Shown: in pieces, positions 1 through 64,000 of the stretch
Numbering within the stretch: the stretch's first letter is position 1
Layout: the number at the start of each line of letters is the position of its first letter
Origin: Clostridia bacterium
GTDB taxonomy: Bacteria; Bacillota; Clostridia; Christensenellales; CAG-138
Length of the DNA stretch: 64,000 nt
Assembly: GCA_036652795.1 (NCBI GenBank)
Contig: JAVVVD010000004.1
Span: 114,603 to 178,602, forward strand
Reading direction: 5' to 3'
Notes under the pieces: model-generated
The model's input: the letters and a program-made list of their open reading frames with translations, nothing else
What the model was told of the DNA's origin: nothing
Database searches by the model: none
Translations under genes and position numbers: made by a program

Positions 1-1
1 T

Positions 2-673
2 GCACTGTTCGTATTATCCGGGTTATATAAGGGATTTTTATCAACGGTGCTCTCAATCGGCGCTTTTATTGTGAGCGGCATATTCAGCATGATCTTCATG
101 CCGTTGGCCTCAGCTGGTGTTGTGGCGAACGAATCGTTGTACAACATGATGCTCTATTACACTGAGGGCGGCGAATATATAGGCAACGTTGAGCTTTCGC
201 GCACAAACATATCGACCATCAGCGCAGAGCAGTTAAAGCAGATAATCACTGACTCAAATCTGCCCTACCCCATGGGTAAGGAGATAACCCGCAACATTGC
301 CAAGGAGACGTTTGCCTCCCAAAATGTAACTACGCTTGGCGAGTATTTCAACCAAACAATAGTATGCGTATTCATAAATATATTGATGTTCCTTTTGATC
401 TTTGTTATACTTCGGCTTATTATTGGCTTCATAATAAATGGCATGGACTTTGCCCTAAAGTTCCCGGTTCTGCGCCGCGGCGATGCTTTGCTTGGAATGG
501 GCGCCGGGGTGTTGCGCGGTATGTTGGCATTGTTTTTGATTTTCATGCTGCTACCTATATTGCTCACAGTGTTGGGTCAGTTTGATTTAATAACAAACCT
601 TGTGGATGGATCGTTCTTTGCGTCCTTCTTCTATAAATCCAACTTTCTGCTCAGCATGATGCCTGGTACATAA
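2..673 (+). CDS. CvpA-family integral membrane protein, 5' end cut by window edge
   Basis: The reading frame stays open back to nt 2 (ALFVLSGLYKGFLSTVLSIGAF...). The protein has several hydrophobic helices. The N-terminal KGF..S....G block resembles CvpA/colicin V production proteins. Family call is from memory only. Confidence 0.5.
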   Translation, partial: ALFVLSGLYKGFLSTVLSIGAFIVSGIFSMIFMPLASAGVVANESLYNMMLYYTEGGEYIGNVELSRTNISTISAEQLKQIITDSNLPYPMGKEITRNIAKETFASQNVTTLGEYFNQTIVCVFINILMFLLIFVILRLIIGFIINGMDFALKFPVLRRGDALLGMGAGVLRGMLALFLIFMLLPILLTVLGQFDLITNLVDGSFFASFFYKSNFLLSMMPGT

Positions 674-702
674 GTTGAATCAAGTTAAGGACGGTTATAA
701 AT

Positions 703-1749
703 TTGGATAAAAAGAGTTTGTTAAAAAAAATATTGGTAGTAGTGCTCTCCCTCTGCGTTATCGCGGCTATTGCACTGCTTGACCCCAACGTAAGCGATAT
801 TGATATGGCCTTTGCGCAGGTACAGCCGCTATGGCTTATACTGGCGCTGTGCTCAATGATAGTTTCCTATATTGGCGATACGCTCATATACCATTCCATC
901 TGCAAGCTGATGAACGTGCGCCAGGGCTTTGCAGATAGTCTGTTGACAACTATGATAGGCTTTTTTTACAGCGCACTTACCCCGTTTCAATCCGGCGGTC
1001 AGCCCATGCAGATAATCCAGATGCGCAAACGCGGCATCCCTGTTGGCACCGGCACATCTGTGTTGTCCGTTAAGTTTCTGGCATGGCAGTTATCCATGAT
1101 GCTGCTGGCCACCGCAGGGCTGTTTTTCCTCGGCGATACTGTAATGGGTAACGGCGTAAGCGCGCGCACACTGCTGTATGTTGGGTATGGGCTTAACGCC
1201 CTGCTTATGCTGATAATACTGCTTGCCCTGATCCGCCCCGGGATGATACTCAAAGCGGGCGATGTTGTGCTTGCTTTTTTGCACCGCATAAAACTTATAC
1301 GCCACAGCGAAAAATATGAAAAACTGTGTGCCGGCTGGGAAAACACCATCTCCGATTATGGCCATGCAGTGGACTTTTTGTTGGAGAACAAGCTGCGCAT
1401 GATACCCATGCTGCTATTTGGCTTTCTTGAATCGTTTACCTATATGCTGGTAACCTATTGCATATATCGCGGCTTTGGTCTTTCGGGTTATCCACTCTAT
1501 CACGTGGTACTGCTTCAGGCTCTGCTAACAATCGCCGTTTCATTCGTGCCGCTACCCGGTGCATCCGTGGCCAGCGAAGGCGGCTTTTATCTGGTGTTCA
1601 GCCAGCTCTTTGGCATGACAATACGCTTTCCCGCCATGCTGCTATGGCGTGCGCTTACCTACTACCTCAGCATACTGCTTGGGCTTGGCGCCGTTATAAT
1701 CGATGGCTTCCGCAAAAACCCACCCCAAGCGCCCGAACAGGAGAATTGA
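703..1749 (+). CDS. Flippase-like / lysylphosphatidylglycerol-synthase TM-region family membrane protein (UPF0104)
   Basis: 348-aa polytopic ORF with a TTG start after AAGGA. It has a basic N-terminus (KKSLLKKIL) and the block GFFYSALTPFQSGGQPMQIIQM typical of this family. Confidence 0.7.
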   Translation: MDKKSLLKKILVVVLSLCVIAAIALLDPNVSDIDMAFAQVQPLWLILALCSMIVSYIGDTLIYHSICKLMNVRQGFADSLLTTMIGFFYSALTPFQSGGQPMQIIQMRKRGIPVGTGTSVLSVKFLAWQLSMMLLATAGLFFLGDTVMGNGVSARTLLYVGYGLNALLMLIILLALIRPGMILKAGDVVLAFLHRIKLIRHSEKYEKLCAGWENTISDYGHAVDFLLENKLRMIPMLLFGFLESFTYMLVTYCIYRGFGLSGYPLYHVVLLQALLTIAVSFVPLPGASVASEGGFYLVFSQLFGMTIRFPAMLLWRALTYYLSILLGLGAVIIDGFRKNPPQAPEQEN

Positions 1750-1750
1750 T

Positions 1751-2599
1751 ATGTATTTAGCCGATTCATGGCAGGATTACGAAATAATTGATGCTGGCAA
1801 CGGCACCAAGCACGAGCGCTGGGGTGATTTTACTCTGCTGCGCCCCGACCCGCAGGCCATATGGCCAATGGACGATGCACAGGATGTACACGCGCGCTAT
1901 ATCCGCTCTGCCACCGGCGGTGGACACTGGGAATACGAACGCACACTGCCCGAAAGCTGGATGATACGCTATGGCGACCTCACATTTATTGTGCGCCCCA
2001 CCGGCTTTAAGCATACCGGTCTTTTCCCCGAGCAGGCAGTAAACTGGGATTGGATGCGCTCACTTGCCAAAACCTCCGCTGCACCATTGCGTGTGCTTAA
2101 CCTTTTTGCATATACAGGCGGCGCCACCTGCGCGCTTGCCGCCTGTGGCGCAGAGGTAGTGCATGTGGATGCAGCAAAGGGTATGACGGCATGGGCGAAA
2201 AACAATCTTGCTGCCTGCGGGTTATCCTCTGCACCGGTGAGATTTATTGTGGATGACGCTATGAAATTTGTGATGCGCGAGCAGCGGCGCGGCCATCAAT
2301 ACGATGGAATACTTATGGATCCGCCAAGCTATGGTCGCGGCCCTGACGGCGAAATGTGGAAAATCGAGGACGATCTGTATCCGCTGGTGGCAGAATGTGC
2401 AAAGCTGCTAAGCCACAGTGCGCGATTTTTCCTTATAAACTCATACACTACCGGACTTGCCCCCACGGTGCTTTCCAATGTGCTAAAATGCGCCTTGCAA
2501 GGGCGATACGGCAACATTGAATCCGGCGAAGTTGGACTGCCTGTTTCACGCGATGCGTTGATACTTCCATGCGGTGCAAGTGGCAGATGGTGGGTATAA
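1751..2599 (+). CDS. Class I SAM-dependent methyltransferase (RlmI/PF10672-like, probable rRNA methyltransferase)
   Basis: I place the start at the internal ATG (MYLADSWQDYEIID) of track ORF 1703-2599. SAM motif I is LNLFAYTGGATCALAACGA and motif IV is ILMDPPSYGRG. Confidence 0.7.
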   Translation: MYLADSWQDYEIIDAGNGTKHERWGDFTLLRPDPQAIWPMDDAQDVHARYIRSATGGGHWEYERTLPESWMIRYGDLTFIVRPTGFKHTGLFPEQAVNWDWMRSLAKTSAAPLRVLNLFAYTGGATCALAACGAEVVHVDAAKGMTAWAKNNLAACGLSSAPVRFIVDDAMKFVMREQRRGHQYDGILMDPPSYGRGPDGEMWKIEDDLYPLVAECAKLLSHSARFFLINSYTTGLAPTVLSNVLKCALQGRYGNIESGEVGLPVSRDALILPCGASGRWWV

Positions 2600-3920
2600 G
2601 GTGAATATACTGTATGAGGATAACCATATAATCGTTGCGGTAAAACCGCCAAATCTGCCCGTTCAGGCGGATGAAAGCGGTGATAGCGACATGCTCAGCG
2701 AGCTTAAGGCCTATATAAAAACAAAATATAATAAGCCGGGTGAAGTATACCTTGGGCTTGTGCACAGACTTGATCGTCCTGTTGGTGGCGTTATTGTGTT
2801 TGCACGAACCAGCAAGGCTGCAAGCCGGCTGTCGGCTCAGTTTAAGGGACGCGGCACAAGAAAAAAATATGCGGCTGTGGTATGTGGTGAAGCGCCTGCG
2901 AGCGCTGAGCTTTACGATATGCTGCTGCGCGATGAGTGCACGGGCAGCGTAAGCGTTGCCGGCGATGAAACCCCTGATGCAAAGGCTGCAAAGCTAAGCT
3001 ACCGCAAGATTGCCTATGCCGGCGGACTTTCGCTGTTGGATATCGCGCTGCATACCGGCCGCCATCACCAGATACGCGTGCAGCTTGCCTCACGCAACCT
3101 GCCTATATGGGGTGATGCGCGCTACAACGCCAGCGCAACACCTGGCCAGCAGATAGCGCTGTGGGCATATTCGTTAAGCTTTGAGCATCCAACGCTGCAT
3201 GAGGTGATGACCTTCACCTCGCTTCCATATGGCGGAATATGGCAAAATTTTACGAATCAGCTTGCCGCCATGCAGCTGGGGCTTGACATCGTTTATTTAG
3301 ATGATAATATCGTTGTGGTCAATAAGCAGGCAAACCTCGCGGTGACTGATGCCGATGGCGAACCCGATACGCTGCAACTGCGCTTAGCGGGCCTTATCGG
3401 CCCTGTGTTCCCTGTTCATCGGTTGGATCGAAACACCACAGGGCTTGTGATGTTTGCTCGCAATACCGCTGCACAGGATGCGCTAAGTGTGGCAATACGC
3501 AGCCGCAGCATAAGCAAATTCTATCGCTGCCTCGTCAAGGGTGTTCCGCAGCCAAGCAGTGGTGTGCTTACCGCCTATGGTGTTAAGGATGACATCAAAG
3601 CGTATCTCTACGTATATGACGCGCCGCGCCCAGGCGCCAAGGAGCTTGTTACCGGCTATAGGGTGATAGAGACGCGCACCGATACCTCGCTGCTTGAGGT
3701 TGAATTGATTACAGGGCGCACTCACCAGATACGCGCGCACATGGCGTATATTGGGCACCCCTTGCTTGGCGACGACAAGTATGGCGATCGCGAGTTTAAC
3801 CGCGCGCATAAGCGGCAGCTTATTGCGCTGTGTGCAATAAGGTTGGAAATGCATTTTGCGGACGGTCCGCTTGCGTATCTCAACGGTAAAATACTGGAAA
3901 TTACGCCTGATAATATGTAG
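2574..3920 (+). CDS. RluA-family pseudouridine synthase with two tandem catalytic cores in one ORF
   Basis: Core 1 carries NILYEDNHIIVAVKP, HRLDRPVGGVIVFARTSKAA and GRHHQIRVQLA. Core 2 carries IVYLDDNIVVVNKQ, HRLDRNTTGLVMFARN and GRTHQIRAHMAYIGHPLLGDDKYG. An alternative GTG start at 2601 would avoid the overlap with the upstream gene. Confidence 0.8.
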   Translation: MQVADGGYKVNILYEDNHIIVAVKPPNLPVQADESGDSDMLSELKAYIKTKYNKPGEVYLGLVHRLDRPVGGVIVFARTSKAASRLSAQFKGRGTRKKYAAVVCGEAPASAELYDMLLRDECTGSVSVAGDETPDAKAAKLSYRKIAYAGGLSLLDIALHTGRHHQIRVQLASRNLPIWGDARYNASATPGQQIALWAYSLSFEHPTLHEVMTFTSLPYGGIWQNFTNQLAAMQLGLDIVYLDDNIVVVNKQANLAVTDADGEPDTLQLRLAGLIGPVFPVHRLDRNTTGLVMFARNTAAQDALSVAIRSRSISKFYRCLVKGVPQPSSGVLTAYGVKDDIKAYLYVYDAPRPGAKELVTGYRVIETRTDTSLLEVELITGRTHQIRAHMAYIGHPLLGDDKYGDREFNRAHKRQLIALCAIRLEMHFADGPLAYLNGKILEITPDNM

Positions 3921-3937
3921 GTAGCGAGGTAAAAACC

Positions 3938-4600
3938 ATGAAGGAATTTAGCGCGTTTGATATAGTTGGCCCGCGCATGATAGGGCCGTCAAGTTCCCAC
4001 ACTGCTGGAGCGGCACGGCTTGCGTATATGGCGTGGAAAATAGCCGGGCGCGATGTTGCCTCCGCAGAGCTTACGCTGTATGGCTCATTTGCGGACACAG
4101 GACGCGGCCACGGTACCGACAAGGCCTTGGTTGCCGGCATACTCGGCATGGACCCTGATGATGAGCGCCTGCGTTATTCCATGCTGCTGGCGCAAGAAGC
4201 GGACATCAACGTATCCGTTAATTTTTCCGATGAACCGGTTACACACCCAAATACCGCGCGCATATGCATTACGGATTCAAAGGGAATTGTCACTGACATC
4301 ACCGGCACATCGATAGGCGGCGGAAATATACTTATTACGTCCATAAACGGCATGGACGTTGAATTTTCAGGCGATTATCCCACGCTGATAATCCGCCACA
4401 GCGATGTTCCTGGCGTTATAAACTCCGTTACCGGCATACTCGCTAAGGAACAAATAAACGTTGCCTTTATGCGCGTATTTCGCAATGGACGCAGCCGGGA
4501 TGCATATATGGTAATAGAGACAGATTCGCCTATACCCGAGCGCACGCGCCAGCTTATACTGGACTGGTGCCCTGAAATAACGGAGGTACGTATTGTATGA
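3938..4600 (+). CDS. sdaAB: L-serine dehydratase (iron-sulfur dependent), beta subunit
   Basis: N-terminus FDIVGPRMIGPSSSHTAGAARLA, a C-terminal ACT-like domain and a GAGGT RBS. The stop overlaps the alpha-subunit start. Confidence 0.9.
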   Translation: MKEFSAFDIVGPRMIGPSSSHTAGAARLAYMAWKIAGRDVASAELTLYGSFADTGRGHGTDKALVAGILGMDPDDERLRYSMLLAQEADINVSVNFSDEPVTHPNTARICITDSKGIVTDITGTSIGGGNILITSINGMDVEFSGDYPTLIIRHSDVPGVINSVTGILAKEQINVAFMRVFRNGRSRDAYMVIETDSPIPERTRQLILDWCPEITEVRIV

Positions 4601-5490
4601 GCTTTGATTTTTTTAGCGGTGAAGCGCTGCTCTCGCTGTGCAAACAGCATGATATGACTATATCCCAGGTGATGATACAGCGCGAGCTTCAGATTGGAAA
4701 TCTTAGCGTATGCGCACTGCGTGAGGAAATGGCCCAAAACCTGGCCGTTATGCGCGCTTCAATAGAAAAAGGGCTGGCTCAGGATCAATGCTCTGTTACC
4801 GGCTTAACTGGCGGCGATGCCGAAAAGCTTAATGATTATGCTGCAAAGGCGCATATGGGTTCGCGCATGGCGCGCGTTGTAGCTGCGAGCATGGCGGTTG
4901 TTGAGGTAAATGCGGGAATGGGCCGAATAGTGGCCGCGCCTACGGCGGGCGCCTCAGGCATATTGCCGGGCGCACTGATAGTTTGCGGCGAAGAGTGCGG
5001 CTGGAGTGATGATCAACTTATAGACGGACTATTCACCGCCGCGGCAGTTGGCGCTTTGATAGCCCGCAACGCCACCATATCCGGCGCGGAGGGTGGCTGT
5101 CAGGCGGAAACCGGCACGGCGGCGGCAATGGCGGCGGCAGCAATTGTGGAGCTTTCAGGCGGTAAGCCACCAATTGCGCTGCATGCGGCTGCAATCACCC
5201 TTAAAAATGTGATGGGGTTGGTATGTGACCCTGTGGCAGGCCTTGTTGAATGCCCTTGCATAAAGCGCAATGCGCTTGGCGCTGTGAACGCTGTGCTGTG
5301 CGCCGACATGGCGCTTGCCGGAATATCCAGCATGATTCCATTTGACGAGGTGGTAATGGCCATGAAGAGCGTTGGCCGTCTAATGAGTCCGGACCTGCGT
5401 GAGACCGCCAAGGGTGGCCTTGCATCCACGCCCACAGGCAAGGCTATGGCTCGGCGGCTTGGGTTGGGACTTTACGCCAAAGAGGATTAG
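4597..5490 (+). CDS. sdaAA: L-serine dehydratase (iron-sulfur dependent), alpha subunit
   Basis: Contains GGCQAETGTAAAMAAAA and LVCDPVAGLVECPCIKRNA (Fe-S cysteines). It is translationally coupled (ATGA) to sdaAB. Confidence 0.9.
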   Translation: MSFDFFSGEALLSLCKQHDMTISQVMIQRELQIGNLSVCALREEMAQNLAVMRASIEKGLAQDQCSVTGLTGGDAEKLNDYAAKAHMGSRMARVVAASMAVVEVNAGMGRIVAAPTAGASGILPGALIVCGEECGWSDDQLIDGLFTAAAVGALIARNATISGAEGGCQAETGTAAAMAAAAIVELSGGKPPIALHAAAITLKNVMGLVCDPVAGLVECPCIKRNALGAVNAVLCADMALAGISSMIPFDEVVMAMKSVGRLMSPDLRETAKGGLASTPTGKAMARRLGLGLYAKED

Positions 5491-5507
5491 TATAGCGCAT
5501 AATGCAC

Positions 5508-5536
5508 CAAGCGGCGGCCAATTTGGCCGCCGCTTG
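5508..5536. terminator. GC-rich palindromic hairpin between convergent sdaAA and murA
   Basis: Perfect palindrome caaGCGGCGGCCAATTTGGCCGCCGCttg. The flanking U-tracts are weak. Confidence 0.45.
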
Positions 5537-5564
5537 CTATTATCTATAATGTAAGGCTAATTAT

Positions 5565-6833
5565 CTAGTCCTCTACGCGGCGGATATCCGCGCCTATAGC
5601 CCGCAGCTTTTGCTCGAAATACTCGTAGCCGCGATCGATATAGTGGATATTATGCACGCGGCTCTCACCCTCGCCCATCAGCGCTGCAATTATAAGCGCC
5701 GCGCCCGCCCGCAGATCCGTTGCATACAAATCGGCGCCAAATAGCTGTTTTTCGCCCTCTATCAGCGCTGTACGCGCACTAAGCGTAATGTTTGCGCCCA
5801 TACGTGCAAGCTCCGCAACGTGGTTAAACCTGTCTTCAAATATATTTTCCACAATGAAGCTGTTTCCGCTTGCAGTGGACAGCAGCGCCATCATCGGCTG
5901 TTGCAGATCCGTAGGAAAGCCTGGGTACGGCAGCGTTTTTATATTTACCCCGCGCGGGCGGCCTTGCGCCGTCACACGGATGAAAAACTCGCGTCCATCA
6001 TCGCCCTCTATCACCTTAATGCCGCACTCCATCAGCTTTGCCGATATCGCCTCAAGGTGTGTTGGAATCACATTGTTTATCACCACATCGCCGCCTGTTG
6101 CGGCAGCGGCTATCATAAACGTACCCGCCTCTATCTGATCCGGTATTATAGCGTACGTGCAGCCATGCATCTTGCGCCCGCCCATTACCCTGATAACATC
6201 CGTGCCAGCCCCTTTGACGGAAGCACCCATCATATTGAGGAAGTTGGCCACATCAACAACATGCGGCTCCTTAGCCGCGTTGTTGATTATCGTTATCCCT
6301 TGGGCGCCCACGGCGGCAAGCATTATATTGATTGTTGCTCCAACGCTTACCACATCCAGATATATCTCAGCGCCAACCAGCTTATCCGCGTGTGCATGTA
6401 CAATGCCGCCCTTGATTATTACCTCGGCGCCAAGTGCGCGCATACCCTTGATATGCTGATCTATCGGCCGCTGGCCTATCGAGCAACCGCCCGGCAGGGC
6501 TATTTCCGCATGTTTATAGCGTCCAAGCAGTGCGCCAAGCAGATAGTAGGACGCACGCAGCGAGCTTACCATATCAAACGTAACGTTAAATTCATTTATT
6601 TTACTCGGGTCTATGCGCATACCGCCGTCAGGTGTAAAATCCACCTCGGCGCCCATCCTAAGCAGTATCTGCTCAAGCATACGCACATCCTCTATAGCAG
6701 GCAGATTTTCAAGTCGGCAGCTCTCGCCTGCAAGTATTGCAGCCGGGATTATCGCAAGCGCGGCATTTTTTGCGCCGCTTATTGTTACTACTCCCTCCAA
6801 ACGGTTTCCGCCGCCTATAACATAATGCGCCAT
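5565..6833 (-). CDS. murA: UDP-N-acetylglucosamine 1-carboxyvinyltransferase
   Basis: 422 aa with N-terminus VIGGGNRLEGVVTISGAKNAALAIIPAAILA and the Cys loop LPGGCSIGQRPID. AGGAGA RBS. Confidence 0.95.
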   Translation of the reverse strand: MAHYVIGGGNRLEGVVTISGAKNAALAIIPAAILAGESCRLENLPAIEDVRMLEQILLRMGAEVDFTPDGGMRIDPSKINEFNVTFDMVSSLRASYYLLGALLGRYKHAEIALPGGCSIGQRPIDQHIKGMRALGAEVIIKGGIVHAHADKLVGAEIYLDVVSVGATINIMLAAVGAQGITIINNAAKEPHVVDVANFLNMMGASVKGAGTDVIRVMGGRKMHGCTYAIIPDQIEAGTFMIAAAATGGDVVINNVIPTHLEAISAKLMECGIKVIEGDDGREFFIRVTAQGRPRGVNIKTLPYPGFPTDLQQPMMALLSTASGNSFIVENIFEDRFNHVAELARMGANITLSARTALIEGEKQLFGADLYATDLRAGAALIIAALMGEGESRVHNIHYIDRGYEYFEQKLRAIGADIRRVED

Positions 6834-6856
6834 CGATCTCTCCTATGGTTGTATTA

Positions 6857-7051
6857 TCAGTGGTTGCATCCTCCGCAGCAGGAGCAATTCCCGCCACAGC
6901 CCGAATTTCCTGAGCAAGCGCATTTGCCCTCGTAGGCACGCTCCGCTTTCTCACCGCAATCGGGACAGCGCTGACTTTCAACATCCGAAAGCCGCACCAG
7001 TTCATCAAACACCTTGCCGCATGCCTTGCAGCGGAATTTCAATAACGGCAT
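6857..7051 (-). CDS. FmdB-family zinc-ribbon protein with Cys/Gly-rich tail
   Basis: FRCKACGKVFDE...CPDCGE (two CxxC pairs) followed by CACSGNSGCGGNCSCCGGCNH. GAGGTGA RBS. Confidence 0.75.
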   Translation of the reverse strand: MPLLKFRCKACGKVFDELVRLSDVESQRCPDCGEKAERAYEGKCACSGNSGCGGNCSCCGGCNH

Positions 7052-7141
7052 ATTATCACCTCGTACAAACCGTATACTGTATGTTCAGTCCTGCTATTTT
7101 ATCATCAACACGCATGTTTGTACAGCCGCAACATGCTACGC

Positions 7142-8335
7142 TCATCCAAGGTAGTAGCGTGGGTTGTAGGCCACCGAGTCTATACGCAGCTCCAAGTGCA
7201 GATGCGCCCCTTCAGCATTGCCGCTGCTCCCAGCTTTGGCGATACCCTCGCCGGCAGCTACCTGCTGCCCCAGCTTCACCATCGATTCAGACAGATGCGC
7301 ATAGCGTGTGGTGAATCCGTTGCCATGATCCAATTCTATTATCAGCCCGTAGCCGCCACGCTCCATCACGCTCACCACGCTGCCCGCCGCACAAGCCACA
7401 ACTACTGTGCCTTCATCTGTTTTATAATCCAATCCCAGATGCATGATTCCCTTTCGCTGCCCAAAATTGCTTATTATTTGCGCATCACAAGGCGGCATAA
7501 AGGATATATCCGTGTCCTTACCCTTTTCACCCTGTTTTTTATCCGGTATCGTATTTGTGACCTTTTGCGCGCCTACCCTAACAACCGCATCCGTAGGCTC
7601 AAGCAGTACAACAGGATCGACTGCCTTATCTGATTTAAGCACACCATTTTTATATGTGCGCTCATTGACTCTTATGCGCTCCCCCTCACGGCCAAGGGAT
7701 TCCACTATTTTTGTTCCGACAACAAGTGTTTTATCATTACGTTTTATGCTCTTATACGCTATGGGCTCGCTGCTGTTTGTGCGCACAGTACATACCACCT
7801 CAATTGGTGTATTGCGCGCTGTAAGCTGCGCAAACAGCTCGTCCGCAGGCATTGCTTGAGCCCCTTCCTGCGCTTGTGCAAGTGTAACCTCACCGCCAAA
7901 TGTTATCTCGCGCTCGCCCTTATCTGTTATGCCGGTGGTGTAATGCTCAGTAATGTCCCGCAACAGATCCTCCGCCGCCTCGTGGCTGGCCAGCACGCCT
8001 ACTATGTTTCCATTGATGATTATGGCGGTTTTAACATATGCAATTGCAGGCGCGGGTGATTCGATGGGCTCAGGCAGGGACGGCTGCTGCGGCACATCCT
8101 GTGCCGCAGCCTGCACAGCCGCAGGCTGTGCGGCAAGCGCCGCTTGCGGCGCGGCAGCCGCCCGCGCCTGGCTCACGCACAGCGCCACTACGCCGATTCC
8201 TATCAGCACCCCAAAAAAACCGGCCATGACGCATGCTTCAAATCCCGGCTTTCGTTTATGGAGCTGCTCGTTTTCATCTATATTATCCTGGTATTCCGGT
8301 GTATAGTTATTATCCATTTTCACATTATAATGCAA
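7142..8335 (-). CDS. Membrane-anchored M23 (LytM-type) peptidoglycan metalloendopeptidase with G5-like domain
   Basis: One TM helix, an Ala/Gln-rich linker and a G5-like segment (RNDKTLVVGTKIVESLGREGERIRV). M23 motifs are HLGLDY, GYGLIIELDHGNGFTTRYAHL and GAHLHLELR. The track start is TTG at 8335; an ATG at 8317 (MDNNYTPE) is an alternative. Confidence 0.85.
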   Translation of the reverse strand: MHYNVKMDNNYTPEYQDNIDENEQLHKRKPGFEACVMAGFFGVLIGIGVVALCVSQARAAAAPQAALAAQPAAVQAAAQDVPQQPSLPEPIESPAPAIAYVKTAIIINGNIVGVLASHEAAEDLLRDITEHYTTGITDKGEREITFGGEVTLAQAQEGAQAMPADELFAQLTARNTPIEVVCTVRTNSSEPIAYKSIKRNDKTLVVGTKIVESLGREGERIRVNERTYKNGVLKSDKAVDPVVLLEPTDAVVRVGAQKVTNTIPDKKQGEKGKDTDISFMPPCDAQIISNFGQRKGIMHLGLDYKTDEGTVVVACAAGSVVSVMERGGYGLIIELDHGNGFTTRYAHLSESMVKLGQQVAAGEGIAKAGSSGNAEGAHLHLELRIDSVAYNPRYYLG

Positions 8336-8355
8336 AACATATCATGCTTCAACTT

Positions 8356-8389
8356 AAAACGCCATCCAAATAAATTGGATGGCGTTTTT
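8356..8389 (-). terminator. Rho-independent terminator after thiT
   Basis: AAAACGCCATCC-loop-GGATGGCGTTTT, a 12-bp stem with A/T tracts on both sides. Confidence 0.6.
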
Positions 8390-8402
8390 ATTCGTATTAT
8401 CC

Positions 8403-9077
8403 TTAAGCAGCCTTTGGCTTAAGTCTTTCAAACAGCTTTGCCATTGGAGGCAGCAGTGCCACAACCACGCATATAATAGTATCTATGCCGATTGTGCTTG
8501 CATTATATAGCAGCGAATAGCCAACTACGCTGCTATACCCTGCGTCAGCCGCGCTGGATGCAAAGAACACGATTCCTGATATCGTGGATACCAGCATACG
8601 CGAAATACCCGCCACCGCAACGCCAAGCGGCAGTTTTTTGGGGAAGAAGGCCGCAAGTCCAAAGCAGCTGAAAGCAACAAAATAGTCAAGTATGAATTGC
8701 GCCCAATGCACTATCCATGCGCCCTGTATCACCTGCAACACGCCGTAGGCGAGCGCGGCGATAAAGCCATTTTTAGGTCCATACCAGCAGGCATACATGG
8801 TTATAGGCAACATGCTGCACAGAGTAATGCTTCCGCCCAGCGGCATTGAAAACAGCTTGATATAGCTGAGCATAAAGGAAAGTGACACGCACAGCGCGCC
8901 TATCACCATCGTGTGAATACGGTTCTGCGCATTGATAGGTCCTTCTGTTTTCGCTTTCTTGCTATTGTATACCACAATCGCTACAACAATGGCCACCACT
9001 ATGACCACTGCGCAGATGAGCATTATAAGCTCTGTTGTCGCAAGCTCCGCCAGTTTTTCGAAGAGTACGAATTTCAT
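8403..9077 (-). CDS. thiT: Energy-coupled (ECF) thiamine transporter S-component ThiT, with an extra N-terminal hydrophobic helix
   Basis: Polytopic 224-aa protein directly downstream of a TPP riboswitch. AAAGGAG RBS. The family call relies mainly on the riboswitch context and the S-component-like TM pattern. Confidence 0.75.
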   Translation of the reverse strand: MKFVLFEKLAELATTELIMLICAVVIVVAIVVAIVVYNSKKAKTEGPINAQNRIHTMVIGALCVSLSFMLSYIKLFSMPLGGSITLCSMLPITMYACWYGPKNGFIAALAYGVLQVIQGAWIVHWAQFILDYFVAFSCFGLAAFFPKKLPLGVAVAGISRMLVSTISGIVFFASSAADAGYSSVVGYSLLYNASTIGIDTIICVVVALLPPMAKLFERLKPKAA

Positions 9078-9102
9078 TTTTAGGCTCCTTTAGTGTTTTT
9101 AA

Positions 9103-9235
9103 CAAAAAATCTTCGCTGCCTGATGGCTTGCGAAGATATAGAGCACATGATTTAAATCTTCACTTCCCTACGTCGGCATTATCCGTGTCAGGTCATAAGG
9201 GACTCTCTCAGCCACACCTTGTAGCACCCCCAGCA
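9103..9235 (-). promoter_or_regulatory. TPP (THI-box) riboswitch with terminator expression platform
   Basis: The minus strand reads GGGGTGCtacaaggtgtgGCTGAGAgagtCCCTTatGACCTGAcacGGATAATGCCgaCGTAGGGAAG, which matches the TPP aptamer core. It is followed by the hairpin ATCTTCGC...GCGAAGAT and TTTTTTG (9103-9137). Confidence 0.9.
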
Positions 9236-9346
9236 AAAATATTCTGTTGTATATGCATTATATCGCTTGTTTTTTTTGCTGTCAACATTGTGTTTTTTCG
9301 ATAAATGTACTATAATAACAAGTTGAATTTTATAAAAGAGGTATTT

Positions 9347-11170
9347 ATGTCAAACGATAAACTTAGAAACATTGCGATAATCGCGCACGTCGACCATGGC
9401 AAGACAACGCTGGTAGATCAGCTTCTTCGTCAAAGCGGCGTATTCCGTGCAAACGAGCAGGTAACTGAACGCATAATGGACTCTGGCGACCTGGAACGTG
9501 AGCGCGGTATCACCATACTCTCCAAGAATACGTCAGTCAACTATAAGGACTTCCGCATCAATATTGTAGATACACCGGGCCATGCCGATTTTGGCGGCGA
9601 GGTTGAGCGCATTTTGCAGATGGTGGACGGCGTGCTTCTGCTTGTGGACGCGTTTGAAGGATGTATGCCGCAGACCCGCTTTGTGCTGCGCAAAGCGCTT
9701 GAACTTAAGAAGATTCCTGTAGTTGTGGTTAACAAGGTAGATCGCCCCGGCTCACGTCCGCTTGAAGTTGTTGATGAAACACTTGAGCTATTTATGGAGC
9801 TTGGCGCTTCTGCTGCACAGCTCGACTTCCCCGTGGTGTATGCTTCTGCACGCGACGGCATATCCGGCCCTACGCCGGACGATCTACGTCCCAACATGCA
9901 AACGCTCTTCGACACCATACTTTCAACCGTACCCGCGCCAAGTGGAGATGAAACCGCTCCCCTTCAAATATTGTTTTCAACAATAGATTATGATGATTAT
10001 GTGGGGCGCATAGGTATAGGCCGCATAGAGCGGGGCATGGCACAGCGCAACCAGCTTGTAACGCTGTGCGGCGGACAGCATAATACTCCGCACGATGTTA
10101 AGCTTTCCCGACTGTACCGTTTTGAGGGACTAAGGCGAGTAGAAATCGAAGAGGCCACCGCTGGTGAAATTGTTGCGGTAGCCGGCGTTACCGGGCTTTC
10201 CATAGGTGAAACCGCCTGTGATGTCGAGCATGTCGAGCCACTGCCCTTCGTCCATATAGACGAGCCAACGGTATCCATGATGTTCATCGTGAACGACAGC
10301 CCTTTTTCCGGCAGAGAAGGCAAATTTGTAACATCACGAAATCTGCGCGACAGATTGCTTAAAGAGGTTGAAACAAACGTTTCAATGCGCGTTGAAGAAA
10401 CCGGCTCAACCGATATGTTTAAGGTGAGCGGACGCGGCGAGCTACATCTTTCCATACTCATCGAAACCATGCGCCGTCAGGACTATGAGTTTGCGGTATC
10501 GCGCCCCAAGGTAATAATGAAGACGGATGATTATGGTAAGCTACTCGAGCCTATTGAAGAACTTACGATAGATGTGCCTCAGGAATACGTAGGTGCCGTA
10601 ATGGAAAAGCTTGGCACGCGTAAGGCTGACCTGATCGACATGGTGTCCGATGCCGAGGGAAGTGTGCGCCTGATGTTTCTGATTCCCGCGCGCGGCCTGA
10701 TGGGCTATCGCAACGAGTTACTAACCGACACGCGCGGCAACGGCGTTATGAGCCATATTTTCCACGACTACGAGCCCTATAAGGGCGACATAGTCGAGCG
10801 TACACACGGTTCGCTAGTATGCCATGAAACTGGTGAGAGCTGCGGCTATGGACTATTCAATACACAGGAGCGCGGCAAACTGTTTATCGGTGCCGGCGTA
10901 CCCGTATATGAAGGTCAGGTCGTAGGCGAATGCTCTCGCAATGAGGATATAGTTGTGAATGTGTGCAAGAAAAAGCATATCACAAACGTGCGCGCCTCCG
11001 GCTCGGATGATGCGCTGCGGCTGACAACGCCCGTATCCCTTAGCCTTGAGCAGTGTCTTGAATTTATTGCTGAAGACGAATTGGTAGAGATCACTCCGAA
11101 GAATATACGTATGCGCAAAAAGGTGCTTTCCAAGGATCAACGCATGAAAAAGGCCTCACGCGATGCCTGA
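9347..11170 (+). CDS. typA: Translational GTPase TypA/BipA
   Basis: I place the start at [24 protein letters not shown] after an AAGAGG RBS. G-domain motifs ([19 protein letters not shown]) and EF-G-like C-terminal domains are present. Confidence 0.95.
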
Positions 11171-12302
11171 TTGCTGTGATGTTTCAGTAGTCAGTTGCCA
11201 CGATTATACGCCGTCGCAATGCAAGGCGGCGTTAATTGACGTGCTTAATCCATTTGGCGGATTGGACTGGGTCACACCCGGTATGCGCATAGCCATCAAG
11301 GCCAATCTTGTTGTAAGCAAAGGGCCGGACGCCGCCGCCACAACGCACCCAACCCTCGTGGCGGAGCTTTGCCGTATGCTTACAGAGCGCGGTGCGCTTG
11401 TTGTTGTAGGCGACAGCCCCGGCGGCGCATATGCATTGCCGTTTTTATCCATCATCTATGCGGCCACCGGCATGGCAGAAGCTGAGCGCGCCGGCGCATC
11501 GCTTAACCGCGATTTTTCACAGACCTCTGTAGAGCTTCCAGATGCAAGGATAGCCAAGCAGGCGCAATTTACATCGTATCTGCTTAAAGCGGATGCGATA
11601 ATTGATTTTTGTAAGATCAAAACGCATGGCATGATGGCGCTTTCCGGCGCAACAAAAAATATGTTTGGCGCTGTACCTGGCTTTTTGAAGCCCGAATACC
11701 ATATGCAATATCCCAACCACGCCGACTTCGCTGATGCCCTGGTGGACATTGTGCACTACCTTGCCCCACGCTTGTGCATAGCCGACGCGGTAGTAGGTAT
11801 GGAGGGCAACGGCCCTACGGCAGGAAAGCCACGCCATATAGGCGCTTTGCTTGCCTCACACAGCCCACATGCGCTTGACCTTGCCGCTGCGCATATGCTC
11901 GGCCTTGAGCTTGAAGATGTGCCTACGCTTATTGCAGCGTACCGCCGCGGACTGATACCTGACTCATACGAAAAATTAAACATCGCAGGCGAACTTGCCA
12001 AATTTATTATACCTGACTTCGAGCTGATTGAGATGAAGGATGTTACCCATTTTTCTGACAGCGGAACGCTGCGCGATATAATCGGCCGCATATTCAATCA
12101 CCAGCCAAGGGTCGATAAGTTAATTTGCGTCGGTTGCGGTGAATGCGCACAAATCTGCCCTGCAAAGGCAATTACGATTAGCAACAGCTTGCCAAATATT
12201 GACCGCGATAAATGCATACGCTGCTTTTGCTGTCAGGAGTTTTGCCGCTTTGGCGCTATGAAGGTGTATAGGCCTGTTGCCGCACGGTTACTCAATAAGT
12301 AG
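11163..12302 (+). CDS. DUF362 domain protein with C-terminal 2x[4Fe-4S] ferredoxin-type motifs
   Basis: Contains IAIKANLV, GDSPGG and MEGNGP. The C-terminus carries CVGCGECAQICP and CIRCFCCQEFC. The start overlaps the typA stop by 8 nt. Confidence 0.8.
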   Translation: MPDCCDVSVVSCHDYTPSQCKAALIDVLNPFGGLDWVTPGMRIAIKANLVVSKGPDAAATTHPTLVAELCRMLTERGALVVVGDSPGGAYALPFLSIIYAATGMAEAERAGASLNRDFSQTSVELPDARIAKQAQFTSYLLKADAIIDFCKIKTHGMMALSGATKNMFGAVPGFLKPEYHMQYPNHADFADALVDIVHYLAPRLCIADAVVGMEGNGPTAGKPRHIGALLASHSPHALDLAAAHMLGLELEDVPTLIAAYRRGLIPDSYEKLNIAGELAKFIIPDFELIEMKDVTHFSDSGTLRDIIGRIFNHQPRVDKLICVGCGECAQICPAKAITISNSLPNIDRDKCIRCFCCQEFCRFGAMKVYRPVAARLLNK

Positions 12303-12311
12303 ATCAATCTC

Positions 12312-12337
12312 AAAAGGACGCAAAATGCGTCCTTTTT
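12312..12337 (+). terminator. Rho-independent terminator after the DUF362 gene
   Basis: AAAAGGACGCAaaaTGCGTCCTTTTT. Confidence 0.7.
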
Positions 12338-12561
12338 AATTTGCTGCAATTTTACTCGCTCTGTTTTGCAAAGCAGACTTTGCGCCTATCATTTTACAAA
12401 TATAGCACTAAAGTCAATGCCTTGTTCCATGGCTTAGAAGCGCTGCATCCGTTAGGCGAATACGTATGATAACGGTATTTATATCACTTTCGTCCATAGC
12501 CATTCACCTTTTTTTATATGAAATTCATTTATCTTATATCCCAGACAACAACGATTTAATA

Positions 12562-13407
12562 TCATTCCACCTTATAGCATTTTCCAGACTTGGGATACAT
12601 TCCCGTCATTATGTATTCCACCAGCCGCGCCGGCAACAATCGCTTAAGGAATACAAAAAACCTATACTGCGCACCCACCACCCTGCGAACAGGCGGATTT
12701 TTGCTTTTTATCAGCTTGAGCATCACCGCCACCACAGTCTCCGGCCCCTTGCCGCCCTGCTCATCATGCTCCATCTGGGCGATAGAGTTGTGAAACTCGC
12801 TGCCATATTGGGTATTTTTTACACCGGAAGCGTATATGCGCGCCGCAGTAAAGCCCGTTTTTACATCGCCCGGTTCCACCAATGCGGCTTTTATATTCCA
12901 CGCTTTAAGCTCTATGCGCAAGCCCTCAGTCAGCGCCTCCAGCGCATATTTTGACGAGCTGTAAAGCGTTTGGAACGGAACGGAGTATATTCCGCCTACT
13001 GAGCCAACGTTTATGATAAGCCCGTTCCTGCGCTGCCGCATTGCAGGCAACGCCGCGCCTATTACGCGCACCACGCCCGCATAGTTCACATCCATCTGCG
13101 AAAGCGCATCCGCACCTGAACAATCCTCCAACGCACCCGCTATCCCATTGCCAGCACAGTTTATCAGGATATCTATTCGCCCCTCGGCGCTTATTACCGA
13201 TTCTACGGCGGCATGTACCGAAGCATCGCTTGTCACATCCAGCGTCAACATCTTCACAAACCCCTCGCCGTGTTGCGTGGGCTCACCGCCTCTGCGCGAA
13301 GCGCCATATACATGCAAGCCAAGCTTTGCCAGCGTTTCCGCAGTGCATTTGCCTATACCGGAGCTTGCGCCTGTTACAAGCGCAACATTGCCATATGGAT
13401 TTTGCAT
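12562..13407 (-). CDS. SDR-family short-chain oxidoreductase
   Basis: Cofactor motif VALVTGASSGIGK, NNAG-like block CAGNGIAG, and active-site YSSSKYALE. Confidence 0.85.
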   Translation of the reverse strand: MQNPYGNVALVTGASSGIGKCTAETLAKLGLHVYGASRRGGEPTQHGEGFVKMLTLDVTSDASVHAAVESVISAEGRIDILINCAGNGIAGALEDCSGADALSQMDVNYAGVVRVIGAALPAMRQRRNGLIINVGSVGGIYSVPFQTLYSSSKYALEALTEGLRIELKAWNIKAALVEPGDVKTGFTAARIYASGVKNTQYGSEFHNSIAQMEHDEQGGKGPETVVAVMLKLIKSKNPPVRRVVGAQYRFFVFLKRLLPARLVEYIMTGMYPKSGKCYKVE

Positions 13408-13503
13408 ATATTTTCCTCCGTAATTACTGTATTATGCTATATATTATATCACAGAACAAAAGCATGGGGCCTCTTCATACGAAAAGGCCCGCTAAATAAT
13501 AAG

Positions 13504-13731
13504 TTATGTAACCTTTATGAATCCGCTGTCCTCACGGCTGTATATCGCATCAATATCCGCATCCATCAGCTCCGCAAGCGGCGCGTCCGCAGAATACCTC
13601 ATACAGGTGCCGCAGCTTGAGCTGATTGCACGCGGCACAGGCGCAAGCACGGCACTATATCCCGCCCTGTCCAGTGTGCGGGCGCTTTTAAGCGCCGCAA
13701 GATGTGTATGAAAGGTTGCCGTATAATCCAT
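13504..13731 (-). CDS. DUF3343-family small protein (putative Se/S carrier-like)
   Basis: 75 aa. The start overlaps the stop of the upstream TusA-like gene by 1 nt (TAATG). Call is based on size, the SSSCGTC motif and the usual context beside yedE/yedF. Confidence 0.65.
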   Translation of the reverse strand: MDYTATFHTHLAALKSARTLDRAGYSAVLAPVPRAISSSCGTCMRYSADAPLAELMDADIDAIYSREDSGFIKVT

Positions 13732-13937
13732 TATTTCCCCTTTGAAAGCCTAATGTAAAAGTCATTCCCCTGCTCTTTCACTTCAACCACATAGCCGCCT
13801 GATATGCCGAATCTCGTTACGTTCTCTTTGGCGGCAAAGTTATCCACAATCATCTCTACGCCGTTTGGCGAATCTTTTATTGCCTTTTTCGCCATCAGCA
13901 CAGGCGTAGGGCAGGAATATCCCCTTGCGTCTATCAT
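13731..13937 (-). CDS. yedF: TusA/SirA-like sulfur(selenium)transferase, YedF-like
   Basis: I place the start at the internal ATG (MIDARGYSCPTPVLMAKKAIK), which has an AGAGGT RBS 7 nt upstream. The CPxP active-site motif is present. Confidence 0.75.
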   Translation of the reverse strand: MIDARGYSCPTPVLMAKKAIKDSPNGVEMIVDNFAAKENVTRFGISGGYVVEVKEQGNDFYIRLSKGK

Positions 13938-13966
13938 TATTGTTACCTCTTTTGTTACAGTATATT

Positions 13967-15019
13967 TTAACCCTTTATACGCTCCCTGTTCAATAGCGAT
14001 ATTATCCCCAACACCACAAGGCACGTACCAACCGCCGCAGGCCCGTTTACGGAAACCCCCGCACCCACTGAAGCAATATCGAAATTGTGGCTTACCGCTG
14101 CGCCCATTATCATACCCGCCACGGTAACCGCGCTGTCTGAATTGCCCTCACCGGCAAGTATAAGCTGACGCAACGGGCAGCCGCCCAACATAACGCTGCC
14201 CCAGCCCACCACCGTCATACCCAAAAAGTTCCACACTCCGTCGGTATGCGCTATCGGCTGATCTGTAAAGCCCAATTTGAAATTACCCAGTATAAGGTTG
14301 CCAATAAGCACGGTTACGATTATCACGCCAAAGCCTATAATCAGTTTGAAATCCTTGAACATCACCGCATCTCTCACACCGCCAACCATGCATAGCCTTG
14401 AGCGTTGTGCAAGCGCACCAACCATTAGCCCCGCGACAAGCGCTGCCAGTATAGGCGCAGACATCGAGCCGGGGCGTTCGGCGCTGTGCGCAAACAGCTG
14501 CGGCCATATTAGCGAGACAACCATCAGTGCAACCATTAGCACAGGTGCCAGCAGCCCCTCCAGCTTTGACTGCGCATAGGCGCGGCGCAGCGTAAAGCCC
14601 TTGTTAAGCACTAATACACCCACTAGTATTCCGGCAACAAAGCCCACAAGTCCCACCACCGCATTCAGATCTCCGCCTCCGATGCGTATTGCCATGCGCA
14701 GCGGGCAGCCAAGGAACACCAGCGCGCCTACCATCACCACCATACCCAGCAAAAAACGCGTCATCGGCGATGAGCCGCCGCTTGGCCGCCATTCCTTTTT
14801 TATAACCGCCATTGCGAACGCGCCCAGCACCAAGCCAACTATCTCCGGCCGCACGTACTGTACGGCAGCTGCCGAGTGCAGCTTGCATGCGCCTGCGATA
14901 TCGCGCAGGAAGCAGGCAATGCAAAAGCCCATGTTTGGCGGATTACCCAGCGCGCTGAGCGCAACAGCACATGCGCCTACCACTACGCCGGTAACGATGA
15001 TCATCCAATATTTTTTCAT
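13967..15019 (-). CDS. yedE: YedE/FdhT-family putative selenium-metabolism membrane transporter
   Basis: Polytopic protein with motifs GNPPNMGFCIACFLRDIAG and GGCPLRQLILAGEG. The start at MKKYWMII has a GGGAGGG RBS. Confidence 0.85.
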   Translation of the reverse strand: MKKYWMIIVTGVVVGACAVALSALGNPPNMGFCIACFLRDIAGACKLHSAAAVQYVRPEIVGLVLGAFAMAVIKKEWRPSGGSSPMTRFLLGMVVMVGALVFLGCPLRMAIRIGGGDLNAVVGLVGFVAGILVGVLVLNKGFTLRRAYAQSKLEGLLAPVLMVALMVVSLIWPQLFAHSAERPGSMSAPILAALVAGLMVGALAQRSRLCMVGGVRDAVMFKDFKLIIGFGVIIVTVLIGNLILGNFKLGFTDQPIAHTDGVWNFLGMTVVGWGSVMLGGCPLRQLILAGEGNSDSAVTVAGMIMGAAVSHNFDIASVGAGVSVNGPAAVGTCLVVLGIISLLNRERIKG

Positions 15020-15107
15020 TTTTCCCTCCCCGGATTTTTTCTTGCATTCCAAGATCTATATGATAAACTATTTTTACAGCATTATATTTATATGAGGTAT
15101 ACGCTAT

Positions 15108-16253
15108 ATGCAAGGAATCTATCTTGACAACGCCGCCACATCCTATCCTAAGGCACCTGGCGTAAGCGATGCTATTGCGGATTATATATGCAATGTAGGC
15201 GCAAACATCAATCGTTCCACCTACTCAAGCGCCACCGCGGCCGCGATGCGCACGCTGGAAGTCCGTGAGGCCGCATGTGCCTTGTTTGGCTTTAGTCATG
15301 TTGAGCACGTTATACTCACCCCTGGCATGACTTATTCGCTCAATCAGGTCATAAAGGGACTTCTTCGCCCTGGCGACCATGTAATAGTAGGCCCGCTGGA
15401 GCACAACGCAGTGATGCGTCCGCTTATGCAGCTTAGCGATATTGGCGTTACATTTTCGCGTATGCGCTCGGATGCTAACGGCTGCATAGATCCCGCTTCC
15501 GCAGAGGAGCTGATAACCGCTTCCACGCGCATGATGCTGGTTTCGCACGCATCTAACGTATGCGGCACCCTTGCTCCGCTTGAGCGGCTTTCCGCCCTGT
15601 GCAGCAAGCACTCCATACCATTGGTGCTGGACGCCGCGCAGACTGCGGGGCATTACCCCATAGATTTTGAAGCTCTAGGCCTATCCGCATTATGCGCACC
15701 GGGTCATAAGGGTTTACTCGGCCCACAGGGAATCGGTCTTCTGCTGTTAAATCCGGATTTTGCTCAGCGGCTTGTTCCGCTTGTTGCCGGCGGCACTGGC
15801 AGCGCATCCGATAGTGAAACATTGCCGGCCTATATGCCGGATCGCTTTGAATCCGGAACGCCCAACCTGCCCGGCATTTACGGGCTGTACGCCGCGCTTG
15901 ACTATATAAGATCGCGCACTGTGAGCGCGCTTAGTGAGCATGAGGCTGAATTGACAGAGCGCCTGCTCAGTGGCCTTTCCTCGCTGCCTGTGCGCATTGT
16001 AGGCACAACTGATATGCATAAGCGCGTTGGCGTAGTAAGCGTGGATTTCCCTACGTTGGATAACGCCGAAGCGGCATTCCGCCTTGAGCGTGAGCATTCC
16101 GTGCTTACCCGCTGCGGGCTGCATTGCTCCCCTGCCGCACACAGGGCGCTTAACACATTTCCGCATGGCACGCTGCGCTTTAGCTTAGGCTATTCAAACA
16201 CTGCCAGGGATGTGGATATTGCGCTGTCGGCCATTAGCGATATTCTATCATAA
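15108..16253 (+). CDS. Class V aminotransferase-fold cysteine desulfurase / selenocysteine lyase-like protein (EF2568-type)
   Basis: The PLP lysine lies in CAPGHKGLLGPQGIG and the active-site Cys in RCGLHCSPAAH. It is divergent from yedE and convergent with selD. Confidence 0.85.
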   Translation: MQGIYLDNAATSYPKAPGVSDAIADYICNVGANINRSTYSSATAAAMRTLEVREAACALFGFSHVEHVILTPGMTYSLNQVIKGLLRPGDHVIVGPLEHNAVMRPLMQLSDIGVTFSRMRSDANGCIDPASAEELITASTRMMLVSHASNVCGTLAPLERLSALCSKHSIPLVLDAAQTAGHYPIDFEALGLSALCAPGHKGLLGPQGIGLLLLNPDFAQRLVPLVAGGTGSASDSETLPAYMPDRFESGTPNLPGIYGLYAALDYIRSRTVSALSEHEAELTERLLSGLSSLPVRIVGTTDMHKRVGVVSVDFPTLDNAEAAFRLEREHSVLTRCGLHCSPAAHRALNTFPHGTLRFSLGYSNTARDVDIALSAISDILS

Positions 16254-16319
16254 GGATAACGCATTGGCAACGCCTTTTGAATATAGCAGACTATATTATA
16301 AGTGTATATATTGGCTGTA

Positions 16320-17360
16320 TTATCTGATCTGTAGTCTTATCCGCATCCCGTTTGCCTGAATAACCCTGCCTATGCATTGCGCGCTTGGCACAGCAGTGGA
16401 AAGCTCGTGCAGCAGCGCCGCCGCGTCCCGCTCAGCCACAGCTATCAGCAGACCGCCGGATGTTTGCGGATCATACAATGCATCCTGTATGCACAGCTCC
16501 ACCTCTGCTGCGTCCACATGCGCCTGCGCAAAGCTGCGGTTGCGGTACATACCATCTGGAAGCAGCCCCATGCGAGCAAACTCCAGCGCCTCAGGTATTA
16601 TATCTATCCGCTTTATATCCAGCTCTATTGTCACATCAGCGCCTTGCGCCATCTCCAGCGCATGTCCCAGCAGGCCAAAGCCCGTCACATCTGTGCAGGC
16701 GTGCACATCATATTTGACCATTGCATCACGCGCGCCCTTATTAAGTGTTGTCATAAGTCGATATATCAGTTTTTCGCCCTCAGCGGAAAGCATGTCGGCT
16801 TTAAGTGCAGTATTGAGTATGCCTATGCCGAGCGGCTTTGTCAGCAGCAGCATATCCCCTGGTCGTGCCCCGCTGTTTGTGAGCACCTTATCCGGATGTA
16901 CAAAGCCTGTCACGCTAAGGCCGTACTTCGGCTCATCGTCAAATATGCTATGGCCGCCTGTTATTATGGCACCTGCCTCGTATACCTTGTCATACCCGCC
17001 TTTGAGTATCAGGTGCACAGTTTCAGTTGGCATGTCCTTAGGCACACACATTATGTTGAGTGCCAGCTTTGGCTGCCCTCCCATGGCATATATATCTGAA
17101 AGTGCGTTGGTGGCGGCAATCTGACCGAAGATATATGGGTCATCCGCTATCGGCGGAAAAAAGTCCAACGTTTGTACCAGCGCAAGTTCATCGCTTAGCT
17201 TATACACTGCCGCATCGTCGCTCTTATCGTAGCCAACTATCAAATTATCATCATGGTGTATTTTAAGATCCGTAAGCAGCTTTGCAAGCTCACCTGCGCC
17301 TACCTTTGCACCGCAGCCCGCACACTTTGCCAATTTTGTAAGCTTTATATCATTGTTCAT
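16320..17360 (-). CDS. selD: Selenide, water dikinase (selenophosphate synthetase), Cys-type
   Basis: MNNDIKLTKLAKCAGCGAKVGAG aligns with E. coli GAGCGCK, so the Cys17 and Lys20 equivalents are present. DDAAVY and DVTGFGLLGH are also present. The start has a GAGGT RBS. The in-frame upstream extension to 17477 is not used. Confidence 0.9.
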   Translation of the reverse strand: MNNDIKLTKLAKCAGCGAKVGAGELAKLLTDLKIHHDDNLIVGYDKSDDAAVYKLSDELALVQTLDFFPPIADDPYIFGQIAATNALSDIYAMGGQPKLALNIMCVPKDMPTETVHLILKGGYDKVYEAGAIITGGHSIFDDEPKYGLSVTGFVHPDKVLTNSGARPGDMLLLTKPLGIGILNTALKADMLSAEGEKLIYRLMTTLNKGARDAMVKYDVHACTDVTGFGLLGHALEMAQGADVTIELDIKRIDIIPEALEFARMGLLPDGMYRNRSFAQAHVDAAEVELCIQDALYDPQTSGGLLIAVAERDAAALLHELSTAVPSAQCIGRVIQANGMRIRLQIR

Positions 17361-18150
17361 TATTCGATACCTCATAGAAATGCAGCAGCGCTTCCAGCAC
17401 CGCCCCGCCCAGCGAGCGCGCCTTATCCGATACCGAGAAGCACGCCGCCACATTGCCACGCGGATCCACGTCCGCACATTTCATCCCCTTATGCACACTT
17501 ATTCCATCCGGCAGTATGCCGCGTAGCACCCCGTCTATTTCTGCTTCAACAGGCATACCGTTCACATATGCCACCGCATCCCCCGCTTTTACGAGCGCGC
17601 CTATATCCATCAGCTGCTTAAACACGCCGCATGAGGGCGCGTGCATTACCCGCTGTGCGCTAAAGCCGCCTATCTCGCCCGGCACACCCGTATTTGGCGC
17701 GGGGCTGCCTGCATACAATACACGGCCAAGATCATGCCCACGCATGGTTTCTATTGCCGCATGGCAATCCGCACCCGCTGTAAACCCCGGCCCAAGGCCG
17801 ATAACGATTGGCGCATCCGTTATGGATGTGCCTGTATTATATTTTGCAAGTATTGCATCCACAACCGCATCTGGTCTAAGTTGCTGTATGCACAGCGCTT
17901 TTTCGTCCACAAGCACGGGGATATTCCCGTCCGCGATTATTGCAAGCGCTTCATTAGCATCCTTTGCCAGTATACCAGTGACATCCTCCACCATCGCCAA
18001 TCCGTCATAGATTGCCCGGGAAATACTCACGCTGCGCCGTATTGCCGTGGGCTGAGCGATATCCGTAAGCACCAGCTTTATGCCAGCGCGGTGCACTCGC
18101 AGCGCTATACCCGTAGCCAAATCACCCGCGCCCCTTATCAAAACAAGCAT
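17350..18150 (-). CDS. yqeB: Selenium-dependent molybdenum cofactor/hydroxylase accessory protein YqeB (EF2563 family)
   Basis: MLVLIRGAGDLATGIALRVHRAGIKLVLTD (Rossmann-like N-terminus). The start at the ATG preceded by GGAGGG overlaps the yqeC end, and the stop overlaps the selD start. Confidence 0.8.
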   Translation of the reverse strand: MLVLIRGAGDLATGIALRVHRAGIKLVLTDIAQPTAIRRSVSISRAIYDGLAMVEDVTGILAKDANEALAIIADGNIPVLVDEKALCIQQLRPDAVVDAILAKYNTGTSITDAPIVIGLGPGFTAGADCHAAIETMRGHDLGRVLYAGSPAPNTGVPGEIGGFSAQRVMHAPSCGVFKQLMDIGALVKAGDAVAYVNGMPVEAEIDGVLRGILPDGISVHKGMKCADVDPRGNVAACFSVSDKARSLGGAVLEALLHFYEVSNNEQ

Positions 18151-18869
18151 CTGCCATCCCTCCATATCTCAAGCACTTTTTCCGCGCTTTGCAGCGAAAG
18201 TATCACAGCATCCGCAAGATATGCCGCCATGTCCCGCCCTGTTTTCAGCCGTTCACCCTCCGCCTTATTCAGCCCCACCGTGCAATTGTAGCCTATCATG
18301 CGGGCCGCATCCTGCGCCGTTATTATATGTCCCTGTGCTACCCCAAGCCCCGCCGCATACAGCTCCGGCCTGTGCGCCGCCTCGCTGACCGGCTTGCCTA
18401 TCCCATCCAGACCCACCATGTATATCAGCTTATCCACATGCGCCGGCAAGCACGGTTCGTGCGGCCCATGCGCCTTAAGCGGCAACCCCTTTGAGCCATC
18501 CGCTTCCACTATCACGTAATCGGCCAGTCGCCCTAGTGTTTCGATCGCCAACTTTGGAGGATCCAGCTTATCAGGCAGTATGTTCTCCGCTACGCACACC
18601 AGCGATGTTTTATTCAGCGCATCCGTTACCTGCGCCGTATCCGCATTTTTTAGCACCATCATATCCGGCGGCCATATATGCGTTGTTGTTGTAACTATTA
18701 CGCTGCCCATTTGCGAAAGCTCCGCCGCCAGTTCAAGCATCAATGTGGTTTTACCGCCACCGCCTATTATAGCGGTAACGCCGCGCGGTACGCGCAATGC
18801 GCTCCATAGTGACGTTGGCCGCGTTATATTCGCTTTTATATCGTTTTTTACAGGCTGTTGCATTGCCAC
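18138..18869 (-). CDS. yqeC: Selenium cofactor biosynthesis accessory protein YqeC (P-loop)
   Basis: P-loop AIIGGGGKTTLMLELA, about 240 aa, first gene of the yqeC-yqeB-selD run. Confidence 0.8.
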   Translation of the reverse strand: MAMQQPVKNDIKANITRPTSLWSALRVPRGVTAIIGGGGKTTLMLELAAELSQMGSVIVTTTTHIWPPDMMVLKNADTAQVTDALNKTSLVCVAENILPDKLDPPKLAIETLGRLADYVIVEADGSKGLPLKAHGPHEPCLPAHVDKLIYMVGLDGIGKPVSEAAHRPELYAAGLGVAQGHIITAQDAARMIGYNCTVGLNKAEGERLKTGRDMAAYLADAVILSLQSAEKVLEIWRDGRCLF

Positions 18870-18914
18870 TCCAATTCGTTATTCTCGCGTTAGAATATCA
18901 CCGCATACGATGCG

Positions 18915-18943
18915 TTGTCAAGCGCTGGCAAAGCTGCTATAAT
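18915..18943 (+). promoter_or_regulatory. Sigma-70/SigA-type promoter for the ModE-like gene
   Basis: TTGTCA, a 17-nt spacer, then TATAAT with an upstream TGc (extended -10). It lies 34 nt before the AGGAGG RBS/ATG at 18977. Confidence 0.55.
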
Positions 18944-18976
18944 GATGCATAGATTTTCAGTATCAGGAGGTGTACC

Positions 18977-19321
18977 ATGGCCAATTCGGATGAGCTCAGC
19001 TACAGGCTGGCCGTAAGAATATTCAGAGGCGAAAAATGCTTTGGCCCTGGACTTGCTCAGCTTTTGCGCAAGGTAAGCATCTCAAAATCATTGCGCAGCG
19101 CCTCCACACAGATGCACATGGCCTACTCAAAGGCATGGCGCATAGTTAAAGAATCCGAAACCGCTCTGGGCTTTGCTCTGCTATCCTCCCAAACTGGCGG
19201 TAAAAACGGCGGTGGCGCGGCGCTTACTCCGCAGGCCGATGAGCTGCTGGCACATTATGATGCGTTTCTACATGAGCTTGGTATACTTGCAGACGAGCTG
19301 TTTGAAAAGCATTTCGGGTGA
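18977..19321 (+). CDS. ModE N-terminal-like winged-helix (LysR-type HTH) small regulator
   Basis: 114 aa. The segment GPGLAQLLRKVSISKSLRSASTQMHMAYSKAWRIVKESE...GGKNGGGAALTPQADELL resembles the ModE DNA-binding domain. There is no Mop/molybdate-binding domain. Confidence 0.65.
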   Translation: MANSDELSYRLAVRIFRGEKCFGPGLAQLLRKVSISKSLRSASTQMHMAYSKAWRIVKESETALGFALLSSQTGGKNGGGAALTPQADELLAHYDAFLHELGILADELFEKHFG

Positions 19322-19374
19322 TTGACATATAAATAGATCTATTATGGTGCCTACGACCGGTTTTCCGTATAGCC

Positions 19375-20052
19375 CTATTGCGCAAAATATTCGAATCTAT
19401 CAAAGAAGCCGCAGATAACAACAATGCAATATGGGCTTAGGGTACATATATTCAGCAAGCACTTGCTGCCATTAGAATGCGCTTCATCATAAAGCTTTTG
19501 CGTAAATATTGGAATCAGCTTTTTAAATGCTATATAAACAGCATAGCCTAAAATTACTCCAATGGTATTTAAGATTAAGTCGTCAATATCGGTTTCCCGG
19601 CACAAAAACAGCTGCGTGCATTCTATAAGCAGCGAAACCAAAAAGCCATACAGAACTGTCGCCTTAAATCTTCCAAGCTTAGGATACAATAACGGAATAA
19701 AAAATCCAAGCGGGCCAAACATCAGGATATTCCCAGCGATGTTGATAAGTGCAAACAGCATATCTCCCCCCATCAGGATTTTTTTAATCCCTGCAAAAGG
19801 TATGAGACTTATTTGCTCAATTCTAATATCCGTATGAAAGCCGCTCATAGGAGAAACTCCTGTAAGTGAAAATACGACCAGCATCGCTGTTCCAAACAAA
19901 ATAAGAGCCGCATTGTACATTGAAATAATTTTTGTGTGTTTTCTGCGTGTATTGACCAGCACCGCAACGATAATAATCGCTAAATTCAACAAAACGTCTC
20001 TTGTAAGTATCTGCATAAGCTTCACCATAATGACTATAAATTGTGCTTTCAC
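19375..20052 (-). CDS. VanZ-family membrane protein
   Basis: LLIECTQLFLCRETDIDDLILNTIGVILGY matches the VanZ core. The start codon is uncertain: GTG at 20052 has no RBS and there are internal ATG alternatives. GC is visibly lower than in the neighbours. Confidence 0.65.
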   Translation of the reverse strand: MKAQFIVIMVKLMQILTRDVLLNLAIIIVAVLVNTRRKHTKIISMYNAALILFGTAMLVVFSLTGVSPMSGFHTDIRIEQISLIPFAGIKKILMGGDMLFALINIAGNILMFGPLGFFIPLLYPKLGRFKATVLYGFLVSLLIECTQLFLCRETDIDDLILNTIGVILGYAVYIAFKKLIPIFTQKLYDEAHSNGSKCLLNICTLSPYCIVVICGFFDRFEYFAQ

Positions 20053-20113
20053 AAAACCGCCGTTATACGCTTTTATTATGCTTTAGCGCAGCGGCGGTTT
20101 AGCTTTAAACATT

Positions 20114-20974
20114 TTAGCCTTTGATTATCGTATCATACACGCCCTGCAAATCCTCTTTTGAGAAATACTCGATTATCACCCTGCCGCGCGTTTCGTTGCC
20201 CACAATGCTGACCTTCGTGCCAAGTCGGTTGCGCAAGCGCTCCTCCGCCGCCACAAGATCGCTGTTTACCGGCTTTGGCTTATCCTGCTTTGGTTTTTCG
20301 ATTTTCGCTTCAGCCAGCGCCTTCACCTTTGCCTCAGCATCGCGCACCGATAGACCTCTGCCGGCTATTTCGCCCGCAAGTTTTATTATGGCCGTCTCAT
20401 CCTTTAGTGCGGCAAGCGCACGTGCGTGTCCTGCCTGAAGTCTGCCATCCCTCAGCATATCCTGCACAGCATCCGGCAGATTCAAAAGCCGTACCGCATT
20501 GGCTATTGCCGGCCTGCTCTTAGAGAGGCGTGTTGCTACCTCTTCCTGCGTCAAGTCGTGCTGCTGCATTAGAAAGCGTATTGCGGCGGCCTCCTCGATT
20601 GGGTTTAGATCCTCGCGCTGTATATTCTCTACCAGCGCTACCTCCATCACCTCAGCATCCTCCATATCGCGCACCACCAGCGGCACGCTGGACATACCGG
20701 CTATTCGCGCCGCGCGGAACCTGCGCTCACCCGCGATTATCGTATAGCGCTCACCATTGCGCCGCGCTATAATCGGCTGTACCATGCCGTGCCGCTCTAT
20801 TGAAGCGGCCAGTTCGCTCAGCTTGTCCTCATCAAAGGTTTTGCGCGGCTGATCCAGATTTGTATCTACAAGGTATACGTCCACCTGTTGCACCCCTGCG
20901 GCGGCAGGCTCCACCGTATAATCCCCAAGCAACGCATCCAGTCCGCGCCCAAGTCCCTTTTTTACAGCCATCAT
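20114..20974 (-). CDS. parB: Chromosome partitioning protein ParB/Spo0J
   Basis: Contains GLGRGLDALL, QPRKTFDEDKLSELAASIERHGMVQPII and IIAGERRFRAARIAG plus an HTH region. It overlaps the parA stop. Confidence 0.9.
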   Translation of the reverse strand: MMAVKKGLGRGLDALLGDYTVEPAAAGVQQVDVYLVDTNLDQPRKTFDEDKLSELAASIERHGMVQPIIARRNGERYTIIAGERRFRAARIAGMSSVPLVVRDMEDAEVMEVALVENIQREDLNPIEEAAAIRFLMQQHDLTQEEVATRLSKSRPAIANAVRLLNLPDAVQDMLRDGRLQAGHARALAALKDETAIIKLAGEIAGRGLSVRDAEAKVKALAEAKIEKPKQDKPKPVNSDLVAAEERLRNRLGTKVSIVGNETRGRVIIEYFSKEDLQGVYDTIIKG

Positions 20975-21741
20975 CGATTACCATCCTTTGCAATAAGCTC
21001 CTCAGCAAGCGCCGCATATGCCTTTGCCCCAGCACATCCATTATCGTACATGCTTATTGGCAAACCAAAACTGGGCGCTTCGCCAAGGCGGATAGAGCGC
21101 GGGATTATGGTGCTGTACACTTTATTTTTGAAGAATTTTTTAACTTCCTGCACAACCTGCGACGAGAGATTGGTGCGTGCATCAAACATGGTAAGCACCA
21201 CGCCCTCAACGTTTAGCTGAGGATTCAGGTGCGCGCTCACAAGCTTAACGGTGTTCATCAGATCCGAAAGCCCCTCCAGCGCGTAGTATTCGCACTGTAT
21301 AGGCGCAAGCAGCGTATCCGCCGCCGTAAGCGCATTTATGGTAAGCAGCCCAAGTGAAGGCGGGCAGTCTATAAACATATAGTCGAAATCCGCGCGCAAT
21401 GTATCCAGCGCATTCTTTAGCACATGCTCGCGCGCCATAACGTTTACCAGCTCAACCTCCGCACCTGAAAGCTCCTTGCGCGCAGGCAGCAGCTTTACCC
21501 CTTGCGCAACCGTGTCACAGCACACCTTGCGCGCCGCCACGCCGTTTATTATCATGTCGTACACGCTATACTCAGGCTTATCCTTATCCACGCCTAGGCC
21601 ACTCGTTGTGTTGCCCTGTGGATCTATATCCACGCACAGCACGCGTTTACCGCGTTCCGCTACGCAAGCCGCAAGGTTAACGGTCGTTGTGGTTTTGCCC
21701 ACGCCGCCCTTTTGATTGGCTACCGCGATTATTTTTGCCAC
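20971..21741 (-). CDS. parA: Chromosome partitioning ATPase ParA/Soj
   Basis: Deviant Walker A in IIAVANQKGGVGKTTTTVNLA. GTG start after GGGGGGT. Confidence 0.95.
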   Translation of the reverse strand: MAKIIAVANQKGGVGKTTTTVNLAACVAERGKRVLCVDIDPQGNTTSGLGVDKDKPEYSVYDMIINGVAARKVCCDTVAQGVKLLPARKELSGAEVELVNVMAREHVLKNALDTLRADFDYMFIDCPPSLGLLTINALTAADTLLAPIQCEYYALEGLSDLMNTVKLVSAHLNPQLNVEGVVLTMFDARTNLSSQVVQEVKKFFKNKVYSTIIPRSIRLGEAPSFGLPISMYDNGCAGAKAYAALAEELIAKDGNR

Positions 21742-21903
21742 TAAAATACCCCCCGTTATCTAAAAACTGATTTGTTCAATAATCCTATCTGCTCCGGTAA
21801 ATAATTATATAACATGCTGCTCTCAAAGACAATGTGATGTTTCATGTAAGCTTGTGTCAAAGTAGGCGCATCCATTATAATGCAGCAAGGGTTAAACGTA
21901 TAT

Positions 21904-21919
21904 TGTTTCATGTGAAACA
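21904..21919. promoter_or_regulatory. parS-like ParB binding site (15/16 to TGTTTCACGTGAAACA)
   Basis: TGTTTCATGTGAAACA, 160 bp upstream of the soj start. Confidence 0.65.
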
Positions 21920-21985
21920 ATCCTGCATATGAGGTCTTAGTATATTGGGAAAAGGATGGTGTTCTTTATTTGAAACGAGCTTATT

Positions 21986-22258
21986 GTGAGGGAATTCTTC
22001 GATGCTGAAAACACGAGAAGCCGGGATAGATACGTGACCTTTCTCCACCAGGGCGTTGAACGGGAGTTGTTTTCAAGCGGCGGCCCACAGGTGATAACAT
22101 GTGTGCGTGCCTATATGGCCAGGATAACAGCGGCGTACAGCGGCAGCTCAGCCACATTCGAGCGTGTCCAGATGCACATAAGCGAATCCGGCAAACGCAT
22201 AGCGTCGCTGCCGGCAAATAACCTTGGCGAGCGCTCGCTGGATATATTCGATTTTTAA
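21986..22258 (+). CDS. Hypothetical 90-aa ORF (GTG start, no clear RBS), weak call
   Basis: This is the only plausible-looking ORF in the 760-bp gap. Its composition resembles nearby genes, but I recognise no family and see no SD sequence. Confidence 0.25.
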   Translation: MREFFDAENTRSRDRYVTFLHQGVERELFSSGGPQVITCVRAYMARITAAYSGSSATFERVQMHISESGKRIASLPANNLGERSLDIFDF

Positions 22259-22426
22259 AGCGGCCTTATAGTTTACGAGTGGGAATTTATAATGGAATAA
22301 ACAGGGTGCGTTAAATTTACCTGCCGCTAAAATCACTGGCGGACAATAGCCGCCGCTACAGGCCGGCATATATTGCAGCTTTGATTTGTTGAAGTGAATA
22401 TATGTGTGGAGCGTATTGCGCGTCCT

Positions 22427-22470
22427 CATAAAAATCATAAAGAGGCTCGGGAGTTTTCCCCGCGCCTCTT
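22427..22470 (-). terminator. Rho-independent terminator after the methyltransferase gene
   Basis: AAGAGGCTCGGG-agtttt-CCCCGCGCCTCTT, 12 bp with one mismatch. On the minus strand it is followed by TTATGATTTTTATG. Confidence 0.6.
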
Positions 22471-22487
22471 TCTGTTTCAGCCATAGA

Positions 22488-22503
22488 TGTTTCACATGAA
22501 ACA
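22488..22503. promoter_or_regulatory. parS-like site, inverted copy of the site at 21904
   Basis: TGTTTCACATGAAACA (15/16), the exact reverse complement of the first site. It abuts the stop codon of the 22505-24043 gene. Confidence 0.65.
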
Positions 22504-22504
22504 A

Positions 22505-24043
22505 TTATTGTATCTTCAATATAAATATACCCGGCATCAGTCCGCCGGCGCCCGTGCGCGCCTCGGTCATAAGCTTGAGCTGCGGGCGCTCGCGCACCAG
22601 CTTTTTGAGCAGCGTGAATTCCATCGTGTACAGCAGCGCCGTGCCGCCCTTTTTGACCCATAGCGGCAAACGATCAAGCAGACCGGCATACAGCCGCTCG
22701 TTGGCCGCATGTGTGCCCACCCTGTTGCCAAACGGTAAGTTGGCTATCACCTCGTCGTATTGCCTGTTAGCTTCAAAGCGCAAGCAATCATTTACTATGA
22801 ATTTAGCGCAGCTGCCCGCAAGCTGTGCATTCTCTCTTGCTATATCTATCGCCTTATGCACTATATCCACACCCGTAAGCGATGCGCAATCCGTAAGCTT
22901 GCCGCGCTCGATGAGGAATGTGCCGCTGCCGCAGCATGGGTCCAGCACGCGCGCATCAGGCGAAAGATAATCTCGCGCATAGCGTAGCACCGCAGCCGCG
23001 GTAGCAGGATGCATCGAAGCCGGCAGCGCGCCGGCGCGGTAATCAAAGCGCGCGTCCGGAATTGTAAACAGTTTGGCGAATACATTCATGCCGCCGTTTC
23101 TAAGCTGTTCAAGGCGTAGCTCCACCTCGTAGTTGCTGGGCGAGTTTATCAGTATATCGCCATCCAGCAGCGAAGCAAGCTCGCGCGCAAACGCGCCCCT
23201 GTCCATTTCACTACGCAGTTCTATTCGGTAACCAAAGGGAGGCTTTCCGTCATGCGCGCCAAGCAAAAGTTCCTGTAGTTGTTGCTTTACCCTTATTGCA
23301 ATCGCCTTTGGCGTTGGGGCAATGTCTCGTGCCAACACGAACAGCAGCTCAGTAAAGCTACGTGCGCCCATCAGCCCAATCGCCTCCTGTGATTGCAGTT
23401 CAACGCAGTCCTGCGCAATTTTTTGCGGCACAATGTGCATAAGGCCAAGCTCGTATGCAAGTGAATCTGCAAGTTTATCCGGCGTGCGCAGCATCAGCTC
23501 GTATGGTTTATCCAAGCCGGTAAAAGTATGCTTGTCCAGCTCGAAAAAAGATTTTCGCGCGCTGGCAAACGCCTCACGCTCCTCTTTTTCATGCTTTGCT
23601 TCTCCTTCATTTGCAGCCGCAGGCACCTCATAGGCCAGTATAACACCCCTTGCGTCCTCGCCACCCAGCGCGCCCAGCGCCAGCAGCATGGATGGGCGAA
23701 CAAAGCGCGTCTGCTCCGCATTAAGCGCAGCTATCAGCGGGTGAACATCCCGCATATCATGCAATTCACCTGCAAGGCGCGCGGCATTTTTGCGCATCTT
23801 CGGTTCGTCTGAAGTGAGCGCCGTATGCAGCGCCGCACGCTCATCTCCAAGCAATGCATTCATGCTCTGCTTAAAATCCTGTTTCTTTGCACAGCGGCAC
23901 AGAAAGGCCGCCGCCGCCGAATCGTTTTCGCAAAATAACGCCCACGCCGCATCAAAAGCGGCAGGGGCGTTCTGCATCAGTTTTTCGGAGCCGTTAGGCT
24001 GTCCAAGTATGTTTTTAACCTGTGCGCAGTCCAGCTTTATCAT
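22505..24043 (-). CDS. HEAT-repeat + THUMP-like + class I SAM-dependent (UPF0020/RlmL-like) methyltransferase
   Basis: The N-terminus has HEAT-like repeats (KMRKNAARLAGELHDMRDVHPLIAALN...MLLALGALGGEDA). SAM motif I is VLDPCCGSGTFLIE and motif IV is VIANLPFGNRVG. The start overlaps the murG stop (ATGA). Confidence 0.75.
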   Translation of the reverse strand: MIKLDCAQVKNILGQPNGSEKLMQNAPAAFDAAWALFCENDSAAAAFLCRCAKKQDFKQSMNALLGDERAALHTALTSDEPKMRKNAARLAGELHDMRDVHPLIAALNAEQTRFVRPSMLLALGALGGEDARGVILAYEVPAAANEGEAKHEKEEREAFASARKSFFELDKHTFTGLDKPYELMLRTPDKLADSLAYELGLMHIVPQKIAQDCVELQSQEAIGLMGARSFTELLFVLARDIAPTPKAIAIRVKQQLQELLLGAHDGKPPFGYRIELRSEMDRGAFARELASLLDGDILINSPSNYEVELRLEQLRNGGMNVFAKLFTIPDARFDYRAGALPASMHPATAAAVLRYARDYLSPDARVLDPCCGSGTFLIERGKLTDCASLTGVDIVHKAIDIARENAQLAGSCAKFIVNDCLRFEANRQYDEVIANLPFGNRVGTHAANERLYAGLLDRLPLWVKKGGTALLYTMEFTLLKKLVRERPQLKLMTEARTGAGGLMPGIFILKIQ

Positions 24044-25128
24044 CTGCGTTTCCTCTTATCCTTCCCCGCCTCAGCGGCCTCGCGTATAACGGCAAGCACC
24101 TCGTCCGTGCCATCCGCCAGTGGTTCGCTGCTCATAGCCGATATGAACGAAAGACGTCTATCGTAAAGATCGTTAACGGTATCCAGCAGCGTGTTGGCCG
24201 TAAGTTTCCCCTGTTCAAGTACCATGGCATAGCCTTTACGTGCAAAATAGCCTGCGTTTAATATCTGATCTCCCCTGCTTGCCGAAAGCGGCAACGGCAC
24301 AAGCAGCGCTGGCTTAGCGAGCGCAAGAAATTCAAACACCGCGTTTGCGCCCGCCCGCGATACAACTATATCCGTAGCCGCAAGCACATCCGGTAGTTCC
24401 TGCGACATATATTCATATTGTGCGTATCCGGCACGGTCGGCTGATTTATCAACCTTGCCTTTGCCGCACAGATGCACAACATCAAACGTAAATAGCAGCT
24501 TTTCAATCGAGCTGCGTACCGCGTCGTTTATTGCGTTAGAGCCAAGGCTGCCACCCATTATCAGCAGCAGCGGCTTTTCTCCGTCAAAGCCGACTGTCGC
24601 AAGCCCGCGTTCCGCGTCCCCGTTATACAGCTCAGGCCGTATGGGTGTGCCTGTATGCACGCCCTTTTTGCCCACAAATTGCAACGTATCCTCAAAGGTA
24701 ACGCATATTCTGTCCGCATAGTGGGCGCTAATCCTGTTGGCAAGGCCGGGGGTATAATCCGATTCGTGCGTCACCACAGGTGCCCGGTTATGCGCAGCCA
24801 GCACCACCGGAACTGATACAAAGCCACCCTTTGAAAATACTACATCGGGTTTTACCTGTTTTAATATTCTGCGGGATTGTGATATGCCGCGCAGCACCTT
24901 GAATGGCATAAATATGGTTTTAAATGAAAAATACCTGCGAAGTTTACCTGCGCTTATCTCGTGGTATGTTACATCCTCCCGTCCGCCGACCAGCTCCTTT
25001 TCTATCCCGTCCGCTGTGCCGATATAGTGGATTGAGTAGCCCTCTGATATAAGCTGAGGAAGCAGAGCCAAGTTCGGATTAACATGCCCCGCGCTGCCGC
25101 CGCCAGTAAGCAATATGGTTTTGGTCAT
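24040..25128 (-). CDS. murG: UDP-GlcNAc:undecaprenyl-PP-MurNAc-pentapeptide GlcNAc transferase
   Basis: I place the start at MTKTILLTGGGSAGHVNPNLAL (G-loop 1). GGSLGS and RAGANAVFE motifs are present. Confidence 0.9.
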   Translation of the reverse strand: MTKTILLTGGGSAGHVNPNLALLPQLISEGYSIHYIGTADGIEKELVGGREDVTYHEISAGKLRRYFSFKTIFMPFKVLRGISQSRRILKQVKPDVVFSKGGFVSVPVVLAAHNRAPVVTHESDYTPGLANRISAHYADRICVTFEDTLQFVGKKGVHTGTPIRPELYNGDAERGLATVGFDGEKPLLLIMGGSLGSNAINDAVRSSIEKLLFTFDVVHLCGKGKVDKSADRAGYAQYEYMSQELPDVLAATDIVVSRAGANAVFEFLALAKPALLVPLPLSASRGDQILNAGYFARKGYAMVLEQGKLTANTLLDTVNDLYDRRLSFISAMSSEPLADGTDEVLAVIREAAEAGKDKRKRR

Positions 25129-25294
25129 AAAAAAGCCTTTCAAACAGTCTATGTCGCTCAACCACATAATATGCGAAAAAGCGTTGTTTCGTTAGTATAA
25201 CACCTGCGCGATGGCATAGCAACCGTTGTAAGTTTGTCCTTACATATGGTATTATACAGTATAATATTAATAGGGAAATAATGGAGGTATGGCT

Positions 25295-26644
25295 ATGCGC
25301 GAGCTTTCATCCTGCTCCTGCCGCGAGGGTGTGGAAACGCTGTTTTCGCTTCTTGGCAGGCTGACGATTATCAGGGATGCGCCGGGCGCTCCGCTGGATC
25401 GATTGATGCAGCTTACGTGCGCGTTTAGCGCGGGCGACGCCGCCCTGTGTGAACACCGCTATCACGCGCTTACCACAAGCTTACTCTGCTGCCCTGCCCG
25501 CCGCGTCAGCGGTGACTTATGGCGGGATTATGTGTTGTATCTTGTGGTACAGCAGCCCAACGCCTTTTCGCTCATGGCAGCGGCACAGCGCGTCGACGAT
25601 GAGGTGGTATTCGCCATGAAGCACGATTTAGAAGCGCTGCACGTGTTGTTTCGCCTTACCGACAAGCAGCTTGTGCGCATGGCGCAGGAGCGAAAAAGCG
25701 AGCTTAAGCAAAAATCAAAGCAGGGACACGACAGCATATCGCTTATGTCAACAGCTGTATGGTCAGGCTCTGCGCCACTCGTTCCGGCGGTGGAAACGCC
25801 ATATGCACAGTATGAAACGCCGCTGTGTCCCATTGACTTTGAATGGGCGCAATGGCATTACGGCGAAGCTGAGCTGCGAGGTAGCTATGTTGCCGACGAA
25901 GCGCTGGAGGAGGTCTATATGCGGCTCATCAGCGCGGAATCCTGGCGCGGCATGACGCAGGATCTTTGGAACTTTTTTGCGGCCTATGGCTGCGGTGATT
26001 TTCTAAGATATCGTCTGTTTGATTATCAATCCGGCACGCTCATTCCGCTTATCGATAGCATAGCCGCACCGCTTTCAGGATCGCTGTACGATGATGAGCG
26101 CGCTCAACTTATGGATAACACCATACGATTCATGCGCGGAGAATGTGCGGACAACGTGCTTATAACCGGCGGCGGCGGCACCGGCAAAACGGCCCAGGTG
26201 CTCTCGCTTGCCTATGAGCTCCCTGAGGTGCGCCTTGTACGGCTTAACGGTGTTGATCCCGGCAACATAACGGCGCTGCTTTGTCAGCTTGCCGACCAGC
26301 CGTTTAAGATAATATTGCTGCTGGACAACATGGATTTTGAGTCTGCGCAGATTCGTCAGGCCGTAAGCAGACTTTGCGCCTGCGGCGCACGACCCGATAA
26401 TGTGCTTGTATACGCCACTGCACGCGATGGCGATGCGGCATTTCCGCTTAAGCTGCATCTGCCTTGGTTGCAACTTACACCATTTGTAAACCTGGTAATC
26501 GAGCTTCTGCTTGCCGGCGGCATAGCCGCAGACGCAATGCAGGCGCGCGCGCTGTCGTTGGATGCGCAGGTGGATTCCCGCGATAATCTCTCATTCGCGC
26601 TTGCGCAGCGGGTGGCGCAGCAATATCGCAGTACGCTAATATAA
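25295..26644 (+). CDS. DUF815-like P-loop ATPase of unknown function
   Basis: Walker A in NVLITGGGGTGKTAQV, a Walker-B-like IILLLDNMDFES, and NVLVYATARDG, which together follow the DUF815 pattern. The N-terminal ~280 aa have no domain I recognise. I use the second ATG, which sits after GGAGGT. Confidence 0.6.
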   Translation: MRELSSCSCREGVETLFSLLGRLTIIRDAPGAPLDRLMQLTCAFSAGDAALCEHRYHALTTSLLCCPARRVSGDLWRDYVLYLVVQQPNAFSLMAAAQRVDDEVVFAMKHDLEALHVLFRLTDKQLVRMAQERKSELKQKSKQGHDSISLMSTAVWSGSAPLVPAVETPYAQYETPLCPIDFEWAQWHYGEAELRGSYVADEALEEVYMRLISAESWRGMTQDLWNFFAAYGCGDFLRYRLFDYQSGTLIPLIDSIAAPLSGSLYDDERAQLMDNTIRFMRGECADNVLITGGGGTGKTAQVLSLAYELPEVRLVRLNGVDPGNITALLCQLADQPFKIILLLDNMDFESAQIRQAVSRLCACGARPDNVLVYATARDGDAAFPLKLHLPWLQLTPFVNLVIELLLAGGIAADAMQARALSLDAQVDSRDNLSFALAQRVAQQYRSTLI

Positions 26645-26780
26645 CAATAATCACAATCAATATGGTTTTTATTCAGATGCTTTAATATCGCTTAATAAAC
26701 GCGCCATGCATAGGAATTGTTGATGCAATCGCGCAGATGTTATGCTATAATTGAGGATGCTATTTTAGGGAGGTATGCCT

Positions 26781-28169
26781 ATGCAGATTTACAACACCAT
26801 GAACCGCAAAAAAGAAGAGCTGATTCCAAACACACCCGGCGAAATCAAGATGTATGTTTGCGGTCCTACCGTGTATAACTTTTTCCATATTGGCAACGCG
26901 CGTCCGTTCGTTGTGTTCGACACATTGCGCCGCTATTTGGAATACCGCGGATACAAGGTCACTTATGTGCAAAACTTCACCGATATCGACGATAAGCTTA
27001 TCCGCAAAGCCAACGAGGAAGGCTGCACGATAAGCGATGTTGCCGAGCGATATATAAAGGAATACTATACCGACGCAGACGCGTTGGGCATTGAGCGCGC
27101 AAGTGTTAACCCGCGTGCCACGGAGCATATCGACGAGATCATTTCGCTTGTCAGCACGCTGATAGAAAAGGGGAACGCCTACGCTTCAGATAATGGCGAT
27201 GTGTACTTTTCAGTGCGCAGTTACCCCGCCTATGGCAAGCTTTCCGGTCAGTCAATCGAAAGCCTTGAGAGCGGCGCACGCATAGACCCCACTGAGGAAA
27301 AGCGCGACCCGCTTGATTTTGCGCTCTGGAAGGGTGCAAAGCCCGGCGAACCCGCCTGGGACACCCCATGGGGCAAGGGCCGCCCCGGCTGGCATATTGA
27401 ATGCTCCGCAATGAGCATGGCGCTACTTGGCGAAACGTTTGATATCCATGCCGGCGGACAGGATCTTATATTCCCCCACCACGAAAACGAGATCGCCCAA
27501 AGTGAAGCCGCAACCGGAAAGCCCTTTGCAAAATACTGGATGCACAACGGCTATATCAATATAGACAATGAAAAGATGTCAAAGAGCCTTGGCAATTTCA
27601 AGCTGGTGCGTGATATCGGGTTGGAATATGATCTTGAGGCTGTGCGTCTATTCCTATTGTCCGCACAATATCGCAATCCCGTCAACTTCGCGCCCGAGCT
27701 TGTTGAGCAGGCGCAAAACGGCCTTATCCGGCTGCGTACCGCGCGCGAACGGTTGGCGGAAGCGCCTGTCGGCAATTCCGCAGATGATGCGGCATTCATT
27801 GCCGGGCTGGAAAAATATCGCAATGATTTTTGCGCCGCCATGGACGACGACCTTAACACAGCCGACGCAGTGGCAGCGCTGTTTGAGCTTGCGCGCGCAG
27901 TAAACATATTTGTATCGGAGCCACGCGGCAAAGAGGCACTTGATAAATCCGCGGCGCTGTATGACGAGTTGTGCAGCGTGCTGGGCATACTACAGCACAG
28001 GCAAGCCATTGACGATTTCCCCGCACAGGCCGTGGCGCTGCTGGACGAGCGCATCAGCGCTCGCGCCGCTAAGAACTGGGCGCGTGCTGATCAGATACGA
28101 TCTGAGCTAACCGCCATGGGCTTTGCTGTGGAGGATAGTAAGGATGGCGCAAAGCTTAAGCGGCTATAA
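26781..28169 (+). CDS. cysS: Cysteine--tRNA ligase
   Basis: Contains the HIGN motif (FHIGNARP), KMSKS, and the zinc-site segment WHIECSAM. Confidence 0.95.
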   Translation: MQIYNTMNRKKEELIPNTPGEIKMYVCGPTVYNFFHIGNARPFVVFDTLRRYLEYRGYKVTYVQNFTDIDDKLIRKANEEGCTISDVAERYIKEYYTDADALGIERASVNPRATEHIDEIISLVSTLIEKGNAYASDNGDVYFSVRSYPAYGKLSGQSIESLESGARIDPTEEKRDPLDFALWKGAKPGEPAWDTPWGKGRPGWHIECSAMSMALLGETFDIHAGGQDLIFPHHENEIAQSEAATGKPFAKYWMHNGYINIDNEKMSKSLGNFKLVRDIGLEYDLEAVRLFLLSAQYRNPVNFAPELVEQAQNGLIRLRTARERLAEAPVGNSADDAAFIAGLEKYRNDFCAAMDDDLNTADAVAALFELARAVNIFVSEPRGKEALDKSAALYDELCSVLGILQHRQAIDDFPAQAVALLDERISARAAKNWARADQIRSELTAMGFAVEDSKDGAKLKRL

Positions 28170-28272
28170 CGCGCTTATTGCGCTTTCGACATTAATGAAT
28201 AATTTTTAAACAACCATGCATACGGGTTGATTCCCGTGTGCTGCTGTTGGTATTATATGGAGAGGAATTACT

Positions 28273-28866
28273 TTGCAAATTATGAAAAAATTGATCGTAC
28301 TCCTTATCGCTTTGGTCGCGATAGTATGTCTGACCGGATGTTTTGGAATGGCGCCTGCACCAGCAGGTGATGCTACCACGCCTGCCGCTGCACCCACCAC
28401 AGGCGATACCGCCGCACCTGCGCAGCAAGCAACCGGAGGACTGCTAGGCGGAGATTTTCTTAACTGGTTCCAGATCGCACTGGCGGCATATTTGCTGTAT
28501 TGTGTTGTAACAGGGCGCGGCAAACTGTTTGACAATAAATACGTTAAGGGCGATCCGAAGAAATACCACGTGACGATGCGCATACTCTGCGGTGTATCCG
28601 GCACGATACTGCTTGCAACCAGCATACTTGAATTGACCGGAGTTGTTACGGTTGGCTCCCCATTCTACTGGATAAATTGGGGCGTGGGCTTCGCTTCAAT
28701 AATAGCGCTGCTGGCATATAACCTGCTAAAAACAGACCGTGCGGCAGCCGCCGAAGCTACAAAACAGGCGCAAGCCGAATATAAGAGATCTGATCCGCTC
28801 AAGGCCGCTTTCGTATTTGACGATGAAGATGATGCGGACAAAAAAAAGGATGAAACAACGAACTAA
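28273..28866 (+). CDS. Hypothetical lipobox-bearing polytopic membrane protein with acidic tail
   Basis: Signal plus lipobox (LIALVAIVCLTGC), a Pro/Ala/Thr linker, about three TM helices, and the tail FVFDDEDDADKKKDETTN. Confidence 0.5.
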   Translation: MQIMKKLIVLLIALVAIVCLTGCFGMAPAPAGDATTPAAAPTTGDTAAPAQQATGGLLGGDFLNWFQIALAAYLLYCVVTGRGKLFDNKYVKGDPKKYHVTMRILCGVSGTILLATSILELTGVVTVGSPFYWINWGVGFASIIALLAYNLLKTDRAAAAEATKQAQAEYKRSDPLKAAFVFDDEDDADKKKDETTN

Positions 28867-28906
28867 TGGCAACAATACTATCATTTGGGAAAGGATGTAA
28901 AACATT

Positions 28907-30598
28907 ATGAAAAAAATTGCACTAAAGCGCCTTGTCGCACTTGCGTTGGTGATCACCACAATCTTGTGTGTTGCAGCACCCGCAATGGCGATAGAGGCCA
29001 ATCAGTATAGCGTGATAGAACCTTTTGACGCTGTTACAAACACGGTGGTATGGCTGCGCCAAACCGCCATCCCGGATGCCGGCACCAACAAGATAATGGA
29101 CGTACCCAAGGGCTCGCCAGTGAGCGTACTGGGTAAAAACGGAAATACCTGGTATTATATAAACTACAATGGCACCACGGGCTTTGCCTATCAGAAGGAT
29201 ATCAGCACCGATTCCGGCAGCACGCCTTCCGTCCCGGACAACAATTATTCCGACCCTTCCGGCTACACCAGCGTAACCCAGTTTGAGGGCGTTACCAATG
29301 CTGTGGTATGGCTGCGCAAAACCGCCAATAAGGATGCCGGCGCAAACAAGATAATGGACGTACCCAAGGGCTCCACCATTACCGTAATAGGCGAAAGCGG
29401 CCCTGTCTGGTATGTTATAAACTATCGTGGCACAGAGGGCTTTGCCTATAAGAAGGACATCGATCGCTCCTCCGGCGCAGGCACGACTCCTGATAGCTCC
29501 GCCCCAATCACGAACTACACGGGCATCGATCCGTTTGAGGGGATAACCAACAGCCTTGTATATTTGCGCAAGACCGCCAGCAAGGATGTAGGCTCCAACA
29601 AGATAATGAACGTACTCAAGGGCTCCGCCGTCACCGTAATAGGCGAAAGCGGCTCCACATGGTATGTTATCAACTACAATGGTACCGAGGGCTTTGCCTA
29701 TAAAAAGGACATCAATCGCTCCTCCGGCGGCAATAGCGGCGCAGGCAATGCAATGGGCAACTATACCTCCATCGCCGAATTCCAGGGCACGACCAATGCT
29801 ACCGTATGGCTGCGCTATACCGCCAACAAAGAGGCCGGCTCCAATAAAATAATGGACATAGCAAAGGGCAATGTTGTAACCGTGATAGGTGAAAGCGGCG
29901 CAACCTGGTACTATATCCGTTACAACGGAACCGAAGGCTTTGCCTATAAGAAGGATATCTCAACACCCGGCGCTTCCGGCGGTGCCGGCAGCGGTGCTGG
30001 CAGCGGCACCGGCAGCAACCCCTCCGGCGATAACTGGGGTCATATATCGGTTGCTGGCACAAACATCGATAAGGACATAATGAGCAACCGCGTAAGCGGC
30101 GGCAGCTATGTTTACAACGCCATCAGCGGAAGCAACAGCTATGTTTACTCCCTTACCAATTACAGCGGACAGCCCGCCGTTATCATGGGTCATAACATGC
30201 GCGTATCCAAGACTGGCTTCCATGCGCTCCACCATGTGCAAAATGCATTCCTGGGCGTTGGCTCCTGCGAGCGCTGCGGGGCATCCTGTAGCGGTGCGCG
30301 TACCTCCGTGTTTGATATTGACTTCAACGGATCTACTCAGTGGGAGGTTGTCTGCTTCTATGAGACCCCAACTGGAACCAGCAGCTCCGTTAAAAACCTT
30401 GCGGCATGTGCCACAGCCACCAGCGTTGACAGATGGCTTTCCACGCAGCTTTCCAACGCCAATAAGAGCGGCTGGAAGGGCGAAGTGCTTTCAAACGCCT
30501 CCGCCAGCGATAAGCTGATGATCCTCATCACCTGCGGCGACAAAGCAAGCAACAGCAAGGGCGCTGGCCTTTACTTTGTTCTCAAGGCAATCAACTGA
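28907..30598 (+). CDS. Secreted protein with 4 tandem SH3b-like repeats and a C-terminal sortase-B-like domain
   Basis: Signal peptide ending APAMA-IE. There are four ~82-86-aa repeats (..VVWLRKTA.KDAG.NKIMDVPKGS..TVIGESG..WY.INY.GTEGFAYKKDI). The C-terminus has VIMGHNM and LMILITCGD, which resemble the sortase His and TLxTC Cys motifs. Confidence 0.7.
   Translation: MKKIALKRLVALALVITTILCVAAPAMAIEANQYSVIEPFDAVTNTVVWLRQTAIPDAGTNKIMDVPKGSPVSVLGKNGNTWYYINYNGTTGFAYQKDISTDSGSTPSVPDNNYSDPSGYTSVTQFEGVTNAVVWLRKTANKDAGANKIMDVPKGSTITVIGESGPVWYVINYRGTEGFAYKKDIDRSSGAGTTPDSSAPITNYTGIDPFEGITNSLVYLRKTASKDVGSNKIMNVLKGSAVTVIGESGSTWYVINYNGTEGFAYKKDINRSSGGNSGAGNAMGNYTSIAEFQGTTNATVWLRYTANKEAGSNKIMDIAKGNVVTVIGESGATWYYIRYNGTEGFAYKKDISTPGASGGAGSGAGSGTGSNPSGDNWGHISVAGTNIDKDIMSNRVSGGSYVYNAISGSNSYVYSLTNYSGQPAVIMGHNMRVSKTGFHALHHVQNAFLGVGSCERCGASCSGARTSVFDIDFNGSTQWEVVCFYETPTGTSSSVKNLAACATATSVDRWLSTQLSNANKSGWKGEVLSNASASDKLMILITCGDKASNSKGAGLYFVLKAIN
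29006..29962 (+). repeat. Four in-frame tandem coding repeats (period ~246-258 nt) encoding SH3b-like modules
   Basis: Repeat units start at nt 29006, 29264, 29516 and 29762, each with a Tyr codon. Shared strings include ggctttgcctataa(g/a)aaggacatc. Confidence 0.85.
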
Positions 30599-30618
30599 TA
30601 TTAGCCAAGCATACATCT

Positions 30619-30646
30619 ACAGGCCGCCACATTCGTGGCGGCCTGT
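30619..30646 (+). terminator. Hairpin terminator after the SH3b/sortase-like gene
   Basis: ACAGGCCGCCAC-attc-GTGGCGGCCTGT, a 12-bp perfect stem with a weak U tail. Confidence 0.6.
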
Positions 30647-30803
30647 ATTATTACTTAATCCACTATATGAACTCATCCTATAAACGAATTTAGCCTTACT
30701 ATCAGTATTACAATAAGAAATATATAGGATTTGCCCCTTTTTACATGCGGCGCTTTGGTATATAATAAATTTGTAAAATCAATATCTTCTATTGGAGGTA
30801 CTC

Positions 30804-31883
30804 ATGGACGAGCTTAAAAAAACTCCGCTCTATCAAACGCATATTGCGCTTGGCGGTAAAATGGTAGATTTCGGCGGCTGGGCGCTGCCAGTGCAGTATT
30901 CCTCCATACTCGAGGAGCATAGGGCAGTGCGCGAATGCTGCGGTTTGTTTGATGTTTCGCATATGGGCGAGGTGTTTGTTTCTGGTAAGGATGCATTCGC
31001 CTACCTTCAACACATGCTCACCAACGACATCACCACAATGACCCCCGGCCGCTGCCGCTATTCCATGGTATGCTATGATGATGGCGGTGTTGTGGACGAT
31101 ATTCTGGTTTATAAGGATGATGACACTCATTATATGCTTATAGTAAACGCCAGCAATACAGATAAGGATTACGAATGGTTCGCCTCCCATTCGTGCGGTG
31201 ATGTTAAGGTCGAAAACCGCAGCGCCGAATTTGCGCAGCTTGCGCTTCAAGGTCCACGCTTTATGGATGTGCTAAGCGCGCTGGGCGCCAGCGCCATACC
31301 CGAAAAAAACTATACCTTCATCGAGCATGGCAATGTTGGTGGTGTGGATTGCGTAATCTCCCGCACCGGCTATACGGGCGAGGATGGCGTGGAGCTTTAC
31401 TGCAAGGCAGATGATGGCGCAAAGCTGCACGCACTGCTTATGGAAGCGGGTAAACCCCTAGGTATGCTGCCATGCGGGCTTGGCGCACGCGACACGCTGC
31501 GCTTTGAATCCTCTATGCCGCTATACGGCCACGAGATGGATTCGTCCATTACGCCTATGGAGACCGGCATAAGCTTTGCCGTAAAGCTTGACAAGCCTGA
31601 GTTTATAGGCAAGGAAGCGCTGCTGGCCTCCCCATGCCGCATTCGAATAGGGCTTAAGCTTATAGACCGTGGCATCGCACGCGAACATGCCGATGTTTGT
31701 TTAAGCGGCGCTGTTGTGGGGCATGTAACCAGCGGCAGCATAGCGCCAACGCTTGGCGGCAATTACGCCATGGCGCTAATAGATATAAAGGCGGCGGATG
31801 CCGAAGAATTTACCATAGCCGTACGCGATAAACAATTAAGGGCTCAAAAGGTCGCCCTTCCATTTTATAAAAGAGCAAAATAA
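30804..31883 (+). CDS. gcvT: Glycine cleavage system aminomethyltransferase (T protein)
   Basis: MDELKKTPLYQTHIALGGKMVDFGGWALPVQY after a GGAGG RBS. Confidence 0.95.
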   Translation: MDELKKTPLYQTHIALGGKMVDFGGWALPVQYSSILEEHRAVRECCGLFDVSHMGEVFVSGKDAFAYLQHMLTNDITTMTPGRCRYSMVCYDDGGVVDDILVYKDDDTHYMLIVNASNTDKDYEWFASHSCGDVKVENRSAEFAQLALQGPRFMDVLSALGASAIPEKNYTFIEHGNVGGVDCVISRTGYTGEDGVELYCKADDGAKLHALLMEAGKPLGMLPCGLGARDTLRFESSMPLYGHEMDSSITPMETGISFAVKLDKPEFIGKEALLASPCRIRIGLKLIDRGIAREHADVCLSGAVVGHVTSGSIAPTLGGNYAMALIDIKAADAEEFTIAVRDKQLRAQKVALPFYKRAK

Positions 31884-31901
31884 TCAAGGAGGATACTTCT
31901 T

Positions 31902-32279
31902 ATGACCCCAAACGACCGTAAATACACAAAGGATCATGAATGGATACTAATCTCGGACAGGACCGCAATGATCGGCATCACGGACCATGCGCAGGATGCG
32001 CTTGGTGATATCGTTTTTGTTGAACTTCCGCAGATAGGCGATACTGTAAGCGCAGGCGTTTCATTTGCCGTGGTAGAAAGCGTCAAGGCAGCCTCAGAGA
32101 TATTCACGGAGGTCTCAGGCAGGGTTGTCACCGTAAACGAGGCGCTAAATGATTCGCCCGAGCTAATCAACACTGATCCTTACGGCACATACATAGCCGA
32201 ACTGGAATTTTCCAAGATCAACGAAGGTGCGCTTATGAGCGCCGAAGAATATGACGCCTTCGTTGCACAGGAGGGTTAA
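31902..32279 (+). CDS. gcvH: Glycine cleavage system H protein
   Basis: YTKDHEWI..GITDHAQDALGDIVFVELP and the lipoyl-Lys motif VESVKAASEI. Confidence 0.95.
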   Translation: MTPNDRKYTKDHEWILISDRTAMIGITDHAQDALGDIVFVELPQIGDTVSAGVSFAVVESVKAASEIFTEVSGRVVTVNEALNDSPELINTDPYGTYIAELEFSKINEGALMSAEEYDAFVAQEG

Positions 32280-32285
32280 GTCCAT

Positions 32286-33623
32286 ATGAGAAGCTATGTG
32301 CCTAACACGGCGCAGGAGCAACAGGCCATGCTCAAAGAGCTTGGCCTTTCATCTCTTGACGCGCTGTATCAGGATGTGCCTGCCGAGCTGATGCTAAGCT
32401 ATCTCAAGCTGCCCGAAGGAAAGAGCGAGCTTGAAGTGCGCAGGGAATTTGAGCGCCTTAGCAAGCAGATCGTTACAGATATGCCGCTGTTTCGCGGTGC
32501 GGGCGCGTACCACCACTATATTCCGGCAGTAGTTGCGCAGCTTGCAATGCGCAGCGAGTTCTACACCGCCTACACCCCCTATCAGGCAGAAATGAGCCAG
32601 GGCATGCTGCAAGCGATATTCGAATACCAGTCGTTGATGTGCGAGCTGACTGGACTGGACGCTTCAAATGCCTCCGTATACGATGGCGCGACTGCCGCCG
32701 CCGAAGCCATGCTAATGGCGCGGGATTCAAAGCGCAAGCAGAAGCTGCTTATAAGCTGCGCTCTGCATCCCGATGTGATTGCCACAATGAAAACCTATGC
32801 GCGCTTTGCAAAGCTTGAGCTTGTAGAGATACCGCTCAACGCACAGGGGCTTACCGATAGTGATGCGCTAAAGGCTAACCTCGATGGCGCGGCTGGCTTT
32901 TTTGCGGCGCAGCCCAACTTTTTTGGCTGCCTTGAGGATATGCAGGCCCTTTCCGACATAACGCACGAAGGCGGCGCGCTGTTTATAAGCTATGTCAATC
33001 CGATCACGCTTGGGCTTGTTAAGCGGCCCGGCGAATACAAGGCGGACATCGCTGTTGGCGAAGGTCAGCCGCTTGGATTGCCGCTTGCATATGGCGGCCC
33101 ATATCTTGGCTTTATGTGCGCAAGCAGCAGGTTAATGCGCAATCTGCCCGGCAGAATAGCAGGGCAGACCACAGATGCCGAGGGAAACCGGGTATTCGTG
33201 CTTACTCTTCAGGCACGCGAGCAGCATATCCGCCGTGAAAAAGCGTCCAGCAATATCTGCTCAAATCAGATGCTGTGCGCCGTTATGGCCAGTATATACC
33301 TTGCAACTGTTGGCAAAGCCGGCCTTCGCATGATATCCGAGCAGAATCTGCAAAAGGCGCATTATCTTGCTGATGGACTATGCACAATAAAGGGCGTGTC
33401 CATGCGATATGCGGATACTCCATTTTTCAACGAATTTACGCTGGATTGCGCAAAGGATTCGGCTGTGATAAACGCAATACTAAAGGATCGCGGCATAGTC
33501 GGCGGCGTGCGGCTTTCCCGCTTTGATGCAAAGGATCACGGTATGCTGTGGTGCGCAACCGAGTGCAATACCCGTGATGAGATTGACGGCGTTATCGCCG
33601 CGATGGAGGTGGCGTTAAGATGA
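32286..33623 (+). CDS. gcvPA: Glycine dehydrogenase (decarboxylating) subunit 1
   Basis: 445 aa containing [20 protein letters not shown], in the typical split P-protein position. Confidence 0.95.
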
Positions 33624-35074
33624 GCAGAAGCAGTTATCCCCTTATGTTTGAGCGTTCACGCTGCGGCAGGGTAGGCTGTGACCTGCCAGCGCTGGATGTG
33701 CCTGAGCGGCAGCAGCTGCTGCCAGCAGAGCTGCTCACCGGCAGCACACCCGATTTACCCGAGCTTGCTGAGGTTGATGTGGTACGCCACTTTACAAACC
33801 TTTCGCGCCGCAATTTCGGCGTTGACAATGGATTTTATCCGCTTGGCTCCTGCACAATGAAGTATAATCCCAAGCTCAATGAGGAGCTTGCCCCATTGTT
33901 TAACAACCTACACCCACTTGCGGATGAGGATCAGGCCCGCGGCGCGCTAGAGCTGATGCTTAAGCTGGATCGTGCGCTCTGTGAGATATGCGGCATGGAT
34001 AAGTTCACCTTGCAGCCCGCGGCAGGCGCACATGGCGAGCTGACAGGGCTTATGCTGATAAAGGCATATCACGATATGCGGCAGGATTTTGCACGCACCG
34101 AAATGATAATTCCGGATGCGGCGCACGGCACAAACCCCGCTTCCGCGTCAATGGCCGGCTTTACAGTGCGTGAAATAATCAGCGCAGCTGACGGCGGCGT
34201 GGATCTTGATGCGCTGCGCGCTGCTGTGGGGCCTCACACGGCTGGACTAATGCTGACAAACCCCTCCACACTGGGTTTGTTCGAGGCTCATATCAAGGAG
34301 GTTGCCGCAATAGTACACGGCGCAGGCGGATTGCTCTATTACGATGGAGCTAACCTCAACGCCGTTATGGGCGTTGTTCGCCCCGGCGACATGGGTTTTG
34401 ATGTGGTGCATTTAAACCTGCATAAAACATTTTCCACACCGCATGGCGGCGGCGGACCTGGCAGCGGACCTGTAGGCGTCAAAAAAGAGCTTATCCCCTA
34501 CCTGCCATACCCCGTTATTATGGCGCACGGTAACGGCCCTGCCGCGCTGGATTTTGACCGTCCGCTCTCCATAGGCAAGGTAAAAAGCTTTTATGGCAAT
34601 TTCAGCGTGATGGCCAAGGCCTATGCCTATATACTAAGCCTTGGCGGCAGCGGTATCCGCGAGGCAGCGCAAAATGCGGTGCTAAATGCCAATTATGTGC
34701 TTCATCACCTCAAGGGTGTATATGGCGTGCCACACGAGCGGCTGTGTATGCACGAATGCGTATTGACCCCCGGAGAATTAGAAAACTATGGAGTACACAC
34801 AACAGATATAGCCAAATCGCTTATCGACTTTGGCTATCATCCCCCAACAATATATTTCCCGCTTATCGTGCATGAGGCGCTGATGATAGAGCCAACGGAA
34901 TCCGAAAGCCGTGAAACATTGGATGCTTTCATCGCGGCTATGAAGCGCATTGCGCAGATAGCTAAAACCGATCCCGAATCGCTGCATGCTTCCCCCATCA
35001 CCACACCTGTGGGCAGGCCAGACGAGGTGGCCGCGGCGCGAAAGCCAGTAGTGAGGTACATAAAAGGAGAATAA
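33620..35074 (+). CDS. gcvPB: Glycine dehydrogenase (decarboxylating) subunit 2
   Basis: The PLP lysine lies in [18 protein letters not shown]. The start overlaps the gcvPA stop (ATGA). Confidence 0.95.
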
Positions 35075-35076
35075 TA

Positions 35077-36582
35077 ATGGAGCTTAATACCGCCATTGAC
35101 CTCTTTAAAGCGCATCAGCTCAAAATGGAAGCATATTCTCATGCGATAAACAAGATGTGTTATGATTCCGAAACCGTGATGCCGTGCGGCGCAAGCGAGG
35201 ATCTTGGCCGTGCGCTTGGCATTCTATCTGAAGAAAGCTATAAGCTGCTTGTAAACGATGAGCTGCGCGAATACATCGCTGTGATACTCGCCCATAGAAA
35301 TGACGTAAGCTTTCAGGTTCGCCGTGAAGCTGAGGAGCTTAATGACGAGCTTACAAAGCTTGGAAAAATCCCTATGGAAGAATATGTTGAATTTCAGGTG
35401 GTTCAAAACGAGGCCAACCATGTTTGGCACAGCGCAAAGGTAAATGATGATTATGCATCGTTCGAGCCGCTGCTTTCCAAACTACTGGACTTTCAAAAAA
35501 GATTTGCACTCTATTATGAGCCTGATAAGGATGCCTACGATACATGGCTAAACGAATTTGAAAAAGGCCTTAGCACTGAGGTTTTGGATACGTTTTTTGC
35601 GGATGTGCGCGCTAAGCTTGTGCCGCTAATCAAAAGAATAGGTAAGGCTAAGCAGCCCGATGATAGCTTTTTGAATGTATTCTACCCGCTTGAAGTGCAA
35701 AAGAAGCTTTCCGACTACCTTATGCAAACGCTTACAATCGAGCGTGGCTATTGCGGCATAGGCGAGGCCGAGCATCCTTTCACAACTGAGTTCAACAAGC
35801 ACGACGTGCGCATAACCACGCATTATCACGAATATGCGATGGCCAGCAGCATGTTCAGCGTAATACACGAATGCGGCCATGCGCTCTATGAGCTAAACAT
35901 AGGTGATGAGCTCATAGGCTCATCTCTTGGCGGCGGCTCAAGCATGGGCATACACGAAGGTCAGTCCCGCTTCTTCGAAAATATGATCGGCCGCAGCGAG
36001 GCGTTTATTGAGTATATCTTCCCCAAGCTTTTAGCGCTCTTCCCTGTGCAGCTTGCCGATGTGAGCGCGCACAGCTTTTACCTTGCGATTAACAAAAGCG
36101 CTCCATCGCTTATCCGTACCGAGGCCGATGAGCTTACATATTCGCTGCATATCATGGTGCGCTACGAGCTGGAAAAAAGGCTGTTTAACGGCACGCTCAC
36201 CACAAAAGAGCTGCCTGAGGCATGGAACGCGCTGTATTACGAATATCTTGGCGTAACCGTGCCCAGCAACCGCGAGGGCGTGCTGCAGGATTCGCACTGG
36301 GCGGGCGGTTCGTTTGGCTACTTCCCATCCTACTCAATTGGCAGCGCATATTCCGCGCAGATATTTGCCGCCATGCAAAAGGATATAGACATATATTCGC
36401 TGGTTAAAAAAGGCAATCTATCGCCTATTGTCGAATGGCTTACAGCGCGCATATACAAGCACGGCCAACTGCTAAAGCCAGACGAGCTTATCCAAAGCGC
36501 ATGCGGCGCGCCGTTTGATCCCATCTACTACACCGATTATCTTATTAAAAAATTCAACGACATATATGGCTTCAATAGCTGA
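35077..36582 (+). CDS. M32-family (Taq-type) metallocarboxypeptidase
   Basis: Contains HECGHALYE (HEXXH), HEGQSRFFEN and IRTEADELTY. Confidence 0.9.
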   Translation: MELNTAIDLFKAHQLKMEAYSHAINKMCYDSETVMPCGASEDLGRALGILSEESYKLLVNDELREYIAVILAHRNDVSFQVRREAEELNDELTKLGKIPMEEYVEFQVVQNEANHVWHSAKVNDDYASFEPLLSKLLDFQKRFALYYEPDKDAYDTWLNEFEKGLSTEVLDTFFADVRAKLVPLIKRIGKAKQPDDSFLNVFYPLEVQKKLSDYLMQTLTIERGYCGIGEAEHPFTTEFNKHDVRITTHYHEYAMASSMFSVIHECGHALYELNIGDELIGSSLGGGSSMGIHEGQSRFFENMIGRSEAFIEYIFPKLLALFPVQLADVSAHSFYLAINKSAPSLIRTEADELTYSLHIMVRYELEKRLFNGTLTTKELPEAWNALYYEYLGVTVPSNREGVLQDSHWAGGSFGYFPSYSIGSAYSAQIFAAMQKDIDIYSLVKKGNLSPIVEWLTARIYKHGQLLKPDELIQSACGAPFDPIYYTDYLIKKFNDIYGFNS

Positions 36583-36601
36583 GCGAACTTAGTGTAATCA
36601 C

Positions 36602-36629
36602 TAATGGAGGGCGTAACCGCCCTCCATTA
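36602..36629. terminator. Bidirectional hairpin between the M32 carboxypeptidase and the ParB/Noc-like gene
   Basis: TAATGGAGGGCG-taac-CGCCCTCCATTA, a 12-bp perfect stem. Confidence 0.6.
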
Positions 36630-36651
36630 AGTTTATTTCATAGCACATGCT

Positions 36652-37485
36652 TTATTTGCGTCTTACGCGTATATTTATATTCACACCGTTAGGCTCGTCC
36701 GTCTGATCAACTTCCACCACCATATCAGCCTCGCGAAGCTGTTTAACAGCTGTGTTTATGGTATTCATAAACAGCCTATAGTCCTTCACAAGCCTGACTA
36801 TTATCGGGCGCGGCGTAGCGCCGTCTGCTTTTTCATCGTATAGCTTATTGAGCTTTTTTTCCACCAGCTTTTCAGTTTCCTTCACCGAAAGGCCGCGCTC
36901 TATCACCTTGTTTATAATATCCATTTGGTGCGCTTCATCTTTAAGCTGTATCAGTGCGCGCGCATGGCGCTCTGTAAGTCCAGCGGTCTGCATTGCCTGC
37001 TTCACGCCGGGCGAAAGCTTAAGTATGCGCAGCTTATTTGCAATTGAGGATTGGCTCTTGCCAAGGCGCTCGGCAAGCTGCTCCTGCGTTAGGTTATAGG
37101 TGCTAAGCAATGTGCTGTAGCACGCAGCCTCCTCAAGGAAATACAGATCCTCACGCTGGAGATTTTCTATAAGCGACATCATGGCTGAGGCTTCCTCCTC
37201 CATGCTGCTTTGTACTATGCAGGTAACGCTTGTCCATCCAAGGCTTTTTACCGCGCGTAGCCTGCGCTCACCCGCCACCAGCTCATACATATCCCCTTGT
37301 TTGTGCACCAAAATAGGCTGTATAAGCCCCACCTGGTCGATGGATTGCGCAAGCTCCGCAATTGTTTCATCATCGAATGTTGCTCGCGGCTGATTTGGAT
37401 TTGGCACTATGCGCTCTAGCGCAACATCCTCTATGCGCTTGTCAGCCTTACGCTTGGAGTCGCTCAAAAAATCGAATACCGGCAT
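36652..37485 (-). CDS. ParB/Noc-family DNA-binding protein (second ParB paralogue, in the Noc position next to rsmG)
   Basis: I place the start at MPVFDFLSDS after an AGGAGG RBS, internal to track ORF 36652-37647. Contains PNPNQPRATFDDETIAELAQSIDQVGLIQPILV, LVAGERRLRAVKSLG and an HTH region. Confidence 0.85.
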   Translation of the reverse strand: MPVFDFLSDSKRKADKRIEDVALERIVPNPNQPRATFDDETIAELAQSIDQVGLIQPILVHKQGDMYELVAGERRLRAVKSLGWTSVTCIVQSSMEEEASAMMSLIENLQREDLYFLEEAACYSTLLSTYNLTQEQLAERLGKSQSSIANKLRILKLSPGVKQAMQTAGLTERHARALIQLKDEAHQMDIINKVIERGLSVKETEKLVEKKLNKLYDEKADGATPRPIIVRLVKDYRLFMNTINTAVKQLREADMVVEVDQTDEPNGVNINIRVRRK

Positions 37486-37585
37486 ATTTTTCGCCTCCTG
37501 TAAAAACGTTCTATATATATATGCAAATTCCTGCGCCGCGGCAAAACTTGCGCAGTTTATCCAAACTTCGTCCGTTTTCGTGCCG

Positions 37586-38266
37586 CTACAGCGGCATTTT
37601 CTGCGCCGTACCCGCCTTGCGTGGATATGCATTCGGGGTTTCGCCACGCTTAGTAACGCTTATCACGCGCCGTTCACCCCATGGCGCATCAAATGCGCTA
37701 ATCGATGCAACAGCACCCAGCGTCTTTAGCGCGTTATGTGCGCCCTTAAGTTCGTCTTGCGCCTGCGGCCCCTTATACATTATGGACAATCCCCCAACTT
37801 TAAGCAGCGGCAGCGTATATTCGCACAGTGCGGACACGCCGGCCACTGCGCGCGAGGTGGCTACATCAAACTTACCGCGCAGAGAAGGATTTCTGCCGGC
37901 ATCCTCCGCACGCGCATGGATGCATATCGCGGGTATATCCAGTTCACGGCATGCCTCTTGCAAAAAGACGACGCGCTTATTGAGCGAATCCAGCAGCGTA
38001 AGCCTTATATCCTGGCGCACTATCGCAAGCGGTAACCCCGGAAAGCCCGCGCCCGTTCCCACATCTATAAGGCTTGCACCATTTGGTATGAGTGAGCACG
38101 GCAGCAGGCTGTCTGCAAAATGCTTTTGCACCACATCGAGCGGCTCAGTTATAGCGGTTAGATTAATACGGCTGTTCCAATCCACAAGCAGCTCATAATA
38201 GCGGCACAGCTTATCCGCCGCCTGCTCCGTAAGATTTGGGATATTATCATATAAAAGCTGTTTCAC
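37586..38266 (-). CDS. rsmG: 16S rRNA (guanine527-N7)-methyltransferase
   Basis: SAM motif LIDVGTGAGFPGLPLAI, in the conserved position between mnmG and the ParB paralogue. Confidence 0.9.
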   Translation of the reverse strand: MKQLLYDNIPNLTEQAADKLCRYYELLVDWNSRINLTAITEPLDVVQKHFADSLLPCSLIPNGASLIDVGTGAGFPGLPLAIVRQDIRLTLLDSLNKRVVFLQEACRELDIPAICIHARAEDAGRNPSLRGKFDVATSRAVAGVSALCEYTLPLLKVGGLSIMYKGPQAQDELKGAHNALKTLGAVASISAFDAPWGERRVISVTKRGETPNAYPRKAGTAQKMPL

Positions 38267-38332
38267 GCTTCTTTCCTCCAGACTTTAGGGGCATCGGTTA
38301 AATGGGTGTGTATAATTTGCAGGCCTGTTTTG

Positions 38333-40192
38333 TCAATGCTTCATCAGCTGCACCAGCAGCACAGCTATATCCGCCGGCGATACCCCGCTTATGCGGGAGG
38401 CTTGCCCAACGCTTGCCGGCCTTATTGCGTTTAGCTTTTGCCTTGCCTCTATCCTAAGGCCGCACATACCCATATAGTCAATTGTATCCGGTAGCAGCGT
38501 AGTTTCAAGCTGCTTAAATTTTTCCACCTGAGCAGCCTGTTTATCTATATATCCATCATAGCGCGCTGTTATTTCCACCTGTTCGCGCACATCTGCCTGA
38601 AGCTCAGGCAGCTCATATATGGCCTCAATATCCGTGTAGCCAATACCGCCGCGCTTAAGCAAATCAAACAAGCGTATCCCGCTACGTGGCTCCGGCTCAC
38701 CGCGGCTTATCAATAGGCTACGAAGCATCTCATCGGGCGGCACAAATGCATCAAGCGATGCAATTGCTTTAGCTATGCCCTCCTTTTTTTTCATAAGCCT
38801 GTCATAGCGCGATGACGATATAAGTCCGGTGCGCATTGCAAGCTCCGTCAGGCGCAGATCCGCATTATCCTGTCTTAGCAGCAATCGGTATTCCGCACGC
38901 GATGTCATCATGCGGTACGGCTCGTTTGTGCCCTTTGTAGCAAGGTCGTCCACCAGCACGCCTATATATGCATCCGCACGCGATAGCCGAAGCGGAGGTT
39001 CGCCTTTAGCATAAAGCGCACAGTTTATTCCGGCATACAGGCCTTGCGCCGCCGCCTCCTCATAGCCTGAGCTGCCGTTTATCTGGCCGGCAAAGTACAA
39101 TCCGGCTATATCGTTTGCGCCAAGCGTTGTATCCAGCGTAAGCGGATCTATACAGTCGTATTCAATTGCATAGCCCGCCCGCATTACCTCGCAACGGCTC
39201 ATGCCCTTCATGCTGCGCAGCATAGCAAGTTGCACGTCATACGGCAATGATGTGGACATGCCCTGCACATACATCTCCTTGGTGGAAAGCCCTTCAGGCT
39301 CTATAAATATTTGATGCCGATCCTTATCGGCAAAGCGCATTATCTTATCCTCAATGGATGGGCAATACCTTGTGCCTATGCCTTTTATCATACCGCTGTA
39401 CATGGCGGAGCGGCTCAGGTTGTCGTGTATTATTCGGTGGGTCTGTTCGTTGGTATATGTAAGGTAGCAGGGCTGCTGTGCCCTAATGTTTTTATCGGTT
39501 AAAAATGAAAACATCGGGGTTGGTTCGTCGCCTAGCTGCGGCTCCATCTCATCAAGATCAAGGCTATCCCTATGCACCCTTGCCGGCGTGCCTGTTTTAA
39601 ATCTGCGCAGGTCAAACCCAAGCTCCGTAAGCGAGGCAGACAGTCCGTTTGCCCGCATCATTCCTGACGGTCCGCTGTCCTGCGCGTAATCACCTATCAG
39701 CACGCGGCTTTTTAGATATACGCCGGCCGCTACCACCAGCGCACGGCAGGTATAGCTTGCGCCACCCGCAAGCATCACCCCGCTGATATGGCCATTTTCC
39801 GTTAGAATCCGTTCGCATTCGCCCTGTTTAAGGCAAAGATTAGTCTGATTTTCCAGCGCAGATTTCATCCGCTCGTGATAGCGGCGCTTATCCATCTGTG
39901 CGCGCAGTGAATGCACGGCAGGGCCTTTCCCTGTGTTTAGCATACGTATCTGTATATATGTATCGTCCGTGGCAAGTCCCATCTCGCCACCGAGCGCGTC
40001 TATCTCGCGCACCAGATGCCCCTTGCTTGTTCCGCCTATGGCGGGATTGCAAGCCATCAGCGCCACAGAGTCCAGGTTCATCGTGACGCACATCGTAGAG
40101 AGTCCCATGCGCGAACAGGCCAACGCTGCTTCACAGCCCGCGTGCCCCGCGCCCAATACTATAATATCATAGTTCCCAGCAAAATAAGACAT
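38333..40192 (-). CDS. mnmG: tRNA uridine-5-carboxymethylaminomethyl modification enzyme MnmG (GidA)
   Basis: I place the start at MSYFAGNYDIIVLGAGHAGCEAALA (FAD motif). About 620 aa. Confidence 0.95.
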   Translation of the reverse strand: MSYFAGNYDIIVLGAGHAGCEAALACSRMGLSTMCVTMNLDSVALMACNPAIGGTSKGHLVREIDALGGEMGLATDDTYIQIRMLNTGKGPAVHSLRAQMDKRRYHERMKSALENQTNLCLKQGECERILTENGHISGVMLAGGASYTCRALVVAAGVYLKSRVLIGDYAQDSGPSGMMRANGLSASLTELGFDLRRFKTGTPARVHRDSLDLDEMEPQLGDEPTPMFSFLTDKNIRAQQPCYLTYTNEQTHRIIHDNLSRSAMYSGMIKGIGTRYCPSIEDKIMRFADKDRHQIFIEPEGLSTKEMYVQGMSTSLPYDVQLAMLRSMKGMSRCEVMRAGYAIEYDCIDPLTLDTTLGANDIAGLYFAGQINGSSGYEEAAAQGLYAGINCALYAKGEPPLRLSRADAYIGVLVDDLATKGTNEPYRMMTSRAEYRLLLRQDNADLRLTELAMRTGLISSSRYDRLMKKKEGIAKAIASLDAFVPPDEMLRSLLISRGEPEPRSGIRLFDLLKRGGIGYTDIEAIYELPELQADVREQVEITARYDGYIDKQAAQVEKFKQLETTLLPDTIDYMGMCGLRIEARQKLNAIRPASVGQASRISGVSPADIAVLLVQLMKH

Positions 40193-40363
40193 TGTAACCG
40201 GCTTTTTGCGCACAGGATTTTTATACGGCAAAGCTCATGCCATAATTGTGCAACAAGCTATATTATAACAAAGCGTGCACGCCTTGTGAATAAGCAGTTG
40301 AAATTCATGTAAAACGCAGTATCTTCTTTATGCTCGCCGTAGGCGGCGGTTGTTTTGCACCCG

Positions 40364-41677
40364 TTATTTTCCCACACAGAAGCGCCGGAATATACCATCT
40401 ATCACCTCGGCGTCCACCTCGCGGCCGGTGATGGCGCCAAGCGCCGTAAGGGATGTGCGTATATCCGTTGCGATGCAGTCCACATCAACAGCGCATGCAG
40501 CGCATATCAGCGCACTTTCAGCGAGTCGCAGCGCTTCAATATGGCGCACATTCGTAACCAATGCACTTTCGCCGGGGGCAATATGCCGCGCTATCTGCGC
40601 CTTAAGCTCAGTTAGTCCCTCCCCCGTATCAGCGCTCACCATAATCGGTGGCACTGCGCACATAGCCTGCACCTGATCCGGCGTTACCGCGGGCGCAAGG
40701 TCTGTTTTGCACAATACCGCCACGCACGGCTTGGCGCATATCAATGCACACAGCTCTGCGTCTTCATGGGTAAGGCAGGCAGCGCTATCAAACGCCAGCA
40801 GCACGAGATCCGCCCGCTCAATTATGTTTTTTGCGCGCGCAACACCCTCACGCTCTACCACATCATCCGTATTACGTATCCCTGCCGTATCCACAAGGCG
40901 CACAGGCATACCGCATATGCTCAGCTGTTCCTCAATTATATCCCGCGTCGTGCCTGGTAGCGCCGTAACTATTGCGCGCTGCGTACCGGTTATGGCGTTT
41001 AGCAGGCTGGATTTGCCGGCGTTTGGCCGCCCCGCTATCACAACAAGCGCACCGTCGCGCAATACGCGCGATTTAAGTCCGTCCTCAATTAGCGCCTGTA
41101 TCTGCTGGCGCGCCACATCTATTACATCGGGCAGACTTGATAAAACATCCTCCTCCAGCTCCTCAGGATAATCTATTGCCGCGTCTATGCCGCATAGCGC
41201 GTCAAGCAGCGTTTCCTCTATTGCCGCAATCCGTACGCCAAGCTCGCCTTCAAGCTGCCGCAGCGCCGCAGATGCGCTGCGCGATGACGCGGCGTTTATC
41301 ACATCCATCACGGCCTCGGCGCGAGTTAGATCCATCTTCCCATTTAGAAACGCCCGCTTAGTGAATTCCCCAGGCTCCGCCGCGCGTGCATAGCGGGAGA
41401 TAAGCTCCATGCAGCCTTGCACCACAGCCTGTCCGCCGTGCACTGACAGCTCAGCCACGTCCTCTCCCGTATAGCTGCCCGGAGACTGAAAATAGACGGC
41501 TACCGCTTCGTCCAGCGTAACACCCTCGTCCACTATCCTGCCAAAAGAAGCGTATCGCGGCACTATATTCCCTGTGAATATACGCTGCAATATCGCCTTA
41601 GCTTCGCCGCCGCTTATCCTAATTACCGCTATCGCTCCGCCTATGGGCGTGGAGAGCGCAAATATCGTATCTTCCAT
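40364..41677 (-). CDS. mnmE: tRNA modification GTPase MnmE (TrmE)
   Basis: MEDTIFALSTPIGGAIAVIRISG, G1 motif GRPNAGKSSLLNA, and a C-terminal CVGK. The track ORF extends to a TTG at 41695. Confidence 0.93.
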   Translation of the reverse strand: MEDTIFALSTPIGGAIAVIRISGGEAKAILQRIFTGNIVPRYASFGRIVDEGVTLDEAVAVYFQSPGSYTGEDVAELSVHGGQAVVQGCMELISRYARAAEPGEFTKRAFLNGKMDLTRAEAVMDVINAASSRSASAALRQLEGELGVRIAAIEETLLDALCGIDAAIDYPEELEEDVLSSLPDVIDVARQQIQALIEDGLKSRVLRDGALVVIAGRPNAGKSSLLNAITGTQRAIVTALPGTTRDIIEEQLSICGMPVRLVDTAGIRNTDDVVEREGVARAKNIIERADLVLLAFDSAACLTHEDAELCALICAKPCVAVLCKTDLAPAVTPDQVQAMCAVPPIMVSADTGEGLTELKAQIARHIAPGESALVTNVRHIEALRLAESALICAACAVDVDCIATDIRTSLTALGAITGREVDAEVIDGIFRRFCVGK

Positions 41678-41781
41678 AGGTATATTGTACAACAATACGG
41701 CTTGAATATTGAGTACTATTTTTGATTGTGTTATGATGTATTTTGATTTTATTAGTGTTTGGAGGAAATAAGGCTACATCT

Positions 41782-42567
41782 ATGTTTAAAAATGCAAGGC
41801 GTATCGTGGTCAAAGTAGGCACCTCTACCATTACCCATGATACGGGAAAAACCAATATCAAGCGTATGAGCGAGCTTGTAAGCGTACTGGCTGATCTTAT
41901 GAATGCAGGCTATCAGGTGGTGCTTGTGACTTCCGGCGCTATAGCCGTAGGCGTTGGCAAGCTGGGACTTAGCGCCAAACCCGAGGATACACCCGGCCGC
42001 CAGGCTGCCGCTACGGTAGGTCAGTGTGAGCTTATGTTCATGTATGATAAGCTTTTTTCCGAGTATGGCCACATAGTCGGCCAGCTGCTCATCACCAAGA
42101 GCGATGTTGAGGATGCGGAGCGCAAAGCCAATCTTATTAACACATTCGGCAAGCTATTTGACTTTGGCGCTATCCCAATAGTAAATGAGAATGACTCCGT
42201 AGCCGTTGAGGAAATAGTATATGGCGATAACGACAGCCTGTCGGCGATAGTGGCAAAGCTTATCTGCGCTGATGCGCTGGTTATCCTTTCGGATATCGAT
42301 GGGCTGTATAGCGAAAACCCTTGTGAAAATGCAGACGCCACACTTATACCCACTGTGGAGCGCATTACGCCTGAAATAGCCGCATTAGCCGGCGGCGCAG
42401 GCACCTCACGCGGGACGGGCGGCATGGCCACAAAAATACATGCCGCGCAAATTGCCACAAGCTGCGGCATCGACACAGTTGTAATGAACGGATCAAATCC
42501 GGCAGCCATATATGAGCTGATTGACGGAAAAAGCATTGGCACACTTTTTAAGGCGGTGAAATCATGA
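41782..42567 (+). CDS. proB: Glutamate 5-kinase (short form without PUA domain)
   Basis: MFKNARRIVVKVGTSTIT, VTSGAIAVG, NENDSV. About 261 aa. Confidence 0.9.
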   Translation: MFKNARRIVVKVGTSTITHDTGKTNIKRMSELVSVLADLMNAGYQVVLVTSGAIAVGVGKLGLSAKPEDTPGRQAAATVGQCELMFMYDKLFSEYGHIVGQLLITKSDVEDAERKANLINTFGKLFDFGAIPIVNENDSVAVEEIVYGDNDSLSAIVAKLICADALVILSDIDGLYSENPCENADATLIPTVERITPEIAALAGGAGTSRGTGGMATKIHAAQIATSCGIDTVVMNGSNPAAIYELIDGKSIGTLFKAVKS

Positions 42568-43808
42568 GCGAGCTGAGTATAATAGGCAAAAATGCACAGG
42601 AAGCAAAGCGCATTCTGGCGCTAAGCAGCCACAGCGCCCGCATGTCCGCGCTTAATTCCATTGCTGACGCTCTGCTTTGCTCAATGGATGATCTGCTTGC
42701 CGCCAACTCAAAGGATCTAGACGCAGGCAAAGCGGCCGGACTTTCCGCCGCGCTGCTTGATAGATTGGCACTTTCGCCTGAGCGCATAAGTGGCATAGCT
42801 AGCAGCATACGCGACATATCCGCCTTGCCCGATCCGCTTGGCAGGGTATTGAGTGAGGTTACGCGCCCCAATGGGCTTCTCATCCGCAAGATATCCGTAC
42901 CCATAGGCGTTATAGCTGTGATATACGAGGCGCGACCAAACGTAACTGCGGATTCCGCCGTGCTATGTCTTATGAGCGGCAATGCCTGTATACTGCGCGG
43001 CGGCAAGGAAGCTATAAATTCCAATATGGCCATTGCGCTTGTTATGCGTGCCGCCATAGAAAAAGCAGGGCTGCCGGCAAACTGTGTGCAGCTTATTAGC
43101 GATGTTTCCCGTGAAAGCGCGGCGGAGCTTATGCGTATGCGCACATATGTAGACCTGCTTATTCCGCGTGGTGGGCGCGGACTTATCCAAAATGTGGTGG
43201 ATAATTCCACAGTGCCTGTAATACAGACCGGTGCCGGAGTATGCCATACATATGTGGATAAGGCGGCAGATGTGCTCATGGCGGCGGATATAATATTCAA
43301 TGCCAAGACAAGTCGGCCCTCCGTGTGCAATGCACTTGAGTGCATACTTGTACACCGCGATATAGCCCAATCGGCATTGCCGCTTATTAGTGCGCGCCTT
43401 GATAAAAAGCATGTGCAGCTTCGCGCTGATGCGGCTACGCTTGCCATAGTGCCAAGCGCCACCCCCGCTGTGGATGCGGACTGGGGCAGCGAATATGGGG
43501 ATTACATACTAGCATGCAAGGTAGTTGGCAGCATAGACGAGGCTATAGCGCATATTCAAACCTATGGAACAGGTCACAGTGAATGCATCATTACGCAGGA
43601 CACGGCGGCGGCACAGACCTTTATGGCGGCAGTGGACGCGGCAGCTGTATACGTAAATGCCTCCACGCGCTTCACCGATGGCGGCGAGTTCGGGCTGGGC
43701 GCTGAGATAGGCATCTCCACTCAAAAGCTGCACGCACGCGGACCGCTGGGTCTAAACGAGCTTACCAGTGTAAAATATATGGTGTTTGGCAGCGGCCAGA
43801 TACGCTAG
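42564..43808 (+). CDS. proA: Glutamate-5-semialdehyde dehydrogenase
   Basis: 414 aa with the catalytic Cys region KTSRPSVCNALECILVH. The start overlaps the proB stop. Confidence 0.95.
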   Translation: MSELSIIGKNAQEAKRILALSSHSARMSALNSIADALLCSMDDLLAANSKDLDAGKAAGLSAALLDRLALSPERISGIASSIRDISALPDPLGRVLSEVTRPNGLLIRKISVPIGVIAVIYEARPNVTADSAVLCLMSGNACILRGGKEAINSNMAIALVMRAAIEKAGLPANCVQLISDVSRESAAELMRMRTYVDLLIPRGGRGLIQNVVDNSTVPVIQTGAGVCHTYVDKAADVLMAADIIFNAKTSRPSVCNALECILVHRDIAQSALPLISARLDKKHVQLRADAATLAIVPSATPAVDADWGSEYGDYILACKVVGSIDEAIAHIQTYGTGHSECIITQDTAAAQTFMAAVDAAAVYVNASTRFTDGGEFGLGAEIGISTQKLHARGPLGLNELTSVKYMVFGSGQIR

Positions 43809-43885
43809 CGCTAAGCCAAATTCTCAATAAAAGGCCATGCCTATGGCAGCCGCGACCTTTAAAAGATCCAAAAACTCCAATCAAA

Positions 43886-43909
43886 AATGACCCTCCTAAA
43901 AGGGTCATT
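43886..43909. terminator. Hairpin between convergent proA and jag
   Basis: AATGACCCT-cctaaa-AGGGTCATT with A/T-rich flanks. Confidence 0.55.
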
Positions 43910-43926
43910 CTTTAATTCATATTCTA

Positions 43927-44751
43927 TTATTTTCTTGGTTCAATTACGACTCTGCGATTTGGCTCCTCGCCTTCGCTGTGTGTTGTCACATATTGGTTAT
44001 TTTGCAGCGTTGCATGCAGCACGCGCCGTTCGTATGGGTTCATAGGCTCAAGCGTTTTGGGCTTTCCCGATGCTTTAACCTGTGCGGCAATCTTGCGCGC
44101 CAGCCTTGTGAGCGTCTCCTCGCGTTTTTCGCGGTACCCCTCTGTATCCAGCGCCACGCGCGTGTACCCTTCTTCCTTGCGGTTACGGTTTATCGTAAGC
44201 GATATAAGGTATTGCAGCGCGTCCAATGTTTCACCGCGGTGACCAATGAGTATACCCATAGTAGAGCTATCTATATATAGGCGCACAGCGTCATCCTCGC
44301 CCTTTGGCGCCGCAAGCACGCGGGCGTTTACACCCATGCGCTCCAACACGCCAGAAAGGAATTCCGCCGCCGGATTGTTCTGCGCCGCTTCTATGGAGTA
44401 ATTGGAGGATATGTTGTATGGCTTACCATCATGTGCCTCACGATCATTATGCGCTCTACGATCATTGTGCGTAGCCGGGCGCTGCGCAGCTTGCGCGCTA
44501 TGGCTATCGCCTGTTGGTCGATCTGAGCGCACCGCGTTCATAGGCGTTCTTATGTATTCAGGAATCACCATCTCCTCTGGTTCACGCTCAGTAAGACGCA
44601 CTACCGCAAGCCTGCTGCCTATGCCAAGCAGGCCCTTGCTCTCTTGGCGCAATATCTCTATCTCCACCTCGTCTATCGATATGCCAAGCTCTGAAAGTCC
44701 TTTATAGATGGCCTCGTCTATGGATTTGCCGCTTGCTTCAATGCTTCTCAT
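43927..44751 (-). CDS. jag: Jag/KhpB RNA-binding protein (Jag-N, KH, R3H)
   Basis: N-terminus IEASGKSIDEAIYKGLSELG, a KH region, and R3H in LEPMNPYERRVLHATLQ. The His/Asp/Arg-rich linker contains a short tandem duplication. Confidence 0.85.
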   Translation of the reverse strand: MRSIEASGKSIDEAIYKGLSELGISIDEVEIEILRQESKGLLGIGSRLAVVRLTEREPEEMVIPEYIRTPMNAVRSDRPTGDSHSAQAAQRPATHNDRRAHNDREAHDGKPYNISSNYSIEAAQNNPAAEFLSGVLERMGVNARVLAAPKGEDDAVRLYIDSSTMGILIGHRGETLDALQYLISLTINRNRKEEGYTRVALDTEGYREKREETLTRLARKIAAQVKASGKPKTLEPMNPYERRVLHATLQNNQYVTTHSEGEEPNRRVVIEPRK

Positions 44752-45722
44752 TTTTTTACCTCCTGTGCCAGAGGCTCACGCGGATAAACCTTGTTTAGTA
44801 TGAGATTTATCACTATCATCAGCACACTTGAAATCGTCCAGTATATTGCAAATGCGCTTGTGGCAGTTAAGCATACAAAAAAGCTCATCGCTGGGAACAT
44901 ATACATCATCAGCTTTCCCGAGCCGCCGGCCGGTGCGCTCTGCGGTTGATTCTTCTGGGTCATGAGCATCGAGAGCAAGTTGGTTCCAGCAGCAAGCAGC
45001 GGCAATATGAACCATCCGTTATTGTGGCCTGCATATATGTCCATCAGCGGCTTTACCGCTGCGGTATAGCTGGCAATTGCCTCGGGGGTATTTAGGAATA
45101 TCAGCGTATCCTTCATGGTGGTAACGCCATTTTCCACAACCGGCATCGACTGCTTCATAGCTATTCCCATATCCACAAGCTTATCCCATATCTGCGTATT
45201 CTGCTGGACGTAAAGCAGATTGCCAAGATCCTTCGTATTAAGGAATGTTGCCGCATCCATTATAACGGGCGAAAGGCCGTTATCTGGCTGCCATATGTTG
45301 TTTACCCAAAGGAACTTAAAGGATTCAAGCAGCTTCTGCGGGTTGTCATCCACAAGTATGCGGATCATCTCCTCATAGCTCCAGAAACGGAAGGCCGCTA
45401 TAAAGCAGAAGAAAAGCGGCATGGTTATAAGCATTGGCAGGCAGCTTCCCCACATGCTTACTCCGCGTTCCTTCATCAGCTTGCTCTGTTCGGCCTGCGC
45501 CTTGCGTGGATCATCCTTATACTTCTTTTGAATTTTGTTTATTTCGGGCTGTATAGCCGCCATCTTGGCGCTGGATTTGCGCGTTTTGATATCCGAAACC
45601 AGCGTCAGCAGCTTTAGCAGCACTGTAGCTACAAGTATTGTAAAAAATACACTGTTTATATTTTGATATAACCACTTCATTCCATAAAGGAACCACGTTG
45701 TTAAAAAGAAATCACCTTGCAT
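44748..45722 (-). CDS. yidC: Membrane protein insertase YidC/SpoIIIJ
   Basis: Contains MAAIQPEINKIQKKYKDDPRKAQAEQSKLMKERGVSMWGSCLPMLITMP and is polytopic. It sits in the conserved rnpA-yidD-yidC-jag order. Confidence 0.9.
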   Translation of the reverse strand: MQGDFFLTTWFLYGMKWLYQNINSVFFTILVATVLLKLLTLVSDIKTRKSSAKMAAIQPEINKIQKKYKDDPRKAQAEQSKLMKERGVSMWGSCLPMLITMPLFFCFIAAFRFWSYEEMIRILVDDNPQKLLESFKFLWVNNIWQPDNGLSPVIMDAATFLNTKDLGNLLYVQQNTQIWDKLVDMGIAMKQSMPVVENGVTTMKDTLIFLNTPEAIASYTAAVKPLMDIYAGHNNGWFILPLLAAGTNLLSMLMTQKNQPQSAPAGGSGKLMMYMFPAMSFFVCLTATSAFAIYWTISSVLMIVINLILNKVYPREPLAQEVKK

Positions 45723-45975
45723 GGCATTTTCTCACTTTCAGTCTTTTGTTTGAACCAAGTGTTTCAGGAACAGGGTCGTAGCCCCCTTTAGAGAAAGGAT
45801 TGCACCGAAGAATACGCCAAAATGCTAGCGCCACACCCTTTAGCACACCAAAGCGCTCAATTGCAATAAACGCATATCTTGAGCAGGTTGGCGTATAACG
45901 GCAGCAGGGCGCGTTCATAGGCGAAATGTAATTTTGATAGCCCTTTATCATGTACAACAATGCACGTTTAATCAT
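45712..45975 (-). CDS. yidD: Membrane protein insertion efficiency factor YidD
   Basis: YQNYISPMNAPCCRYTPTCSRYAFIAIERFG. Confidence 0.85.
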   Translation of the reverse strand: MIKRALLYMIKGYQNYISPMNAPCCRYTPTCSRYAFIAIERFGVLKGVALAFWRILRCNPFSKGGYDPVPETLGSNKRLKVRKCHAR

Positions 45976-46325
45976 TGTCGCTCTTCTTTCTCAACTAAGA
46001 GGTTAGCCTTGCGCAGCAACTTGCGCATAGTGGCGCAAATATTGGTGAAACTATCGTTCACAACCGGCTCTCGAGCAATGAAGATAAGGTTGTATCCGTT
46101 TTTCACGTCAGGTATCATTGGGCCAAAAGATTCCCTCAGCCGACGTTTAACGCGATTGCGAACCACGCTGTTGCCAATTTTTTTACTTACAGAAAAACCC
46201 ACCTGCACCAGCTTTTCTCTGGAGCGTGAATAAACAAGCACCATTGTGCGCGATGCGGCGGATTTACCCGTGCGATACGTATAGCGGAAAGCTTTGTTCC
46301 GCTTCAAAGAATAACAGCGTTTCAC
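45972..46325 (-). CDS. rnpA: Ribonuclease P protein component
   Basis: GFSVSKKIGNSVVRNRVKRRLRE (RNR motif), 117 aa, downstream of rpmH. Confidence 0.9.
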   Translation of the reverse strand: MKRCYSLKRNKAFRYTYRTGKSAASRTMVLVYSRSREKLVQVGFSVSKKIGNSVVRNRVKRRLRESFGPMIPDVKNGYNLIFIAREPVVNDSFTNICATMRKLLRKANLLVEKEERQ

Positions 46326-46391
46326 CTAAATTTTCCGATCAATATAATGTTTTCCGCCCGGATACATGCGGAGTTAATTGCTAAAGCATAC

Positions 46392-46423
46392 AGAAAAACT
46401 CACGGCAAGCAACGCTTGCCGTG
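46392..46423 (-). terminator. Hairpin terminator/attenuator between rpmH and rnpA
   Basis: On the minus strand, CACGGCAAGC-gtt-GCTTGCCGTG is followed by AGTTTTTCTG. Confidence 0.55.
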
Positions 46424-46441
46424 AACAAGTCCGGCATATGA

Positions 46442-46576
46442 TTATGCGGACAATCTTTTTCTGCCCTTCAACCTTCTGCGCGCCAACACGTTCCTGCCGT
46501 TGGCGGTCTTCATGCGCTGACGGAATCCGTGAACTTTTTTTCTCTGCCTCTTTTTAGGCTGATATGTTTGAAGCAT
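46442..46576 (-). CDS. rpmH: 50S ribosomal protein L34
   Basis: This gene is below the ORF-track length cutoff. My hand translation gives [44 protein letters not shown], with an AAGAGGTG RBS. Confidence 0.92.
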
Positions 46577-46600
46577 CGTTTACACCTCTTTCTATCGATA

Positions 46601-46629
46601 TATTAAGTCCGAACAAGCCGGGCTTGCAA
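46601..46629 (-). promoter_or_regulatory. Candidate rpmH promoter
   Basis: On the minus strand, TTGCAA, a 17-nt spacer, then TTAATA, about 25 nt upstream of the rpmH RBS. Confidence 0.4.
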
Positions 46630-46911
46630 ATCAAAACTGTCAGTTGTAGATTATATAAGAAAACTCAGGCTTCTGTCAAGGAATATGCCGCTTATTCTAA
46701 TATAATTTGATGGTACTATTCCTTATTATAACCTCATGGTGCTAGATGCACAATATGTAGTATCTACGCAGTATCTTGAATACAATTGCAAAAAAATAAC
46801 ACAATAAGCGCGTCCAAACGGCTATTGTAATGAACATCCCATTTTGTTATGATTGAATGCATGGGGCAGCCTACGCTCATTTTCATGGGCGGCTTTTTTA
46901 ATTTCGAGGGG

Positions 46912-46953
46912 TTATCCACACTTTTATTAACAATGTGGATAACTTTATCAACA
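46912..46953. promoter_or_regulatory. DnaA-box cluster upstream of dnaA (oriC left part / dnaA autoregulation)
   Basis: TTATCCACA (46912-46920, perfect), TGTGGATAA (46934-46942, perfect, inverted) and TTATCAACA (46945-46953, 8/9). Confidence 0.75.
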
Positions 46954-46967
46954 CCTAGGAGGGTATA

Positions 46968-48287
46968 ATGCAATCTATCAACGTGGTATGGGAAAGATCC
47001 CTGGTACTGCTTAAAAAAGAAATGACCGAGGTCAGCTATAATACGTGGATAATCCCGCTTGAGCCGTTATGCATCAAGGATAATTCGCTTATTTTGCTTG
47101 CTCAGAGCGACCTTGCCCGTACAACTCTTCATAATCTATATTCATCTTCTGTTACCGCGGCCGTAAACAAGGCTAACGGCACTGAGCTTATAGTATCTTT
47201 TATAGAACCGGCTGAAAAGGAGAAATATATCCCTCTCTCCCTTCCTTCCGAGGAGCATGACAGGGATTTTACACTTAATCCAAAGTATACATTCGATTCA
47301 TTTGTTATAGGCTCTTCAAACAATTTTGCCCATGCAGCCGCAAAGGCTGTGGCGGATAATCCTTCTTCGGCATACAACCCGCTTTTTATATATGGCGGCG
47401 TTGGTTTGGGTAAAACCCATCTCATGCACGCAATAGGTAACCAGATAAAAAAGCAAAACCCCAAGGCAAAGATAATATATGTTACCAGCGAAACATTTAC
47501 CAACGAGATGATACAGTCCATTCAAGAGGATAAGCGCGCACGATTTCGTAATAAATACCGCAGCGCAGATGTGCTTATGGTTGACGATATACAGTTTATA
47601 TCCGGCAAAGTTGGTACTCAGGAGGAATTTTTCAACACCTTTAATGCCCTTCATACATCAGGAAAGCAGATAATACTCAGCTCGGACAAGCCGCCTATGG
47701 AGATACCCACCCTTGAAGAGCGTTTGAGATCACGCTTTGAGGGTGGTCTTATATCCGACATACAACCACCAGATGTTGAAACGCGTATAGCGATATTAAA
47801 AAAGAAAGCACAGATGGAGAATATAGACATAGACGAAATGGTTCTGTGCTTTATTGCCGAAAAGGTAAAATCCAACATTCGTCAGCTTGAAGGCTCGCTT
47901 ACCCGCGTAATAGCGTATTCCAAGCTTACTAAAAAGCCACTTGATCTAAAACTTGCCGATACAGCCCTAAAGGATATAATACCGGGCTACGAAAACCGCA
48001 AGGTTACAATCGAACTTATTCAGCAGGTGGTGGCCGATTATTATTCAATGGAGGTAGAAGGTCTTTTTTCACAGCGCAGGACTATGGAAACAACATATCC
48101 GCGCCATATGGCCATGTTTTTATGTAAGGAACTGACGGATTGCTCATTAAAAACCATAGGAAGAAGCTTTGGCGGCAGGGATCATACCACCGTTATAAAC
48201 GCGTGCCGTAAAATAGAAGCCGACAAGAGCGCAAATCCGCATACAGTCGTTGTACTTGAGGATATAAAAAAGCGTATTCTAAAATAA
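46968..48287 (+). CDS. dnaA: Chromosomal replication initiator protein DnaA
   Basis: Contains NPLFIYGGVGLGKTHLMHAIGN, the AAA+ box VII/sensor regions, and C-terminal domain IV (FGGRDHTTVINACRKI). Confidence 0.97.
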   Translation: MQSINVVWERSLVLLKKEMTEVSYNTWIIPLEPLCIKDNSLILLAQSDLARTTLHNLYSSSVTAAVNKANGTELIVSFIEPAEKEKYIPLSLPSEEHDRDFTLNPKYTFDSFVIGSSNNFAHAAAKAVADNPSSAYNPLFIYGGVGLGKTHLMHAIGNQIKKQNPKAKIIYVTSETFTNEMIQSIQEDKRARFRNKYRSADVLMVDDIQFISGKVGTQEEFFNTFNALHTSGKQIILSSDKPPMEIPTLEERLRSRFEGGLISDIQPPDVETRIAILKKKAQMENIDIDEMVLCFIAEKVKSNIRQLEGSLTRVIAYSKLTKKPLDLKLADTALKDIIPGYENRKVTIELIQQVVADYYSMEVEGLFSQRRTMETTYPRHMAMFLCKELTDCSLKTIGRSFGGRDHTTVINACRKIEADKSANPHTVVVLEDIKKRILK

Positions 48288-48313
48288 TAAACAGCATTAA
48301 GCAATATAATATT

Positions 48314-48524
48314 TTATCAACATTCTGTTTATAATTCCTGTGGAAAGTGATTTTACCGATTGTTGAAAGTGTTGACGATGTATATAATGTTAACAACCTC
48401 CCGCTTATACATCAAATTTTCAACACGGTTATATACACCGATTTTCCAGCAGCGCAGTAGCTTTATACAGCTTATCCACACTATTAAGACCACTACTAAT
48501 GCTACTGCTAAAATAATAAATAAC
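48314..48524. promoter_or_regulatory. dnaA-dnaN intergenic origin element: DnaA boxes, DnaA-trio-like array and AT-rich tract
   Basis: TTATCAACA (48314-48322, 8/9) and TTATCCACA (48472-48480, perfect), plus several 7/9 boxes. These are followed by CTA CTA ATG CTA CTG CTA (48493-48510) and AAAATAATAAATAA (48511-48524). Confidence 0.65.
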
Positions 48525-48537
48525 AAGGAGATTCATT

Positions 48538-49644
48538 ATGCGCTTCGTTGTAGACACTCAGCAGCTCAATGCTGCTATATCCACAGTAACCAAAGCTTTA
48601 TCTACAAAAACTACAATTGGTATACTTGAGGGCATATATATCCAGGCGGCGGACAATTCCATTTTACTAAAGTGCACTGACCTATCGCTTCAAATAGAAA
48701 CTATAGTTCCTGCAACCGTTGAGGAGGATGGTGCAATTGTTTTGCCAGGACGCCTTTTTTCAGAAATGGCTCGGCGCTTCCCTAACGAACTGACAAATAT
48801 TCATACCGAAAACAATACTGCATTCCTTGAAAGCGGAAGGGCAAAAGCGACGATACAGTGCGAAAATGCCTCTGAATACCATACTATGCCAGAGGTTAAA
48901 CATGATTTTGAGGTAAAAATAAAGAAAAATCTGCTCAAAAATATGATAAAGCAGTGCATATTTGCCACAGCACAGGATGATACCAAGCCAATACTCACCG
49001 GTGTGCTGCTTGAAATTGATGGAAACAAGCTTTCGATGGTGGCGCTGGATGGATATCGCCTTGCAATAAGAAAAGAGGATATAAGCGGAATAAGCGGGGA
49101 TAAAAAGGTTGTGGTTCCTGCAAAGAGCTTTTTGGAGATAAGCCGCATATTGGAGGATACGCAAGAGGAGATAAGCGTGGTGTTTTCGGCAACACATGTG
49201 CTTATAGATATGGGGTATACAAGGATAAAAACAAGGCTGATGGAGGGTGAATTCATAAAATACAAACAGATACTTCCTGACAGCCACACTACAAGGGTGC
49301 GTTTAAAAAGAAATGAGCTGCTTGAAAGCATAGAGCGTGTATCGCTGATGGCGCGTGAAGGAAAGAGCAATATAATTAAATTCTCGTTTGAAGGTGAAAT
49401 GCTTACGCTTTCAGCTAACAGTGAACTTGGAAAAAGCAACGAGGAGCTTGAAACGGATCTTATGGGAAATGACCTTGATATAGCATTTAATTCAAAGTAT
49501 TTTTCAGATGTATTAAAAACGCTGGAGGATGAGGATATCTATCTTGATATGAATAACAACATAAGCCCATGTGTAATAAGGGGTGTAAAGGGAGATAATT
49601 TCTATTATCTGATTCTTCCTGTAAGGCTTTTTACGGGCATGTAA
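48538..49644 (+). CDS. dnaN: DNA polymerase III beta sliding clamp
   Basis: 368 aa beginning MRFVVDTQQLNAAISTVTKAL. The length is typical of the three-domain clamp, the RBS is AAGGAG, and the position downstream of dnaA is conserved. Confidence 0.97.
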   Translation: MRFVVDTQQLNAAISTVTKALSTKTTIGILEGIYIQAADNSILLKCTDLSLQIETIVPATVEEDGAIVLPGRLFSEMARRFPNELTNIHTENNTAFLESGRAKATIQCENASEYHTMPEVKHDFEVKIKKNLLKNMIKQCIFATAQDDTKPILTGVLLEIDGNKLSMVALDGYRLAIRKEDISGISGDKKVVVPAKSFLEISRILEDTQEEISVVFSATHVLIDMGYTRIKTRLMEGEFIKYKQILPDSHTTRVRLKRNELLESIERVSLMAREGKSNIIKFSFEGEMLTLSANSELGKSNEELETDLMGNDLDIAFNSKYFSDVLKTLEDEDIYLDMNNNISPCVIRGVKGDNFYYLILPVRLFTGM

Positions 49645-49659
49645 TAAAAAATAAAAAGT

Positions 49660-49694
49660 ATATTGTAATAGGGTGGCGGAAATTGTTCCGACGC
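49660..49694 (+). terminator. Imperfect hairpin plus T-run after dnaN
   Basis: AGGGTGGCGGA-aattgt-TCCGACGCCCT followed by ATTTTTT. Confidence 0.5.
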
Positions 49695-49746
49695 CCTATT
49701 TTTTAGCTAAAACAACTACTTCTTTCTTATGATAAATAAACATTTC

Positions 49747-49775
49747 TTGAAAAATGGAACAAAATGTAGTATGAT
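49747..49775 (+). promoter_or_regulatory. Candidate recF promoter
   Basis: TTGAAA, a 17-nt spacer, then TATGAT, about 40 nt upstream of the recF ATG. Confidence 0.45.
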
Positions 49776-49815
49776 AAAACAATAAATCAATAGATAATAG
49801 GGGGTGGTTGCAGGG

Positions 49816-50913
49816 ATGAAAGTGACGCGGCTTAAGCTTAATTATTTTCGCAATTACACCTCGTTGGATATTTCTCCAGGGGGAGGGATAAACGTTATAA
49901 TAGGCGATAATGCGCAGGGAAAAACAAACGCCATAGAAGCGATTTTTTTATGTGCGCTTGCAAGAAGCCATAGAACGCCAAGGGATGCCGAAATGATTAT
50001 GAACGGCTGTGCCGGCGGTTATGCGGGGGTTGATATTAGAGGTGCCGGAATAAGCCATTCGATTGAGATAAAGTTAATTGAGCAGGAACGCAAAAAGATA
50101 TTCGTGGATAAGCAGTTGCTTGGTAAAACTGGTGAGTTGATGGGAATAATCAATGTGGTTATGTTTTCACCCGAGGATCTTTCACTGGTAAAACAAGGTC
50201 CTGCGGAGAGACGCAGGTTTATGGATATGGAGCTGTGTCAGCTTCAGCCGGCATACTATTATCGTTTGCAGCAGTACAACACCGCGCTAAGGCAGCGTAA
50301 TGCAATGTTAAAGGGTGATGCGGGTGCAGTAAAGCCGGGGATGCTGGTGATGTGGGATGAGCAGCTTGCTACCCTTGGTGAAAGCATAATGAACGCTCGC
50401 AGCGCCTTTATAGATGAGCTGAGTATTATAGCAAGCAATCTACATAATACGATATCGGGCGATAAGGAGCGTTTGGCGGTATATTATATGCCTAATGTTG
50501 CTATGGATGGGCCGCTTTCGTTACATGATACGCTTATGGAAGCGCTTATGAGAAATGCGGCGGAGGATATGAGAAGGGGTTTTACAGCGGTTGGGCCGCA
50601 CAGGGATGATATAGGTATCCGTCTCAACGACACCGAGGTGCGCGTATATGGATCTCAAGGACAACAGCGCACGGCAGCGCTTTCAATCAAACTCTCTGAG
50701 TTTGAGCTTATGCGTTCGCGCAAGGGGGAATCCCCGGTTCTGCTATTGGATGATGTGTTTTCAGAGCTTGATGCTTCGCGCTCGCGGCTACTGCTAACGG
50801 CTATGGAGGATTGCCAGTGCTTTTTAACATGTACTTCACTTGGCGAAATAAAAGAGGCGGGTTTTAAAGATATGAGTATATACAATTGCGCAGGCGGCGT
50901 ATTGAAACAGTGA
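49816..50913 (+). CDS. recF: DNA replication and repair protein RecF
   Basis: MKVTRLKLNYFRNY, Walker A GDNAQGKTNAIEAI, SGGQ-like SQGQQRT, and Walker B VLLLDDVFSELD. Confidence 0.95.
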   Translation: MKVTRLKLNYFRNYTSLDISPGGGINVIIGDNAQGKTNAIEAIFLCALARSHRTPRDAEMIMNGCAGGYAGVDIRGAGISHSIEIKLIEQERKKIFVDKQLLGKTGELMGIINVVMFSPEDLSLVKQGPAERRRFMDMELCQLQPAYYYRLQQYNTALRQRNAMLKGDAGAVKPGMLVMWDEQLATLGESIMNARSAFIDELSIIASNLHNTISGDKERLAVYYMPNVAMDGPLSLHDTLMEALMRNAAEDMRRGFTAVGPHRDDIGIRLNDTEVRVYGSQGQQRTAALSIKLSEFELMRSRKGESPVLLLDDVFSELDASRSRLLLTAMEDCQCFLTCTSLGEIKEAGFKDMSIYNCAGGVLKQ

Positions 50914-50947
50914 TAATTATATTTAGCATAACTCACGAAAGGAATAG

Positions 50948-52900
<1,953 letters not shown>

Positions 52901-52960
52901 AAGAAATTGAGAGTATTTTTAAAAAATGCTCTCAGGAAAATTGTTATAACGAGGTAACAG

Positions 52961-55450
52961 ATGATCGAAGAAATGAATAACCCCAGAATAAAAATGCTTG
53001 ATATAGAGGATGAGATGAAGAAATCCTTTATCTCCTATGCCATGGCGGTAATAATAAACCGCGCGCTGCCGGATGTGAGGGACGGACTAAAGCCGGTGCA
53101 TAGGCGTATACTCTATTCAATGGGCGAGCAGGGATTTACCCCGGATAAGACCTTCCATAAATCCGCGCGTATTGTTGGCGATGTGCTTGGTAAATATCAC
53201 CCGCACGGGGATTCCTCCGTGTATGATGCGATGGTGCGCCTTGCGCAGGAATTTAATACAAGATATATGCTGGTAGAGGGTCAGGGCAACTTTGGCAGTG
53301 TGGACGGGGACTCAGCTGCGGCCATGCGTTATACCGAGGCGCGCCTTTCAAAGATGAGCATGGAAATGCTTGCGGATATAGGCAAAAACACCGTTGACTT
53401 CATGCCCAACTTCGATGAAACGCTTATGCAGCCTACAGTGCTGCCCAGCCGTTACCCTAACCTGCTTGTAAACGGGTCGGGCGGTATTGCCGTGGGTATG
53501 GCTACCAACATCCCTCCGCACAACCTTGGCGAAATAATAGACGCATATACGGCGCTTATAGATAATCCCGATCTTACGGTTGAGGATATTATGGCCATTG
53601 TTCCCGGGCCGGACTTTCCAACAGGCGGCATAATAATGGGCACTGCCGGAATAAGGCAGGCATACCGCACAGGCCGCGGCAAGGTGGTTGTGCGCGCGCG
53701 CGCAGAAATAGAGGAGCTATCGGGCGGTAAAAGCCGCATAATAGTGACTGAGATACCGTATCAGGTTAATAAGTCGCGCCTTGTGGAAAAGATAGCGGAG
53801 CTTGTGCATGAAAAGCGCATAGAGGGCATTGGAGATCTGCGCGATGAAACAGATCGCCGCGGTATGCGCATTGTTATCGAACTAAAAAGGGATGTAAATG
53901 CAAACGTAATACTCAATCAGCTCTACAAGCATACACAGATGCAGGATACATTTGGCGTAATAATGCTTGCGCTTGTTGACGGCGAGCCAAAGGTGCTAAA
54001 CATCAGGGAGATGCTGTATCACTATCTAAAATTCCAAGAGCAGGTGGTTACGCGCCGCACACAGTACGACCTTGAAAAGGCAAACGAGCGGCTGCACATA
54101 ATAGAGGGCTTGATAATAGCGCTGGATAATATAGATGAGGTCGTGGAGCTGATTAAAAAGTCACCATCAGGTCCAGTGGCAAAGGAACGGCTAACGGAGC
54201 GCTTCGGCCTTTCTGACAGACAGTCTCAGGCGATACTGGATATGCGCCTACAGCGCCTTACTGGGCTTGAACGCGAAAAGATCGAGGCGGAATACGGTGA
54301 GCTTGTGAAGATAGTCGCCTATTACGAGAGCATACTTGCAGACGAAAGCAAGCTGCTTGCCATAATCAAGGAAGAAATACTTGAGATACGCCGCCGCTAT
54401 GCCGATGCACGCCGCACGGAAATAACGCAGGTGACGGATGATATCGACCTTGACGATATAATACAGGAAGAGGACATGATAGTTACCCTGACGCACCTGG
54501 GCTATATAAAGCGCATTGCGGCGGACACCTACCGCAGTCAGAACCGTGGCGGAAAGGGCGTTATGGGGCAAACTACGCGTGATGAGGACTTTGTAGAGCA
54601 TATATTCGCCGCCAACACGCACGATCAGCTTATGTTCTTCACTAACCGTGGGCGTGCGTTCCGCATAAAGTGCTATATGCTGCCTGAGGCTGGGCGCGTT
54701 GCAAAGGGCACAGCTATAGTGAATCTGCTGCAATTGCAGGGCGATGAAAAGATAACCGCTGTATTTCCCGTTACCGCAGAGGCGGAGGGCGAGTATCTGG
54801 TGCTTGCAACACGCGATGGCGTTATAAAGAAAACGCCGATGAGCGATTTTGACAACATTAGAAAGACAGGCATTATTGCTCAGGGATTGCGCGAGGGTGA
54901 TGAGCTTATAAGCGTTATGCTCTCCACGGGCAGCGATGAATTCCTCATAGGAACGCGACAGGGCAAGTGCATAAGATTCCATGAGGATGATGTGCGCCCT
55001 ATGGGCAGGGCGGCTACCGGTGTGCGCAGCATACTGCTGGATGAGCATGATTACGTGGTGGATGCAGTTAAGATAATACCTGAGGCAACGGTACTCTCCG
55101 TTACCCAGCGTGGCATGAGCAAGCGCACTGCCGAGGATGGATACCCGTCTCAGCGGCGCGGCGGTAAAGGCGTTATAGCAATGAACCTTACGGAGCGTAC
55201 GGGCGAGCTTGTGTGCATGAAGATGTGCATTGGCGACGAGGACGTGATGATGATACGTGACGATGGCAAGGTGATGCGCACGCCTGTGGATAACATAAGC
55301 ATTATATCCCGCAATACTCAGGGCGTTAAAACGATGCATGTGGACGATGGCACTGAGGTGATGAGCGTAGCGCTGGTGCCGTATGTTGAGGAAAATGATG
55401 TGACAGAGGAAATCGAACAGGGGAGTGATCCCAGTGACGCAACAGTTTAA
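52961..55450 (+). CDS. gyrA: DNA gyrase subunit A
   Basis: [28 protein letters not shown], the QRDR segment [17 protein letters not shown], and the active-site [10 protein letters not shown]. Confidence 0.97.
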
Positions 55451-56804
55451 CATACCCAAAGGCCTTGAGCGACTCGCTCGCCTCTTCTATGAGGCGGGCG
55501 CGCGCCTGTATGCGGTGGGTGGCATGATACGCAACCCACTGCTGGGTCTGCCGGTGAGCGATATGGACATAACTAGCGCAATGCTGCCAGGAGATCTTAT
55601 AGCGCTGTGCGAGCATAATGGTATACATCACATCGAAAAGGGCATAGACTTTGGCACAATAGAGCTGCACTATAGCGGGATGAGCCTTGAGCATACCACG
55701 TTCCGCAGCGACATATACGGCGAAGGCGGAACGCACAGGCCGCAGGACGTGCGCTTTACAAAAACGCTGGGCGAGGATGCGTTTAGACGGGATTTCACTA
55801 TAAATGCAATCTATCTTGATATATTGGATGGCGGGTTAAGCGACCCAACCGGTGGATTACACGATATTTCAGCGCGAATTATGCGCGCCACAAACCCTGA
55901 TCCAGCGGTAATAATGCAAAATGATGCCCTGCGTATATTGCGTATGGCGCGCTTTGCGGCGGAGCTGGGCTTTGATGTAGAAGATGAAACCCTTAATGCT
56001 GCAAAGCGATTTTCAGCGAAGCTTAAGGATATTTCGCACGAGCGCATACGCGATGAGCTCACGAAGATACTGCTTTCAGATATTCGCTATGCAAACTCTA
56101 GCGGTGTACTGCGCGGCCTTACACTGCTGGAAAAAACAGGCGCACTGGATGTTATATTGCCGGAGCTTGCGCTTGGGCGCGCAATACAGCAAAAGGCGGC
56201 CTATCATGCATATGATGTGCTGTGGCATTCGCTGCATACGGCACAGGAGGCACAGCCTACAATCGTGATGCGCCTTGCCGGCTTGCTGCACGATGTGGGT
56301 AAACCCAAGGTATATATCGAAACAGGCAAAATGTACAACCATGATGCGATAGGCGAGAATATAGCCCGGGAAATACTTACACGCCTTAAATACCCCAACG
56401 CCATCAAAAAGCAGGTGTGCACGCTGGTGCGCTACCATATGTATGATCTATCTGGGCTTGCAAAGGAAAATACGCTGCGCATGAAGTTTGCGCTTTTGGG
56501 CTATGAAACATCGCTGGCGCTTTGCGATATGCGCGAGGCGGATGTTCACGGCTCAGGCAGGATAAGCGGTGAAGTGAAAACCGCGGAGCGTTGGCGGGAT
56601 ATTCTAGCGCGTATGAAGGCGCAGGGCGCGCCGTTTTGCGAGGATGAGCTTAAGTGTACGGGCGCAGATATAATGCAGTGGCTGTCGTTGCCCTCATCCC
56701 CAAGAATAGGTGAGATAAAGCGTGCCATGCTGCTGCACTGCGCGCAGAAACCGCAGGACAATGTGCCTGAAAAGCTAAAAAAACTTGCAAGGGACATGAT
56801 GTGA
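55434..56804 (+). CDS. cca: CCA tRNA nucleotidyltransferase (poly(A) polymerase head domain + HD domain)
   Basis: Contains [32 protein letters not shown] and the HD motif LLHDVGKP. Candidate GTG starts lie at 55425 and 55434, and both overlap the gyrA end. Confidence 0.8.
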
Positions 56805-56805
56805 T

Positions 56806-57465
56806 ATGAAAAGACCGATTATAGGTATTACCCCATCACTAAATGACGAGCACGACAGCTATAAGCTAAACATCTGCTATGCGGAAATGGTAAAAAGGGC
56901 CGGCGGCTGTGCGCTTATACTCCCATACGATTTCGACAGGGCGGAGCTGCTAGACGGTGTGATATTTTCGGGCGGCGGCGACATGTGCGCGTCCCTTGCG
57001 GGCTATGAGGATGGCGAGCTTGTAAAAGATGCGCTGCCGCAGCGGGATGAGCTTGAGGTGCGCCTGTTTAAAACGGCAAGCGCGATGAAGCTGCCAATAC
57101 TTGGAATATGCAGGGGCTGCCAACTGCTCAACGTGATGGCCGGCGGGACGCTGCATCGCGATATAGCCGAGGCGGGTTATGATGAGGAGCATTGGCTGGC
57201 CGAAAAAGGGTATCATCCGGTGCTATGCGAAAAGGGGAGTATGGCCGAGCGCATGTTTGAAAAAACAAATGGCGTGTGGAGCACACACCATCAGGCAATA
57301 GACAGGTCGGGTGATGGCTATGCTGTTACTGCGCGTTCGCCCAAGGGCGTAGTTGAAGCTATTGAGCACAACAGCGGGCGGATACTTGGGCTGCAAACTC
57401 ACCCCGAACGCATGGAACTGACGGAGCCATTTAAATGGCTTATCATGGTTGCGGGGCAAAGATGA
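56806..57465 (+). CDS. Class I glutamine amidotransferase, peptidase C26 / gamma-glutamyl-GABA hydrolase-like
   Basis: Nucleophile elbow ILGICRGCQLLNV, with His in the HHQAI and LQTHPE motifs. Confidence 0.8.
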   Translation: MKRPIIGITPSLNDEHDSYKLNICYAEMVKRAGGCALILPYDFDRAELLDGVIFSGGGDMCASLAGYEDGELVKDALPQRDELEVRLFKTASAMKLPILGICRGCQLLNVMAGGTLHRDIAEAGYDEEHWLAEKGYHPVLCEKGSMAERMFEKTNGVWSTHHQAIDRSGDGYAVTARSPKGVVEAIEHNSGRILGLQTHPERMELTEPFKWLIMVAGQR

Positions 57466-57495
57466 AGCCGTCCGTATGTAAACAATTTGTGTCCG

Positions 57496-57530
57496 TAGAG
57501 CGCATACGCTCTATTTGCTGGGGTTTTGCT
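57496..57530 (+). terminator. Hairpin plus T-rich tail after the amidotransferase gene
   Basis: TAGAGCG-cata-CGCTCTA followed by TTTGCTGGGGTTTT. Confidence 0.5.
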
Positions 57531-57673
57531 TGCAAACACGTGGGAAAAATTGTAGAATAGAAAGACCTATTCGGCATTGACGCAGGATTGAGTGCTGGAT
57601 AATTATTATAATTGATCGAAACAATTCGCCCGGAGGGTAAAGACTCCGCTTGCGGGCGCTGGGAGGATATACT

Positions 57674-58612
57674 GTGAGTTTATCACTACAGGTTAAAAAG
57701 TTCATAAACTCTGAACACACAGGTCAGTATGTGGACATAACGCTTCCGAATGAGCTGCCGTCAGAAACGAAAGGCAAGGAAGACGAGGATACGCAGAGTA
57801 TGCCGCGCTACGAAACAACGCGCATTCACTACCTTGAAGAGGGCACTGGTGAACCGTTGATACTATTGCATACGGTGGGCCAGTCGTTGTATACGTGGAG
57901 GCTTGTGTTTCAGCGCCTTAGTGAGCATTATCGCGTGATAGCATTGGATCTGCTGGGGCACGGCTATTCGGATAGGCCGATAAGCTTTGGCTATACCATA
58001 CGCGACCATGCCGAATCTATCAGATTGTTTATGGATGCGATGGATATTGAATCCGCGCATTTTATGGCGTTTTCGATGGGGTCGGCATATGTTGGGCAGT
58101 TTGCGGTGGACAACCCAGGCCGTGTTGGCCGGATACTTATGATAGCGCCAGGCGGTGTGTCGGCCGAAATGCCGCTGCCCGTGCGCCTTATTGACAGCAC
58201 GATATTTGGCGGGATTGCCAGTATGCTGTATAATCGGGGAACTGTGCGGCGCATATTGGAGGATTGCTTTTTTGACCTTACGTGCGTAAGCGAGGATATG
58301 GTGCAGGAATACTATAAGTCGGCCTCTGATCTAGAGGGGCGCAGAGCGATACGCAGCTCGTTGCACTTTTTTGACGAAACAGCGCTTACAAAAAGAATAA
58401 GGGAATTGGATACGCCTATACTAATCGTGCGTGGCGGCGAGGATAAGTGGCGGACAAGCGAACAGACTGAAGAGCTGCATACCATATTGCCGGACGCGGG
58501 ATACAGCATTATACGAAATGCCGGGCATGTTGTTCAGGAGGAAAAGCCGGACAGGGTGATTGCTTCTGTGCTGGAATTCATACCTGTGGTGATGCCAGGC
58601 CAACAGATGTAA
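57674..58612 (+). CDS. Alpha/beta-fold hydrolase
   Basis: GTG start 7 nt after GGGAGG. Contains HYLEEGTGEPLILLHTVGQS, the nucleophile elbow AFSMGS, and NAGHVVQEEKPD. Confidence 0.8.
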   Translation: MSLSLQVKKFINSEHTGQYVDITLPNELPSETKGKEDEDTQSMPRYETTRIHYLEEGTGEPLILLHTVGQSLYTWRLVFQRLSEHYRVIALDLLGHGYSDRPISFGYTIRDHAESIRLFMDAMDIESAHFMAFSMGSAYVGQFAVDNPGRVGRILMIAPGGVSAEMPLPVRLIDSTIFGGIASMLYNRGTVRRILEDCFFDLTCVSEDMVQEYYKSASDLEGRRAIRSSLHFFDETALTKRIRELDTPILIVRGGEDKWRTSEQTEELHTILPDAGYSIIRNAGHVVQEEKPDRVIASVLEFIPVVMPGQQM

Positions 58613-58630
58613 CGCAATACGGACCTTGGG

Positions 58631-58656
58631 GGGCGCGGAATTCCGTGTCCTTTTTT
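58631..58656 (+). terminator. Rho-independent terminator after the hydrolase gene
   Basis: GGGCGCGG-aatt-CCGTGTCC (8 bp including 2 G-U pairs) followed by TTTTTT. Confidence 0.6.
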
Positions 58657-58775
58657 GTTATATAGTAAATGAAGTGTTAATTTTAGGCCGCAGATTGTTA
58701 TTATAATAGTAAATATGATAGAATGACAAGCTGAGGGGAAAATATCTCCCGAAGTGTTATGAACGGAGAACTGTA

Positions 58776-61757
58776 GTGAGAATAGGGAAACTTCTTTTAG
58801 CGATAATACTCATAGCCGCGCTGGTGGTTGCCGCTGTATTTGTGATCAACAATTATACTGAGGGCGACAAAATCTCAAGCTCAACAATTGAGATAAGCGA
58901 GGTAATGAGCAGCAACAAGGGCGCCGTGCCGGATGGAAAAGGCGGCTATCCAGACTGGATTGAACTGCATAACGCCACAGACAAGGCTGTGAATATTGGC
59001 GGCTACGGCATGTCTGACGATTTGTTTAAGGGCGCAAAGTATGTGTTTCCAGCCGGTACAAGCATACCTGCGGACGGATATATAGTTGTGTTTTGCTCGG
59101 GTGAAAGCTCGGGTCCGTTGTTTGCGCCGTTTAAGCTGGCAGCAACAGATTCCGCGGTGCTGTTTGATACGGCAGGCAAGGCGCTTTGCAGTATGGATTT
59201 GCGCGCGGTGCAGGGCGGCATGTCGCTTGCTAGGGACGAGAGCGGCAGCTATATCGAAAGCAAGCCATCACCCGGCTTTGCCAACACCGATGCGGGTATT
59301 GCCGAGTATGAGGCGACGCTGCACACAACAGAGAATATAGGGGTATATATAAACGAATTCATGGCCTCGAATGCAACAACCGTGCTGGATAAAGACGGCG
59401 TATATTCGGATTGGATAGAGCTTTATAACTCAACAGACGGCGAGGTGGATCTGACGGGCTTTGGAATATCGGATACGCTTAGCCAGCCTGTAAAGGCCAG
59501 TATCCCGGATGGCACTGTGATAGGGCCAAAAAGCTGCCTTTTGATATTCTGCTCGGGCAATAAAAGCGTGGAGGGCGAAGCGGAGCTGCACATCCCATTT
59601 TCGCTTAGGGCATATGAGGAGGACATTGTATTATCGGATAAGATGGGCCGCATAATAGACAGCTATTCATATACGCGCCAGGAATCGGATGTGTCAATGG
59701 CGCGCGTGCCGGATGGCTCAGGTGAATTTGCGCCATCATCCCAGCCAACCCCGGGCTTTTTAAACACCGAGGCGGGCTACCAAGAATTTATAAAAACTGC
59801 GCAGGCGCATGGAGATCTATACATATCAGAGCTGATGGGCGCAAACGCTACGGCGCTTGCAAGCGGCAAGGAGCATTATGATTGGGTGGAGTTGCACAAT
59901 CAGGGCACTTCGCCGATAAGCCTTGCGGGGTACGGCCTTTCGGATAATCCGAATAATCCGGCCAAGTGGGTATTTCCAGATATTACGATGAATGCCGGAG
60001 AGTATCTGGTGCTGTACGCGTCCGGCCTAAACAGGGCGGATGCTCAAAAAAAAAATGATCTCCACCTGAACTTTTCTATAGCTGCATCGGGCGAAACTGT
60101 GTTTTTGTTTGGCACTGACGGAAAGCTTGTGGATAAGCTTTCCGCGGGCGCATTTTTAAACGATATCAGCTATGGCCGTGGCGAGGATGGAAGCAGATAT
60201 TACTACACCGCTTCATCACCGGGCGGTGCGAACGGCGTTGGCAAAGCGGGGATAACAAGCACCGTGGCGTTTTCAAGTGTACCGGGCATATACGATAGCC
60301 AGCTTAGCGTGCAGCTTTTGGCAGCCGATGGAGAAAGCATATATTACACGCTTGATTGCACCCAACCTACGGCAAACTCTACGCCATATACAGGCCCGAT
60401 AAACGTGGATAAAAATACGGTTATACGCGCGGCAGCGATGCGGGATGGCTATATAACGGGTCAGTCAATAAGTGGCACATATCTTTTGCGCAGCGACAAT
60501 GTAAACCATGCGGTGCCTGTGGTTTCACTGGTGATGGAACCGGACGACCTGTGGAACAGCAAAACCGGCATATACGCTATGGGCGATAAATATGATCCCT
60601 CCCTGCCCCTTTATGCGGATTCGCTCATAAGTGCCACGTATTACGAATCAAAGCTGACAGGCGATGAGGCCGCATGGGAACGGCAGGCGTCATTTTCGCT
60701 ATTCGACGAGGGCGGCAAGCAGGTATTTAACCAAAATGTAGGCGCGCGCATAGCCGGCAGCTTTGGGCGTGGACGGGCGCAAAAGGGATTTAATATCATA
60801 GCAAGGGACGAATACGGCGACAACAGGCTGGCCTATCCGTTTTTTGATAACCGCGAATACACCGAGTATAAGGCATTGGTGCTGCGTGCGGGTGGACAGG
60901 ATCAAAACCGCTCAAAGATACGCGATGAGCTTGCGGCCGGTTTGCTGGATGGCGCGGACGTAAATATGCTTGTTCAAGCGTATAGGCCATGCGTACTGTA
61001 TCTAAACGGCGAATACTGGGGCGTGTATTTTATGAAAGAAAAGCGCAATCGCTTTTTTGTGGCGCAGCACGAGGGCACGCTCAACGCGGAGGACATGAAC
61101 ATAGGCTATGCCAGCTCCCGCGTGACATATGGCACAAACGATGAATGGATGGCGCTTACGCAATACATAAACACGAATGATCTTTCCGTGCAGGCCAACT
61201 ATGATTATGTGGCTTCGCAGGTGGATTTAAACAGCTTTATGGATTATATGATCTGCGAGATATACGTAGGCAATACGGATCATGCCAATATCCAGTATTA
61301 TAAATTGCCGGGCGATAAATGGAAATGGATATATTACGATTTCTGTTGGGGCTTCGGCTCTCTCGAGCATAATACCCTTGCTTATCGCAGGGGAGATATG
61401 CCCGCCGCGAGCGGGATGTTCAATGCGCTGCTTAAAAACTCTGCATGGCGCGATGCGTTTGTTAAACGGTTTGCACAGCTGCTTAAGAGTGTGTACTCAC
61501 CAGAGCGCGTAAACGCCAAGATAGATGAGCTGTATGGCTACGTAGAGCCGGAGATCGCGCGCGAGCGCGAGAAGTTCAATCAGGGCACGTTTATGGGCGT
61601 TGCGCAAAGGGCCGAGAATCTAGGCAGCTATAAAAGCTTTATTTCCCAGATAGAGGCGCTGCACAAATATGCAAACGGACGGCCAGCGCAGATAAAATCG
61701 CAACTTAAGACGGAGTTGGGTCTTAGCGATGCATATATAAACGAGGTGTTTGGATGA
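58776..61757 (+). CDS. Membrane-anchored CotH kinase-family protein with three lamin-tail (LTD) domains and a chitobiase/Fn3-associated-type domain
   Basis: GTG start after GGAG and an N-terminal TM helix. There are three LTD-like repeats (ISEVMSSN..YPDWIELHNATDKAVNIGGYGMSDD; INEFMASN..YSDWIELYNSTDGEVDLTGFGISD; ISELMGAN..HYDWVELHNQGTSPISLAGYGLSDN). IYYTLDCTQPTANSTPYTGPI follows. CotH-like blocks are LNGEYWGVYFMKEK and WKWIYYDFCWGFG. Confidence 0.85.
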   Translation: MRIGKLLLAIILIAALVVAAVFVINNYTEGDKISSSTIEISEVMSSNKGAVPDGKGGYPDWIELHNATDKAVNIGGYGMSDDLFKGAKYVFPAGTSIPADGYIVVFCSGESSGPLFAPFKLAATDSAVLFDTAGKALCSMDLRAVQGGMSLARDESGSYIESKPSPGFANTDAGIAEYEATLHTTENIGVYINEFMASNATTVLDKDGVYSDWIELYNSTDGEVDLTGFGISDTLSQPVKASIPDGTVIGPKSCLLIFCSGNKSVEGEAELHIPFSLRAYEEDIVLSDKMGRIIDSYSYTRQESDVSMARVPDGSGEFAPSSQPTPGFLNTEAGYQEFIKTAQAHGDLYISELMGANATALASGKEHYDWVELHNQGTSPISLAGYGLSDNPNNPAKWVFPDITMNAGEYLVLYASGLNRADAQKKNDLHLNFSIAASGETVFLFGTDGKLVDKLSAGAFLNDISYGRGEDGSRYYYTASSPGGANGVGKAGITSTVAFSSVPGIYDSQLSVQLLAADGESIYYTLDCTQPTANSTPYTGPINVDKNTVIRAAAMRDGYITGQSISGTYLLRSDNVNHAVPVVSLVMEPDDLWNSKTGIYAMGDKYDPSLPLYADSLISATYYESKLTGDEAAWERQASFSLFDEGGKQVFNQNVGARIAGSFGRGRAQKGFNIIARDEYGDNRLAYPFFDNREYTEYKALVLRAGGQDQNRSKIRDELAAGLLDGADVNMLVQAYRPCVLYLNGEYWGVYFMKEKRNRFFVAQHEGTLNAEDMNIGYASSRVTYGTNDEWMALTQYINTNDLSVQANYDYVASQVDLNSFMDYMICEIYVGNTDHANIQYYKLPGDKWKWIYYDFCWGFGSLEHNTLAYRRGDMPAASGMFNALLKNSAWRDAFVKRFAQLLKSVYSPERVNAKIDELYGYVEPEIAREREKFNQGTFMGVAQRAENLGSYKSFISQIEALHKYANGRPAQIKSQLKTELGLSDAYINEVFG

Positions 61758-62446
61758 GTAACGGCGAATACCGGCACGAGCTGAAATACTATATTAACCA
61801 GGGCGATTACACGTTGCTTTCAAAAAAGCTATCGCTTACGATGGAGCAGGATAGGTTTGCGCGCAAAAATGGAGGCGAGTACTTTATACGCAGCCTGTAT
61901 TTTGACGATGTTAATGATACGGCCTTTCGCGATAAGCTAAACGGCGTGGATCAGCGTGACAAGGTGCGCATCCGGATATATAATATGACGGATGATACAA
62001 TAAAGCTGGAATGCAAGCATAAGCAAAACGGCTATATACTTAAGGATTCGATTCCGCTTTCGCGCAGGGAATGCGATGCGCTGCTATCAGGCACATACTC
62101 ATTCCTGCTGCAAAGGAAGGAGCCGTTTGCGCATGCGATGTTCGCCAGATTTGCTACAAGCCGGCTGCTGCCATGCGTGATGGTGGACTATACCAGGGAG
62201 GCATATACATTCCCACTTGAGGATGTGCGCGTGACATTCGACAAAAACCTGCATACCGGCTATAGAAGTGTGGCGCTTTTTGATGCGCATGCGCCTACAT
62301 ACCCGGTTATAGATAGGTACGATATGGTGATGGAGGTTAAGTTTAATAAATATCTTTCCACCTATATCCGCTCTTTGATCCAAACCGAAGCGCATACGCG
62401 CAGCGCCATAAGCAAGTACTGCCTGTGCCGCAGGTTTGAACTGTGA
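61754..62446 (+). CDS. VTC-domain (polyphosphate polymerase-like, triphosphate-tunnel/CYTH-type) protein
   Basis: 230 aa containing YRHELKYYI, IRSLYFDD, VRIRIYN and MEVKFN, the beta-strand pattern of VTC/TTM domains. The ATG overlaps the cotH stop (ATGA). Confidence 0.75.
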   Translation: MSNGEYRHELKYYINQGDYTLLSKKLSLTMEQDRFARKNGGEYFIRSLYFDDVNDTAFRDKLNGVDQRDKVRIRIYNMTDDTIKLECKHKQNGYILKDSIPLSRRECDALLSGTYSFLLQRKEPFAHAMFARFATSRLLPCVMVDYTREAYTFPLEDVRVTFDKNLHTGYRSVALFDAHAPTYPVIDRYDMVMEVKFNKYLSTYIRSLIQTEAHTRSAISKYCLCRRFEL

Positions 62447-62493
62447 TACTACGTAATTATAAAGATATAAACACATTCAGGAGGAAACCATAA

Positions 62494-63141
62494 ATGAAAC
62501 TAAGCGACCTTATCTCCATAACACTCAACCCACTACAGGTGCTCCTTACGCTTGTGGTTGCGTTGTTTGTGGGCCTTTTCGTGTATTTCATCTATAAGAA
62601 AACGTTTGGCGGCGTGATGTATTCGCGCAACTTCAACATCAGCCTTGTGATGCTTACGCTGGTTACAAGCATGATGCTGATGCTGATCAACAACAATCTT
62701 ACGCTAAGCCTTGGCATGGTCGGTGCGCTGAGCATAATCCGCTTTAGAACTGCCGTAAAGGATCCCATTGACACCGTGTTCATGTTCTGGGCGGTAGGCG
62801 AGGGCATAGCCATTGGCACGAAATATTACGACGTGGCCGTGATAGCGGGCTTGGGCATAGGCGTTATAATGGTGCTGCTCAATACGTTTAAAAGTAAAGG
62901 CTCAATGCCGTACCTGCTGATCATCCACTATGATGAGGCAGCTTCCGCGCACGTCAAGCAGATGATAAAGCAATTGCCCGGCGCAAGACTAAAGAGCAAG
63001 ACCGCACAGCGCGACGGTATAGAGCTTACGCTTGAGCTGCGTCTGCATGATAGCGAAACGGGCTTTGTGGAAAAATTCCTGCGGGTGGAAGGCGTGTATG
63101 ACGCTACGCTGATTTCGCATCAGGGCGATATCGTGGCATAA
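62494..63141 (+). CDS. DUF4956-family membrane protein
   Basis: Four TM helices, the conserved SLGMVGALSIIRFRTAVKDPIDTVFMFWAVGEGIA block, and a soluble C-terminal domain. AGGAGG RBS. Confidence 0.8.
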   Translation: MKLSDLISITLNPLQVLLTLVVALFVGLFVYFIYKKTFGGVMYSRNFNISLVMLTLVTSMMLMLINNNLTLSLGMVGALSIIRFRTAVKDPIDTVFMFWAVGEGIAIGTKYYDVAVIAGLGIGVIMVLLNTFKSKGSMPYLLIIHYDEAASAHVKQMIKQLPGARLKSKTAQRDGIELTLELRLHDSETGFVEKFLRVEGVYDATLISHQGDIVA

Positions 63142-63150
63142 AAAACAGAC

Positions 63151-63173
63151 AAGGGCGCACGGTGTGCGCCCTT
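63151..63173. terminator. Bidirectional hairpin between the DUF4956 gene and ribU
   Basis: AAGGGCGCAC-ggt-GTGCGCCCTT. Confidence 0.6.
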
Positions 63174-63198
63174 TAAAATATAACAAAATACAGATCGA

Positions 63199-63759
63199 TT
63201 AGCTATTGCCCGTGCGGCGTTTGGGGAAAAGCAGCCGCTCCGTGGCCTTATACAGCATGAAAGTGACCACAGAGTTGATGCCTGCCTTGATTGCGTTAAA
63301 CGGAACTATTATTGGCAGTATCATGGCTTTAACAGCATCCAATTGTAGGCCGTTAAAGTGCACTGTAAAGATGAAGTTAAGTGGAATCATAAGCGCTATC
63401 ATTGTCAAGCTGCCCAGCACAAGGCTGATAATTGCGCCGCGCTTTGTGTGGAAACGCCGGTATATAAAGCCTGCCACAAGCACAAACCCGCCGGTAGCAA
63501 AAAAATGCATCAGCGCGCCTACCCATCCGCTTTGGGGTGATACCAGCAGCCATTGTAGCGCACTTACTACCGCGGTAAGCGCAAGGCCGGCAAATGGACC
63601 AAACATGAACGTGCCTATCAGGATAGGTACATCGGCCATGTCGTATTCGAGATATGGCGCAGCCGGGAATATTGAAAAACGCACCACATACATCAATATT
63701 AGGGCTACGGCTGCAAGCATCGCCTGCTTGACAAGTATAAGTACTTTTTCGTTACGCAT
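63199..63759 (-). CDS. ribU: ECF-type riboflavin transporter S-component (RibU-like)
   Basis: 186-aa protein with about 5-6 TM helices, directly downstream of an FMN riboswitch. Confidence 0.8.
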   Translation of the reverse strand: MRNEKVLILVKQAMLAAVALILMYVVRFSIFPAAPYLEYDMADVPILIGTFMFGPFAGLALTAVVSALQWLLVSPQSGWVGALMHFFATGGFVLVAGFIYRRFHTKRGAIISLVLGSLTMIALMIPLNFIFTVHFNGLQLDAVKAMILPIIVPFNAIKAGINSVVTFMLYKATERLLFPKRRTGNS

Positions 63760-63781
63760 AGATTATGTTACAACTCCTTTA

Positions 63782-63976
63782 TAAAAAATACCCCCCTGAA
63801 AATATACAGGGGGGTAAAAACGATTAAAATAGGCTTCTTTCGTCCGGACTATACCGTCGGCGTTGGAATATCGGAGCCTTTTGCTCCCACCAAACTCAGC
63901 CGCGGTTAAGCGGCTCGCGGGCTCGTCGGACGTCATCCGCTTTACCGCCGGTGTGGAATTTCACCACCCCCCGAAG
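63782..63976 (-). promoter_or_regulatory. FMN (RFN) riboswitch with terminator expression platform
   Basis: The minus strand reads CTTCGGGGGGTGGTGAAATTCCACACCGGCGGTAAAGC...CCCGCGAGC...GTTTGGTGGGAGC...GATATTCCAACGCCGACGGTATAGTCCGGACGAAAGAAG. The terminator CCCCCCTG-tatatttt-CAGGGGGG plus TATTTTTTA follows at 63782-63814. A TATAAT lies at 63984-63989 on the minus strand. Confidence 0.9.
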
Positions 63977-64000
63977 CTACGTTATTATAGCTCAAGCATT

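Follow-up and report, generated by a model that had tools for sequence, protein, structure and literature searches.

Do three adjacent bacterial genes encoding a CotH-like protein, a VTC-domain protein and a DUF4956 membrane protein constitute a polyphosphate system, and what would an enzyme outside the cytoplasm contribute to it? The question is raised by one locus in a 64,000-nucleotide stretch of Clostridia DNA (the window), for which an earlier note, made from the sequence alone, had suggested that the trio could be a bacterial counterpart of the yeast VTC complex.

The three genes form a real operon (Table 1). They are tightly packed and co-directional, and the coordinates, the ATGA at 61754-61757 in which the cotH stop overlaps the VTC start, the 47-nt gap between the VTC and DUF4956 genes and the AGGAGG motif were all as first described. 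A terminator-like hairpin was also confirmed upstream; with its TTTTGTT tail it ends an upstream alpha/beta-hydrolase gene and represents the 5' boundary of the trio. A hairpin is likewise present downstream, but it is hardly the trio's own terminator as had been claimed: the scan scored the minus strand, on which its T-run lies, and all that follows it on the plus strand is TTTAAAAT. The most plausible reading is a bidirectional terminator that bounds the trio at its 3' end and also serves the convergent gene, an ECF S-component gene under an FMN riboswitch.

Table 1. Positions of genes, domains and signals of the trio within the window
Feature	Positions	Strand	Details or basis
Terminator-like hairpin	58628..58653	+	11-pair stem then TTTTGTT
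Sigma-70-like promoter candidate	58695..58724	+	TTGTTA, 18-nt spacer, TAGAAT, extended-10 TG; consensus match
Gene 1, CotH-family, 993 aa	58776..61757	+	GTG start, GGAG 8 nt upstream
N-terminal signal-anchor helix, residues 6-24	58791..58847	+	hydropathy 3.45
Three lamin-tail (LTD, Ig-like) repeats, residues 34-141, 185-299, 342-457	58875..60146	+	Pfam LTD E=1.8e-46, 3 stretches
CHB_HEX_C_1 / Fn3_assoc module, residues 503-569	60282..60482	+	Pfam
CotH atypical-kinase domain, residues 658-970	60747..61685	+	Pfam E=2.9e-41
Gene 2, VTC / triphosphate-tunnel, 230 aa, soluble	61754..62446	+	
AGGAGG ribosome-binding site of gene 3	62479..62484	+	9 nt before ATG
Gene 3, DUF4956 membrane protein, 215 aa	62494..63141	+	
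Five-helix membrane domain, residues 13-131	62530..62886	+	secondary-structure model
ACT-like / NapD-like C-terminal domain, residues 140-207	62911..63114	+	beta-alpha-beta-beta-alpha-beta; secondary-structure model
G+C-rich palindromic hairpin between convergent gene ends	63151..63173	.	terminator scan

Profile searches placed all three ORFs in the proposed families above the curated Pfam cut-offs, and for gene 2 the VTC match (E=1.4e-39) covers the full length of the product. Its AlphaFold model (pLDDT 82, pTM 0.80) was compared with the PDB, and the nine best matches were all yeast Vtc4 (E=4e-13, TM 0.65-0.68), followed by Vtc3 and Vtc2 and then by hydrolytic tunnel enzymes (1e-8 for ygiF). 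Alignment to Vtc4 of the residues that do not vary among 36 diverse bacterial members pairs R7 with R196, K11 with K200, R72 with R264, R74 with R266, K88 with K281, K97 with K294, Y146 with Y359, R148 with R361, R159 with R373 and E194 with E426; S220/K221 presumably correspond to S457/K458. No hydrophobic segment was found in the gene 2 product or in any of 60 VTC proteins. Profile, model and residue alignment thus support gene 2 as a small soluble, genuine VTC/triphosphate-tunnel protein nearest to yeast Vtc4. It shares the tunnel fold with the yeast complex (Vtc4 with Vtc1/2/3/5; PDB 3g3q, 7ytj, 8i6v), but is a free-standing domain without SPX and without the C-terminal transmembrane domain of Vtc4. 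A second difference lies within the tunnel, where bacterial members have an invariant Glu (E9) at the position of Vtc4 T198. The resulting R-x-E-x-K is reminiscent of ExExK, the motif of hydrolytic CYTH enzymes, and makes triphosphatase or other tunnel chemistry possible for the bacterial protein. We located no measured activity for any bacterial VTC protein in the literature.

In yeast the enzyme is tied to DUF202-type three-helix subunits, whereas in the bacterial trio the membrane component to which it would be tied is DUF4956. Gene 3 matches Pfam DUF4956 with E=2e-10, and members of the family are multi-pass. The product had been described as a plain four-TM protein; this did not stand, as the secondary-structure model gives five helices (residues 13-37, 45-66, 69-84, 91-107 and 112-131) followed by an overlooked ACT-like domain, predicted to be cytoplasmic. 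Confidence in the gene 3 model is low (pLDDT 55). For the C-terminal domain Foldseek returned the MgtC C-terminal domain of M. tuberculosis (2lqj) as best match and then ACT domains, next to a NapD match of E=0.0018. Within the family, the loop RFRTAVKDPxD (83-93) is invariant at R83, R85, K89 and D93, and the positive-inside charges of the loops predict it on the cytoplasmic face. A sub-threshold Pfam MgtC match was obtained in 32 of 33 DUF4956 members, and the family profile aligns collinearly with E. coli YhiD, so that DUF4956 is apparently a remote relative of MgtC/YhiD, all similarity staying below family thresholds. It resembles MgtC/SapB/YhiD in size and in the order of a five-helix membrane domain and an ACT-like cytoplasmic domain, but differs in its own invariant loop and in always adjoining a VTC gene in the sampled loci; we know of no description of such linkage for MgtC proteins. 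A relationship to the Vtc1-type (DUF202) channel was also considered and rejected, as E. coli YidH (DUF202) gave no match when profiles were compared. Accordingly, the proposed counterpart of the VTC complex stands for the Vtc4-like gene 2, but its membrane subunit is unrelated to the DUF202 subunits and its role as a conduit is one that we infer. To our knowledge, no MgtC-family protein is a channel, and the known roles of this family are regulatory and not in transport.

The MgtC-like architecture, together with the invariant E9 and its R-x-E-x-K context, would also fit a signaling or regulatory module, in which the tunnel domain binds or hydrolyzes a triphosphate or polyphosphate ligand, the MgtC-like partner with its ACT-like domain regulates processes at the membrane, for example energy or phosphate homeostasis or exopolysaccharide synthesis, and CotH is a surface kinase regulating matrix production. 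A regulatory role in Pel has in fact been suggested for the CotH kinase by Whitfield et al. (PMC7112168). However, Vtc4 ranks well above the hydrolytic tunnel enzymes in both structure and profile comparisons, the Vtc4-specific basic tunnel residues are kept, and the CotH kinase domain is predicted outside the cell, unlike known regulators of Pel synthesis. We therefore regard a signaling module as distinctly unlikely.

The location of CotH is suggested by its N-terminus, where R2 and K5 precede the signal anchor and an acidic stretch follows it, predicting an N-in orientation with the remainder outside; by the same positive-inside rule the ACT-like domain of DUF4956 would be inside. Pfam found three LTD repeats, a CHB_HEX_C_1/Fn3_assoc module and CotH in gene 1, all above the curated cut-offs. 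CHB_HEX_C_1/Fn3_assoc is a domain type of glycan-active enzymes, and the module weakly matched a beta-hexosaminidase C-terminal domain (6q63). The kinase domain matches B. cereus CotH (5jd9) in a profile comparison (E=2.5e-12) and keeps the YD motif (D855) as well as GNTDxGN, the catalytic-loop motif (N833, D835, N838). Of these residues, N838 and D855 hardly vary among 45 very diverse CotH partners. It shares with Bacillus CotH and Fam20C-type kinases an atypical kinase fold with catalytic-loop Asp/Asn and a metal-binding Asp, and these motifs indicate that it is probably catalytically competent. Its predicted place outside the cytoplasm is also that of Fam20C. An N-terminal anchor or lipobox was found in 52 of 61 CotH partner proteins, which carry glycan-type or Ig-like modules and in other clades are fused to a beta-helix. 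Domain matches, hydropathy and charge distribution thus support the earlier view of gene 1 as an extracytoplasmic, TM-anchored CotH-family protein.

Given the Pfam match and the similarity to the B. cereus spore-coat structure, a classical function of CotH as a coat kinase as in Bacillus, with its neighbors serving sporulation, could be considered. By contrast with the Bacillus protein, gene 1 is apparently membrane-anchored and extracytoplasmic, combines the kinase domain with LTD and CHB_HEX_C modules and lacks spore-coat partners, no cotB- or cotG-like neighbor of the trio being detected. The trio of the window is isolated among housekeeping genes near oriC (dnaA/gyrA), and the trio also occurs in non-sporulating streptococci and bifidobacteria (PMC7112168). 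A spore-coat role is barely credible on these grounds.

The co-occurrence of the three families was then counted on well-flanked loci among the 80 top-scoring loci of each of two scans (genome contigs and metagenome); being best-scoring and phylogenetically related, these loci are not independent events. DUF4956 was the same-strand neighbor of VTC in 51/51 genome and 29/29 metagenome loci with enough flank, 80/80 in total over two divergent clades, the metagenome-locus VTC clade being 33-40% identical to the VTC protein of the window. Conversely, all DUF4956 matches in the genome-contig sample adjoin a VTC gene. CotH was present in 44/51 genome loci and, by HMM, in 24/29 metagenome loci; four further metagenome loci have mutually homologous 940-aa TM-anchored upstream proteins with a beta-helix, one of which reaches the Pfam CotH cut-off. 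CotH is thus found at about 90% of the sampled loci, with retention of about 85-95% across the two clades. Three gene orders were seen among trio loci, and the gap from cotH to VTC has a median of 12 nt, with overlap in 20 of 73 pairs. These results support co-occurrence far beyond chance.

We tentatively favor, with somewhat less than even confidence, a membrane-associated polyphosphate system coupled to a surface CotH enzyme. The VTC protein would be a cytoplasmic Vtc4-type enzyme, most likely converting the gamma-phosphate of nucleoside triphosphates into polyphosphate, an activity suggested by its fold and residues. DUF4956 would be its obligate membrane partner, docking the polymerase at the membrane and feeding the growing chain into the bilayer or through it, possibly as an oligomer; in this role it would be a functional analogue, not a homologue, of the Vtc1/3/4 transmembrane channel. 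The CotH-family protein, an addition to the yeast scheme anchored with its whole mass outside, would act on or with the exported polymer, perhaps by drawing phosphoryl groups from polyphosphate where little ATP is available, or else by linking phosphate, or polyphosphate itself, to glycans or proteins of the surface. Both synthesis and export of polyphosphate by the trio are thus putative steps. With a pI of 4.7 and a net charge of −43, however, the ectodomain of CotH is strongly acidic, and this speaks against a polyanion binding to it by simple electrostatics.

That acidity, the absence of CotH from some loci and the resemblance of DUF4956 to a regulatory family raise the possibility that VTC and DUF4956, with catalytic residues and fold kept, make up a membrane-tethered but purely intracellular, PPK-independent polyphosphate store or buffer in which the ACT-like domain senses a metabolite, while CotH is merely co-regulated and has no substrate in common with them. 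However, the retention of CotH in both of the divergent clades and under three gene orders, often overlapping the VTC start codon, is not what such a store predicts, as lasting translational coupling of an extracytoplasmic enzyme to cytoplasmic storage is hard to explain. Moreover, loci without CotH often have another surface- or glycan-related neighbor (an LTD-only protein, a PMT-type glycosyltransferase, a GH130 fusion or an adhesin). We consider a purely intracellular store unlikely, though deserving of some weight.

The polyphosphate system coupled to the surface is also consistent with the setting of related loci. The trio is widespread and this is not a first report of the combination, which the earlier note had taken to be experimentally uncharacterized: Whitfield et al. 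(2020) reported cotH, a 'poly-phosphate polymerase' and DUF4956 (with DUF4832) as an accessory group of Gram-positive pel operons (PMC7112168), and NELoc-2 of C. perfringens carries VTC-'tubulin'-CotH genes (PMC2879425), the 'tubulin/FtsZ' label of its DUF4956 gene appearing spurious. The note was right as to function, since no functional study of the trio turned up in the literature and the published accounts assign none. In both cases the same three families are contiguous and co-directional, while the trio in the window stands alone, with CotH in a form of about 1000 aa bearing three LTD repeats. The scanned ORFs of the window and the flanks beyond it yielded no pel, glycosyltransferase or DUF4832 gene, and no exopolysaccharide, ppk or ppx gene was found near the trio. 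Elsewhere, related loci sit within exopolysaccharide clusters, whether Pel, GT2-plus-deacetylase or of another kind, and this points to an output that is used in building or modifying the surface matrix of the cell: pel genes adjoin the trio in Bacilli loci, the Pseudobutyrivibrio plasmid pNP95 carries it within an exopolysaccharide cluster, and a Planococcus plasmid has a NELoc-2-type layout with a glycosyltransferase. At one further locus, an inorganic pyrophosphatase gene lies directly 3' of DUF4956.

The 230-residue product of gene 2 matched the Pfam VTC profile over positions 2-230 of 235 (136.4 bits against a cut-off of 23, E=1.4e-39). Because single-sequence PDB searches were too weak for all three proteins of the trio (for this one they returned just Vtc2, at E=0.024), profile searches were needed, and the profile of an alignment of 36 diverse bacterial members, which has 24 invariant columns, reached yeast Vtc4 at E=8e-14. 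Tunnel residues were mapped by counting along the printed profile alignment, a procedure that reproduced the published Vtc4 numbering. The counterparts of the Vtc4 residues of substrate binding or catalysis (K200, R264, R266, K281, Y359, R361, R373 and E426) are invariant in the 36 bacterial members. The same holds for S220-K221 in the last helix, which by position probably correspond to Vtc4 S457-K458, a match less secure than the other pairs. With an AlphaFold model of the protein (pLDDT 81.8, pTM 0.80) as query, PDB ranks 1-9 were all Vtc4 (E down to 4e-13, TM 0.56-0.68), followed by Vtc3, Vtc2 and then hydrolytic tunnel enzymes (ygiF, CYTH proteins), and the modelled fold is a closed beta-barrel tunnel closest to Vtc4. 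Pfam, profile search and structure comparison agree in placing gene 2 in the VTC/TTM family, as the earlier note had proposed, and identify a Vtc4-like tunnel protein in which the Vtc4 tunnel residues are kept.

Coordinates and residues of the features of the trio and of its surroundings
Feature	Position	Strand	Basis or remark
Gene 1, CotH family	58776-61757	+	ORF, GTG start, 993 aa
Gene 2, VTC	61754-62446	+	ORF, 230 aa
Gene 3, DUF4956	62494-63141	+	ORF, 215 aa
Promoter-like site, extended -10 element	58695-58724	+	motif scan
dnaA	46968-48287		origin region; mnmG and mnmE on minus strand
Lamin-tail domains of gene 1	residues 34-141, 185-299, 342-457		Pfam
CHB_HEX_C_1/Fn3_assoc module of gene 1	residues 503-569		Pfam
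VTC tunnel residue	R7 (Vtc4 R196)		profile alignment
VTC tunnel residue	K11 (Vtc4 K200)		profile alignment
VTC tunnel residue	R72 (Vtc4 R264)		profile alignment
VTC tunnel residue	R74 (Vtc4 R266)		profile alignment
VTC tunnel residue	K88 (Vtc4 K281)		profile alignment
VTC tunnel residue	K97 (Vtc4 K294)		profile alignment
VTC tunnel residue	Y146 (Vtc4 Y359)		profile alignment
VTC tunnel residue	R148 (Vtc4 R361)		profile alignment
VTC tunnel residue	R159 (Vtc4 R373)		profile alignment
VTC tunnel residue	E194 (Vtc4 E426)		second aligned stretch, non-significant
VTC tunnel residue	K196 (Vtc4 K428)		second aligned stretch, non-significant

From these residues we infer that the protein may make polyphosphate from ATP. 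A further residue, E9, is invariant in the bacterial members at a position where Vtc4 has T198. The resulting R-x-E-x-K recalls ExExK, the motif of hydrolytic members of the tunnel family, and sequence alone is therefore no proof of a polymerase over a hydrolase. A regulatory or hydrolytic function of the trio would accord with this motif; given the retained Vtc4 residues and the ranking of Vtc4 ahead of the hydrolytic enzymes, we consider such a function quite improbable. While the catalytic subunit of the eukaryotic VTC complex has an SPX domain and, at its C-terminus, a membrane domain of three helices, the window protein is a VTC domain alone. Because no hydrophobic segment was found in it or in 60 homologues, it is predicted to be cytoplasmic. 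Relatives numbered 4456 at E<=1e-3 and 2046 at E<=1e-10 in a phmmer search of 1.84 billion cluster representatives, and a genome-contig scan of a one-genome-per-species collection found them in at least 598 genomes. The textbook polyphosphate synthases are PPK1/PPK2 in bacteria and VTC in eukaryotes; the Vtc4-like family is nevertheless widespread in bacteria, with thousands of representatives.

Linkage of the three families, for which the earlier note had proposed co-occurrence statistics, was counted in two samples of loci, with neighbours identified in six-frame ORFs by iterated HMMs built from the window proteins. The first sample comprised the 80 best-scoring genome loci, in which VTC is 41-74% identical to that of the window (Clostridia, Oscillospiraceae, Christensenellales and Syntrophomonas; the Bacilli Jeotgalibacillus, Exiguobacterium and Cytobacillus). 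Among the 51 mutually related loci having at least 4.5 kb on each side, DUF4956 was a same-strand neighbour of VTC in 51/51 and CotH was present in 44, in the orders cotH-VTC-DUF4956 (27), cotH-DUF4956-VTC (15) and VTC-DUF4956-cotH (2), the pair standing alone in 7. The second sample consisted of 80 metagenome loci whose VTC proteins belong to a clade sharing only 33-40% identity with that of the window; DUF4956 adjoined VTC in each of the 29 well-flanked and again mutually related loci, and CotH was detected in 24 of them. Two plasmid copies with 31-32% identity carry all three genes. The gap from cotH to VTC has a median of 12 nt, the genes overlapping in 20 of 73 pairs, and the spacing is operon-like. 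Since the loci are related to each other, these counts are not independent trials; the persistence of the pairing across rearranged orders and down to about 30% identity nonetheless shows selection for linkage. VTC and DUF4956 form an invariant core, with CotH as a very frequent third member; throughout the loci sampled the Vtc4-like enzyme has one membrane protein as partner, and in most of them a surface kinase as well. In loci without CotH, the adjoining gene often encodes another surface or glycan-related protein. In four of the five CotH-negative loci of the second sample (L092, L105, L110 and L116) the gene directly 5' encodes a 940-aa, TM-anchored protein with a right-handed beta-helix. 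These proteins are homologous to one another and make up a divergent CotH subfamily of about that length, which our own CotH HMM missed and of which Pfam catches L105 alone (E=7e-10).

The invariant membrane partner matched Pfam DUF4956 (PF16316; 41.1 bits, cut-off 30.6, E=2e-10), as did 33/33 products of the neighbouring genes, while its single-sequence PDB search gave no match. Its AlphaFold model, of low confidence (pLDDT 55) and built on a shallow alignment, has five helices followed by a beta-alpha-beta-beta-alpha-beta domain. Loop charges fit the positive-inside rule with an N-out/C-in topology, which would place both the family-invariant loop R83-F-R85-T-A-V-K89-D-P-x-D93 and the C-terminal domain in the cytoplasm. 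Against Pfam MgtC the protein scored 15.3 bits, below the cut-off of 31.4, and such sub-threshold matches occurred in 32 of 33 members (best E=4e-4). Alignment to E. coli YhiD, likewise of 215 aa, gave 132 collinear columns in hhalign (E=0.0019, probability 14%). A Foldseek search of 350,000 chains with the low-confidence model returned the C-terminal domain of M. tuberculosis MgtC (2lqj, E=4e-3) at the top and the P. aeruginosa MgtC domain eighth, the remainder of the list being ACT domains. These three weak, independent signals from Pfam, hhalign and Foldseek tentatively tie DUF4956 to the MgtC/SapB/YhiD proteins. The eukaryotic complex, by contrast, uses channel subunits of the Vtc1 (DUF202) type, and the DUF4956 profile shows nothing against E. 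coli YidH (DUF202). A relationship to Vtc1/DUF202 was accordingly rejected, and the proposal of the earlier note that DUF4956 is a Vtc1-like membrane conduit finds no homology support; it is possible as an analogy only.

Gene 1 matched Pfam CotH over residues 658-970 (142.5 bits, cut-off 23.8, E=3e-41). Its single-sequence PDB match was limited to the CHB_HEX_C module, and a profile of 26 CotH domains from partner proteins, those encoded beside VTC in related loci, reached the B. cereus CotH structure 5jd9 at E=2.5e-12. Little or no variation is seen, even across 45 very diverse partners, in the GNTDxGN catalytic-loop motif (N833, D835, N838) or the YD motif (D855); in the alignment N833-x-D835-xx-N838 corresponds to NFD..HN and D855 to WDYD of the B. 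cereus protein. At the level of sequence the active-site signature is intact, and by the alignment gene 1 probably holds the equivalent of B. subtilis D228. The N-terminus has R2 and K5, a strongly hydrophobic helix (6-24) and then an acidic stretch, a charge pattern that predicts the 968-residue remainder to lie outside the cell; the view of gene 1 as a TM-anchored, extracytoplasmic CotH-family protein was borne out to this extent by the Pfam match and the predicted topology. An N-terminal anchor was found in 52 of 61 partners across loci, and those from Bacilli have lipoprotein-type signal sequences. Partner architectures (n=45) included LTD in 19, CHB_HEX_C_1 in 18 and a right-handed beta-helix in 13, besides short CotH-alone forms; such modules are of the kind present on extracellular, often glycan-directed proteins. 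No spore-coat context of cotB/cotG partners or of a mother-cell cytoplasmic location was found for the window CotH, which is membrane-anchored, predicted to be extracytoplasmic and flanked by housekeeping genes.

The split of the three products between cytoplasm, membrane and outside is conserved. Synthesis of polyphosphate inside the cell, without export, we hold to be unlikely in view of the frequent surface kinase. A model that we adopt tentatively, with slightly less than even confidence, is that the tunnel protein polymerises phosphate into polyphosphate while docked on DUF4956, that the product crosses the membrane, and that CotH outside the cell uses or modifies it. A bolder reading makes the trio a bacterial polyphosphate synthase-translocase: a Vtc4-like polymerase seated on an MgtC-like protein would send polyphosphate to the cell surface, and CotH kinases there, secreted or anchored, would take it rather than ATP as donor for phosphorylating exopolysaccharides or wall proteins or tagging them with polyphosphate. 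This we regard as doubtful; if true, it would account for the power supply of extracytoplasmic kinases and would assign the MgtC superfamily a function linked to transport. As a system, the trio is a form of the VTC polyphosphate machinery, as yet uncharacterised, in which the membrane partner differs and a surface kinase has been added. If active, it would be a third bacterial route to polyphosphate, a candidate origin of, or parallel to, the eukaryotic VTC machinery, and a candidate supplier of polyphosphate to the cell surface of gut Clostridia, streptococci and bifidobacteria; it would also place DUF4956 in a functional context for the first time and might offer a clue to the MgtC superfamily.

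The neighbourhood in relatives bears on what such a product might serve. In Bacilli loci, PelG, a PelF-type glycosyltransferase (DUF3492+GT1) and DUF2194 lie upstream of the trio, a PelG-like gene does so in a human-gut metagenome group, and in the Pseudobutyrivibrio plasmid pNP95 the trio sits inside a large polysaccharide cluster. Pel is a cationic, partly deacetylated polymer, and a polyanion delivered beside it would be a plausible matrix partner. In one metagenome locus the DUF4956 stop coincides with the start of a gene for inorganic pyrophosphatase (L096:9394-10038), which fits phosphoanhydride chemistry in the operon. On the Planococcus maritimus plasmid NZ_CP059541.1 (L088, 5389-12824) VTC and DUF4956 are followed by CotH and then by genes for a hypothetical protein of 689 aa, a HEAT-repeat protein and a glycosyltransferase, an arrangement that matches the published C. 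perfringens NELoc-2. If the enzyme is active, the association of the trio with NELoc-2 and with loci for Pel-type and other exopolysaccharides would make it a possible missing piece of the matrix chemistry of Gram-positive biofilms.

This gene group has been noticed before, and the window adds one more instance of it rather than a new observation. Whitfield et al. (PLoS Pathog 2020; PMC7112168) described an accessory gene group, made up of cotH, a "poly-phosphate polymerase", DUF4956 and DUF4832, that directly adjoins pel operons in streptococci, clostridia and bifidobacteria; on function they went no further than to speculate that CotH might regulate Pel through phosphorylation. The window trio likewise has cotH, VTC and DUF4956 contiguous; the published group, however, adjoins pelDEA(DA)FG and DUF4832, whereas the scanned window ORFs and the 10 kb beyond the window yielded neither a DUF4832 gene nor any ppk, ppx, pel or exopolysaccharide gene. 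Lepp et al. 2010 (PMC2879425) listed the NELoc-2 genes with the DUF4956 genes labelled "tubulin/FtsZ", and this GTPase label looks like an annotation error. The remaining mentions are table entries, and a 2023 review of polyphosphate evolution surveyed VTC distribution in eukaryotes only. The earlier belief that the combination is uncharacterised holds in that no functional study was found in the literature searched, most subscription papers being outside its reach; as a gene group it was already on record in 2020. The present analysis adds the apparent MgtC-like character of DUF4956, the strict VTC-DUF4956 pairing and the conserved topological split.

The operon layout described in the earlier note was largely reproduced. 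All three co-directional ORFs were recovered on the plus strand, the cotH stop and VTC start overlap in ATGA at 61754-61757, and gene 3 follows a 47-nt gap with AGGAGG at 62479-62484. A hairpin with a T-run (58628-58653) closes the alpha/beta-hydrolase gene 5' of the trio. The hairpin claimed as downstream terminator exists at 63151-63173, although its T-run lies on the minus strand and not on that of the trio; it separates the trio from the convergent gene of an ECF-transporter S component and reads as a bidirectional terminator common to both. The trio is one compact cluster resembling a transcription unit. Pfam placed its three proteins above the curated cut-offs, while no NCBIfam model and no PADLOC defence-system model matched any of them, and the 5' leader contained no known riboswitch or RNA element in Rfam (sole match at chance level, E=0.14).

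The trio lies beside the chromosomal origin region of this Clostridia genome (38333-55450), in the order mnmE, mnmG, dnaA, dnaN, recF, gyrB, gyrA, CCA/polyA polymerase, C26 amidotransferase, alpha/beta hydrolase, trio, ribU(-), tatD and metG. An identical protein is present in two MAG assemblies (GCA_036649195.1 and GCA_036655635.1), and near relatives carry the labels Christensenellales or Clostridia. A stretch of about 1.2 kb (45722-46968) without any ORF of at least 150 aa is a candidate oriC. An FMN riboswitch at 63828-63982 (-) (84.8 bits, E=7e-18), with a terminator-like hairpin at 63789-63816 (-), precedes the S-component gene (63199-63759, -), which for this reason probably encodes a RibU-type riboflavin transporter. 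A TPP riboswitch at 9148-9241 (-) (71.7 bits) lies upstream of a minus-strand ORF (8403-9077). Unrelated to the trio are a 563-aa protein with three bacterial SH3 domains (28907-30598, +) and a 451-aa DUF815 (AAA-type) protein (25289-26644, +).

Some features of the related loci are of separate interest. Many of the nearest VTC homologues, namely P0243, P0244, P0252 and P0273 and about 30 other representatives, have an N-terminal extension of 80-400 residues, K/R/E/P-rich and seemingly disordered, that is absent from the window protein. In the long homologues (365-620 aa) these extensions are K/R/E-rich, of low complexity and without a Pfam domain, which rules out CotH-VTC fusions. Apparent genes of about 300 aa in 27 related loci were traced to shadow ORFs antisense to VTC. 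Such antisense ORFs (125-300 aa) overlap VTC in many loci, the window having one at 62099-62476 (-); they are probably a codon-composition artefact and not genes. Finally, 16 environmental metagenome loci (e.g. L121:6196-7086) have a fourth gene directly 3' of DUF4956, whose product of about 300 aa has a signal peptide and a C-terminal membrane anchor as well as the conserved motifs YFDTPxLxLL and KHPLxxxIKRKER. Its profile matched Vtc4 best in the PDB, weakly (E=0.31, about 40 residues), and the VTC family in hhalign at E=0.008 over 32 columns only; by these resemblances it may be an extracytoplasmic tunnel-like domain.
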